Assembly: GCA_030167865.1 (NCBI GenBank) | Contig: JALAGF010001133.1 | Location: 1-64,000, forward strand | Length of the DNA: 64,000 nt | DNA from: Craspedostauros australis | Lineage: Eukaryota | Reading direction: 5' to 3' | Shown: piece after piece, positions 1 through 64,000 of the stretch | Layout: each line of letters opens with the position of its first letter | How positions within the stretch are numbered: the first letter of the stretch is position 1 | Made by a program: the position numbers and the translations under genes | The notes under the pieces: generated by a model | Seen by the model: the letters and a program-made list of their open reading frames with translations, nothing else | What the model was told of the DNA's origin: nothing | Databases searched by the model: none

Positions 1-408
1 AGACTGTCTTCCGACCATGTGTACGACGTCCAAAAGCCAAGCCATCCAGGTTTGGACACATGTTGTTGTCTAAACTCACAACATCCTTGGCTTGACGGGC
101 GATGTCGGAGGAAAGGCTAAAAAGTTTTAACACGGGCCACTGCGAGGGTATCTTGTGGCGCGGCCGGCGTGTAGAGGTTAGCCTAGATGCTTATAACTNN
201 NNNNNNNNNNNNNNNNNNNNNNNNNNNNNNNNNNNNNNNNNCCCTCCACCTATAGGTCTATCTGTGTGCAAAGTTTCAGATAGGTCATAAAAGTCATTAC
301 GGCTCAGATGCACGCTTCCTAGAGTAACCGGGTCATAATCTTAGCTGGTGCATTAACAGGGAGTGTATTTGTCCCTGGACCTGGACCTGGGCCTGCTGTA
401 CGGTGGAG
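1..408 (+). ncRNA. Candidate structured non-coding element (series of imperfect hairpins), identity unknown; interrupted by N gap and possibly truncated by the window start
   Basis: Complementary segments read directly: 10-15/104-109, 27-30/94-97, 34-41/86-93, 50-58/67-75; 114-120/178-184, 130-134/168-172, 135-138/162-165; 244-250/402-408 enclosing 255-264/277-286, 307-313/348-354 and 357-362/372-377. Several G-U pairs are valid on the + strand. No credible ORF. Confidence 0.4.
199..241. other. Assembly gap (run of N)
   Basis: 43 consecutive N. Confidence 1.
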
Positions 409-524
409 TAATCATCATTGTCTTTTATGGTTTATTTTATTCGTGGTGTGTTGTCTGATGTTTTTGGGATGTCATGCTCCAAAATGGAAGAGGACACGCC
501 GTGTGAACCTGCCGGTCGACTGCA

Positions 525-3500
525 TCATCTCTTTGCCTGCGCAACCCACGGGTGGTTGAGCACCATCGCTATTGACAGCCGATCTTCGGCAAGAGGGTTC
601 AGCATGGCAACGATCAGATCTCGGGACTCTTTCGATGTGGAGTTGGGGAAGAACCAGTGAGGGCCCAGGAACTCGCGCTCGTCGGCGTTGGTGATTGGCG
701 TCATGGCACCGTGGGCTGTTGACCGCCGGCCTCCCATCATGCGGACCTCGTCGTACCATTTCCTGTAGGACTGGTACCGAGGGCAGCGAAGGAGGTTGGC
801 ACCGAACGGCAAGGAGTGGAACAGCATGGCGTACAAGATCACGCCAGCACTCCAGACATCTGCTTTGCTGCCGTCGTAGCCGTGATTGAGGGCATTCCTC
901 GTTCGTGGGTCATCGGACTGTGATATGATTTCCGGGGCGACGTAGTGTGGCGAACCAACGACAGACGTCATCCTTCTCACGAGCGAGGCGTTTTCGGGAA
1001 TGTCAGCCTCGGTTGGCGCGCAGAAGTTCTCCAGCGCACCGCACGTCAGGAAGGAGAGGGCGGTCGCCCCGGATCGGACGAACTGATCCATGGAGTGCCC
1101 GATGGGCGACGAGTTCTGTGCACTGATTTCTGTGATACCGAGCATGCCGGAACGCGAGTTGGATCCCTCCCCGATGGAGTTGTGCGATCGCGGTGAACCG
1201 CGATCGTCCATTACGATGTCGTTGCTCGTTCCGGGATCCATCTGCAGCCTGCTTGCGCTGCGTTGATTCTTGCGTTCGAATGTCGCTGACAGGCCAAAGT
1301 CGGCTATCTTCAGCGTTCGTCCCCCTTTGTTGCCGTCCGTGTGCACAAGCAGGTTCTCCGGTTTCAGATCACGATGGGCGATGCCGTTGTCGTGGCAGTA
1401 CTGGATGCCGCTTGCCAGCTCGAAGAAGTACTTTTGCATCGTCTTTTCCGCACCTTCCGGTTCATCTGCCTCGCTGGGTGGCTTGGCGGCGTTGTTGCTG
1501 ATCAGGTCGAACAGCTCCCCGCCGCGCACGAGCTCGAGGATGAGGAACATGGTGGACTTGGTGTCCTGGATGAATTCCAGAACCTCGAAGAGATGCACGA
1601 CGTTCCTGTGCCTACCGATGAGCATCATGTGGCGGATCTCCTTCGTGGCGGCTCGTCGTTGTCGCAGCCATCGTAGGTACTTGGACGGCACAGCAGGCAC
1701 TGCGATGTATGCATTCAATGGACCGCAGAAGACTGTCGCTCGTGATGTTTGGGCCGCACGCACCAGACCACTGGTGAATAGTGCACGTGTGTGGGATGCA
1801 GTGGCAATTGGTACAATGGAGAATGAATCGCACAGCGTGATAGACGAGCGAGATTTTGGAAAACAATATGAGTGGGATTGAGGAATGTGAGCAAGACCAA
1901 GGGGCAAGGGCAAGGCGCAAGATAAATGTTCATCGACAATGGTTTCATCAAGACCCATCGTGTTCAGAATGGGAACTGAACAACATCTTCACATCATACA
2001 ATGCAGAGCATTCATGAAAGCACGCGAATGGCAGAACACGAACTCACGTTTGTTGGGATGTCAGATCGACAGGCTGGAATCCGTTGTCCGCTTCGCTTCG
2101 GGAGCTGGTGGATTCGGTGGCTTCCGTTGTCTCTGTCTCTCCTGTTCCAATTCTGGACGGTGGTTGGGAGTTGTTCCTTGCGAATGCTGGGAGCGGCGGC
2201 GGTGGCTGTCCGGCGTTGACCTTCTCGATGGCCTGCAGCATCTCCTCGAATTCTACATCGGACACTGCGAACGGGACGTGTCCCCAAATCTCGATGCACC
2301 GCGTGAGGGTGAGTTCATGCAACTTATTGGTCTTTGGGTCCATGAATGCTGCGATCAAGCTGAGACGCAAACCCTTTTCTGGTGATCCCCTGTTGACATG
2401 CACTCCCTTGCCCAGCGACGACGCGGCCGATGCACCGCCGTCCTTGGAGCCGTTGGCATTGCCGGAGTACCGCTGCAGCGTCCGCAGGTTGCGGCTGTTG
2501 GGATTGACGAGCCACCAGACATGCTTCTCCGTCATGGGCTTGAGCCCTTGCTTGATTTCCATGGTCATGCCGTCGCCCCTTCGCACCACGACTGCTCCGT
2601 GAAGTCCTTCCGCCGAATCGATGCGAAAGCCAACGGGGTTGAGGATCTTAACGGCGACGGTGTCGTCCGCGAGTCCCTGCCGAAGCGCTTGGCCTGTCTG
2701 TCCCGATGACGTCGCCGAGTTGGGATCAAGTCGAACAGAAACGGCTCGGCTGTATTTTCCATTTCCAGACTTTCGGCCGTTCTTGCCTTTCGGCGACACG
2801 CCTTCATCTTCATCCACTGTCACTTCGATTGCAAGACCTGGCTCTTCGATACCGGCGGCGTTGCCAGCAGATCTGTCGTTTTCGTCGCCCTTGCTTGATG
2901 GCGACTGCGCGGATGCTGGCGACATCGGTGCAACGACATCGTCTGCGTTGGAATCGTTGACATCTCCGTATGCGTTTCCCGTCGTGCCCTGGACGAGACT
3001 CATGGGGGAGCAAAAGAAGGCAGGCGGTTCATCATCCGCATTGGTGCTTCCGCCCACACTTCGTCCAGACGTCGTGCCGTTGTCCGTGCTGCTGCTGCTC
3101 TTGGTAATGCTGTTGCTTCCGCCACCGGTACTTCCGCGTCGCGTTGAGATGATGGTGTCGCGGACGGGATACTCCTCCATCGGCCGCAATCTGTGACCTT
3201 CGTACACAACACCAGCCACGCCGTCGCCCAAGTAGTTACCGAGCTTGTAAGTCGGCTTGCTGTCAACCGAGATGACCTTCCCATCATACGCATCCACCTT
3301 CCTGCAGAATCCATCGCGTTCCTTCCTCCATTGCTTCTCCGCGGAATACCCACCAGAGCGAACCTCATTGATTTGAGACGATCCTCCCGTCCTTCCATTC
3401 TTGCCGCCTTTGTTCTTGGTGGGGTTGGAACCTTTGCCTTTGCCGTTGGGCTTGACAATGCTTGGGGGTGCGAAGTTCTGTTTGATGACAACATGTCGAG

Positions 3501-4247
3501 TGGATCAGTCAACGTGTCGGTTAGTCGGACGGACGAACATAGGTGAAAAAGAATGCGGAAAGGGGTTTGGGGCAAGTGATGCATTGTGCAATGGAACAAC
3601 ACACCATGATACCATACACGATGTGGATGATGAATAAATGAGGCATGGAAAGGTGAGTTGAGAAGACGTTGCACAATTAGTATAGAGAACACAAATAGTA
3701 TTCACATCAACATCAGATGGCAACGCAACATGCGCGGGAAGTGTTCAAGTGGAGTACAAGTCTGCACATCCATTTGGTTGTTGCTGATGGTGCATGTCCA
3801 AAAGGTTGATCAACTCACCTCCAAAGGATGGGACTCCATGTCTGCGTCGATGTTCACGTTCTTCCGGCTTCGTGAAGTGGATGCACCGCTCATTCGGCTG
3901 CTTCCGGATTGACTGTGGTTGCTGCTGTCCCGACCGAAGGATGTTTTCAACTTTCGGATCAAGCCGCTGCCCTTCTTGCCGCTCCTGCTGCTCTTGACGC
4001 TGGAGGCGGACTGGTTGCCCTCCGATGGCGTGAAGGAACCGAGGCTGGGGTCCGAGTTGGTTCTGGAGGATTTGCTGAAGACTCTGCCGCCGCTCGCGCG
4101 ACGGTCTTTGTTGCGTTCCTTGCCGTCCTTCTTGTTGCTGCCGCGTCTCAGGAATCTGCTCTTCCAGCCATTGCCGCCCTTTGGTGGCAGGTCCTGTGGC
4201 GTTCCCACCTTCCCGTTTGGAATCATGGTGGCTGTTGTGGTCGCCAT
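525..4247 (-). CDS. Ser/Thr protein kinase (CAMK/SNF1-like catalytic motifs) with very large insertions, ~1034 aa, 3 exons
   Basis: Exons 4247-3819, 3477-2048 and 1770-525, joined by GTGAGT...CAG introns with matching phases (0, 2). Motifs: Gly loop LGDGVAGVVY, VAVK, alphaC ATKEIRHM, HRDLKPEN, DFG, GSPHYVAPE, DVWSAGVILY. AATAAA on the minus strand near 431-441. Confidence 0.9.
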
Positions 4248-6454
4248 GGTGTCGTGAGTTGTGCTTTGTGAGCTATGCCTTGTGCCTGGTGAAGGTGCTT
4301 CGTGAGAGAAAGGAATCTCTCCAATGCTCAATGCTTGCCAGCCAATCCCCGCGTGCTACTATAATAAATGAGAGCTGTTTGTATTGTTGTTGCGGCAGAG
4401 GTTGAATCTCGTCCCAGGAATGCTCTATCGTCGACCGTCTTTCTCTGTTATAGTACGCGCACTGGACAACTAGGAAGCGCTCCTCGATTTTGTTCTCCAG
4501 AGGAATGTGCTTTGGTGCGAAGTTTTCTGTCTGTGTCCGTTGTCTGCGGATGCCTTCGTACTCGTATGGTACGGTATGGTATGATGTGATATGATGTGGT
4601 ATGCGTGCACCAATGATGAAGAAACACCGCCAAAAATCCTGTTCTTCTTCTTCTCCTCGTATTGCTCTCTGTTGCTCTCTATCGGTGGTCTGATCCCTCG
4701 TCTCCTTCAATCTACGTCTCGTCGACCACGACCTCAGCAATGCATTGACGCCTGTTGGATGTGATGGTCTATGGTAAAGTACGAGTGTGTATGTTGGAGA
4801 GTAGTGGTGATGTTGATGAGGTTGATGATGTTCGTGGCAATAGCCGAAGGAGTGGCGACCAACAAGATGGTGGTTTCTTGGCGTGCTTGTCGCTCACTCT
4901 CTCTTGGTTGCCTGTTGGTGGCAGATGTCGTATCAGCGCCACACAGAGAGAGACAACCAGCGCAAAAGGCAAAAGACAGTGGAACTACTCTCACCGACAC
5001 GAGACGAGGTACGCGCCGAAAACACGTGATGGAAGGCAACAACGAGAACAACACGAGCGCGAAGAAAGATGGCAAGAAAGAACCACGACGTTACTCGCGT
5101 GGCACGCACAGTCCCCATTGCGTCCATTGTTCTTCCACGCCGATTCCGACAATCGGTGGTGACTCGTGTTGGAGTTGGCGCACATTGCAGCACACGCGCT
5201 CGCGACGCCTACACGGCTGGAACCAACTGTGTGCGCCAGCGTGAACAGAAATTCGCTTTATTTACGCCTTTGCCCAATTCAGCGAACACCGCAAAACCAA
5301 GGTTGGTGGGACTTTTTTGTATATTAAATATTCATACATTAATGAAATACTTGCATCAGACGTTATTGAATCATGTGAGACTTTGATGTGGATGACTTTG
5401 ACCAACTCGATCACCTGTGGATTCTCACGACAAAGCTCACCCACATCCGATCCCACCGAGTCCTTCCGAATTCGTTTTGTTCTTGGAAGAGCCTTTTTGA
5501 AAGTCGGAGGAGTCGATTGGGGCTGAAGCAGTCCTCGTTGTTTGGTTGGGTTTGTGGATCGTCTGTCGTGGTTGTCGTGGCAACAACAACAGCAACAGCT
5601 GTTTGGTTGTCGTGGTCGTACTCGTAGCCTCGCAGTTTCACGTTTTGTGGACTCGTTGCGTGCAGTCTGTGCGTTGTATTTCGCCAGATCGCGACAAACC
5701 ACAGGCGCGCAGCAGAACACTGCTGAAAACCAAAGAGTCACGACAACGCCAGCGGCGCGTGTTTGTTGGGGACACAAATCGTCATCGACAGCAAAAAGGG
5801 TGAGTGGAGCAATGACTGGTCTCAAGCAGCTTGGAGGAGGGATCCTTCGTGAGGCACGGCGTTGTGGATCCTGCGACGATGGCGTCGGGGCAGCGTCGCC
5901 TTGCGATAGGCAACCGTATGTATGCGGGAGTTCCATGGCAGGAGCGTTTGGTTGATGGATCAGATACGCCTACATGTGGGACCATCATCGCGGTGATCGA
6001 CAGCGGGGCTTGCTGCGCTGCCTGGTGCCCGCGCAACAAGCAGAACAGGTTTTCGCCCTTGTTGTGCCAGTTTTTGGGGCTCCCAAGATTCCGTTCCCTT
6101 CCGGGACATCCACCAAGAAACGGTGTTGCCTGCTTGACTTCTTGGTTTCGCCTCGCATGATCCGCTCCCCCAAACATCGTCGCCTGTCACCACACGAAGC
6201 ACAAAGACTCGCCCTCAGCACAACACGGCCTTCTTCGGCATCGCGGCTGCTGTCTCCTTTTTTCGCGGTGTTCCTTCTCCCACTATCTTCGCCATCTGCT
6301 CCCAACAACCACGACAACAAAACACGACGCTCACACACCTCCGCACTCATTTTCATACTCATACTCTGTCGTAACCGAACACAGTTGCAGTTGATCATCA
6401 CACACAGGCACACACGCATACATACAGATACCACACACAAGCACAAACTTCACA

Positions 6455-7596
<1,142 letters not shown>

Positions 7597-8652
7597 AGTT
7601 CCTTCAGCATAATGACAATGTAAAACAGTGCGGGCTTTCTCTCATTACCATCCACCATAGCATACTCTAGCAAACCTTTTTTGTCATGTCAAGTTCAACC
7701 TCGTTCACCTACCATATCATTCTCGCTGTTGAGCGCATCAACCCATCTTCATCGTGATCAGATGGCCAAGTTGCTTGGCATAATTCACGCAAGCGCAGAG
7801 CATGTGCTGTCAGCAAACATTTTCTTGGTGGGGGAAAGAGCTGTTCGTTGCTGCGTTTGTGGAGGTGTCTGTGGCAGCGCTATGATGATCCAGCAAGCAT
7901 ATTGGCAATGCGTACAATCGGCAACGAATGCAACGCAACGAGGCACCGCATCTTTGGCGGCCTCCTACGCATGAACTGACTGAAGGAATCAGAGAGCACC
8001 CCTTCATGCCGCGCATATTGGTACGTACGAGAAGAGGATATGGAGAACATCGAATGCAGCTGACAATCTCGTGTGATGTGTGGTACAAGTATGCACGTCG
8101 TGCAGTATGTATGATTGTGCTATTATCCTTCTGTATGGTGTTGTATGATGTCATGATGTCTCTTTCCTTCCCGTATCCCTTCCTGTGCCATTCATCCGAT
8201 GGTGCTGGTCGAGCATGACGCGATCGGGAGTTACTCACAAATCAGCGCCGCGCCATGCAAAACCAAGCGCCGTGTTGCATATGCCGGAGCTCGAACGTGG
8301 TTGGCTGGGGACTCTGTGCAACAATGCACCGCACACACGAACTCCGCACAAACCAGAGGAGAGCCAAAAGAGCCATCTCCTCAATGGTTTCGAAGCAGGC
8401 ATGAGAGGCTGGCATGCCACCCAACGAACTCTGTCGCAACACGTGAAGCGAATTGCGTTGTTGTCCCATTTCGTTTCCTATTTTGGGCTTTGCCTTCTTC
8501 GAATGGATTGCCCATATGGTCCAGCCACTCCAAGCTGCGCAGCATCCTGGAACTCAAGGAGAGCCAAGTTGTGGCGCGGGGCATCTGCAGTGAGCATTCC
8601 AAACTGATTGCTGGCAAGATGTGTGGAATATACGAGTACAATAGTGAGGAAA

Positions 8653-9722
8653 CTAGATTCCAAGCTGTCCGTATCCTGGAATACGTTCGATCTTTGCAAA
8701 GTCCCATTCCTTGTTGCACAGGGGGCAGACCGATCTCGTCTTGAGCCAGCGCTGGATGCAGTCCAAGTGGAATGTGTGACCGCATGTACCGAATGCAATG
8801 GACAGACCGTTGTCGTTGGTTGGGGATGGGTTCGCCTGATACTCGATGGATGGCTCGTTCAATGAATTACGGCAAATTGCGCACTGGGGACGGTTTTCGA
8901 TACATGTGTGAGAGAGCAAGATGAATTGCGTAGCGTGATCCACGACGCGTAGACAAGGATCATGCACACATGGTTGCGCGATCCGAGGGCGATGGCGTCA
9001 TGGTAGTTGCGTGATTGCAAGACAGCAACGTCAAATGAGGAAGTGGAAAACAAGCGTGAGGAGAAGGGTGAGCACATTGTTGACATGAAATCCCACACTG
9101 GACGACACACGACGCAGTACGCGTCCTTGATGGCGCACGGATACGCAAGAACACCAGCACTGCAGGATGCAGAAAGCTCATGCCATCACATTCATATTCG
9201 TGGTCATGTTGATGATCACGTACCGTGTCCGCACAGATATCCCACGACCACATGGCCACCGCATTCCATTTCTTGATCTCGAATCGAGGTGGTGCCGCGG
9301 TCTTCCCGGCTGGCTTCGCGGCCGGCTTGGCGGCTGGCTTGACCTGCATCATCAACGTGAACGTGAATGGAGAGACGTAGTGTGATGCAAAACAGTATGA
9401 CACAGCGCAGCGACGGGAGAAGGGAATGCACAAGATCAAAAGCAGCACAGAAAGATAGCAAGGGATGTGTGAGTGCGAGTGTTGATATAGTAGTGCTGGG
9501 TACAGCGTTGGATGAAGGAAGGCATCATGGGAAGTCGCAAACGTGGTTCTGTGCAGACAAGAAACGATGGCGACCAAACGCAGTAGCGAACGACAGCGGC
9601 GGCAAGATCGCCATCGTGGTGATTGCTCTCAGAGGGAAATCCTTCCACTCGGGAGGATGTTCGCTTCCGACAACGCTGCAAAGTCTTCTGCCCCGTAAAC
9701 TCACTGCTGCTGTACTATCCAT
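8653..9722 (-). CDS. RBX1: RING-box protein 1 (cullin-RING ligase subunit), ~122 aa, 3 exons
   Basis: Exons 9722-9705 (MDSTAA; least certain), 9343-9224 ([21 protein letters not shown]) and 8883-8653 (CAICRN...[27 protein letters not shown]). Both introns are phase 0 GT-AG. Confidence 0.95.
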
Positions 9723-11571
9723 GATGCTGCTTGTATGTGTGAGTGTGTGAGTGTATGAATGAGTTCGTATCCCTGATCGTGCTTATTTGTGGCGTTTGTT
9801 TCTCAAGGATGATCTTTGTCGTGGGTTGTTCGTGTGTGTGCGAATACTTGTGGTGTTGTTCCCTTGCTTCGTGTTCTGTTGTGTTTGACATGCCACCAAC
9901 AACTACGCGCGGTTTGCGTGTGTTGCTGATTTCGTGGATTCCGTGGCTTTCGTTCTGTCCGCTTCTCGAGTTTTTCCCCTCGTTTCTGCTGCATCGTGTG
10001 CCGCCAACCACGAAGACCATGGTACCACGACTGGTGCGTCCGAAACCTCCACGCTCCGCGGTTAACGAACACGACGTGGGTCTTGGTGGAGAAGTGTTGC
10101 TTCCGTGCACCATCTCCAAGCATCAACATGGCAAGACTGTTCCAAACAGTTTCACAAATATAATACAATGAAAGACCGCGATTGGAGTGGAGATCGCCAC
10201 TGATCTATTGAGACTATTCCATTCGGGATATGATTGATAATCTCGAAGGTGGTGCGACCACCAGTAAAGTCTAGCGCTGGGAGCTTGGAATGAAACGATG
10301 GGATGAATGGGAAGTGTTGTCTTCGGGCCGCAGGAACAGCATCCCACTGTCATGAACATCATCATCATCATCATCATCATCGTGTCCTTTGCGAAGAAGA
10401 GCTCTCCCTGGACTATCCCATACAACATATGCGGAGGAAATCAGCAGTGCACTGAACAGCTCCCCCTAAGAATATGCATACATCTTGGGCATTGACAGTA
10501 GCTCATACCTATCTACAACATCCCTCTCCATCCTCTCTATCCTCAAACTTAGCACATCTCTCGAACCAACAACGTCCTATCATTGTCCGAGACACTCCCT
10601 GAACATGTTACGAACACTGACACAATCGTCCGAGTCAAGAAGCAGTCAAGAACGACACTGAATGGTCAAAACCAAAAATCGAAAACAACGCAAAGAGAAA
10701 CCAAACAAGACAGAGAGAGCCTTCATTGGCAATCAATCATTGAAAGCACCCCCCTCCATTTCAACAGGTACCACATAACGCACCAGGGTCACTGGACGCA
10801 GAGTTATCCAACCTCTCATCCATTACACAACAACGCTCGTCTTGTCCTCACATCTTCACAACGTGTGATACATCGTTCGAAGGTGAGCAACCGAATGGTG
10901 GAGACAGTAGCCAGCTCTCCACCCTCGAATACATGCGTCCGTGTTGCTGCCGATGGTGTGGGTTCGCACTGTCCACCATACATGGCACCATGCACGTCCT
11001 TGCCACGAGGACGGCGACTGCTTCCGCAATATCCAACGTGCTCTGCATTTCCCTTGCTTGATGATGACTGCATGTTGCAAGCCCATGCTCATGTTCACGT
11101 TGCAAGGCATCTTGGTGTGGGCATTCCAGAGTTCAGTTGAGTTGGGCTTGATAAAATCTTGGGATGAACCTCGAGTCATGCATACCATGCTCTGAGAGTA
11201 CTGCATCACGAACACCGCGACATGAAGCAGTGCGAGCCACTGCCGTGCTCATAGCTGCGACGATCATCACTAACACACAACAATCATCTCATCCCTTCTT
11301 TATACTCGTACTCTACCATGTTCACACTGATTGTCTTTGACACAACATAAAACAACACAATACCACGTTATGCTGTGACATGCTATGCGACAACAACATG
11401 AACGCCATCAATCACAACTGTCGCGGCACCGTCATCCAAGATCAGAGAGGGTTCTCCGCGATACTCGAACTTCACATTTTAGTATACATCCGCAACCTTG
11501 TCTCTATACTATTATATTATACACTCAATCGGCACCCCAATCGGCACCCCGTTCGGCCCCAATAGCATAGC

Positions 11572-13464
11572 ATGGTGAGCTCGAAACGCAGAGGGGCCAC
11601 GTCCGTCAAGAGCAAGCATGTCACCGCTGACACGCATGTGCTCTTGGCACGGGGTCTTTCTGCCAGGTTCTCCGGCGTCAATATCCCCATCAACGGACTC
11701 ACGTCGGAGGAGATGGAGCGCGACCTGCGCCACATCGAAGCATTCTCCAATGCCTGCGTCGCCTACTCGCAGCAGTACTTCATCTACCGGAATCAGAACG
11801 ACCTCAGCGACAAGGATGGAACCTCGGCGCGTGCCGGCAACTCGATGACGTCGCAACCTCTGGTGGCGATGCCGGTGCGAATCGATCCGGAAGAGGAGAA
11901 GAGGCTGGCGACTCTACGTCAGAAGATCCAGCACACGGAATCGCAGCGAGAGGTCATGGAATCGCAGTACCTCAGCCTCAGAGCTCACTTCGTCTACATC
12001 TCACAAGTCCTCAAGAAGCTGAGAGGCAACGTGACGGAGCAGCTCAAGTTCCTCCAATCCCTGCTACAAAAGCGCGGTGACCTCGTCTCCCTCCAGCGTG
12101 CACGACTGCAAATGGCGCGCGACACCTTGGACTGCCTGCGATACAGACGGGCGGTAGTGGCAGAGAGCGCAGGCAACGCAGATGCTGCTGCCGCTGCGAA
12201 ATTAGCATCCGACGTCAACAGGACTTCCTCCACGGACGCTGATGATGGCAGCGAGAACAACGCGGACAGCATGAGCGTCGACGAAGGCGGCGATGCATCC
12301 AAGCAGAGCAGCACCAATCATCTCCTCAAGAAGTGGAACGCCGTCGAATCCAGCTTCAAGCGTGCGGAAGAGGCGTGCCACGAAGGTGGCGATAATGACG
12401 TCATGACGTGGTCAGCATTGAAGGTCCCAAAGACACCGCCAGGCGTTCCCCTCCTCCTGTCGCAGCTTTCCACCGATCCTGGATACGGCGCTGCTTACGC
12501 CTGCAAGGGCATGTTCGGTTCCGCACCGCACGATCTGTGCTGGCTTGTCGATAACATTGCGGATTACAGCGAGACGGCGGGCAAGCTCGAAGGACTGCGA
12601 GCAGAGAGCGAGCAGATTCGCAACGAGCTGGAGGGAGAGCGCAACACCAATCGCGACCTGCAGAACAAGATCATCGCCTGCCGCAAGCACAATGACGAGA
12701 TGGTGGCGACCATGACGTTCCTGCGCACCGAAACGGAGGCCGTTGTTAGGCGCCACAATATCCTTCTCGAAAGCAAGGAGGGGAAGGAAGCAGCACTGTC
12801 CGTGCATAAGAAGGAAGAGGCGGTCATGCTGAAAGCTGGCAAGGACAACGGCAGTGCCACCAAAAAGGAGATCGTCTCCGGCAAGGACGAGAAGGTGGCA
12901 GAAAAGCCGAAGGTGGAGAAACCAGTAGAGACGAAGCCGGACAAACCAGCTGCGGAGAGCACCAAACCAATCGAATCTTCCGACACCTCGTCCAGCAGCA
13001 AGGATGCTGGTAAGTCGGCGACTGACGATGATAATGCAAAGACTCCCGTCACCGCCGACACAACGAAGGATGCAAGCCCCAAAGTAGACGCAAGCAAGTC
13101 AGATGCTGCTGATACCGTGGCTGCGATTCTATCTTCCATCAGCAACAACGCCGCCGCCGCCGCTCTGTCAGAAAGCACCAGTGAAGCAAAGGAACCCGCT
13201 AAGAGCAGCGCCGGCGCCGACATCAAGCCGGCGGAACAAAGTACCACCACGACCGACGGCAATAACAAGGGACAGGCTGGCACAGACAACGCCGTGAACA
13301 AGGACGACGATGACGAGGAAGAGGAAGGCGAAGTCGTGGATGACGCGGAAAGACCAAATCCTGAGGGCGCGGGACAAGGGCCAGAGAAGCGCTCCTTGGC
13401 AGATGCGGTGGACGGTGCTGGCTCGGACGAAGCAGATCCAATGAAGAAGCGCAGGAAGGTGTAG
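11572..13464 (+). CDS. Hypothetical coiled-coil protein with acidic low-complexity tail and C-terminal NLS (may have an extra upstream exon)
   Basis: 630-aa ORF with coding-like codon use, heptad-like segments (EEKRLATLRQKIQHTESQREV; LEGLRAESEQIRNELEGER) and terminal KKRRKV resembling the SV40-type NLS. Confidence 0.85.
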   Translation: MVSSKRRGATSVKSKHVTADTHVLLARGLSARFSGVNIPINGLTSEEMERDLRHIEAFSNACVAYSQQYFIYRNQNDLSDKDGTSARAGNSMTSQPLVAMPVRIDPEEEKRLATLRQKIQHTESQREVMESQYLSLRAHFVYISQVLKKLRGNVTEQLKFLQSLLQKRGDLVSLQRARLQMARDTLDCLRYRRAVVAESAGNADAAAAAKLASDVNRTSSTDADDGSENNADSMSVDEGGDASKQSSTNHLLKKWNAVESSFKRAEEACHEGGDNDVMTWSALKVPKTPPGVPLLLSQLSTDPGYGAAYACKGMFGSAPHDLCWLVDNIADYSETAGKLEGLRAESEQIRNELEGERNTNRDLQNKIIACRKHNDEMVATMTFLRTETEAVVRRHNILLESKEGKEAALSVHKKEEAVMLKAGKDNGSATKKEIVSGKDEKVAEKPKVEKPVETKPDKPAAESTKPIESSDTSSSSKDAGKSATDDDNAKTPVTADTTKDASPKVDASKSDAADTVAAILSSISNNAAAAALSESTSEAKEPAKSSAGADIKPAEQSTTTTDGNNKGQAGTDNAVNKDDDDEEEEGEVVDDAERPNPEGAGQGPEKRSLADAVDGAGSDEADPMKKRRKV

Positions 13465-13837
13465 AGTGTGCGGACTGTACGTACGGCCGTGATCTTGGGG
13501 CAGATCAGGCCAGAATGTACGGTACAGCACTATGACGAGTCGAGTACGAATGCCACGCGACAGGAATCGGCTTCTTGACTTTTCTCACCATCAGAGAGAC
13601 AGGATGCTTCATGAATCCAACGCAACGCAATGCAATGCAAACAAAATGGATGTCGTATGGCACAATCACACAAATGGGTACCAAAACAAATCCGATTCAC
13701 AATGAGACTTGAAATCTTTGATAATGTTCAATGTTCAATTAACATTCTATTGTACTATTAGCTCGTAGTTGAATGCTATTGGTATGTGTGACTGGTTCAT
13801 TCGTAATGCGACCTCGCTTGTTTCTCTAGAGAGTACT

Positions 13838-15187
13838 CTACACGCTCGCCATGTCGCTGCCGTACGGCTTAGCCATGCCGCTGACACGCGTCGAACTGGC
13901 TATGGAGGGTTCGGGTGTCGATTCGTACAAGGCCCTCCAGTCCTCCGTGTGGACCTGATCGAGGATCATGGAGAAGCACGACACGAGGGCATCGCGCTCC
14001 AGCTTGGAGTTGCCCTGTAGATCCAGCGACCCGTTCTGCGTGAGGAGGGACAGGCAGGTTTGCTCCGGCACGCCCTGATTTTCGGGCCGCATCAGCGCGT
14101 TGGTCTTCTTGCCGACGTCGATGTAGAGCACCTGCTTCAAGGAGATGCGATGCAACGACCCGCGCATGAGAACGATGGAGATCTCGCCCGATTGGTTGGG
14201 CACCCTGCGCGGGAACTCTGTCTGCCACGTGACGGCGTCCGTCTCCTGGTCGAGGCGGATCCAGACGCGCTTGGGTTCGCACTGCACTCCGTGCGCCATC
14301 AATCGGATGCCTCTGCCCTGCAGGCGGTTCATCGTTTCCGTGAGGATCTTGGTCGGCGGGATGCGCTGGATGGCGGGATGTTCGGGCGACGGAGGCGTCT
14401 TCTGCGCTGGCGCACTATCCGGCGTGATGTAGGAGGTCGAATCGCCCGTCATGGAACGTCCGATGGAGATCATCTGGTCGCTGAAGCTCTGATTGCCGTC
14501 CCAACTGTTGCTCCAACCGTTGGACTCGTTCGAGGACATGCCGTTGATGGCGGTTGCCCTGCCTTCCAGATGGGTCCCCAGTCGCATGGGATTGCCTCGG
14601 TGCTGTCCGGTGGCAAGTCCACGTGCATCGGATGCCGATATGACGCTTTCCGGTCCCACCTTCGATGCAGGCAGCCAGTATCCACCCGCCGGCATATCCT
14701 CGTCGGTCCTGCAGGCGTAGCGCCGGCGACCCGCACCGCAGTACTGCCTGCGAAAGCCTCTCGGCGTGAGGAGGTAGAGGACCCAGAGGAACACCCATAT
14801 GCCCAAGTACGTCGTGTACGTCCAGGTGCTCTCAGGCAACGGGTTGATGTCCTGCACGGAAAGCTGAAGCGGAGGTGCGCCATTGGAATGCGCCTGCTGC
14901 AAGGGCAGTTGATAGCTGTACTGGTTGGGATCTCGCTGCGGTGGGGAGCTGAAAGGTGCGTAGGTCGGTCTCATTTCACCGTATGTGTCAAGTCGGCGGT
15001 AGCCCGGCTGCTGTTGGTATTGTTGCTGTTGCCGTTGCTGTTGATACTGCACGTTGTTCATTGCATGAGCGTTGGCATTGTCCATGTTGAAGTGCGCACT
15101 TGCGCCAACCTGTTCGGCTGCATCATGTCGCATTGATCTCCGTCGCGTTCCTCGAGTGTACCCCACTTCCTGCTGCGCATAATTCAT
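13838..15187 (-). CDS. Hypothetical single-pass membrane protein with C-terminal PH-like domain
   Basis: Long ORF from ATG 15187 (MNYAQQ). Q-rich N-terminus, one hydrophobic helix (YLGIWVFLWVLYLL), and a C-terminal PH-like pattern (KRVWIRL...VTWQ...IDVGKKT...CLSLLTQNGSLDLQ...ERDALVSCF). Confidence 0.8.
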   Translation of the reverse strand: MNYAQQEVGYTRGTRRRSMRHDAAEQVGASAHFNMDNANAHAMNNVQYQQQRQQQQYQQQPGYRRLDTYGEMRPTYAPFSSPPQRDPNQYSYQLPLQQAHSNGAPPLQLSVQDINPLPESTWTYTTYLGIWVFLWVLYLLTPRGFRRQYCGAGRRRYACRTDEDMPAGGYWLPASKVGPESVISASDARGLATGQHRGNPMRLGTHLEGRATAINGMSSNESNGWSNSWDGNQSFSDQMISIGRSMTGDSTSYITPDSAPAQKTPPSPEHPAIQRIPPTKILTETMNRLQGRGIRLMAHGVQCEPKRVWIRLDQETDAVTWQTEFPRRVPNQSGEISIVLMRGSLHRISLKQVLYIDVGKKTNALMRPENQGVPEQTCLSLLTQNGSLDLQGNSKLERDALVSCFSMILDQVHTEDWRALYESTPEPSIASSTRVSGMAKPYGSDMASV

Positions 15188-15994
15188 CTCGCCCACCGCA
15201 CGTTATGGTGTGCCGAGGCTTGCTGTGGCACTTGCACGGAAGAAGAAGGGCGAGAGAGAGAAGAGAGAGGGTTGGTGTTCCCCTCAGCTCCTCCTCTTCA
15301 ACTCAGATCAGCCGATTGAAAGTGAGATGAAATCGTTTCCACCACTGTTGCTCTCTTCCTTCACTGAATGGCTTCCTTGCGTCCTCGTTTACTTGGCAGC
15401 ATAGAGTATGGTGTATGAGTGCTCTCTAACCGTACGCGTAGCCCGTATAATATCTTAGTATGACGTCTCCGGATGCTTGCCACAACTTGAAATGCTCTCC
15501 TTCGTTTCTCAATTTCTGTCTTTGGTTCAGCCTACCGAGCTTCTGCCTTTCTCTTTGTGCGGGTTTGGTACGAGCCAAGAATGCGTTTGTTTGTGGCGGT
15601 ACCAGGACGCGCAAAACATCTCACACAACCATCATGGTTGTTCGTGTTTGTGTTTTGTTGTTGAATCCATGGGCGTTAAGTGAGCGTTATATTCCCTACT
15701 ATTCACAGGACTGTCCAGTCCAACGAATCGGACGGTGGATCGGAATGGGTCCTGAGTCATGCGATCACCAATCAACAACAAAAGAAAGAAAGATCTGCGT
15801 GTTTCGGCCTGATGTCTTCGCATCAATTGCCTCCAACCGACCTGACACGTCCGCAAAGAGTGATTCCAGAAAACGCCACGAGGACATCAGCATCGCCGAG
15901 TGATGCGATGTGATGTCTCCCTCCTTCCACTCACTCACTCACGCACAATTCAATTGATTGCAAAGAGCGTCCAAGCCAAACAACATCCACGGCC

Positions 15995-17383
15995 ATGCTG
16001 GGAAGGCACATCACGATGAAGGCGGTCACCTTCGTGCTCCTGTGCTTGCTGAGCTGCGCGACGCACGCCACCGAAGTCAACTGGGTGCCCAACGAGGATG
16101 CGGACGATGTCTCGCTGCCGATGTCCATGAAGCAACGGCAGCAGCTGTTGCAGCTGCAGCAGGCCATTCAGAGCGCGCCCGATCCCGAGAAGGTCCTCCT
16201 GCAGGTGGCCGAGGCGAATCAGATGTCACCGCAGGATCTCGTCAATATGATCGACAGGAACGCGAGGGATCTGGCGCAGGATCCTTCGTTGGCACAGCCC
16301 AAGTCGCTGCCGAAGCAGCTCTTCAAGTTGATGGGAACGGCTGCGGTCGCTCTGAACCAGGCCGCGCGCAAGCATCCCAAGGCCTTCGCGCTCATCGTCA
16401 CGTGCTGCGTTGCCACCATGTACAGCTCGTTCGCGATTCCGCGGTCCGGCCTCGTGCTGTCGAGCGGCAGCGGGATTCTTTCGAAGGGACCGACGACGCT
16501 GTGCGAGCCCCCGGCAAAATATCTTCACAAGCTTGCCAGCTTGCCAAAGATGCAGCAGCGCACCACGAGCATCAAGGCGCAGAAGGTGGCGTGGGACGAT
16601 CTGCAGCTGGATGGCGATGGCGTGGAGTCCATCAGCATGCGCGACAACAAGGAGCTGGCGCAGGCGGTCGTCGCGCAGCTGTCGCTCGACTCGGAGTCCT
16701 TGCTGGTGGATTACGACCTCGATGATGACACCATGTCTGACATGATGGATCAAGTGACCGATCTTCTCTTTGAGAATGCTATCGATATCTTGGAGCTGCG
16801 CCAGTTGACAGAATTCGTACCTCCGTCTGGCCCAAAGGGATTGCGGTACGTGACATCCGACGACGAGGACAAGCAACATGGTGTGCTGGCGGCGCGCGGT
16901 TTCGGCGACCTCGGTCTCTATGGCACTGTATTCTTCCGCGTCACCAAGGAGACCCTGTCGGATTCGGAATCCAGCATCACACTCTGCACCCTGAAAGGAG
17001 GCAACGCGTTCGATGGCCAGCTGCGTATATCCTGCCTGCGATCGGACGATGGTATCACGGTGCAAACGCATCTTGTCGTGCCGCGCAAGGGCCGCAAGCT
17101 CAGCGCAGCGAAGGCGAGGTCGATCACGGACGGCATCACGAGTTCAGTTGTCGAATCCATTCGCAAGCGCAGCGCGCAGATATTGGCGCGGCGATCGCAG
17201 TCGTCACGATTCAAGGGATCCGGCCACAACAAGGCAGCCGAACGACGGCGCAGCCGGTTCCTGAAAGAGAAGGAGATTGAAGAAATGGCAGCTGACCGAA
17301 GACGGCGCTGGCAACGGCAGAATCCGGATGCAGGTCGCTACAGACCCAGCGGTGTCCGCCAGCAGAGTCCCAATAATTGCTAG
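15995..17383 (+). CDS. Hypothetical secretory-pathway/membrane protein with signal peptide and basic C-terminus
   Basis: 462-aa intronless ORF. Signal peptide MKAVTFVLLCLLSCATHA (ATG 15995 or 16016), second hydrophobic stretch AFALIVTCCVATMY, Arg-rich tail. Confidence 0.85.
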   Translation: MLGRHITMKAVTFVLLCLLSCATHATEVNWVPNEDADDVSLPMSMKQRQQLLQLQQAIQSAPDPEKVLLQVAEANQMSPQDLVNMIDRNARDLAQDPSLAQPKSLPKQLFKLMGTAAVALNQAARKHPKAFALIVTCCVATMYSSFAIPRSGLVLSSGSGILSKGPTTLCEPPAKYLHKLASLPKMQQRTTSIKAQKVAWDDLQLDGDGVESISMRDNKELAQAVVAQLSLDSESLLVDYDLDDDTMSDMMDQVTDLLFENAIDILELRQLTEFVPPSGPKGLRYVTSDDEDKQHGVLAARGFGDLGLYGTVFFRVTKETLSDSESSITLCTLKGGNAFDGQLRISCLRSDDGITVQTHLVVPRKGRKLSAAKARSITDGITSSVVESIRKRSAQILARRSQSSRFKGSGHNKAAERRRSRFLKEKEIEEMAADRRRRWQRQNPDAGRYRPSGVRQQSPNNC

Positions 17384-17850
17384 AGAGACATACGGTTCTA
17401 AACATGTAATTGCTCACCACGCGTACTCTTCAGAGTGATATGATAGTATTCAGATTATGGCTCAAATAGAGCAGCGTGGAGGCCATGTTCGTACTTGTGG
17501 ATGGATCGCAAAGACGAGTAACATAGCGCAATGGAAGGGATCTCTTCTGCTGCCTGCCAAGTCTGCGCATGACATTGGATGGTGTCCACGTGGTTGCGTT
17601 CCGAGACGCACACAGACACATGAGAGTATGCTGGGGATGCTGCGAAGTCGACCCACTCTGAAACATCCTTCATTGTTTCAATTTCGTGAGTTGCAATGGA
17701 TTTCTGCATACGTTTGCTTCTGCTACAATTAACAAAAATACTACTGCAAGAGCAGGTTGGACTGCTCCACCGTTGTCGCATGGTGATGATTCCTCCAGTA
17801 CATTGCCGCATTCACATCCACACTCAGATCCATCATCGCTACCACCATCA

Positions 17851-18705
17851 CTACCATGCCAAGGACTTTTGATTGCGCTGTTTGTACAGTTTCCTCTCCT
17901 TGCGGTACTCCCCCCATTGCTCCTTATGCTCTGCTCTCATTCTATCACGGACGCCCTTCAGGCAGCAGATGCCGAGCAGCACGTACATGGCGCCCAGAGC
18001 GATGATGGCCCAGGCCGATACGTCGATGAAGATCTCCAGCCATGCCGTCTTCGACGAGTACTGGGAATGCGACAGGATGTCGCTCATGTGTTCGGAATAC
18101 GCCTCTTCCACGCAGCTCAGCCCCACGAAGGAGTACAGGAAGCCTCTGGAAAAGTAGTTCTGCAGGAAACCCGAGTTGGTCAAGAATGACAGCGGAAGGC
18201 TGGTCTCCACCGCCACGAAGAGCAGGCAGAATATAATGATGTGAACCTTGAGGATGAAGGCCACGACTCCCAACGTCCGGACCGAAACGACGAACAGCGG
18301 GATGAGCTGAGTGACGAGGAGCGCCAACGACGCCAGTATGCCGCAAGCCTCCAGGAAGAAGAAGATGGCCAGCAAGCAGTTGGGTCGCGGCATCTCTGGT
18401 GGGCCGATCTCGTCATCTGTGTTCTTCTTTTTCTTCTTCTTTTTGTCGTCGCCATCCCCGTCTCCTGCCAGCGGATCCCCGTCCTTCTTCTTGTCGCCTT
18501 CCCCAAACGGCGAATCGTCATCGGGTGACACCCCAGCACCGTACGTCACCTTGCTCGAAGGACCGAAGACTTCGTCTGCACCGTCTCCGTCCGTCAAGTC
18601 GATCGCGCCGGATCCAAGCAAAGCCGAGGTCTCATCCTTGCGTTCTCCATTGCCCTCGACGTCCAACCAGGTGGGGTTGTGGTCGTTGTGGTTGGTGGAC
18701 AGCAT
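17851..18705 (-). CDS. COPI-associated / TVP15-like multi-pass Golgi membrane protein
   Basis: 284 aa with about 4 TM helices. The pattern IIIFCLLFVAVE...FLQNYFSRGFLYSFVGL...GAMYVLLG resembles the COPI_assoc family. Confidence 0.7.
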   Translation of the reverse strand: MLSTNHNDHNPTWLDVEGNGERKDETSALLGSGAIDLTDGDGADEVFGPSSKVTYGAGVSPDDDSPFGEGDKKKDGDPLAGDGDGDDKKKKKKKNTDDEIGPPEMPRPNCLLAIFFFLEACGILASLALLVTQLIPLFVVSVRTLGVVAFILKVHIIIFCLLFVAVETSLPLSFLTNSGFLQNYFSRGFLYSFVGLSCVEEAYSEHMSDILSHSQYSSKTAWLEIFIDVSAWAIIALGAMYVLLGICCLKGVRDRMRAEHKEQWGEYRKERKLYKQRNQKSLAW

Positions 18706-19462
18706 TCTCTCTGCAGATGGAGATGGAGGTGGAGGTGGAGCAGAGTAGGTCGTACGTAGTCTAGAGTCCCCTGTGGACTAATGTGTATGGTGGTGGGCGG
18801 AGTCGATTTGACTGGAGCACAGCGAGCTTGGCGGCTTCACGTGTGATCGTTGTGAATGATGAGAGGAACAGATCGTGGAGGAGAGAGAGAGAGAGAGTGA
18901 TGGCGATCGTGTTGGTGTTGGGGATCACGATGACGACTGTTGCGTTAATTGGATTAGTGCTTGGTTGTGACTAAGAGCATGTCTGTGGCTGTCATCGTGA
19001 TGATGTCTTGCAGATCGCGCAGCTCTGTGCCGTGCCGCGTTGTGTGCAAAGGAGCAGCCGAGTTCCTGGAACGCTGACGAAACAACACGGAAAACACATT
19101 TCTGCCACCCGTACCGTATTTGACCAACATGACCCAACAGTAGGCTCGAATGGCTTCGCGACATTTCTTCTGTGCCTTCGGGAAAATCGGCTTCAGCGAA
19201 GCTGGTTCCAGCGAAAGTCATTTCGGTGGAACCAGAGAACACCGAATTGCAGACACGCAGCCAATCCCAACTTGAACGAAGAACACAACAAAACGGCACC
19301 GAAGACACCTCCAGCGTGCGTCTTTTGTGAGTGTGCATGCACAAATCACAACAAATGCCAACAGAGCTCACAATTTGCAAACAACTCACTCCTGCACACA
19401 ACCAACCAGCCAGCAACAATCAATCAATCAATCCACGCCACACCGCACTACAGCACATCAAC

Positions 19463-19810
19463 ATGGGATCAGCAAGCTTGAACATCGCAATCGCCATCTG
19501 CAAGCTCTCCGGACCAAGAGCAAAATCGTCATCGCTGTCGAAGCCACGTTCGTTGCTGTCGAAAATCACGAGACGCAATGCAACCGCCACCGGGGACGAT
19601 CATGACGCAGCATCTCAGCAGACGTCGTCGATGGGCGAGTGCTCATTTTCGTCGCTCGATGCGGAAAGCACTCAAGCATGCCGCCGCCACGACGGGCATG
19701 TGGACTACGAGACGCAGATGCAATCGTACATGCAAGTGCTGGACGACATGGAACAGATCTCACACGACATGCAGGATCGGTTCAATGGAAAGGACCTCAT
19801 TTTGTCCTAA
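19463..19810 (+). CDS. Small hypothetical protein, 115 aa
   Basis: ATG preceded by a CA-rich leader like those of the real genes in this window, with coding-like codon use. No recognisable domain. Confidence 0.5.
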   Translation: MGSASLNIAIAICKLSGPRAKSSSLSKPRSLLSKITRRNATATGDDHDAASQQTSSMGECSFSSLDAESTQACRRHDGHVDYETQMQSYMQVLDDMEQISHDMQDRFNGKDLILS

Positions 19811-20761
19811 GCACGCGAAGACGGGACAAATCCGCCTCCATCTTCACCATCCTCGCCATTTTCATCATCGATAGAATCCCAGCATCTTCGGTTCCACCGC
19901 ATGGAAGCAACGGCAGCTTCTGGACAGTGCTCAAACGTGCGAGCAGTTGGATAGCGAGAGGGATCGTGGCTGTCCCAACAGCATGGCCATGGGTGCGGAC
20001 AGAGACAGGAAACAATTCATACAATACAGACAGAGTACAATAATACTAGAGAAATACAATTAGACGTATAATAGACAAGTAAGAGACACATCGATACGTA
20101 CACAATACTACTGGATAGAGTACGAGTAGAGAGGAGTATTTCTACTCTGTACTGCTCGTACGTATGGCACGAGGACGCCGCAAGTGGTTGGTGTCATCCT
20201 CCAAGGCACTTCGGAGTTCGTATCAGGACTCCATACATGTACTACTATGTGTGGAGACGGCGCATCACTCTTGTGTTGCTGTCACAATAACGCGAGGTTA
20301 CCACGAGTACATACGAGCCACCATACCAGTGCGCCACTGGCAAAACAGGAATTGCTTGCCAGTGGCATGGGGCCAACGGCACCAGTGCCATACACGCAAT
20401 GCTCCGCTCTATCCACGTGGTTTGGGGCAGGGTGCTAATTCAACAGAAAGTGGTGAAAGAGCCGTCTTAACTTGTACACTTAGATTGATAGAGATTGGTG
20501 CTGAGTACTCTACGGATATTGCCGTCGCTTCGTGGGTGTGTGCTACGGCACTTCCTCAAGATCGTTCATTTGTCCGGCAAGGTCGATTCGGTCCGACTCT
20601 CTGCGTCTTGCATGCGCGCACAAGCGTACGGACCAACCTTTCTTTTGTGCTGCCGCAGAAGGTTCGCGATCATTATCTGGCTTGTGCCGTACCAATCTGC
20701 TTGCACTTCCATATGCATTCATAGCTCCTGATTGAGAAAGGCGCAAGTCCCAACCATCAAT

Positions 20762-21382
20762 TTAGCAGCCACCGACACCCTTGATGGTGAAGAGATCAGT
20801 GTCGAACTGTCCCGCAACGCCTTGGGCCCAGATCTCCATGAACTTGATGTTGCGCAGCACCGATGAGGGTGGGCAGAATGCCGGGTTGGCAAGACACGGC
20901 ACATCGATCCTGCCAGTGCCGAAGTTCCAGCTGCTGCTGAACGCAGCGAACGGGATAGTGGTTCCGTTCGTGCCGGACGCTTGGAGAGGGATGTCGGTGC
21001 GCCACTCAAATGGAATTGCCGAGGCCGCAGCCGGAACAGTGTCTCCAAAGGCGATGTAGTATCCATTGTAGCCGACAGGGGAGTTTATCGTGACCTCGAT
21101 GGCGGCGCAGCTGGAGATGTCTGGGAAGGACTTGGTGCCGACGATCTTGACGAATCCTGGTCCGTAGATGAATGGCTGGTACTGAACAGTCCCATCGAAG
21201 TAGGAACGATCGCTTGCCACGAAGAGCGCGCCGGAGGAGGACCCACCTGGAATGACTTCGTCGGTCTTTACCTCCCAGCCGCTCGGTCCACTGGTGAAAT
21301 CCTGCAAAAGGATATCTGCGTTGGCAGACGAGAGCGTGACCACGAGTGTGGCAGCGATGGCGAAGACGACGGAGAGCTTCAT
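20762..21382 (-). CDS. Secreted CIA30-like (galactose-binding-like fold) protein, tandem paralog 1
   Basis: 206 aa with signal peptide. WEVKTDEVIPGGSSSG resembles the CIA30 W..vnD.VMGG.S.g motif; also GPGFVKI, IPFAAFSSSW. Highly similar to 22826-23443. Confidence 0.75.
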   Translation of the reverse strand: MKLSVVFAIAATLVVTLSSANADILLQDFTSGPSGWEVKTDEVIPGGSSSGALFVASDRSYFDGTVQYQPFIYGPGFVKIVGTKSFPDISSCAAIEVTINSPVGYNGYYIAFGDTVPAAASAIPFEWRTDIPLQASGTNGTTIPFAAFSSSWNFGTGRIDVPCLANPAFCPPSSVLRNIKFMEIWAQGVAGQFDTDLFTIKGVGGC

Positions 21383-21400
21383 GCTGTATGCTGTTTGGTG

Positions 21401-21490
21401 TTGTTGTTAGATGTTGTTAGATGTTGTTAGATGTTGTTAGATGTTGTTTGTTGTTGTTTGTTGTTAGATGTTGTTGTTTGATGTTGTTGT
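21401..21490. repeat. Minisatellite (ATGTTGTTAG)n decaying into TTG repeats, in the 5' leader of CIA30-like paralog 1
   Basis: About 4 near-perfect 10-mers at 21401-21446, followed by degenerate copies. Confidence 0.9.
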
Positions 21491-22825
21491 GAGCTTTGCT
21501 TTTTTATGAGAGTTCGAAGGCCTACATGTTGATGTATTGTTGGAAACACCAACGGCACGAGTGAGCAGCCGATACAACATGCAAGCCAGGTTGACCCATG
21601 AAGCCTTTGTACCATGGAGTCTTGGATTGTACGACCATTGTCAGAGTTGCCTCAGACTGAACATACGTCCCAACAACACCATCGGAAGTGGGAAAGAGCA
21701 ACAAAACGTGACGTGTTTTGGATGTGTTCTGGATGTGTCTTGGATGTGTCGGCGAATTTTCCAAAGTGGTGTTTGAGGAGTTCTGGTTGTTGTCGCCCTC
21801 GTTCGGTGGAGCGCAACAAGAATGAACCCAAACAGGAAATCCGGAGGTTGTGGACCAGAGATACACGCACAGAGGAGATCGGTGCTTCCTGGGGTGTGTG
21901 TGCATGCGGTATTGGTCATGCGGAGGACACCCGCTAGAAAGGGATGGTGTCCGAGCTTCAAGCCATCTTCTGTTTCCAGCATAGCTCGTACGAGTAGCTG
22001 GCAGGCACATGCGTGGATGTGCAGCCTACGATCTATGGACCTGTACCACCACACAAGTACTGTGTGAATTATCACTTCTGTCTTGCTCATCAGTGGAAGA
22101 AGCGCGCGACCAGGAAGACCAAACTCACGAATCCCAAGGGAGGGAGAAGGGGATCTTTCCCAATTCTCGAGATGCGATGATGACACAGAGCATTCTGGGA
22201 TAAATACGACAAATCTTGTGTTGTTGCATGCAGTTTGGCTCCATTCCCGCGGCCAGAGCTCGGAGTGCCAGCACTCTGCACCACGAGTCAGAGCAGACCG
22301 AACCGCTGGCGGCGAGACTCGCGTCTCGTTGTGCTTGTAGCTTGTACGCCAATTGTCCAATTACGCTCGCCCACAACAGTATGCTACGTATGGCTCGTAC
22401 CTGTTGGGCACCTGATACATTCCAAGTCATTGTGTGGTGCGATGCTCTCTCCCCCTCCGAGAGAAAGAGAGAGTGGTCGACTCGGACGGATAGCGTGCCG
22501 TGTTTCTGCGAACGATAGCGGCAGTACTCGTGCGCACAGCACTGCAATACGGCCACGGAAGCATAACTGATCTAATCGGAAAAGAGAGAAAGAGCGGCAA
22601 AAGACTCAGCCTATACTTGTATTGGTAGGGCGGTGTGAACACGTGTACCATACCACAGGAGTACTGTTACTGCTGCATGAGTTCGAATATGAACACCCCA
22701 TGTGATGGGACAATAGGTTCACGATCACCATCCGGCTTGTGCTGGGATGATGGACTTAAAGTCGTGTGCTTGTGACCACTTATCTGCGACCCTCCTCGAG
22801 GCCAGAGAAGGCTGCGACTGCCAAT

Positions 22826-23443
22826 TTAGCAACCGAGTGCCTTGACGGTGAAGAGATCAGTGACGAACTGTCCCTCGACTCCTTGGGCCCAGATCTCCAA
22901 GAACTGGATGTTGGACAGCACGGATGGGGGTGCGCAGACGCTTGGGTCGTCAGAGCATGGGATAATGACCTTGCCGGTGGCAAAGTCCCAGTAGTTGCTG
23001 AACTCGGAGAAAGGGATGACGTATTTGTTGTCGCCAGGTGCATCAACGTGGACGTGGGCGCGCCACTCGAATGGAATTGGCATATTGTCAGTCGGAGGAG
23101 TATCTCCAAAGGCGATGTAGTAGCCATCGTAGCCGATGACAGAGTTCAAAGTGACCTCAATGGCAGCACAACTGGAGATGTCTGGGAAGGACTTGGTGCT
23201 AACAATCTTGACGAATCCTGGTCCGCCGATGAATGGCTGGTACGTGACAATCCCATCGAAGTAGGTCCGATCACCCGCCGGGAAGAGTCCGCCTTGGGAG
23301 GATCCACCTGGGATGACATCGTCGGTCTTCACCTCCCAACCGCTAGGTCCCATGGTGAAGTCCTGCAAGAGGATGTCAGCGTTGGCAGTGGAGAACATGC
23401 CCACAAGCGTGGCGGCAATTGCGGAGGAAACGCAGAGCTTCAT
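22826..23443 (-). CDS. Secreted CIA30-like protein, tandem paralog 2
   Basis: 205 aa with signal peptide. Colinear with paralog 1 (ANADILLQDFT.GPSGWEVKTD.VIPGGSS.G; TKSFPDISSCAAIEVT; EIWAQGV.GQF.TDLFT.K..GC). Confidence 0.75.
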   Translation of the reverse strand: MKLCVSSAIAATLVGMFSTANADILLQDFTMGPSGWEVKTDDVIPGGSSQGGLFPAGDRTYFDGIVTYQPFIGGPGFVKIVSTKSFPDISSCAAIEVTLNSVIGYDGYYIAFGDTPPTDNMPIPFEWRAHVHVDAPGDNKYVIPFSEFSNYWDFATGKVIIPCSDDPSVCAPPSVLSNIQFLEIWAQGVEGQFVTDLFTVKALGC

Positions 23444-24162
23444 GATGTTGGTGTTTATCGTCAGGTGTTGGTGGGTGAATCAGTGCAGTCTTTGCTTTTT
23501 GTGAGAGCACAGGGGCATGCAGGTGGACTTGTTGTTGGGAGTACGGGTGATGTGAGTACACAAACTGGTTCGACAGGCAAGCGATGTTGGAGGGCCAGAG
23601 ATCCGACACCGGAGGTCGGTGATTGGGCTGGTTTTGGATACGATTCTACAGCCATCATAGTAGGCGTCTTACTGCGCTGGTTCCAATTCCACCACCAACA
23701 ACGCCACCAACACCCATCGGAACCGAGAAAGATACAGAAGGAACCCCAACGATGAACCAGGGCGTGTTTTGGAAGCGCCAGCACATCAGCGTTTGCAAAG
23801 ATCTGGTTGGTGTCACCCTTGGGAGAACTCAGACAAGATTCGCGAACCCAAACACAAGATCAAATGCGGATCAATAAATCCAAAGGTTTGTCGCAGTTGA
23901 GAACACAGCGAAAACCGTTAGCGGGACGTCAGCAAGTGGCAATGGCTGCGGAGGACGTGGGCAATACCGTGCCGCTGGTGTCGTGTGACGCTATCCGCCA
24001 GTACTCTCCGGGAAGGGGGTTGTCCCTCTCGACCCTTGACATCACCGACCGAAGTTGTGGCACGCGATGCAGCGCAAACCATCACCCCGGGGTACGAGCC
24101 GCCCGCCGCAGATGCGGGCGCGGTACGCGTATTGGGCCAGCTGCAGACCTTGTGCGTACGAT

Positions 24163-25040
24163 CTATTCATCTTGCTTTCCCAGGACGCTGGACATCACAC
24201 CGGATGCAGGAATCTGATCATGGACACACCGAGCATGCTCGATCAGTTCGTTTCCCATCGAATACCCCAAGTCGAATCGACTCAGCATGAGCTCGACATC
24301 GCACCGGGCGCGTACCAACCGAATAATGAAATCGTGTGTTCCTGCCATGGGTCACCTCTCACCTTGCGCAATGCAGTGCTTACGAGTTGGAGATATGTTG
24401 CAGCAGCCACTAATGTGGCGATCTGCAGCGCATGCTCGCCAGCCCCCGGATCTCGTTGAGCTGCTGCGAGATGGTCCTTGGTTGGGGTGTAATTGATGTA
24501 ATCGCCTGCGAGGAAGAACGCACTGCTGTCAGTTGCTCGATCAGTGGCGCACTCGGACAGGGGGGTGCTCGCGCAAAGGTCCCACAAGCACCGACCAACC
24601 CGGAGACGGAGCTTGGAGCGAACCTCTCCGAACGGCACAAGGTCGCGCGCTGCTTGCTGAATGCGGTTGTGCACAAACCGATAGTTTGCACTGCCGATGG
24701 ACTTTGCAAGGAGGCTGTCCAGAACTGCCTCTTCCAATCGCTCCGCAAGTGGTTTATCAGTGATCGGCTCGTCGGTTTTGCCTTGAGCGTTGTCTCTCGT
24801 GCGAACGTGAGGAAAGATGAGAAGAATATCACCTCCTGCGGGATTGTTCTGCGCTTCGTGATCCCAGACCGCCTGCAGAGCATCCAGCTCAAACGAGGAT
24901 CGAATGCATGCTGTCGGTATCGGAACCTTCTGCAACGGATTAGGCATAGCTCGTAGTTTGGACGAGATGAGTTGGATCACGTTGTTTGTTGCTGCGCGGT
25001 TGTCGCCATCCATGAAATTAATCTCACCGTCAACCTTGGT
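24163..25040 (-). pseudogene. Relic of a STAND/AAA-ATPase-TPR (multi-sensor kinase-like) gene: winged-helix and helical region only
   Basis: NNVIQLISSKLRAMP...ACIRSSFELDAL...LEEAVLDSLL...YRFVHNRIQQAARDLVP...RLRVGRCL...AGEHAL...ATYLQ...DPWQEH matches the family's F.HDRIQQAAY.L and W...Y.L patterns. The similarity continues in another frame (24348-24163: DFIIRLVRARCDVELMLSRFD...ELIEHAR) and then stops. No P-loop upstream. Confidence 0.6.
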
Positions 25041-25582
25041 TTGGCTGAGGCTGTTGTGTAGTGGAGGATGCGGTACGAGTGATGCTGCTGCCGTAATCAA
25101 CATTGAACAAGATGGATAGCGCTGACACGAAGGCAACGAGGCTCTCATTCTGTTGTAGTGTCTGAAGTTACTCGATTCGATGATTGATTGAAGCTGCTGC
25201 AGTTGTCGCCGCTGATCCGTCCCACCATCTTGCGCTGTTTGCGTTTGATGTCCCTCGAGCAACGGTTCCTCGTATTGCGGCTATTTTGCAAGGGCGCCAA
25301 ACATTGCGATACCTGCTGGTAACAATAGTGAGGACGTACACGGTATTTGTTGAGCGCCTCCGAGCGTGTGAGCCTGCCCGCACCTCTATTGTTTTGTATC
25401 GCTGCTGACAAGTCAACCGCGGAAAAAGTCGGTGTTGCAGAGTGGCGTGCGCAGTCAAGCAGCGCATTCGGCCACGGGGCCTCGCGAAAGCAAACGATTG
25501 AACTCCGACTGGAATTGAATTTAAAAACGTATCATTTCATTTCTAAAGAGTAAGAGAACTGAATACCATTGTCGCATTCGAT

Positions 25583-27286
25583 TTACTCCGTGGAAACCTC
25601 GGCGAGCTCAGCGCGCATGGCATCAATTGTCTTCTTGTATCCCTCCACCGTTCTTGGCTCCTTGAGGATGGCACTTCCGGCGACCATCATATCCACACCG
25701 GCCTCGGCGACCTCCTTGATGTTGTCGACCTTGACTCCTCCGTCGATCTCCAATCGGCAGTCGAGACCGTTGTCATCGATGAACTTGCGGGCCTCGCGGG
25801 CCTTGTCGAGGACGGCTGGGATGAATGCCTGTCCTCCGAATCCTGGGTTGACGGACATGAGGAGGATGATGTCGAGCTTGTCCTTGACGAAGTGGCAGAC
25901 ATCGATGCTGGTGGCTGGGTTGAAGACGAGTCCGGCCTTGCATCCTCCGTTCTTGATCAGCTGCAGGGATCGGTCGACGTGCTGCGTGGCCTCTGGGTGG
26001 AATGTGATGTACGAGGCTCCAGCATCGATGAAGTCGCCGATGACGGCATCGACTGGGGAGACCATCAAGTGCACATCGATTGGTGCGGTGACACCGTGGC
26101 CACGCAGGGCCTTGCAGACCATTGGTCCGATGGTGAGGTTTGGGACCTGTTGATTGATTGATGATGATGACGATGACGGGCGAAAATGACGATGATGCGG
26201 AAAATGGGATCCGAGTAGAATGCGGAAAAATCACGTTGTCAGAAATGCCAACCGTCATCATGCGTGGAGATACGAGCATCCAGCATCGCGATTGGATAAT
26301 CGTTTGTGTGCGTCGTTGGTGATGGAAAATGGAGTAGGAATGATTGTCAGTTGAATAATTCATTGATGGATTGCGTTGTGCGTTGTGTTCCATCGCAAGG
26401 ACACATGCCGAGACGGTGTCGATTTGTCGTAATGGGAGCACGTGTGGTTGTCTGCAACGATCGGTCGGATTCGAGCGGCATCCTGATGATGATTGACAGA
26501 AAGCTCTTCGACCACCATGATGCAATTGCATGGCAGAAACGAGATGCTTCGAATAGAATAATTTCCACAATGCACAAGCCGATGCATCCTTTTCTCAATC
26601 TCAACATGACTTCTGTCCGGAATCATTGCGGCAGTTCCATCATTCTCCGTCATTTTGGCTTGGCATGACTTACGTAGTGGTTGTCCATGACGTCGAAGTG
26701 AACGACATCGGCACCGGCCTCGAGGACGTTGTCGACCTCCTCACCGAGCTTGGCGAAGTCGGCGGACAGGATGGATGGGGCGATGAGGTAGTCCTTGTCT
26801 CCCCACACATTGAGGGAAGTGGAGGCGCGGCTGGCTGGCTGCAAGATGAAAGCATTACAGTAGAGATGGGCGATGTCATTGTCGTTGATGAGGATGATGT
26901 GGAACCCATCAGCACGTAATTATCGAATGATTCGTCGCCATCGGCGGTCATTCATATTCCCACGGATGCCGATGGTGTGGTTTACGACGTTAACGACCAT
27001 CCGAAATACAAGTGGATGGGATGGGATGAAGGGAAGCGGGGCAGAATAGAGATTGTCAGAAAAGATGAGCAATGAAGCGGCAGGGGCAAGAGCAATCGCA
27101 TTGTCCAAATCGCGATCCATGATCATCTCAGTAATACAAATGACGGCTGTCAACGTCGTGCCATGACATTCCGTGACACAAGCAGAGACAATGACTGTGA
27201 CGCAAAGGAACGGGCGCACTTACAGCAGGCGCGAAGGCGCTGGCGCCGGCGACGAGAGCAGAAAGGGAGAGGAGGGAGAACTTCAT
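25583..27286 (-). CDS. RPE: Ribulose-phosphate 3-epimerase, plastid-targeted, ~263 aa, 3 exons
   Basis: Exons 27286-27224 ([21 protein letters not shown], canonical ASAFAP), 26838-26674 ([10 protein letters not shown]...HFDVMDNHY) and 26146-25583 (VPNLTIG...DVHLMV...[10 protein letters not shown]...EIDGG...VAGSAI). Both introns are phase 0. Confidence 0.97.
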
Positions 27287-27977
27287 GGTGATGGCGTGGA
27301 CGGTGGGTGCTGAATCGGATGTTAGATCGCAAGGAGCTTGTTGTGAGGGTCGCATGCCAACCAAGATCGGCACATGCACCACACCAACACAAACGACAAC
27401 AACAACGACCACAGACACCGCAAACGAAAACGTAGAGATTCACACAACAAAGGAAAGAGAAAACGTGTTCTGTGGTTCATTGCTGTGCCATCACGCCTCC
27501 GTATTTGCATTGCCAACGCCGTCATTTCAGTCGTCCGCGTTCGTTGTCTTCTTTGGTTGGTTGGTCATTGACTGAGGCAAAACGTTGGTGGCTCGTGTTG
27601 CATTTCTTTCGCGTTTGTGACAGGTGTTTTCTTGTCTGACGTGTGGTTTTGTGGCACGATCTTTGTTGTAACGTGCGTTTAACGCCTCAAGTACGTTTGC
27701 GAATCTGCATCACGAATCTACGATCCGTTCGATCAAATCAACACATCGGAACTAATACTGTGCAGATTCTATTCTTTCGATGTTACCGATTCTCCTTCAA
27801 TCAACGAACGACTGTCGGAAGAAAGGTACGCCACACCATACTCTAACATTGATGACAATGCCTTCATGTCTGATCTAATCATTGTTACATATGGCTGCTG
27901 CTTGTGCTGCGCTGCACGATGAGCTGCCATCACGGATGCATGCAGGCATGCACGCATATTGGTACCTTCCAGTAGCT

Positions 27978-30900
27978 CTAGTCAAAGCGCGAGCTTCTGC
28001 TGGCGGGCAACGTCTTGTATTCGCTCACATCCGCAGTGCTGAATTGGATGTTGGCATGGGTCTTCAATTTGCGCTGCAGGTATCGTTGCCGTTCCTGAAG
28101 TCACAACGAAGATTGAAGATCAGTTGGTGTTGGGCAGATTGATTGATTGGCACACATGAAACAAAGAAACGAACAATGAGATTGACGATATCGGTGTGCA
28201 GAGTATGGTATTGGGATGCATGTTTGTGAGATTGGAGAGAGTGTTTGGTTTTCGCTGAATGGACGGGCGGGCACAACATACGATGGTATCATCCATAGAA
28301 TATAACACAACACATCACAGCACAGCACAGCAACATCCACTGCACAAACATCCAAAACCACTCACCATACTGGCCCAGAACGGAATCTTGTCGAACTCGT
28401 AATACGGCACGCGCACGACGTGCCACCCTTGCAGCTTCAGCAATCGGTACTTCAGCACGGTGTGACCAAGCGCTCGCGGTGCGTCCGGCTTGCGGTGGTT
28501 GGTCTCTTGTCCCGCGCGCGTGAAATGATTCGGTCCATCGAACTCGACGGCCACGCGCACCTTCTCGCTGGCGATGCTGTCAAAGTCGGTCTGGTGGATC
28601 CAACCGGCGTTGGGCTTCAGCACGATGGCGACGTCGATGTCCTCGTCGTGCTCGTTGTAATGCCGGACGCCCATGAGCTGCAGCGTCTGGCTCAACGACC
28701 GGTGACGCGCGCTGCTGATCTTCGTCCTCGATTTCTCCATGTTCCATTGCTCTTGCAGGTACTCCACGAACCAGGTGGGCGTGCCGGCGACGCATTGCGG
28801 ATTCTCATGGCGCAGCAGGAAGTAGCCCTGCCACAGCTGGTGGGCGTGCTCCAGTTGGATGGAATTCTCCTTTTCGCACGTGCCCGCGGCCTCGTGGAAG
28901 ATGGTGCGCAGGATGTGGGAGGCATCGTCCGATTTGTGATTCTCCAGCACCGTGAAGGCCCAGACGATGTTGGCCTGTTCCTGCGCGCCGATGCCGATGC
29001 CGGCGAGGCTCTTGCCCGATTCCCGCATGGTGGTGACGAGGTGGTGGTTGGCCTCCTCCAGGAAGGTCGCGAAATGCTTGCCCTCCTGCGTTAGATGCAA
29101 CCGTGCCTGAGCCCACAGCAGGATACTGAGCTCCCACGTCGCGAAGGTCTGCCGCGTGGCTGCATCGACGTACTGCCGCGTCCCGACCATGCGATTCTTG
29201 CGCAACCGATACGCGCTCTCCTCGTAGACTGCATGCAACAGCGGGATGTCATCGATGCGCGCATGCGCCAACGACAGAGCCACCTGCACGAGATCCGGCG
29301 TGCTCCACTGCCGCAGGGGACGGCCGCCATCCGATAATCGCAGATGCGACGACAATGCTTCGACCATGAAGACGAGATCGTCACCAAGACGGAAGTTATC
29401 GGCCTGCAGGGTCCCCAACGCCCACAGCAATTGCGCGATATCGCGGCTCTTCATGGATTGCACAGCCTCGCCGCCCACCAACAGACGATGGCTCGTTTCA
29501 CGTGTGATGTGCAGCAGGAGTCGTTCCGATTCCGCCGTCTTGCAGATTCCGTGCGATGCGAAGGACCATGCCGTGTTAGCCAGCTGGCTCCACGTGCAGG
29601 ATTCCAAATTGGTGGGGTCCTTTTGCAGTGTGCCGTTGTTGCTGCTGCTGTTGCTGCTGCTGTTGCTACTGCTGCTGCTATTGGCATTCGTTGCCTCGTC
29701 GTCGCCCTGATGCGCGCACAGCAAATTTCCAATAGCATCGTACAGATCATCCGTGATGATATCATCAGTTTCGGATGGCACGGAATGAACATGCTTGTGC
29801 TGTTTCAATTGTTCGCTCTTCTTCGTGGTGTCGCCAAAGCCGTCGTCATCAATGTCGCCATCGAAACCGGATCCCCAGGATTCGAACGTGATGGTGGTGG
29901 ATCCTGTGGCTTTCTGCTTTTCTTCCTCCTCATCTTTTGTGTAGGATTCTGTGTTGCCTAGCTGAGGCTGCATCTGCCAACCCACGGGACGTCGGCGAGG
30001 ACGCAATACACCGTACGCCCAGCATGCCATGCACACTTCCCCAATTTTGGCAGGATCGGAGCGCTTGGTTTTGGTTGCATCGCGGATGTCCGTGTTGATA
30101 TTACCCATCACCTGTTGCTGCTGCTGCTGTTGTTGCTGCCCATTGGCCATGAAGACATCGGGATCCTGCTCATCCAAGATGGCAGTCAATGCGCGTGCGA
30201 TATCGTCGATCAATCCATCCAGCATCTGCTGCGACTGCTCACGATTGGGTTGATCGTCGTCATCATGATGGTCCGCAAAGTCGGGCGACCAATCATCAAA
30301 GCCATTTTTGCGGTTGACATTCCGCAACGACGCATTGTCTTCCGCGATGGTCCACACTTCCGTCGTCGCCACGACCTTGCCGTTGGAGGACGTCGTTGTG
30401 GTGACCTGCTCCGACATGGCGATCTCGGGCAGCAGCGACCGATCCCGATCGACGAACTTGGCGATGGCCCAGATGGAATTGCAGAGCTGACGCGTCGACA
30501 GCATGTCCTTATCGAGCATATTGCGCAGCACGCGCAGCGTCTTGACGAAGAGCGCATGAAACTGGCCATCGAGTTCGACGTCGCGCGACCAACCCAGTGC
30601 CTTGGCACCGTACGTGAGGGCGCAGACGACGTTGGCGGCGTTGCATCGCGTGGGATGCGTGCGGTGCAATACCTGCAGGACGGCCGTGGCACGGCGCACG
30701 GGCGTGTCATCGTTGCTGCTGCTGTGTGGTCCGAAGGCGGACTTGATGCGGTTCTGCGTTTGGAAGGACGTGCGGATATCCGCCTGCCATGGCTCGCGGT
30801 CGTCGAGTGGTTGCGACGGGGATGGGCGCGTCTTTTTGTTGGCCTTGTTCCATCGGGAGTTTCTTGATTTGTTGTTGGATTGTCTCGTTCGTCTCTTGTT

Positions 30901-31455
30901 GTTGTTATTGTTGTTGGTAGTATTGGCATTGTTGTTGGTACTACCGTTGCCGTTTCTGCTGTTGTTGTTACTGTTGTTACTGTTGTTGCCATTGTTGTTG
31001 GCATTGTTGTTGGCATTGTTGCTGGTTCTGCCACCCCTTCGCCTCCTCGGAGGCAAGTGCTTGTGCCTGCTGTCATCTTGGATCTTGATTGCGTAGCCGG
31101 AGCCGCCAAGGATGTCGGACAGCCTCGGAATGTTCCGCGGAATGCTGTCGCAATCCGTTGCTCCCTTGTTGTCTTTGACGGAGCTGTTGCTTGTTGCATC
31201 GTTTCGGTCATCGCGTGGTTGCGCAGTATTCTTGTTGGTGCGCTGCGTCTCCATGACCGGCAGCAGTGGCAGTCGAGGTGGCGGAGTCTGAACGCGGCTG
31301 CTGAAGAGCGATGTGGATGGTGTTTTCTGTGGCACAGCATGCTGTCTCCGGCCGCTGCTGTGTCCATTCTGAAGGCCATGCACCTGCAGGAGCAGGCAAG
31401 CGACAGCCACGACGGTGACCAGGCCTCGTCGGGCGTTCCTTGAGCTATTCTTCAT
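27978..31455 (-). CDS. RAP-domain protein with OPR-like helical repeats, probable organellar (plastid) RNA-binding protein, ~1068 aa, 2 exons
   Basis: Exons 31455-28366 and 28094-27978 (GTGAGT...CAG, phase 0). Repeats such as RQLCNSIWAIAKF, SQLANTAWSFASH, RDIAQLLWALGTL and QEQANIVWAFTVL. RAP motif VAVEFDGPNHF...LKYRLLKLQGWHVVRVPYYE. N-terminal signal-like segment. Confidence 0.9.
30895..31022. repeat. Coding trinucleotide (AAC/AAT) tract encoding poly-Asn in the RAP protein
   Basis: TTG/TTA-rich run on the + strand, translating to NNANNNANNNGNNSNNSNNN... Confidence 0.85.
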
Positions 31456-31833
31456 CGTTGTTGTTGAAGGGCTCAATTGAATGAGTTCGATTGAATGATC
31501 CGATGAGTGCGGTCGGTGGTTGGCAGTTCTTGCTGTGTGGCTTGTTGCTGTGGTCTGCAACTACTTGTTCTTAATTGTTGGAATCAATGAGCGAGGATGG
31601 TGGTTGTCTTGTTGAAGTGGGAGGAATGACGTTTGGACATGTCATCCACAGGCACAAGCAGCGTGCAGTACGCGTAGTGCCGATTGAAGGTCCAACAATG
31701 CAGTTGTTGTGGTCCACTTTGCGACGCTTCTGCCGATACGAGGAGAGTGGCAATCGTGGTGGTAACAATCGCGGTGATGTGAGTTGGCGACTGCGAGTAC
31801 ATTTGGAACATGGAATGACGGTGGTGATGGCCA

Positions 31834-31890
31834 AAACAACAACAACAACAACGACGACAACAACAACCACAACAACAACAACGATGATGA
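31834..31890. repeat. Imperfect (ACA)n microsatellite in a divergent intergenic region
   Basis: aacaacaacaacaacaacgacgacaacaacaaccacaacaacaacaacg. Confidence 0.9.
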
Positions 31891-32757
31891 TGTCCACTAT
31901 TTCTTTGCCTCCTTCCGATCGTCACTCACCCTCGTTCGTCACACCCACACTTTTTCTTTCTGCGCGATGTGCGCATCTCTTCGTGATTGAAACTCCATTG
32001 GCTGCTGAAATGTCGCATGCGACACGCGACCCCGATCTTATCATTTCAACTTGGGTGTCATCTGCGGATGCTTTCGTTTGGGTCCACGATGCGGCTGACA
32101 TCACAAAACGCAAGAAAATGTCAACTTCTCAAACGAGAAGCCTGATGTGCGCAGCTGCTGCATCGCGCGACAAGGGACAGCCATCTACCTCCAAAGTAGA
32201 CAACAGACACAAATAGAGTATCCGTGTCGAGCGCGAACATCAGAGATCCAGAGACCGATTCAGAACAGAACAAGACAAGAGAAGCGGCCACACGAGCTCC
32301 GACTGCCGAGGTTGTGTTGTACCCTTCCGACCACTCATCTGCTCTCGGCGTCTGCCAATCGTGGTGCCCAGCCGATGCTCCGATTGATGCCATCACTGAT
32401 GCCATCATTGATTCCTCATCCAGTACGGTGACATCCGCCAGAGACCACATCAACGGCTCAATCGATTCATCAGTCCATCAATCCATCAATCAATCCATCG
32501 GAGCCACTGCAGTGGCCCCATGTCCGTCTCGTCTCCAAAGGCTTTCATCTTCGCAAAGGATTGAGACCGCTCTGCTCAGCGAGCACAACAGAGAGTGCAC
32601 TGTAGCACAATTGAATAGAGCACGAGCTGCTCTCCCCATCACCACGCATACCCTACGAGAGCATACAACTGCAATAGCACCAGCGATGACCTCAATTCAG
32701 AATACTCGTACGGATAAGCTTTCGGCCAGCAGAAGGATAACAGCGCATCGCTGGACC

Positions 32758-33720
32758 ATGGCTCCCATCGCGGTTCTCGTTTGCTGTGTCGCCGCGTTGC
32801 AGAAACAGCACACCGTATCGGCGTTCGTGATGCCTGCATGTTCTCAGCGTGCGCCAACACGAGAATTGGCGCAGCCGCATCCATCGCATCATGAGACAAC
32901 GCGTGCTGTGCCAAGGGTACCGCAGCACATGACCACGGCGTTGCGAGACATCGCGGATCCAAACAAGACACCATCCCCGCTCAATGCTGTGGAACGGTAC
33001 TGCGTGTCCACGATGGAACGCTGGTACGCGCAGTCCCAGGCCATCAAGTGTCCCTTCTTTCGGCGTCGCACATCCGACATCCTGGATGGCATGGATGCCA
33101 TCATGCGATTCATCGTCATTCGTCACAAATCCCTGGACTTCATCGGTCCGCCCATGGGCTGCCGCACCGTTGCGCAAACCAGCACCAATGGTCAGACCGG
33201 CACGCCTGCGGCCGCGGTGGCTCCCGTCAAACTCACAGGACTTTCCATCCATCAAGTTGCGGACGCCTTGCGACACGATTGGACCGGCCGCTTCGCAACA
33301 GCAACGAACAAGGGATACTACATCACGGGCAAGCTCAATGTCACCATCTACTGCGACGATTGCATCTTCGATGGACCCGACCCCGATATGCCCGTGTGCG
33401 GCGTGCGCAAGTACACCAACGCCGCGTCGCAGCTCTTCGATGTCCGCCACAGCCAGGCCGAGCTGCTGTCCTTGGATGTGCACGACGAGGGCATCGTGAG
33501 GGCCGAGTGGAGACTGCAGGGCGTGCTGCGTCTGCCATGGCGACCGCACTTGCCGACCTACACGGGAAGCACGCTGTATCACGTCAACGAAGATGGTCTC
33601 ATCTATCGTCATGAGGAGCAGTGGAACATGACGGTCCTGCGGGCCTTTGTCGAGACGCTCTTACCGGGCATCGCCACCAGGGTTTGGAAGAGGGATTTGC
33701 GGGACGCGGTGCGATCGTGA
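32758..33720 (+). CDS. DUF2358 / NTF2(SnoaL)-like protein, likely plastid-targeted (alternative start 32686)
   Basis: Signal peptide ending VSA|FVMP. KGYYITGKL...IYCDDCIFDGPDP...GVRKY...WRLQGVLRLPWRP...G.TLY..NEDGLIYRHEEQW is typical of DUF2358. Confidence 0.85.
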   Translation: MAPIAVLVCCVAALQKQHTVSAFVMPACSQRAPTRELAQPHPSHHETTRAVPRVPQHMTTALRDIADPNKTPSPLNAVERYCVSTMERWYAQSQAIKCPFFRRRTSDILDGMDAIMRFIVIRHKSLDFIGPPMGCRTVAQTSTNGQTGTPAAAVAPVKLTGLSIHQVADALRHDWTGRFATATNKGYYITGKLNVTIYCDDCIFDGPDPDMPVCGVRKYTNAASQLFDVRHSQAELLSLDVHDEGIVRAEWRLQGVLRLPWRPHLPTYTGSTLYHVNEDGLIYRHEEQWNMTVLRAFVETLLPGIATRVWKRDLRDAVRS

Positions 33721-34111
33721 TTCACGACAAGGGCATGGTACATGGGTGCATGCTCTACATGGCGTTGCTTCATCGCGACAAGCTCTGCCTTCACTGCACT
33801 TCCATTCTCCCTCTCTCTCTCTAATATACATAACGCGCATGGTGGGTACTTCGCACCCTCATACCCGTAATACATAGCAATCCAACCGTACACATCACCC
33901 AAGTATCCAGGCAGCAACACACCATAGCCTCCACGCTCTGCGGAGAGTCAAGTCGTATCAAAGGTAGAGGGTGACATGTGTGCACAACGAGATGTCTGTA
34001 GTGTGTTAGTTCTCCGTTGCAGATGATGACTGGTAAAGACGAATTCCAACTCTCTATTCTCGCCATCCTCCAAGAGCACCGAACGAGTAGTTGTGGCAAC
34101 TCTGCCTCTCT

Positions 34112-36994
34112 CTAGTCATTCATAAAGTCTTCTTCGAAGCCTGCGATGAAATCGTCATCATCGTCATCATCATCATCGTCATCGTCGTCGTCATCATCTC
34201 CACCATTGCGACCGTCGCCAACCCCCACGCTACGTGCTGCTGTGGCATTCGCACCATGAGCAGCAGGCCCAGTTGCGCTGGCACCTTGAGCAACCGCAGC
34301 CTCGTTTTGCTTCTTGATGGCCGCCAATGCGTTGGTTCGGTCGGATGCTGCGTTGAGAAGATGCTCCTGTTCGTCCCGTCGCTCGAAGCTCCAATAGCTC
34401 TCAATGAGCCACGATGCTCTCACCAGGGCGCAATCCCCCAGCTTCCTGGCGGTCACCGCCTTTTCGCTGCCGTCCTTCGAAGCCACCAGATGCGTGATGG
34501 AGGGTTGGATGGACGCAAGCACGGTGGAGCCCAAGTTCTCCGCGTAACGAATGATGGTGGGCCGTGCTCGCTTCCTCGAATCGCCGCCTGCTGCCATGTG
34601 TCGTTGCTGATGGTGGATGGGCACGAGGCCGCTCAGGACGAGCTTGCAACCGCTGAGCACCGCGCTTCGCATCTTGCTGAGGAGCTCTGGCACCGTCAGT
34701 CGCTTGACGCGGTTGGAGGGCGTGTAGTAGGCCTCGTGCAGCTTCCGCAACGTCTCCGTGGTCCACAGGAGCTGCGAATCCTTCTCGCCTTCGTTTGGAT
34801 CCGAAGAACCGCTCCCCATGGGTCCGCCCGATAGATCCGCACCGGAGGCGTTGTTGACATCCGCAAATCCGAGAAAAGGCTTCCAGTGATACGGCTTGAC
34901 CAGCAGCAGGTTGTCCGGTGGTTCGCCCTTGCGAGCATTGCCAGTGCGGGAGTTATCATCTGCGTTGGCCCAGACATCCTCGCGATCATCCACGACGGCG
35001 GCCATCGAGCCACCACAGGGGAAGATACGCCGCAGACTTTTGACGTCGCGTCCCAAGTCGCCAACATCCGTCCTGGACACGATGCGGCTCCCAAACAGGC
35101 GACGTTTCAGTGCATGGGCCTTCTGTTCCAGCTCCTCCGCTCCCTTCAACTCGTCGTGCAACTTCGAGAGCTTTTCTTTTGTCATGTGATCGCTCTTGAG
35201 GCCTGAACGTCCCTGCTGACGAATCCCGCCATCGGTGCTTTGATCGCCGCCGCTTGCAGATGCGGATGCAGTCCCTGTGGCAGCAGCATCGGAACTGCTT
35301 GAAATTGGCATCCCGAACGACACTTTCTTCTTTCGCTTCTTCTGCGTTGGTTCGTCAGTGGACGCATCGGCGGTCGCGGCATCTCCATCATCGGTGTTGG
35401 TGTCGTCATGCTTGCGTTTCTTCGCATCGGTACTTGCAGCGTCAGATTTGCCTGCTGCTGCGTCATCGGTGTTGGAATTCCCCAGCTGATCCGACAGCTT
35501 CTTCCATTCCATCTCGGCTTGGTAGACTTGGTGTCGCAATCGGTCCAGTTCCACCTGATCCTTGCGACTGCCGACCATATCGCGGCACAGAATCATGGCG
35601 ATCTCTTCCGCGTACTGCCGCGTCCCGGCGGTGTATATGGAGACCTCGTACAACGGATCGACAGCTTCGAGGAATTCTTTGACGTGGGGTCGGAGCTTGA
35701 CGTAATGGCGCATCCACCGCTGCGGTTCGTTGGAGGCGCTGGCCTTGAGATGAGCTGGCATCCCTTCATTGCTTGGAAGTAGGAGGCTGCGGCAATCCTC
35801 CACGCGCTCCGTGAGTTCGTATGCTCTGCCATCGGCCGTGGCATGGACAAGCGTGTGATCCAGATCCAGCACAAGGTTGAGCTTCCGGACCTTCCACAGC
35901 CGCTGCCATGATTCCTGAGCAATGCGCTTGGCCTCGCTCTTGGACACCGTCATGGTGATACCTCCGGACACGGTGACTTGCGTTGATTCATTGTTGTCGT
36001 CACCGTTGTTGGCGTCACCGGACGCGCGATGCGCGGCATGTCCATCCGCGGATGACGGTGATGCCAGATCGCTTGCTGCGCCGTTGTACGCCGATGACGT
36101 TGTGGAGGCTGATTGATGCAGAACCGACAGAAGCGAGCCGCTCTCATCTGCATTGGAGTTTTTCGTCGCGCCGCAGACCGTGCAAAGGCCGAACATATAT
36201 CCCGGATGCTTGCATGGTTCGATGTAACCGACAATGGTGCTGTCACCGCTCGGTGCAGATCCATTCTCGGACGTGCTCATCTTGAAGATGCCACGAGCCT
36301 TCGATACGATCGCGATGAGGTTGGAGCTCTTGCTAGAGTTGGACCGGTCGCTATTCGCGCCAGTCGTGATCTTTGCGGCTTCCGATGAAGCTCCAGAGGA
36401 TGATGATGGCGTTGGCGATGATGTTGATTCAGCTGGTTGAGCACCAGCTTCCTTCCCATCTGAACCCTTTCCTTCAGCTACATCTGTTTTTGTCGCTTTC
36501 GCGGTGTCGGTATCTGCCCCACGACCATCCGAGCTCGGCGCAGCATCAGGATCGACTGCAGGCTTAGCGCTGGACGTCTGCGCCGTGAACTTCGCAGTAA
36601 GCGATTTGACTGTGGCCTTCGATGACGGCCTCGACGACACCTTCGACGACGGCTTCGATGATGGTTTCGTCCCTGGCTTGGTTGCAGCAGCAGTAGCAGC
36701 AGCTGCTGCCTTTCGGTTCTTGAGCATGCCAGGTCGAATCGAGCGCTTCTTTGGCCGCTTGTAGGCCTTCGCGGTGCTCGTCGCGCCACCTTCTACCTGC
36801 CCACCATCTGCAGGCGCCAGCTGCGATTTTGATGCATCGACACTTCCAACCGCAGCAGCAGCAGCAGCAGCATCAGCAGGCTTGAGCCTCGCCACCGCGA
36901 TGGTTTCTCCCTCCTGAACCACCGAACCGTCCTTCACATGCCATTGATGGATGCAATGGTCAGCATCGGGCAGCTCCACCGGTACAGTTCGCAT
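34112..36994 (-). CDS. FCP1: RNA polymerase II CTD phosphatase Fcp1/CTDP1, 960 aa
   Basis: N-terminal lipoyl-like motif (WHVKDGSVVQEGE), CKHPGYMFGLCTVCG, HAD motif LVLDLDHTLVHA, VKLRPHVKEFL, YTAGTRQYA, VDDREDVW, BRCT (THLVASKDGSEK...SWLIES) and an acidic tail. Confidence 0.93.
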   Translation of the reverse strand: MRTVPVELPDADHCIHQWHVKDGSVVQEGETIAVARLKPADAAAAAAAVGSVDASKSQLAPADGGQVEGGATSTAKAYKRPKKRSIRPGMLKNRKAAAAATAAATKPGTKPSSKPSSKVSSRPSSKATVKSLTAKFTAQTSSAKPAVDPDAAPSSDGRGADTDTAKATKTDVAEGKGSDGKEAGAQPAESTSSPTPSSSSGASSEAAKITTGANSDRSNSSKSSNLIAIVSKARGIFKMSTSENGSAPSGDSTIVGYIEPCKHPGYMFGLCTVCGATKNSNADESGSLLSVLHQSASTTSSAYNGAASDLASPSSADGHAAHRASGDANNGDDNNESTQVTVSGGITMTVSKSEAKRIAQESWQRLWKVRKLNLVLDLDHTLVHATADGRAYELTERVEDCRSLLLPSNEGMPAHLKASASNEPQRWMRHYVKLRPHVKEFLEAVDPLYEVSIYTAGTRQYAEEIAMILCRDMVGSRKDQVELDRLRHQVYQAEMEWKKLSDQLGNSNTDDAAAGKSDAASTDAKKRKHDDTNTDDGDAATADASTDEPTQKKRKKKVSFGMPISSSSDAAATGTASASASGGDQSTDGGIRQQGRSGLKSDHMTKEKLSKLHDELKGAEELEQKAHALKRRLFGSRIVSRTDVGDLGRDVKSLRRIFPCGGSMAAVVDDREDVWANADDNSRTGNARKGEPPDNLLLVKPYHWKPFLGFADVNNASGADLSGGPMGSGSSDPNEGEKDSQLLWTTETLRKLHEAYYTPSNRVKRLTVPELLSKMRSAVLSGCKLVLSGLVPIHHQQRHMAAGGDSRKRARPTIIRYAENLGSTVLASIQPSITHLVASKDGSEKAVTARKLGDCALVRASWLIESYWSFERRDEQEHLLNAASDRTNALAAIKKQNEAAVAQGASATGPAAHGANATAARSVGVGDGRNGGDDDDDDDDDDDDDDDDFIAGFEEDFMND

Positions 36995-39820
36995 CGTGCC
37001 GCGATTCTCCCAAAACGACCAAAGTGGTTATCGCTGGGTGGGAAGGTCGTGGTGGTCCTTGTGATTCCGGACAGCCAGAGTCCTCGCGTGTTCCCCCCTA
37101 TTGCACGGTATTATACTCTCTGCAGGGAGACCTTGGATGTGCTCGTATTGCTCTATTGTGCCTCTCTTTGTTGCGGCCTTCAACGCAGTGATTGTGTCTG
37201 AAGTCTGAATCCCTGCGAGCCACGACTATTATAGAATGCTACGCACTCTTCCTGTCGTGATGAGGATGGTGGTGGCGACGCGAACCTGGGAGATCGGGAT
37301 TGCGCTTGTGTTGTTGGATGTGAAGTGAACAACGGCCCAGCGCAGAATGTTGGGAGGTGCTTGTGATTGCAGAGAGTCTGCTCCGAACGCACTTGATTTG
37401 TGTGTGGGTGGAGACGTCGTGACACGATTGGGATGTTGCGTATGTTGGGAGGTATGCGGGTAAATTGTAATTTCTTGTGTTTGGACCAAAAACTACGATT
37501 GAAACATGACTCGGGTTTGGAATATGGACTACGTCTGTACAAAAGATGAGTTTGATCGATTTGATCGATGGATACAAGTCGAATCAGCCCAGAGATTTAT
37601 TGGCCTTCCTCAATTGATTCACGCATGCGATGACCGCCGTGGCGAAGATTGTGAAGAAGGGTTCGGATGGACGCAATTGACACTTGCGTAGCGATACAGA
37701 GGCTATTGGGGCACATGGAGCCTCGCTGAGTGGCTGTTCGATTGTGTTCGTCGAAATGCGCCAGACGAATGGCGACGAGCGCGTTCGAATACGCTGACGA
37801 TGGCGAGACGAACGTCTCCAGAGTACAAGGTGTTGTTGGGAAGGACAACCGCTCACCTGTGATTCACGGATTGTTTTCGCTCTCTGCAGCGTTTGGTCTT
37901 AGAGTAGTCCTCTCACCCATTCGTGTTGGTTGGATTCTCCATTTTGTGGGCCATTCGTTTTCGCTGTGGGGGTCGGGCTGCGATCGCGAAGTGTTCTTTA
38001 TGAGGGCGCTATGGGCGATGATGACGCGGGTTGTGCGCGATCATCTGCGGGCGCGTTTCGACTTCGTGATGTTGTCTCTGCTCTCGACAGTTTTGGTGCA
38101 AGGAACATGTTGGTGCAGACGCGAACGTGGGGATGAAAACAGTCCAGCGCGCGAACGAGAGAGGAGATGACTTTGCCGTCACTTCGGTGTGATGTGAAAC
38201 GATGTTGGAGTGGGTGAAACGCATCCATCTCTTGGTCGACCAGGCTTGGTTGCGGCGTCGTGTTCTGCTCTCTGGTTTTTGCTTCTTTACCAAACATTCG
38301 CAACACAACAAACGGGCATCAAAACCAACCCCCCGAAACAAACATGAACTGTACGCTCTTGCCACAGCTGGCACGATCTGCTCTGCACGCAACAAAGCCG
38401 TGGAGAGGAAAAGCGGTGCCTGTTGGCAGGACGAGGGCACATTTCCACGGCGCGGAACAGAGCCAAGTTTCAATAGTTTGTGAGATTGAGTCACGTTTGT
38501 GGTTGCCGCCTTCCTCGACCGCTCTAATTGTTGCGTTCTCTGCTTACTGGCTCGAAAGCACCACTTAAGTACGTGCCTTCGTATCGAAGAATAAGTATTG
38601 GGATGCTGCGTTGGCGCCATCACATGGGGGAACAAATACGCCACACCAGGTCAACGTAGGTAGAATACAAGCATGGAGAAACCAGCGTAGAGAACGGAAG
38701 ATGAGCTGCCACGCTTCTTCACCAATAACGAAACAGCCGCCACACGAATGGAACCCGGCAACTTTGCCGCTGTTGATGGTTCTACTACTTTGAGTGTAAG
38801 GGTCCTTCGCACGTCTGTGCTCACTGCTTCGGGTTTGGTGAACATTTAGCCAAATGTGTTCTTTGGGCACCAACGATGATTGGGTGTTTCTGGCCCATGG
38901 CGTTGACAGTCGTTTTGCACGAGTACGACCTCGCCTTGAGGGCGTTGTGGCATTTTACGATCTATCGCCATCTGCCGTTGATACAACATCGTAGTGTATT
39001 TGGTACCCCGCTAGATAACGGAACGTGCCAGAACGGCGGCTTGTCCGTTGGATGACAAAAACAAGCACCTATTCCCGCTGTACTTCGCAGGCTAAATACT
39101 CTTTCAAGTATTGCAAGTATTGCAAGTGGTGGATGTAGTGCAGGGAATACGAGATGGTGGAGGTTCACCCTCTCCCTCCTTGTCGAAGCGCCACAAGAGA
39201 ATGACGGAACGAAGACCACAAAGGCTCAAGTTTCGTGAAGGTGGCTGTTTTTAGTAGTACTCGTCCCCACTGACGAATAGCACACGCACACATCAACGTC
39301 GCGGTTCTCAAATCCACCACACCACTCTCAAACAGCTCCACGCACATCCCCATCGCCAGCCGCCGGAAGACTACCGCATCACAGACTTGGTAATCCAAGC
39401 ATCGCGTACAAGCCAATTTGTGTTTTGGCCGTGAAGGCAATAAGTGGTCTGGATCGACAACTCCACAACATCTCACTCTGTGACGCAACCATACCGACCG
39501 CGACTGTTGCAACCGCTGCAACTGCACCAAGTGCCGCGACTGGTACGAAATGAAACGCCACGAAATTCATCCATTTCGATCGAACACGGCTGCAGTTTCG
39601 GAACAAGGAGCGTCAACAACATCAACATCAACACCATACCAGTAAAGGTGCCATACGAATACACGTCACATTCTACTTCGGCTTGTCTCAACCGTGAATT
39701 GCGCATTTGTCGACCCACACCTACCGTGCGCCGACATAGTCACCAAACGCCTCGCCGCCTCTTCTCCACCTCCACAAAACGATTTCTGAATCTCTTCGTC
39801 TTTCACCCCAAACCACGACA

Positions 39821-39853
<33 letters not shown>

Positions 39854-39936
39854 TCGACCAAGAAGAGACCTCCACAAAACGAGGCGACAGGAACCGCAAT
39901 CACCTCTCACACAGCCCGCTGATCGGTTCGTCCACG

Positions 39937-42494
39937 ATGGGCAACACATCCGCTGACGATGATGCAGTTTGGCTCCCCGACTACTTCGTGCCAACTGACA
40001 GAGACGTCATCTGCGGATGGGCACGGCAGCATCATGGGCATGGTAAGTTTACGGGTGTGCATCAATGCAGTGCTCGTTCATCAGAAGATAGAGATCAAGA
40101 GAGAGGTTGGCAACAAGCGAGGCGCATGGCGTGTGCCGTGGGCCGAATCAGCGACGATGTGTGAGAAACTTCATTTTGTGAGGAAGATTCCAACGCATCG
40201 ACTACAAGTAACGGCCGTTTCGCATCTGTGGCGAAGACGACGACAATGACAATGACACACTGAGAACAACACTGACCAATGACACGAACTCACCGGCGAA
40301 CCACTCACCGTTTTCGATTGCTTTTGGCCTTGCCTTCTTTCGCTGCTTCTGGTGTTTGTGTGTTGTGGCTGATGGTGTGCTCTGCGACGACAACACTGAC
40401 GATGATGACAACTGACTCCCCAATCTGCAGTTGGCAACCAAAGATTTCGAAAGCTGGTGGAGTTCAGCGTCCCACTTTACATTGCCGCGAAGACGAAGCT
40501 GGAGAAGACTCAGGTGATTGCATCAGTGGTAGAAAAAGTGAGGACTGACAGCACCGGCGGTGGTTTCATCAAGAAGTGCCTCCACACCAGCAGATGGTAC
40601 GAAATCGGCGATGACAAGGCGCGAGATAAGGTGGGCCATGCCATACGGCGTGCAGTGGAGGATTCGAAGAAGAACAAGAATAAGAAGGGGTCCAAGGCCA
40701 AGCAAGCGGCGAAGTCAATGCCAACGGCTTCGTCATCGTCGGTGACATCATCCAAATCGGCCGGTGCCACCGTCGCCTCATCTACGAAGAATCTTGGTGC
40801 TGACCCGCTCCTCATGTCGTCACAGCAACTGTCCAACAGATCGGGGATGCAGGACTTCAGCTTCATGGTCCCGCCATCTGTTGCATCTGCCAGTGGGATG
40901 AATCCCAGGACTATCGGTGCAGGCATGGGAACGTACGGAAACATGGGGAACATGAACAATATCGGGAACATCGGCAACATCGGGAACGCCAATGCACCCG
41001 GTGGCATGTCAAACACCTTGGACTCCCTCCCAGGACTGCCGCAGCCACACAACGCGATCTCGATGCAGCAGTCCATGCAATCAATTCAGCCCAACTTCGC
41101 CCTCCCCCCTGGTTCCATGACACGTCAAATCGGATCCCCAGCTTTCGACCTGTTTTCGCGTCAAACATCGGTCGGAGGTCCCACAGACCGGAGCATTGGT
41201 CCCGGCTCCATTTCAGCATCATCCCTGCCTCGAACGAATCAGCAGCAATCACTCCAACAGCAGCTACAGCAGCGGCAACAAGAACAACAGCAGACATCAC
41301 TGCCAGCATCAGCATCATTACCAGGGAATGGTGCCATGTCAACAGCCATGGGATCCTTTCCTGGCAACATGCTATCGGTCATGGCATCCAATAGCGACAG
41401 TAGTGGCAAGTTACCACCAGGGCTTCGCATGGGTGGAATGGCCTCTTCAGCTGCGTCTGACAATCCGTTGCTCGCGATGGGTCTGTTGAACAACACCAAC
41501 GGACTCGATGCCACCTCCTCCAACTTCCTCACTCAGCTCAGCGCCAACAGACAAGCCCGTGACCTGCAGAACTCGATAACCAACCCAGCAGCCTTCACGT
41601 CACTGGCGAACTCCATCTACGGCCAGCAGGTCCTCAACATGAGCGGCATCGGTTCATCCAACGCCAACGCTGCTAATCCTGCTGCGATGACAGGGCACTC
41701 GTCAGCACCACCACTGACAGCCATGCCATTTACCTGCCAACCACAGCAGCAACAGCAAAATCAGCAACATCAGCAGGTAAGTTATCCCGTGCTTCGTGGC
41801 CCGCTTGATGAAACCACGCACTCTTGGGACACTGCGATTAAGGCCCACGTCGCTGATCGTCTCTCATATTAGTGTTTGATGCCTATCTCCGTCATCGTCA
41901 TCGCCCCCCTCTGCAATTCTTTCATCACTTGACAATCCACCTCGCGGTTAGATGGGATCTGCGGCATCCGCCCTGAACGCGAGCAACATCAGTGGCAGCA
42001 GCGGAAAACTCGGAACTGGTGGCATATCTTCAGGCCCTTCTCCATCGTTTCTTACATCGGCGTTGGATGTCTTTGGTTCATCCCAAATGGCTAGCAAAAC
42101 TTCTTCGATGATGCCAGGGCCACTGACAGCCATGGCAGGGATGCAGCAAACGACGAACGTGCAATCATCGATAGGGCAGCTAGGGTCAGCCATGAATGCG
42201 CACCATTTATTGTCAAATGCAAGCCAGCTCACAGATCTGCAGCAGCAGCAGCTGAACTCCGTGTCTGCAGGTAGCGCCGGCGGCGTATCGGCTTCCATGT
42301 TGCTGGAGCCAACCCCGATGCCCACGAACAACGCAGGGAACTTCTCTCCTGCTTCCGTTCTCACTAACCGATCAAGCAGCGGCAATACTCGTCCTGGCGG
42401 ACAACGATCCGACTCTGCGCAATCCGGCAATCCAAAGCAAAAGACAACACCTTCACGAGATGACAAGAGCGGACCTCCCTTTTTGGAGGTTTGA
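39937..42494 (+). CDS. DUF6824-domain protein with Q/S/M-rich low-complexity tail, paralog 1, ~664 aa, 3 exons
   Basis: Exons 39937-40042, 40431-41776 and 41952-42494 (phases 1, 0). The spliced domain reads PTDRDVICGWARQHHGHVGNQRFRKLVE...AKTKLEKTQVIASVV...GGFIK...WYEIGDDKARDKVGHAIR. Confidence 0.88.
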
Positions 42495-43253
42495 ACACGG
42501 CATATCAGTGTGGGGAGCACCCTAGAGTGGACGACACGACTGTGTCGCACAACACCACATAAAGCACGGAACGAGCTGGCAGCCCAAGAGTACATTGGAT
42601 TGGATTGAATTGAATTGGAAGCAATCAGGAGTGCAGATGGGCATGGAAACCAGCCAAAGCAGGGCAGGGCAATGCAAGGCGAGCAGATGCGACCGATGAA
42701 CTATGTTCATGATAGAGACTGCGCTTCATCCACTCGTACGAGTACTGTACTCAGTGGGTCTTCTCTCTCCGCCACCCGACTCTCTTCTTGTCTCGGTTAG
42801 CGGATTCGATGAACTCACGGCAACACCGCAGTAGAGGAACACCCTGCTATGGTATGAACTATTATGAGCGGCGGCGCCAGTTGGACGTATGACATTTTGG
42901 AACAGCCAACAGAAGAAGACCGAAAGCTCGCCTAAGATTGATGCTGCAGTCAGGATTATGGTCACAGCCGCCTGTTCCAGTCATCCGCAAGCCTATCTGC
43001 GCGCAGCTTGTTAAGGACTCGCAGCGATTGCCAAGGCAACGCTGACATCTGAGGTCAGACTCTGCGTGTGATGACACCAACGAGGACTCAGAATACCTGA
43101 TCAAAGAAAGGAGGTGATAGGGACGCCGAGCGATGCAGTGTCGGTTGCGTGATGTTGGGTGCAAATCGCGTCAAACAATACAATAGTGCAATGCAGTGCA
43201 AGGGTTACCTCTAGAGAATCACAATAAAGTACCAGGAAGAGTACTCGTATGCA

Positions 43254-43300
43254 TTGTATTATAGAATATTATATTATTATATTATAGAATAGAATACTAT
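43254..43300. repeat. AT-rich (TATTA)n/(AGAAT)n simple repeat
   Basis: tattatagaatattatattattatattatagaatagaatactatt. Confidence 0.8.
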
Positions 43301-46300
43301 TGGTGTGCAGAGCACCACATGTACTCTGGCTCGCGCACACACGTAACACTCCTTAGCTCTCCTCTGCCTTTGGATGCGGAGGCGTGAGACGCCGTGGCGG
43401 CACCCTCCTCCTTCGACAAAAGAGGAGCGGATCAGGACGACGCAAAATGAGGTTCAATGAAAACGCTCAAAACCATGGGACACAACCAGGGTGCAGAGCA
43501 GTGAACAACGTGCTGACTGTCGCTCTCGCCCCAGTGTACATAGCATTATACGTAGAAAGACAACACCATCTCTTCTAGCACATGAGATTAAACGATTGTA
43601 TGGTAGGTGCCCTCCCATGCCCTCTCGTTGAGTGGCTCGTATGATCGAAACAACAATCGTACTGGTATGCACGAAGATTGTCATACTCTGGGAGAGAAAG
43701 ATAAGCTCCAGTCATCCCATCCCATCGCGTCTACGTCACGCAACATAATGTACAACTCGAGGAGATTCGAGCATGCTGCCCTGCTCTGTTCTACTAATAC
43801 TCTCGTTTTCATTCATGTTGTTCGTTGATCTCCTCCAGCGCGACCCATCATCAATGCGTCTCGTGCAATCCATGGTGGGTATGCAGCCGCGCTTTGTGGT
43901 TTCATCAATGTCGCAACTGGGACCCTGTTGGCTTTTGGATAGAAATCGCAACCTCTGCCCATTGCTCTCGTCTTGCCTCCGCAAGCGCGGCAGTTTTTTG
44001 CTCTCTGCCCGACCTTGAGGTTGTGTCGCCATAGATGTTGAGAGAGAAGGCATACTTGTACACTCGATGGCGCTCGTACTCGTGCCAAATGGCGAGAGTG
44101 AAGGCAGCCGATTCAGCCAAGCGGAACAGGCTTCAACCGAGCACGATTACTCTCCCGTTGGTGTAAGCACAAGAAGCACGGAGTGCAGCCTTGGATTCAA
44201 CATCTATGGCACGGGTGAGATGAAATAGATCGTACCTTGCATCATACAGATTCAACTGCTCTGCTCTGCGAGTTACGTATTCTGCTCTGCTCTAGTCCAC
44301 GCTGCGCTGCTCTGTGCTTTCCTGGATGCGATACCTGCGGGTGGATACCTGCGGGTGGATACCAACATCATGTCGAGCGTAGCTGGGGTGTCACCCGTCG
44401 TGATACTGGGATAGGTGAAGCGGATGCTCTCCGACGTACCTGCGACCTCAATGACGAAGTCGAAGCGGCTTGTGGGGGACAACTGGGTGTCCTCCTGCGC
44501 CCAAACGCCGATCTGATCCGTGGAAGAGATGCAACATCCATCGTCGCTGATTCTGTGACGCCTTTGCTTCCACGAAATCAGTTGTCTTGACTCGAACTCG
44601 AATTCGGATTCGTGCTCTGTCAATCCATAGATCGTGTGTCCAAGACTTCCGTGTGGCTTCTCTGCTCTGTCGCAGTGGTATAACCGATCGTCCCAAGGAC
44701 CTCTGCAACCTTTGCCATTCTGTCTCCTCATTTTCGCTTCGCCCAGAGAGTACTTGTGTTCATACCAGAGCGCACATTGACACCGACACTGCTGCTTCAG
44801 GAACGGACACAGCGAGAGGAAAAGAGAACAAAAACACCTTCCAGTGCAGAGGACGTGAGAGATCGCCACTTCGCTGCCAACTAAACCCGCGAAGAGGGTG
44901 ACAACGCGCTTCGTGCTCAGCTCCATCCTCTGCTCCACGATGCTTCGTCTAGGTGAGCCGCAGAGTCCTTGTCTTCATGCTGTGCAACCGCCCTCGGCGC
45001 GATTATCCTCTCAATTTGAAACATACTCAGACGTGGATGAATGCGGGAGTGCGCCAGAAACAAGAAGACACAACGACGAAAGCGGAGGAGGGCAGAGATG
45101 GCGCTGACTGCAGGAACGGAAGCGCGCTTCTGCGCCGATGTCGTCACTCGTACGAGCGCAGCCAACACCACCAATTGGACCAACCACAGCATCACCATGG
45201 CGCACTCACACACATCGCTTTGCACATCGACACCCCAGAAACCAGCAATCAACATTGACGCCAGCACCCGACATCGGCATCGACAGAGGTTGACCGGCCG
45301 TGAACAACAACAGCCCATTCATCGATCACTCTGCGCTGTTCCAAAATGCGCATTGAGAATCCGTTTTGTTTGCGGATGTCAGCGTCTGTCGACGTTTATG
45401 TCAGTACTGGCGTTCGTATGGAGTCGCATCGGCTTTGGACACTTTATTGTCTGCGCGTGTGGATGCCCAACAGAATTTTGCGGCACCACCGCCAAACGTG
45501 AGAAGCGCTCTGTCCTTTCCGCCTCTGTCCGAGCATGAAGACGGATTTGTCGAAGCGTCAACATCCTTCTCTGCGGGGTGCCACCCAGTACCGTCGCTGC
45601 AGACAACAGAGGAGGCTGTGGGTGTGCGGATGCTTGTGGGCGTCGATCTTATCCTGGCAGGTAGAAAACAAGATTCTGGGCAGACCTTTGATCACATTTC
45701 ATCGTCTCTCCGCTCTGTCCTGACGCCACAACAGATCCTTCGTCATTCTCCCTCCCTTCCGCGTCACGGAACGAAGACAGAGCAGAACGTTCCAATGGGG
45801 TAGAACCAAACAAAATAGACCAAACACTCACACACAACAGCAAACAAGTGGACGATGGATGGGATGGAGAAGTGGGCGGATGCACGTAAATCAACGAATG
45901 GACCAACGAATGCGCTCAAGCCTTGAAGAGAAACATGGAGAGGAACAGGCAAGGGAGGTGAAGCAATCTGTCGACTGGAGAGAGAGAGAGACAACAACAA
46001 CTTTATTCCTCAATTATACTTGTGTGGCTTCTCTGGGTAGGGCGCAAAGAGAACGAAAGGCGATTCCTCGCTGACCCCGGAGTATGAGTGTCTTCTGCGC
46101 TGTGCACGAGGTGCGAGATGCGATGCTGCCTTGGCTTCCAATCACGAAAGCAGTTAGTTGTGGAGAATGGAGCAGAACTGAGCAGACGTGGAGGACGATC
46201 CGTCATCGTTCTTCGTTAGCTCCTCCCACCCCATCCGCAGCATGCTCGCATCGCAGCACATGTCCAGAACTACTGGTTCTTGGATCCGGTCAGATCTCGG

Positions 46301-47761
46301 AAGCGTGAAGCCTGCCACAAGAGAGGTGCCAGACATCGGTTTTCTGTGGGCAGTGGTAAAGGTTCTGTGGTGGTTGGCTCTTTCGTGCCGATAGAATTCG
46401 TGAAGCCCAGTGATGATGGTAAAAAAGAGAGCTTTACGGAGAAGAACCTATTGAATGTTTGGTCGTGTGTGACAGTCACCATTCCTAAGTATTCGGGGTG
46501 TCTGAAGGAAAGTCTGTCAGATATGATAAAAGTTAGTTTGAAGTTGAGAACTCTTTGGTGGAAAGGTGGGTTCACATCCAAGAAAGAACAACAACTACGA
46601 CATCCTTGTTCACAGCGCTATTGCACAGGCTGTGATAGTGGGCATTAGTTGTCGCGATTTGTCGTGGTTCTTGTCATCGTTAATTGTCTTCTCTCAGTGC
46701 TTCTCCAACATCATGATTAGAGGCCGTATTGAAGGAGTGACTTGTCGTCGTTCAGCAGAGAATGATGTTCCTTGCCATTCGCCGTCCAATGTCATGATGA
46801 TGTGTTTGTTTCGAAATCGCTTCCCCAACAATCCTCTTCCCGCTACCTCTGTTTGCTTCGCGAAGGTGGTACTACGCTTTTTACATAACGTTGTGCGTCA
46901 AATGCGTTGATGTGTGTCTGGACCTTTCTGTGCAAAACTCTGTTACGTTGGTACGTTTGCATGGTACGGAGCTTATGTGCAGCTGCATGTTCAGAGTCGT
47001 GGGCTTATGTGCGAAAATGTACCGTACCCGGACGTTGGACCGAGTTGTGTTGAACCTGTCTGTCTCGCCCTGCACACACGAATGCGCGTGTGGATTTGTT
47101 CGTGTGTTCGTTTGTTGGCGTGGTGGCAGAAGGCCAAAGGTCTTTGTGTGCTTTTTGTACCAACACATGCACATGCGTGCGTGTGTTTGCATGTGTTTGA
47201 GTTCTGCGCGAGGAGGATACCGCGATGCCCACGATGTTGTCCTCTCTTGTTGGGTAACGACACGAGGGACAACCAACAGCCATTTTCACCTTCACGGGCA
47301 AAGAACCGAGGGAGAAAGAAGCCAGAGGGACCACAATCCACTGTCGAACACACGTTCGCTCCTCGCCACAAATTGAAGCAGCGACCACGCAAGAAGTACC
47401 TGCCATTGGTACTGGGGGCTAACGCAGTTGCGTGTAGTACTGCTCCTTGGCACATTTCTCACGTAATTACTTACTCTTACATACGCACCCTACGAACTAA
47501 ATACGGGTGGATACTTCAACGCTTTTGTGCGTGCAGAGCAAAAACAACACCAACACTCAACACGCAAAGAGAGAAAACCCCAAAACCATAACAAAAGAGC
47601 GGCTCGACGAACACAAACCGAAAGGCAAAGGCCATAAAATTCTGCGCAACCAACACCCCACTTCTGAGACAAGTACAGACATACCAAGATAACATCCTCG
47701 CCCTGATCGATCAACCACCAGGCCACAAAAAGAAACACACACAAGAATCCAACATCCAACC

Positions 47762-49769
47762 ATGACAATGATGATGAAGCCACCACCGAAGAGCGCCGCC
47801 GTCGATGATGACGCGGTCTGGCTCCCCGATTACTTCGTGCCTGGACCACGCGATGTGGTCTGCGGTTGGGCGCGGCAGCACCACAGACACCGTAAGTTCC
47901 GGGCTTGGTGGTCTTGGCTTGTCTCCTGTCCTTCTCCCGTTTTCTGCTGCTTGACTGCTCATGTGCGAATGGTTGTTTCTGTCCGCATTTCTGCTCCGAT
48001 CACAGCGCCACGATATGTATGCTCGCCACCATGGTGGTTTTCGCACGCCGCTCATGCCTCTGAGCGTTTGGCGATGTCGATTGGGCGCGCTGTGGGATGC
48101 GAGCCGTTGATTCGTTTTTACCTCATGTCCTGTCGCTGAGTGGCAGAGCGCCGACAGCAATTCGCAGGCAACAGCCCAAAACAAACAATCCATCTTGTCC
48201 AGTCCGTGCCATTGTACCTTTGCCACGATTCTCTCACCACCCACCCATTCTTTGTTGACTCGCCACTTCCACATCTTTGTTGGGTTCCATGATAACGATA
48301 CGGACACAACAATCCAAAACAAAACAAAATGAAATCCATATCTTGATGCCATCTGATCTATCCCGATCTCAACCCATCCCATCTACAACATGCATATGCA
48401 TCATGCATAACCATACTTACAATCACACGAACAAACCTACTTACGGACCACAACCACAGCCGGCAACCAACGGTTCCGCCAGCTGGTGGAGTACAGCGCG
48501 CCACTTTACATGGAGGCCAAGACAAAGGTCGAGAAGACGCAGGTGATCGCATCCGTTGTGCAGAAGGTCAGAAGAGATTCGCCATGCGGCGGCTTCATCA
48601 AGCGTGACTTCCACAGCAACAGATACTACGAGATCGGCGATGACAAGGCCCGCGACAAGGTGGGCCACGCCATCAGACGCGTCATCGAGGAGAACAAGAA
48701 GAAATCAAAGAAGGCATCCAAGCTGCTGGGCAAGAAGGCGAAGGCAATCAAGAAGCTGCCAACATCCAAGGCGGACTTCAGCTTGACGATGGGGGATCTA
48801 TCCTCAGGGTCGCTCGATGCGTTCAGCGCCATCGGCATGGGCAACAACGGCGGTGCCAACAATAACAGCGCCAGCAACGGTAACGGCAGCGGGAACAGCC
48901 GGATCAACGTGAACACCGCGACGACGGCTGCCGCGGCGAACGCCGCTGCTGCTGCCTCCGCCTCGGGCTCCACGTCGCTGAGCGGCAACGGCAACGCCGG
49001 TACCATGAACCCGACGAACGGCAACTTCGGAAACTTCGGCAACATGGGAAACAACCTCAACATGAACATGAACGCCATCAACAACATGAACGGGATCGGC
49101 AGTGGCACCAATAACAACAACAGCAACGCCAACAACGGCAGCATCGGCAACAGCCAGGAGGAAGCGAACTTCATGGGGGGAATGAAGCTGTCGCTTGGTC
49201 TGTCGCTCGGGGATGACGATCAGAACCTCCTCAACGCCTTCCTGGAGCAGAGGGATTCGACGATGGCGAAGGGGCTCATGGGAACATCATCCTTCCCATC
49301 CAACAACCAGCGTCACCTCCCCGTCAACCTCAACACGGACAGCAACAAGCTGTCGCAGCTCGGTGGCGGAGGCCACTTCATGCAGCAGAACATGTTCCTG
49401 CCATCGTCCGGCTTGATGAATCAGAACAACCAGCCATCGCCGCTGGATCTGTTCTCGTTGCAATCAGGATCGATCGGGACCAACAACATGCTCATGTCTC
49501 AGCAGAACATGATGAAGCAAATGCCATCGATCATCGCCAACTCCAACCTGCCCATGAACTCCGCCATCAACAACGGGCCTTCCATCTTCTCGTCCAACGC
49601 AGCAGCTGCAGCCGCCGCCTCGGGCAATGGCAACCAATTCCTCGGCGGCGGGCATGACTCGTCCCAGGCCACGGCATCGCTGTTGCTGAACTCCCTCGAA
49701 AACAACCCTGGTGCCTTCAAGGGTCTTTCAGCGCAGCAGACCAATCAGCTCCGGAACTTTGGCTTCTAA
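47762..49769 (+). CDS. DUF6824-domain protein with N/G/M-rich low-complexity tail, paralog 2, ~479 aa, 2 exons
   Basis: Exons 47762-47891 and 48460-49769, with a phase-1 intron at the same position as in paralog 1. Reads DDDAVWLPDYFVPGPRDVVCGWARQHHRHPGNQRFRQLVE...YYEIGDDKARDKVGHAIR. Confidence 0.88.
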
Positions 49770-52700
49770 GAACGGGGAGGCAAAGACGGACAGAACAGGA
49801 TAGGACAGGATGGGCAACAACAGAGGCAGAGAGGCGGAACGAGACAGGCACACACGGCAATCGTTACACTCTTTGGGCGCCTCCGACCTGTCTGTCTGCC
49901 TCTCTTCCTCCGTTCGCGGTCCTCCACACTGCATGGCATCCACGCTCAATTTTCTCATTATATTTCCATTCCATCTCCTCCTCCTCAGACTTGCACAGCG
50001 TAGTACAATAGTGAAACTTCATATTCTATCACACTCTACTCTGCTCCACAGTTATATCTTGCCTGCGGGTGCGCCTTGTTTGTGGTCGCAGTTGCTCGAC
50101 AGCTCGTCAGAGAGCACAGAACAGCAATTTGTTCTGCAACTATGAGCATGAGTAGTTCGTATGGGTGTTGCACATCAGCCATCCTGACTCCATACAAGTA
50201 CGTATAACACCATGCGTGCCTGGCTTCTCCTGGAGGTCGCAGGTATAGAACCATACGCACGAGGGCTCTTGGGGTATAACAGCGGCAGGTATTCACAACA
50301 TCCACGACGCGGAAGGATATGTTTGCCATTCTCCAGTACGTACAATACGCAGCACACAATCGCGTGGCGACGGACCACCTCCTCCGACGGTGAAGGCCAC
50401 AGCGATGCGTGGTGGTGTGCGTACGTACGAGTACAAGATGATCACCAAGGGCAGTCACATGAGCGCAGTAATCATGGATTTGTCCCAAGGCGCTGACCAC
50501 AGGCGATCGCGTGGCTCCGAAGTACTCTGGTCGGTTTCGTCGCCACGCCCGGCTGCCATAATAGGCAGGCGTGTCCTACGAACAACCACCTCCCTCACCA
50601 CCTTTCCGAGACGCAGGGACGGATCGCCAAGCTCCTGCGTGATGCCCACAGCGGCTCCCACGCTCTCCCTCAAATCGGAAAATGGTCCTCCCTGCGACAC
50701 CAGAACAATCCGGCGGCCCCATGTTCGCACCAGATCCACCACAAGCAACAGGATTCTGGAGCACAAGACGCGTCGAAGCACGTTCTTCATCCTCGCCAGG
50801 CACGTACCTGCCTTTCGGTGTGGCCGCAGATCGCTTCCCCTGAATCCGCCACCCTCATCCACAAGGCGCACGCGTACCCGACTGATGTTTTTGGTTGGTT
50901 CCTCGTTTGGGTACTAGTACATTTCGGGCTGCGACATGTGAAGGTGGTGCACAGCCGCCAGAGTTCTGATCATCACGAACACGAGTGTCATCGGCGGGAA
51001 CACTCCCCTCGGACAAGATGTAAGAGGGGATGCAGCTTCGAGCCCTACTCGTGGGGGGCGGGACAGTGCGTTTCGGTTCCTCTTTACGTACAAGAATGGT
51101 ATAAGTATGCACTACTCCCTCCCGATTTGCACACAAACCACCATCAGAGATTGTGGTGGGGGAAGATCGGTTCTGTGACGTCGAAAGCACAAAGGGGCCT
51201 TGGGGCGATAGAGAGCCTTCGTTGTCCTCAAGGCTCGTATGTATGAGATGGTCCCGGTATCATTTGCTTGTGCTATGTGCAAAACACAACTGCCGCCACA
51301 TTTCTGTTGCCTCTTTGGGTGCCAGTCCAAAAGGCAGTGCAGCATGGGTAGATAGCGCATGCTTGCATGCACCACGGAGTAAGCATGATGCGCTCTGCAC
51401 AAACGAACACCAAGACTCCCCAAGGAAGAGAGCGCTGTGGCGGTTGCGACGGTGGAGACCGATCTTGACATCAAACGGCGAAGTTCTCGACGCTGTTTTG
51501 GGAATCGGTGTTGATTTCTTGTTGGTATCTTTGTTCGTTGGCGCGCTACGCAAGGCAGAGTAGAGAAGATAGGTTTCACAGAATCGTTCCCGAGTACCAT
51601 TGAATCGTGTGTTGCGTTCGCACGAACCGACGATCCACGACTAACGCGGTTTGTTGACGTGTGTGGAGAAAATCTGACGTCAGCAACATCACAAGAAACG
51701 AACACACACGATTCGAATTCGATCGTTGGAGCTGTTCTCACCCAAGACCAACTTGTCGGGACGAAGTCGCATGTGACATTAGTCTGACAGCGTGTATTGC
51801 GTGGGATTTGATCGATTTTTCTGGCGCAGAACACGACTGTCGTGCGACAATGCACAATGGGAGCGGGGCAGACAAGGCGCATTTGAGGGGGGCTGTTGGC
51901 GATGTGATGGTTCGACCACGATCATTCCTCCTTTTGGGGGTCGAGAAATGTCAACCACAATCCCTCTTGTCTGATAAAAAGACCGCGCCATTGGCACCGT
52001 GCCTCCGTGATGGTGCGCGAAGATGCACCAAAAGGAAACTTGCTGGGGGGGACATTTGGTACGCGCTCCGACCGACAAGTTCGACTGTGAGGCGAAAACA
52101 AAAGTTGTGTGCGTGTGCGCGTGGTGTCTGCGGTGCTGGCAGTCTTTGGTCTTGGTCTTGGCTTTGCGTTTGGTGAGAGCGAGTGCGTGGGTGAGCAAGG
52201 GGAGGGAGAGTGATTGATTGGTGGTTCACGTTCTTTTCTCTTCTCTCCCTCGCTCTCTCCGTCTCGCTGTCGCGTTGTCGTTGTGGCTGTTGCGGTTGTT
52301 GTGGTTTTTGTCACCGTCGTGGTTCTCGGTCTTTGTTTCCTCCTTGTTCTTGTGTGTCCCTCTGTGTCTCTTTCCGTTGCGTTGCTTTGTCTTCCTCCGT
52401 GTCTCTTAGTTGCTGAACCGCGCGGCGAGAGTGATGACGTGAGACAAGCATCCCAGAATCCAAAACGACAACACCACCAAGACAAGGCGGAGAGAAAAGG
52501 CACGCAGCGAAATCAATTTGATACGCAGAACGAGCTCCTCATCGCCATCGCCATTGCCATCACCATCGCTGTTGCCGCAACTTTCACTGCCATCACATCT
52601 CGGCAAGCGCAGCTGTCTGACCACCTCGGCATAGCAGCAAGAGCGACGATACAATACTCGTCGAGTAGCACGAATAGAGAAGCACAGAGTCTTGCACGAG

Positions 52701-53452
52701 CTACTTCACTCATCATCGAGGTCGTGCGAACACGTGAGGCAAAATCGCAGGCAAAGCAAGACCAAGGTGAATCGGTCTTTGGTCTTGTTCGTGGACATCG
52801 CAAGCAGCTCAAAAAGTCTTTTTCTTTGTCGCTGCATCAAAGCCCGCAGTATTGGAATCCGTGCAGCGATCACGGCCATCTCATCGCGCAGAACCCACAC
52901 CAAAACACGACCAAGAATACACAGCCTCCTCCACTCCGCACCAAGCAGCAAATCGCAAATAGCAAACACCAGGAGAACAGGGCAGACAGCCACACTCCAC
53001 ACTCCACACCAATACTCTCTAGAGGATCCGTACCATAGACAGTGCCAGGGAATTGCTCTCGGAGGGCAATCATTTGGAAAGCATCCAACAGCGACGACAA
53101 GTCCATCGTCACCCAACAGCAGCGGCGGCAAGAATAGCAAGAATAGCAGCAGCAGCAGCGAACAAAAGAAGCACGATCCATCGACAGAACTGCTCGGGCA
53201 ATCCCGCCAGTATCCACATCAACAACGACGGCTCTTGCACCGGGAGCGGAGACTTGCAATCACACACACTCGCGCCAACACAAACGCCAATACAAGCACA
53301 CACAAGCACATACAAACACATACATACTCTCTCTGCCTGTCTCCCTCTCTCCGCAGAGTAAGCTTGCTCTCTAGCATCCAACCGGCGCAATCAAAGGCAC
53401 AGAAAAGAGCAAGAACAAGAACAGGGCGAAGCAAAGGAAAGGAAAGGCAACC

Positions 53453-56300
53453 ATGGCGGCGAAGGAATCCGCACCAGCATCGCCGGACAACTGGTTCGTC
53501 TCCTCAATGACGAATCTGGTGGTCTCCGGCCGCAAAAAGAAGCACCACGTGCGCGCCATCTGCCAGTCGCTGGCGTTCGTGGCGCTCGTCGGCTCCTACA
53601 CAGTATACAACGTCTACAGCAGCTTGATGATGTCCCCGGAAGACGCGGCCATGGAGCGCCATCGCCGCCTCGACACCACCACGCTCTGCGAAGACATCGA
53701 CAAGGCCGATCCCAAGTGGATGTCGGCCTTCCACGCCGTTGGCGTCCTGTACATGTTCCTCGCCCTCGCCATCGTGTGTGACGAGTTCTTCGTGCCGGCG
53801 CTGGAGGAGATGTCGTCCTCGCGACGCCTCAACCTCAGCATGGACGTCGCCGGTGCCACGCTCATGGCTGCCGGCGGCTCCGCCCCAGAGCTATTCACCA
53901 ACGCCTTCGGAACCTTCCAGGAGTCGGAGATCGGCTTCGGTACCATCGTCGGCTCTGCCGTCTTCAACGTCCTCTTCGTCATCGCGGCGTGCTCCCTCAT
54001 GACCAAGGAGGTCCTCACCCTCACCTGGTGGCCGCTCTTCCGCGACTCCACCTACTACGCCATCGGCCTCGTCGTCCTCAGCGTCTTCACCGGCATCACC
54101 TCGCCCAACGAGATAGAAATGTGGGAGGCCATCGTTCTCCTCGTCATGTACGTCGGCTACATCCTCTTCATGTGGAAGAACGCCGACATTTACAAGGCCA
54201 TCACAGGCAAGGAACTCGAGTACCCCGACGAGGATGACAGCGACGGAGACAACGACGGAGACAACGGCGACGGCGACAACAAGGAGGAGGCCCACCCCAA
54301 CGGCGACCGCCCTCGCATGAAGAGACAGGGCTCCAAGGAGAGCGTCCTCAGCGGAGCCGGCGACGGCATCATCAACACCAACAACGCTCCCACCATGTCA
54401 TCGCACTTCCGCTGGCAGGGAACCTTCCGCGCCGGAATCCTCAAGCTGCTTCGCGACCCGGAATCATGGATCGAGACGGCCGGAGTGGGCATTGTGGCCC
54501 GAATTGCCGGCGACGCCGATCACGTCTTCCGACAAGTCGACATGGACGGCAACGGACACGTCGACCGAGAGGAATTGAAGCAGCTCTTCAACCTTCTGGA
54601 ATGCTACGTCACGCCCGACGAGCTGGAGGAAGTCTTCGATCAGCTCGATGAAGACAAGGACGGCACCGTAAGTCACGGCATCATGTCCTGCTCATTTTTA
54701 TGCCATGCTGCGCGCTGCTGTCGCTATGCTTTATTCTGCCCTGTGCTTGCTCCTCGTGTCGCTGCGTCTTTCCCCGAGCAGTATCATTACTTCGTCGGTT
54801 TACACCTGCGGGAGCGACGCGTTTCGAGTGCGAAGTGCCACAAAGACACAGGGCGCTTCGGAACGGCTGCTGCGCTTTCCATGCCAATCCCAGTGGTATT
54901 CCCGCCATTCATGGTTCTGGTTCCAATGCATTGTTGGAAATCTCGGCTGAGTCTCACCATTCCCCTCTTCCTTCTTCTTCTCTCGGCCACTTGTGCTCAA
55001 TCAACATCAATCACCACCGCCGCCAAACCATCACGCTCGACTGCGAACACGACTTGTGCAATTGCTCACCACGCACCGTCCCATCGAACGTCAACAAACG
55101 ACAGATCTGCCAATCCGAATTCACCCAGTGGTACTGCAAATCAGAGGAGCGCGTATTGTCACAAGTGAGACACGTTTTCGATTCCATCGATGAAGACAGC
55201 TCCAACACCATCGATGCAGACGAACTCAAAAAGCTTCTCGAAACGCTCGACCCCACCGTGCACGACGATGAGGTCGAGAAGGCCATGGAGGACATGTATC
55301 AGCACGGATCGAGACAGGAGATCACATTCGAGGAATTCAGCGAATGGTACAAGCATTCCGTCGTGTACGAGAGACAGATGAAGCGCGTCGAGGAAGACAT
55401 GGAAGGCGTGTGGGAAAGCCTCATGCCACCGAAGGAAGGATCGTGTTTGGCCTGGCTCCAATACCTCATCGTCCTGCCTCTCGTCGCAGTCATGACATTC
55501 ACAATTCCGGACGTGCAGAGACCAGGTTGGGGGAAGTGGTGCTACTTGTCGTTCGTCCTTTCTATCGTATGGATCGGCGTCTTCGCCTTCCTCATGGTCA
55601 CGTGGGCGGAAGTGATCGGCAACACCGCAGGCATTCCATCCGTCATCATGGGCCTCACCATCCTTGCCGCAGGCACATCCGTTCCAGACCTGCTCTCCAG
55701 CGTCATCGTCGCACGAAGAGGTTCCGGCGACATGGCGGTGTCCTCATCCGTCGGCAGCAACATCTTCGACATCCTGGTTGGCTTGCCGGTCCCTTGGATC
55801 GCGTACACTGCGTGGCCTAACGATGAGGACGTTGTCACGGTAAGTCCAAATCAATGCGTGTTTTCACTTTTGCCTGTGCGGGTGTGTGCCTGATTGTTCC
55901 TTGAATGTCATAATCCACCATTGCCGAACTCGCGTGCTCACCTTTTTTTCATCAACGACACTCACTCACTCAAATTTGTCCATTCATTTCATTGTCGGTA
56001 CTTCGCGATGCTATCATTCTCGTCTTCGTCATCACTTTGCATCGCCATTACAATCATCGCACTATACGCACGCACTACACACAGATCGAATCTGACAACA
56101 TCTTCATATCGCTATTCATCCTCTTGGGTATGCTCGTGTTCGTCATTGGAGCGGTCCATTGCCAAGGCTGGAAATTGACAAAGCAGCTCGGTGGCATCAT
56201 GCTGCTGTTCTACGTCGCCTTCCTCGTCCAGGCAGTCATACTCGAGCTGCCGTTCGAGACCTGCATAGACAGCACATCGAGCCCCACTGCATCACCATAA
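53453..56300 (+). CDS. K+-dependent Na+/Ca2+ exchanger (NCKX/SLC24 family) with EF-hands in the central loop, ~721 aa, 3 exons
   Basis: Exons 53453-54667, 55105-55839 and 56085-56300 (phase 0). Alpha-1 [18 protein letters not shown]...[10 protein letters not shown]; alpha-2 [13 protein letters not shown]...[12 protein letters not shown] loops [24 protein letters not shown] and [12 protein letters not shown]. Confidence 0.93.
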
Positions 56301-57377
56301 TGCAAAAAGAAAATCGGTTCGTACTGCGGGGGAAGAAGAACAATGATGGTACCCGACCATGCGTATATATACCTCTACATACGAGTACGCACGTGCCCGT
56401 AACATCATGCCTTACCTATCGCACGGGTACTAGAGACAGAGAGAGTAGAGACATCTCGAAGATCAACATGCATGTGTAACAATATAAATACCGGATCCTT
56501 TTTCATGCTGCGGATCGCACCCTGTAGGTGCCTTCTGTCGTTGCCGCTGCTGCTCGCCACGGTGGAGATATCTTTGCTTGAACTCTCTCCTATTCTATAT
56601 CCTCCATGCCAAGAGAGGGAGTAGCGAGTATGGTACCTACACTATTGACCAATTGATGAGACAACAAGGGAGATGGATGACTGAGCTTCCTCTCTCCCTG
56701 ACATGGACTCGCAAGCATGTTCAACAATCCAAACCCGAGCATGCCCAACAAGAATGAACGCGTCGGAACATGGCGCGAGCTCCCACCACCGGCGACCAGA
56801 CGTTTAGTCGGAGGAATCAACAGCCCATCAAAACGAAGTTGGGATCACGAAGGAACAGAACCAAGTTCACGAAACGTGCGAGGAATGCACACACGAAACA
56901 CAAAGCCAATGTTCTTCGTATCCATGATCGAATCGACCAAGTGCCGAAACACACACAGACGCCTCCTGTTTTTGACATCCATCTGGAGTTGGATCAACAC
57001 ACATCCCAACGACATCACAGTCAACATCCTACTCTCACTACGACTATACTACCCATACTATTACTTCTTCCACATCCATTGGCGGCCGACCCGTTCCCAT
57101 CAATTCTCCTCGTCGAGCGAAGGTGAAACGTGGTTCGAAACGTACCTCCATCATCGGCATCAGCCCAGTGCCGTCACAACACAGCACAGGATCGAACACT
57201 CGATCGCCCGGCATCTCATAAATCCTCATTGGATTCGGATCAAAGACTCATTCGGGAACATCCAATTTCGGTTGAATTCAAGTTCAAGTGATTTCTGTAG
57301 AGTAACACTGTTCGGCGCAACCCCAACACCAACACCAGCTTCAAGGAGACATCCAACACGTCAACACATCAACCACC

Positions 57378-60300
57378 ATGAGATTTACTATGAACGTCGT
57401 TATGATGGCGGTCATCGCCGCCGTTGCTAACTTGCATGCAGCAGATGCCTTCGTCCCAAGTTCACAGCTGCGATGCGCGACCAACCCGACCGTGCGACCA
57501 CCCTCCGCCTTCCTGCGATCCGCACCTGTCGCTTCGGCATCGTCCACGGACACCGATGCAGCAGCTGGGGTTGCAGAAGCCGAAACGCCCAACTACAATG
57601 CCGTCGAAGTCGCCAAGAAGGGCGGCCGCGGTGTGGCAACCTCCTCGGAGCAGGCGTTCCAGCAGAACCTCTCATTGGGTGCACCTCCGGCTCGTCCCAT
57701 GGGCGGCCACTTTTTGACCAAGGGCGGCGTGCAGGTCACCTCCCACATCGAACCACTGGAGTTCACCGAGCAGGGACAGGCTGGCCGACAGGCCACGACA
57801 GCCGCCTCGGCCGTCGAGCATCTCGTCGACGCGCTGGATCACCAACGCGGCGTGCTGCTGCAGTCGTCGTACGAATTCCCGGGACGGTACGCCCGCTGGT
57901 CGTTGGGATTCGTGGACCCGCCGCTGGAGGTGTCGGGCCGTGCCGATCGATGCACCATCCGGGCGTTGAACCAGCGTGGTAGGATACTCATGCCCGCTAT
58001 CCAACGCGCCATGGAGGCCCTCAAAGCGGAGGGGACGCTGTCCGCCGTGCAGGTCTTCGAGGATGCCAACGCAACGGGCGAACTTCCGCAGACGGTCAAG
58101 CTTGATCTCACCGTGGTGCCGCCGCCGGAGGTTGGAACGTTCAGCGAGGAAGAGCGGTCCAGGCAGGTGAGTTGTTGTCTTCTTTTTGCATTTTCAGAAG
58201 ATGTCGGGCATGACATCATGGAATGTATTGAAGTATAATTGTGTGTGTGCGAAACAAGCGCCAACTGATGTTCGCACATCATACTATACTGCATCTCACT
58301 CTGCTTCTTTCACGCATGTATCCACGCTATCTGTACGCCAACAACACTGATATCGCCAATCTTAATCATACTCAACACAATCACACGCAACGCAATGCAA
58401 TGCAAACAACTGGAATGCTTTGGGAATTACGTGCACTCTATCTTGAATCACTGCCTCATTCAATCTTGTCATCGCCATGCACATGCATATGCACATACAC
58501 ATACACATGCAAACGATACAATGCGCTGCGCAATATTTCGTCGCAACTTTTGGGGACGCATCGCAGCCATCTCTGTTCTCAGTCGTCCGGGCCTTGATTG
58601 ATCTGTTTTCTTACAACGACGGCGACGGGCAGCTTGGACTCTACGGTGCCTTCGGGTACGACTTGACATTTTCATTTGAGCGGATCAACCTTTCGCAGGA
58701 ACGCGATGACGAGCAGCGTGATTTGGTCCTGTACCTGCCGGATACCATCACGGTCGTCGACCAGAACAAGCATGACGCATGGACTGTGCATTACGAATTC
58801 TGTGTCGATCAAAAGAGCACGCAGGGTTTGGAGCGTGTTGGCGACAAGGCGCCGTTCGAAGCCTTCCAGGAAGGGCAGCCATTCTCACCTCGTGATACAC
58901 CGGAGAACGAATTCACCAACAGCGTGGAAAAGGCCAAGGGGGAGTTCAAGGTGGGCAACCTCTTCGAGGCGGTCCTCTCGCAGACATTCCGCGAAAAGCT
59001 CAACGACAAGACGCCGCCGTCCAAGGTCTTCCGCAGACTCCGCGCGCGCAACCCAGCACCTTACGGCTTCATGATCAACCTGGGCGAGCAGGAATACCTC
59101 GTGGGTGCCAGCCCTGAGATGTTCGTGAGATGCGAGACCACCGACAACAACAACTACCGCCCGGGCGCCATTCGTGTCGAGACGTGCCCTATCTCCGGTA
59201 CCGTCGCGAGAGGATCGGACGCCTTGGAGGATTCTCAGCGCGTAAAGAGCCTCATGATGAATGCCAAGGAGGAGAGCGAATTGACCATGTGCACGGACGT
59301 GGATCGCAACGACAAGTCGCGCATCTGTGAGCCTGGATCTGTGCAGGTCATCGGACGTCGTCAGATCGAGATGTACAGCCGGTTGATCCACACCGTCGAT
59401 CACGTCGAGGGATACTTGCGTCCTGAATTCGATGCGTTGGATGCATTCCTTTGCCACACCTGGGCAGTCACCGTGACGGGAGCGCCGAAGACCTGGGCGA
59501 TCCAGTTCGTCGAGGACAACGAGCGTTCTCAGCGTTGCTGGTACGGAGGAGCTGTGGGCATGGTCGGGTTCGATGGCGGCATGAACACTGGACTCACTCT
59601 GCGCACGGTCCGCATCAAGAACGGAGTTGCCGAGGTCCGTGCTGGAGCCACTTTGCTGTACGATTCCGACCCTGCGGCGGAGGAACAGGAGACCGAGCTG
59701 AAGGCCTCGGCCATGATCGATGCGTTGGTGCAGGCTGGTCCTGAGGACACGATCACGGTCGCCGACGGAGATATGCTGATGGTCCCAGACAGAGTCGGGA
59801 CCGGCATGGACATTGTTCTGGTAGATCACGAGGATTCCTTCGTTCACACTCTCGGCAACTACCTCCGTCAAACTGGCGCCAACGTCAAGACCCTGCGCAG
59901 CGGCCCGGCTACTCGCAAAACGTTGGAGGACATGGCGCTTGCGGGGAACGCACCTGACATGGTCGTCCTGTCGCCAGGACCAGGAAACCCATCAGACTTT
60001 GGACTTTCGGACACCATCGAGATCCTCGCCAAGTACAAGATTCCAGGATTCGGTGTCTGCCTGGGATTGCAGGGCATGGTAGAACACTTTGGCGGCAAGC
60101 TCGGAGTCTTGGGCTACCCGATGCACGGCAAGCCATCAACGATCAGTCTCACCGAAGCTGGCATGTCCGATGACAGGTAAGCAATCAAGCAAGAGTGATG
60201 TGAAGTAGAGTATGTACTCTGGTGGAGAAGACATGGTCAGCGAGTGACAGATTCGCTTCGCACGAACGCTCCGATGAATGTCATCACAGGCGAGCAAATG

Positions 60301-61047
60301 AATGAATGAACGAATGAGCGATCACACATGTGGCCGGTGTAATCAATGTGACCTGTGTGACATGTTCGATGTGTGTGTGATGCGTGTGTGATTTGTGTGA
60401 TACAGCTCTTACACACTGAACCTCCTTTCTCATACCTTTGCATCAAACGACAACTCACGTTGCTTATTTTCCTTGTTTCTCTTGATTCCGTATCCCGCAG
60501 CATCTTCGCGAGCCTCCCGCCATCCTTCGAGGTTGCCAGATACCACTCGTTGCACGGCATTCTCGATGAAATCCCGGACGAGCTCGAGGTTATCGCTCTG
60601 ACTGATGACAACATCGTCATGGGCATCCAACACAAGACCTTGCCGTTTGGGGCCGTCCAGTTCCACCCCGAGTCCATCCTGACGAATCCCGCTCATGGAA
60701 TGATCATTCTGGAGAACGCGCTGACGAAGCTCAAGCGTAAGGAAGAGAGCCTGGCATCCCCATCCGGGGCAGCGCTGGTCGCGCAATTCGAATTGCAAGC
60801 CACCGATGACCTCCGCCAGCAATGCGAAGAGGCTGGATTGGCAACGCGAGGTAGCAAGAGCGAACTGGTCGTCCGCCTGGCACTCTGGGCGCACAAGAGC
60901 GCGGAATATAATGCCGGGAGGCTCGACCTGGAATCCATGGCTGTACCTGACCTGCAGGAGTTGAAGCAGGGCCTGAGTTTGAAGGGCACCACTCAAAACC
61001 GCCAGGGTCTGCTGGATGTCTTGCAAGCATGTTTGCAAGCACCGTGA
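57378..61047 (+). CDS. trpE(G): Anthranilate synthase, fused alpha+beta (TrpE-TrpG), plastid-targeted, with C-terminal SAP-like extension, ~981 aa, 3 exons
   Basis: Exons 57378-58166, 58567-60176 and 60501-61047 (phases 0, 2). Signal ADA|FVPS. TrpE motifs SSYEFPGRYARW, NPAPY, GASPEMFVR, PISGT, ELTMCTDVDRNDK, TGAPK, WYGGAVG. TrpG motifs DHEDSF, SPGPG, GVCLGLQ, RYHSL, QFHPES. Confidence 0.95.
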
Positions 61048-61353
61048 GTGAAAAGCGCCTCCCTCGTTGATGGCGATGGCGATGGGTGGAAGATATCTCG
61101 ATGTTACTTCATGCGCGGACGTGTGAACTCGATTAGACGAATTTAATTTAGCGGAAGCTCGTGGATGCCTCAATCATGCCATTCTCGTACGAGCCTCAAC
61201 GAAGAAAATTGATCTCAAGTGCATCCTCTTCTTTTCTCTCTCTCTCTCTCTCTCTCTCTGGAGAGAGCGCGAGGCATCAAAAACATGATTCTACTTTCCT
61301 TTGATGCGCCGATTCTTACCATGAAGCTCTGTCCCATACAGTCCAAAGAGCTG

Positions 61354-63432
61354 TCACTTGTCCCCGTCCGTGAGGCAGAGAAAGTGAATGTGTTCGATGC
61401 CAGGCAAGGACCTCAGCTCCCGCGGATTCTCCCAATAAAGGATATCCACCACCTCCGCTCTTTCCAGCAACTGCAAGCGTGCTTCTTCTATGTCTTTTGC
61501 AGTGATATCTTCCCCGATCTTCCACAGGACGAAGTGCACGATGTTGCGTTCAGTGTAATACGGAAAATCGTTGACCACCAACGCCGTTTTGGCCACTTTG
61601 CACTCCGATAGCGACGGAGTCACCTTCCATACCATTCTTGTTGCGGGTCGCGCTGTGGCATGGGCACGAGCACCCGTTTTGTCACCAGCATTGTCTTCTT
61701 CCTTCGATTCGCATGCGATTATCTCTCGCTTGAAACCAAATTTGGAATGTAGAATGAGATCGTAGATCGAGAACCAGTTGCGCTTCATTTCCCGTTTGGA
61801 TCTTTCGTAGACGATCTGTTGTTCTTCGGACCGCGAAAGCCTGAACACATTGCGTTCGACTTCGATGATGTGCTTCAAATCTGCCCAAGTGTATCTGATG
61901 GTTCGGTACCCGTATTTTAGCACCGGCAGTTGGATAATCTCATCGCCCTCGTCGTTTTCGCCGTCACGATCATCATCATCGGTCGTTGCAGCAGTGGCGG
62001 TGTTGATGTGTTCTTCCCTTGGAGGCGCATCTGCATTGACCTGCCCATTCGAAATGATATGTGCCCGTTCATTATCTTCGATGGGACTGCTACCAACAAC
62101 ACAAGGTCTCATCTGCTGGAGCAAATGGAAGTAGCACCAGTTGGGCGAATCAAACTTCATATCGTACCAAAAGTTGATCCCAACTGTCTCGCAGGATTGC
62201 GTGACTTTGTGAAACCACAGTGCTGGGAGGTAGAGCATCTCGCCTGCCTGGACACGAATCTGAATCGGGTGCACGTGCTGCAGGAGAGGAAATTCTCTCA
62301 GAAGACGACGCCTTTGCGAATGCAGCAATGGGGAGGTGTCCAGCAACTGCTCCACGTCCGGTTCGATCCATTGAACACGAGTGGAGCACGGCGGATCGTG
62401 GCCAACCGCACCGGCGCTGCCGTCATCCTGATCCAGTTGCACGAACCAGCTATTCCCTGCCGGAACGAAGGTTGCGCTGTCGTACTGTAGATGCTCGTAC
62501 AGAAAGGGAACAGACGCCGGCGGACAGATGGTGAAGATCTTCTCCCCGCTCGCCACATAGAACAGGTTCTCGTAGTGATCCTTGTGCATACTGGAGGTGG
62601 AGTGCTGATTCCCAATCCAAAGGTTGATGGCATCGGGCGGGCCAGTTCCGAATGCCTCCTCTCCCCACGGTACTGTTTGCGGGATGTCGCAGCCGTCGAC
62701 GTCATCTTGCAGCAGGAATGCAAACTCGTTGCGCAGACAATCGTTTTGACGTGAATAGTACACGGTGGACGATTGCGGCAGATCAGACGCCGGCAATGCG
62801 GCTGGCGTCGTTGCAATTGATTGTTCTTGTGTAGAAGGTAGTTGGTTGAGGAATGCACGATCGTTGCCATCCAACTTGACCTCCGTTGACTGGTGCTTAA
62901 GTTCTGCTTCTGCCTGATCGTCGCGAGCAACGTCGTTCTGCCGAAGCCTGTCTCTGAATTCGAGCACCGACATGTGCCGTTCATGTGGCTTCACGAAGAC
63001 CTTCTGTTCACACTTTGCGTGATGATCTGGACTGAGGCTCGGATCGTCGCCATGCTTCACCATCGTCCGGATGCAATCGCCATGCCCATCCGGTGTGACG
63101 TCCACCGTAATCTGATGGAGAGCATCACCTTCCATGCTTTCCATGCCTTGCTGGTGCTGCTCGAATCTGCGACAAATGTCATCCAACGTCAACCGAAGTG
63201 GATCATTCTTGCGTCTGGCTGCGTTGCGTATGACGCATGGCCGGTTGAGACTGACGTAGTCACGAAGGAATTCCAGGCTCGTGGGTGGCCCATCCAGCAC
63301 GGGAACATGCGACGAAGACGATGGGCTCCACAGCGAAGTGACATCCTCCACAAAGCTCTGCAGCACTTCATGTGACGCGCACAAAGATTCTGGCTGTTGC
63401 TTTTGGGGGGCATCCGTTTCACCGTTTCCCAT
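61354..63432 (-). CDS. JMJD7-like JmjC (cupin-8) oxygenase fused to a DUF3605 (Gig1-like) domain, ~692 aa
   Basis: Single uninterrupted ORF. JmjC motifs FLRDYVSLNRPCVI, VDVTPDGHGD, YYSRQND, DAINLWIG, MHKDHYENL, GEMLYLPALWFHKV, INFWYDM. After an acidic linker come the DUF3605 motifs NDFPYY...IVHFVLW...WENPRELRSLPGIEHIHF. Confidence 0.85.
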   Translation of the reverse strand: MGNGETDAPQKQQPESLCASHEVLQSFVEDVTSLWSPSSSSHVPVLDGPPTSLEFLRDYVSLNRPCVIRNAARRKNDPLRLTLDDICRRFEQHQQGMESMEGDALHQITVDVTPDGHGDCIRTMVKHGDDPSLSPDHHAKCEQKVFVKPHERHMSVLEFRDRLRQNDVARDDQAEAELKHQSTEVKLDGNDRAFLNQLPSTQEQSIATTPAALPASDLPQSSTVYYSRQNDCLRNEFAFLLQDDVDGCDIPQTVPWGEEAFGTGPPDAINLWIGNQHSTSSMHKDHYENLFYVASGEKIFTICPPASVPFLYEHLQYDSATFVPAGNSWFVQLDQDDGSAGAVGHDPPCSTRVQWIEPDVEQLLDTSPLLHSQRRRLLREFPLLQHVHPIQIRVQAGEMLYLPALWFHKVTQSCETVGINFWYDMKFDSPNWCYFHLLQQMRPCVVGSSPIEDNERAHIISNGQVNADAPPREEHINTATAATTDDDDRDGENDEGDEIIQLPVLKYGYRTIRYTWADLKHIIEVERNVFRLSRSEEQQIVYERSKREMKRNWFSIYDLILHSKFGFKREIIACESKEEDNAGDKTGARAHATARPATRMVWKVTPSLSECKVAKTALVVNDFPYYTERNIVHFVLWKIGEDITAKDIEEARLQLLERAEVVDILYWENPRELRSLPGIEHIHFLCLTDGDK

Positions 63433-64000
63433 ATTTGTGACTTCGATGAGCAATGGCAATGGAGACGGAAGTGTGCACGCTAAGACTGCAGTGTTGGTGC
63501 TTGAAAGCTGCGAGAGGGTGCGAGTAAGTATGGTGCAACACAAGTACTATTTATGCGGAGACTGAGGATGTTGTCCAACACGACGAGTATGCTGTCCGTT
63601 CTGTTTTGGCGCGCAAATCTTGTTTGTTGTGTGAATGATATTTGCGGTATTCATACAATATATTTTATTTAATCTGCTTCGTCATCATCAGTTGTAAATA
63701 CGGAATAACAATAGGTTTACCGCGGATCCACGACACGTTTCACTCCAACCCGACGCTCAAGTCCTTTTCGATCAGTTGGTTGTCTTGTTGTGTTTCACCT
63801 TTCATTTGTTGGTGCCAACGAATGTCTACGTCGAGCACTCCGCTCCAATCTCAAGCATAGTATTGTGACACCACACAAGCCACACGCCCCACTTGCATCA
63901 GGGTCATGACATCGGCATCGACATCGACACCAGGTCTCCGCGGATACCTCGGAATCGACAATGGAACGCAAGGTCTTTCGGTGGTGTTCACCGACGAGGA

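Follow-up and report, generated by a model that had tools for sequence, protein, structure and literature searches.

The first 334 nt of the window, the window being the whole 64-kb stretch of DNA that was analysed, are almost certainly one end of a terminal inverted repeat (TIR) DNA transposon. The best explanation as a whole, held with high confidence, is that this is the end of an ~11.35-kb non-autonomous cut-and-paste element with a Sola-like mobiliser, a captured TLDc gene and hairpins that arose by chance. A first-pass annotation had presented 1–430 as a candidate novel structured RNA and named, among other options, a mobile element whose end lies tail-to-tail with the kinase gene; it is this option that is supported, by a sharp boundary at 334, by the copies at other loci and by a TIR of 132 bp. 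Copies with TIRs and target-site duplications (TSDs) had been named there as the finding that would reclassify the segment: both copies and TIRs are present, while the evidence for a TSD is indirect only.

Boundary, copies and target site

The features around the boundary are, in window positions:

1–334: element end "A"; the TIR DNA transposon it belongs to is dispersed, non-autonomous and ~11.35 kb long, and the first base of the contig already lies within it
199–241: run of 43 N over the inner stretch of the TIR and the junction there; read through in other copies
203–334: TIR, 132 bp identical at the A and B ends (134 bp with one mismatch)
319–334, minus strand: 16-nt terminal core GACCCGGTTACTCTAG, common to two other repeat families
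335–338, plus strand: target 4-mer ATAA (xTAy), the presumed half of a 4-bp TSD
339–524, minus strand: single-copy host DNA, probably 3' UTR and spacer, 3' of the kinase stop and with no second match in the genome
525–1988, minus strand: final open frame of a gene for a Ser/Thr protein kinase (Pkinase, E 3.8e-45)

The boundary is defined by searches of the window's own genome. A query of 242–440 returned 12 matches, all of which, except the window itself, end by query base 106 and most at 96–97; homology at the other loci ends at window 334–337. The inner DNA (1–198) gave seven matches, comprising the window, three more at 100%, two at 92–93% and a 55-base remnant at 87%. Ten ends, once aligned, remain near-identical as far as GGGTC (window 334), beyond which their flanks are unrelated, and inward of the last 132–135 bases they split into two interiors, A (that of the window) and B. 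With six A ends, the genome holds at least six copies. Contig C3841 has an A end at its start and the first 55 bases of the B TIR reached at its other end, giving an estimated element length of 11,353 bp. The part of the TIR under the N run was taken from sibling copies; an identical N run occupies the corresponding place in one copy (C1353). The Helitron and LTR readings were dropped because the two ends carry the identical 132 bp in inverted orientation.

The 16-nt terminus has 12 exact matches in the genome against one control match, ten of them in this family and two in other families, whose sequence departs from it beyond base 16. The GACCCGGTTACTCTAG core is likely the end that is bound or cleaved by a transposase. 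A looser terminal pattern gave 14 matches against nine control matches and added the ends on C4430 and C2855, which are leads only as the count is near that of the control. Other repeat families have 9–16 terminal bases and the xTAy context in common with the element (C686:3236-3251, C3490:44252-44267, C4430:512-525 and C2855:666-679), and no transposase was found in the examined stretches of these families. The apparent tie of the C686 sister family to a transposase locus proved to be an unrelated insertion within that transposase. Older TIR relatives, 77–88% diverged and without the terminal bases, are located at C901:9537-9720 and C6683:880-957, the former adjoining DNA of a Copia-like LTR retrotransposon (a label given by visual inspection of its gag and integrase-like frames). 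The element interior displays degenerate short tandem repeats with units of about 10–16 bases (L020:1740-2075 and 4750-4835).

The kinase stop lies about 190 bp from the element end. The Ser/Thr kinase gene spans 525–3700 on the minus strand, has several exons and contains a long insertion within its kinase domain. A public run (X1) is stored as contigs, and its status as RNA is a guess. Two of its contigs fall on window 1–4000, one covering the end of the kinase (404–962, minus strand; RNA status guessed) and none covering 1–304, which is evidence neither way as contigs cannot show absence. At another copy a gene with alanyl-tRNA-synthetase-type domains (C5464:15500-16590) ends beside the element, and the last 34 bases of a run X1 contig, of equally guessed RNA status, are the TIR end of that copy.

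The context at the target site is fixed. The dinucleotide TA occupies positions −3/−2 at 12 of 12 termini, with −4 and −1 free, and this x-T-A-y context before all termini fits a 4-bp duplication centred on TA; TTAA itself is found at only 2/12 ends. Each of the three identified B ends has an A end with a complementary 4-mer (probability by chance 0.058), with no copy having both flanks on one contig. Because no copy has both ends intact on one contig the TSD of the ~11.35-kb element was not read directly and is deduced from these flanks, direct 4-bp TSDs coming from the sister transposase family only. Searches with two flanks found no empty site, but only the query itself or a paralogue whose match fails to cross the insertion point. 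A Sola-like element has inserted into one A copy, just where the TIR of that copy ends inwards, and the two halves (...TTAT|GAGCCC and GGGCTC|TTAT...) display a direct 4-bp duplication of the inserted element:

C5683:46189-48062 and C6500:4162-4561: nested Sola-like insertion, split over two contigs, TTAT duplication

The Sola-like family also inserts into its own ends (nested copies, L090).

A candidate Sola-like mobiliser

No transposase was found in the element by Pfam on 117 frames, by blastx or by a profile search with the transposase family described below, which found no remnant (best E 1.5). Thus, the element is non-autonomous. A QSDNA-like word in the B-end interior has no backing from Pfam or the profile.

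The mobiliser is probably a Sola-like transposase, for which an abundant sister family in the same genome is the candidate, with 60 matches to its interior, 154 transposase matches and groups whose identity falls to 38%. The TA context is present in 25/26 motif matches of this family, the exception being an internal match. Two autonomous members were delimited:

C66:79289-83854: flanks ATAC/ATAC, 160-bp TIRs beginning GACCCGG, 1258-aa frame
C5047 (L088:203-6225): flanks TTAA/TTAA, ~160-bp TIRs, 934-aa transposase frame

The termini of the element and of C66 are identical over the first seven bases (GACCCGG) and match at 8/11 over the first eleven. The Repbase rule for non-autonomous elements, as given in the available text of PMC4455052, asks for equal TSD length and at most one mismatch in bases 1–11 to a classified member. 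The three differences to C66 exceed this limit, no closer autonomous element was present among the loci examined, and no autonomous element was found to end in precisely GACCCGGTTAC. The element therefore works like a Sola client, but is not filed as Sola.

The sister transposase matches no Pfam family. Its homologues, 32 of 1737 candidates, include MMETSP/EukProt entries and a Phytophthora fragariae protein, and none of the 32 carries a Sola label. The structural model (pLDDT 78.6) weakly matches integrases, terminase nucleases and Mos1, all of them RNase H-like, and the best match is RSV integrase (E 3e-4, TM about 0.3, a weak score). These weak matches suggest an RNase H/integrase-like enzyme. 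Three invariant residues (D84, D168 and D214) stand, when compared by eye, in the same order as the Sola2 motifs in the portion of PMC3627910 supplement S10 that was available. The family thus looks Sola-like, as far as a model and an alignment by eye can suggest.

Sola3 elements have GAG termini and a TTAA target. The superfamily as a whole has a DDD transposase, 4-bp TSDs, TIRs of 11–1124 bp and lengths mostly of 2–9 kb, with some above 15 kb (PMC10741241, available text), and the accessible part of PMC7466962 lists it as one kind of DNA transposon in the diatom Cyclotella cryptica. No Sola rows were found in the accessible portion of the PMC3985635 supplement. The element resembles Sola in its 4-bp target (with an inferred TSD), long TIRs and GA[CG] termini. 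The sister family shares with Sola the RNase H-like fold and the D...SD...GK-x3-D order, the latter by eye against the Sola2 alignment in the available part of PMC3627910. In contrast, the target is here relaxed to xTAy, the element starts with GAC and is without a transposase. The motifs themselves differ, DFAENY, SDG and TSHGK in Sola2 corresponding to LDHKQK, QSDNA and EAQTGK in the sister family in a comparison by eye only.

A rival assignment of the end holds that the TIR belongs to another superfamily (Kolobok, piggyBac-like or unnamed), or to a blunt TAN^NTA inserter that makes no duplication, and not to a Sola-like client. This is unlikely, although it is the strongest of the alternatives: the 11-base comparison with C66, the lack of a transposase remnant and the indirect evidence for the element's own TSD all speak for it. 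Against it stand the xTAy signature, which is that of the Sola-like family, the seven terminal bases in common with an autonomous member and the similar TIR lengths (132 versus about 160 bp). Kolobok and piggyBac moreover prefer a strict TTAA, the target of the latter being given as TTAA in the available text of PMC5199201, which does not fit two TTAA ends out of 12.

Under the preferred Sola-like reading, a transposase acting in trans would bind the TIRs and excise the element, and insertion at xTAy with a 4-nt staggered cut would create the 4-bp duplication. The enzyme would be supplied by the abundant RNase H-fold, Sola-like family, which has xTAy duplications and one member of which ends in GACCCGG. 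The near-identical ends point to recent movement. The copy of the window would have inserted some 190 bp past the stop codon of the kinase.

Hairpins within the element end

The stems proposed for 1–430 and the associated features are:

3–92, plus strand: tail of a stop-free frame of 114–151 aa that belongs to no family, is interrupted in one copy and is probably no gene
7–112, plus strand: rod 1, a genuine local cluster of inverted repeats within the subterminal part of the element; its structure is not conserved
10/104 and 27/94, plus strand: rod 1 pairs TCCGAC/GTCGGA and CGTC/GACG (motif search)
34/86 and 50/67: inner pairs of rod 1, AAGCCAAG/CTTGGCTT and GTTTGGACA/TGTCTAAAC (motif search)
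114–184, plus strand: rod 2, not above chance, its outer stem broken in sibling copies
114/178, 130/168 and 135/162: rod 2 pairs AGGCTAA/TTAGCCT, ACACG/CGTGT and GGCC/GGCC
244–408, plus strand: proposed multibranch domain, TIR (244–334) joined to unique host flank (339–408)
244/402: closing helix CTCCACC/GGTGGAG, with a TTTT run at 423–426 (motif search)

All stem motifs quoted in the first-pass annotation were found about where it had placed them, and the folding statistics that it proposed for both strands separate rod 1 from the remainder. Rod 1 is the only part that clearly beats dinucleotide shuffles: z is −3.25 for 1–120 on the plus strand, with 0/200 shuffles as good, and a repeat with 300 shuffles gave −3.22 for 1–120 and −3.54 for 7–112 (−2.50 for 1–120 when only 25 shuffles were used). 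Rod 2 (−1.20 to −1.87 in two shuffle runs) and the 3' domain (−1.20 for 242–430 and −2.0 for 242–410) are weak. Window 1–198 as a whole folds at z −2.14, and a gap-free sibling of 1–334 at −1.64 on the plus and −0.70 on the minus strand. The paired fraction of 1–198 is 0.59 against 0.61 in shuffles, and G-U pairs, described as many, make up 8/58 (0.14) of the pairs against 0.15; in 1–120 they are 4/38 (0.11) against 0.12 ± 0.05. As both quantities in 1–198 equal those of the shuffles, neither dense pairing nor a G-U bias holds.

The background of the 64-kb window was scanned with 400 strand-windows of 120 nt, four of which reached z ≤ −3.25 and six z ≤ −3; inside the element 1/156 reached z ≤ −3. 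With 4/400 at z ≤ −3.25, a visual search of 64 kb should come upon one such rod. Rod 1 is surpassed by positions 4801–4920 (minus), 19201–19320 (plus) and 52161–52280 (both strands), whose z values lie between −3.9 and −4.6; the last of these is a low-complexity purine-rich/pyrimidine-rich pair.

The multibranch domain does not survive the location of the junction. CTCCACC (244–250) lies within the TIR and GGTGGAG (402–408), together with the T4 run, in single-copy host DNA, so that the helix spans the insertion junction; it is present at 1/10 ends, GGTGGAG with up to one mismatch being absent from the 150-nt flanks of the nine others. The TIR part of the domain folded alone has a z of 0.14. 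Because 1–334 is multi-copy and 339–430 is single-copy host flank, the proposed RNA is a chimera, and its closing helix is a coincidental accident of this insertion site.

Comparison of the copies addresses selection on structure directly, albeit with low power, as six copies of 1–198 comprise only three distinct rows. Over these three rows, 47 of the 58 pairs are invariant, two are changed on one side, nine are broken and none is compensatory. All informative changes among copies point away from selection on structure, within that low power. Rod 1 folds at z −1.07 and −0.65 in two diverged siblings.

Omega-RNAs are found at the ends of TnpB/Fanzor elements, and a comparable role can be imagined here, the element end encoding a functional structured RNA (rods 1–2, read towards the TIR) that is regulatory or serves as a guide scaffold. 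We consider this very improbable. It gains from rod 1, with a z of −3.2 to −3.5 on the plus strand only and kept in four identical copies, from the invariant helix AAGCCAAG/CTTGGCTT and from the capture of Fanzor1 by Sola2 that is reported in the accessible part of PMC3627910. However, the broken and uncompensated pairs, the weak folding of the diverged siblings and the shuffle-like share of G-U pairs all count against it. Moreover, six frames of seven element stretches held no Fanzor RD or C4 motif, and Pfam had no match in the end regions when read through with X. In its boldest variant, the RNA of rod 1 would be kept in the youngest, identical copies and lost in older ones, and would regulate or guide transposition, for which we see equally slender prospects. 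For the frame that ends at window 92, neither a homologue beyond the element nor an Atlas match above 0.78 was found. A pattern scan of metagenomes gave a single hit, in a contig of bacterial appearance that agreed over just 23 bases, and this was rejected as chance.

The lead readings of the first-pass annotation, a novel Pol III ncRNA, a telomerase RNA or an H/ACA-like RNA, are not supported in view of the Rfam result, the lack of compensatory change and the junction at 334. Rfam has no match to 1–430 at E ≤ 10 and none to a gap-free sibling copy. The telomerase template that was suspected in the gap, which we take to be about 1.5 telomere repeats (CTAACCCTA for a TTAGGG unit), has no counterpart with up to one mismatch on either strand of the gap-free copy. 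A stand-alone cellular ncRNA gene over 1–430 can in practice be set aside, since its stems and the TTTT at 423–426 are present but multi-copy 1–334 is joined there to single-copy 339–430, the closing helix is confined to one of ten ends, no Rfam match, template-like motif or tRNA was found (for the latter in gap-free copies), and B-box matches in gap-free copies are at chance level and outside the rods.

On the transposon reading, the rods look like chance self-complementarity in subterminal DNA. The ncRNA claim is rejected as a false positive, which arose because the stretch that folds best had been selected and because stems were drawn across the junction of an insertion.

Cargo and comparison with known systems

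Pfam on the 117 stop-free frames of the element gave one curated match, TLDc. About 5 kb of the interior is 84–92% identical to C1547 and C5594, over which an open counterpart of the TLDc gene outside the element is split. C1547 holds the 5' part, open over 935 aa with host genes upstream, and C5594 the 3' part, whose open frame closes with a complete TLD domain (E 2e-26) and is followed by DNA that does not belong to the element. The element copies of the gene, which we take to be OXR1-like, have stops and frameshifts. The 5' part of C5594 has a frameshift in common with them, so that C5594 may be a collapsed chimera or itself derived. The cargo is likely to be a captured host gene, which would have been taken up once from a host locus, copied with the element and then decayed. 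The absence of a transposase together with the broken copy of a host TLDc gene suggests, from sequence, that the element works like a Pack-type non-autonomous element.

What is new here is modest and concerns gene capture by a Sola-like element, the transposon end itself being ordinary. That a Sola-like "Pack" element took up an entire gene, in a genome of diatom type, is slightly more likely than not and would be a modest novelty; a literature search that lacked most subscription journals gave no such report. If confirmed, the capture would show gene duplication of the Pack type in a superfamily other than those commonly cited, with a TLDc gene copied at least six times. The Sola-like family, with its 154 matches, frames above 1000 aa and relaxed xTAy target, would likewise be a source of candidate active transposases for algae.

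The kinds of Pack-TYPE or Pack-TIR element given in the available text of PMC12187468 are Pack-MULE, Pack-CACTA, Pack-hAT, Pack-Harbinger and Pack-Mariner. The element is like these in that TIRs surround captured genomic DNA with coding capacity, a transposase is lacking, the copies are dispersed and the cargo is decayed. In contrast, its cargo is apparently a whole ~5-kb gene and not fragments, its length is 11.35 kb and its target is a 4-bp xTAy. Sola is not among the superfamilies named in that part of PMC12187468, and the host is here an alga, labelled a diatom in the first-pass annotation. The capture of Fanzor1 by Sola2 elements, as far as it is described in the accessible part of PMC3627910, offers a second comparison. 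In those chimeras, as in the element, Sola-type ends stand round a captured passenger and the transposase is mostly or wholly lost. The Sola2-Fanzor1 TIRs are 12–21 bp long, and no Fanzor motif was found in the stretches of the element that were searched, whose TIRs extend over 132 bp and enclose a host TLDc gene.
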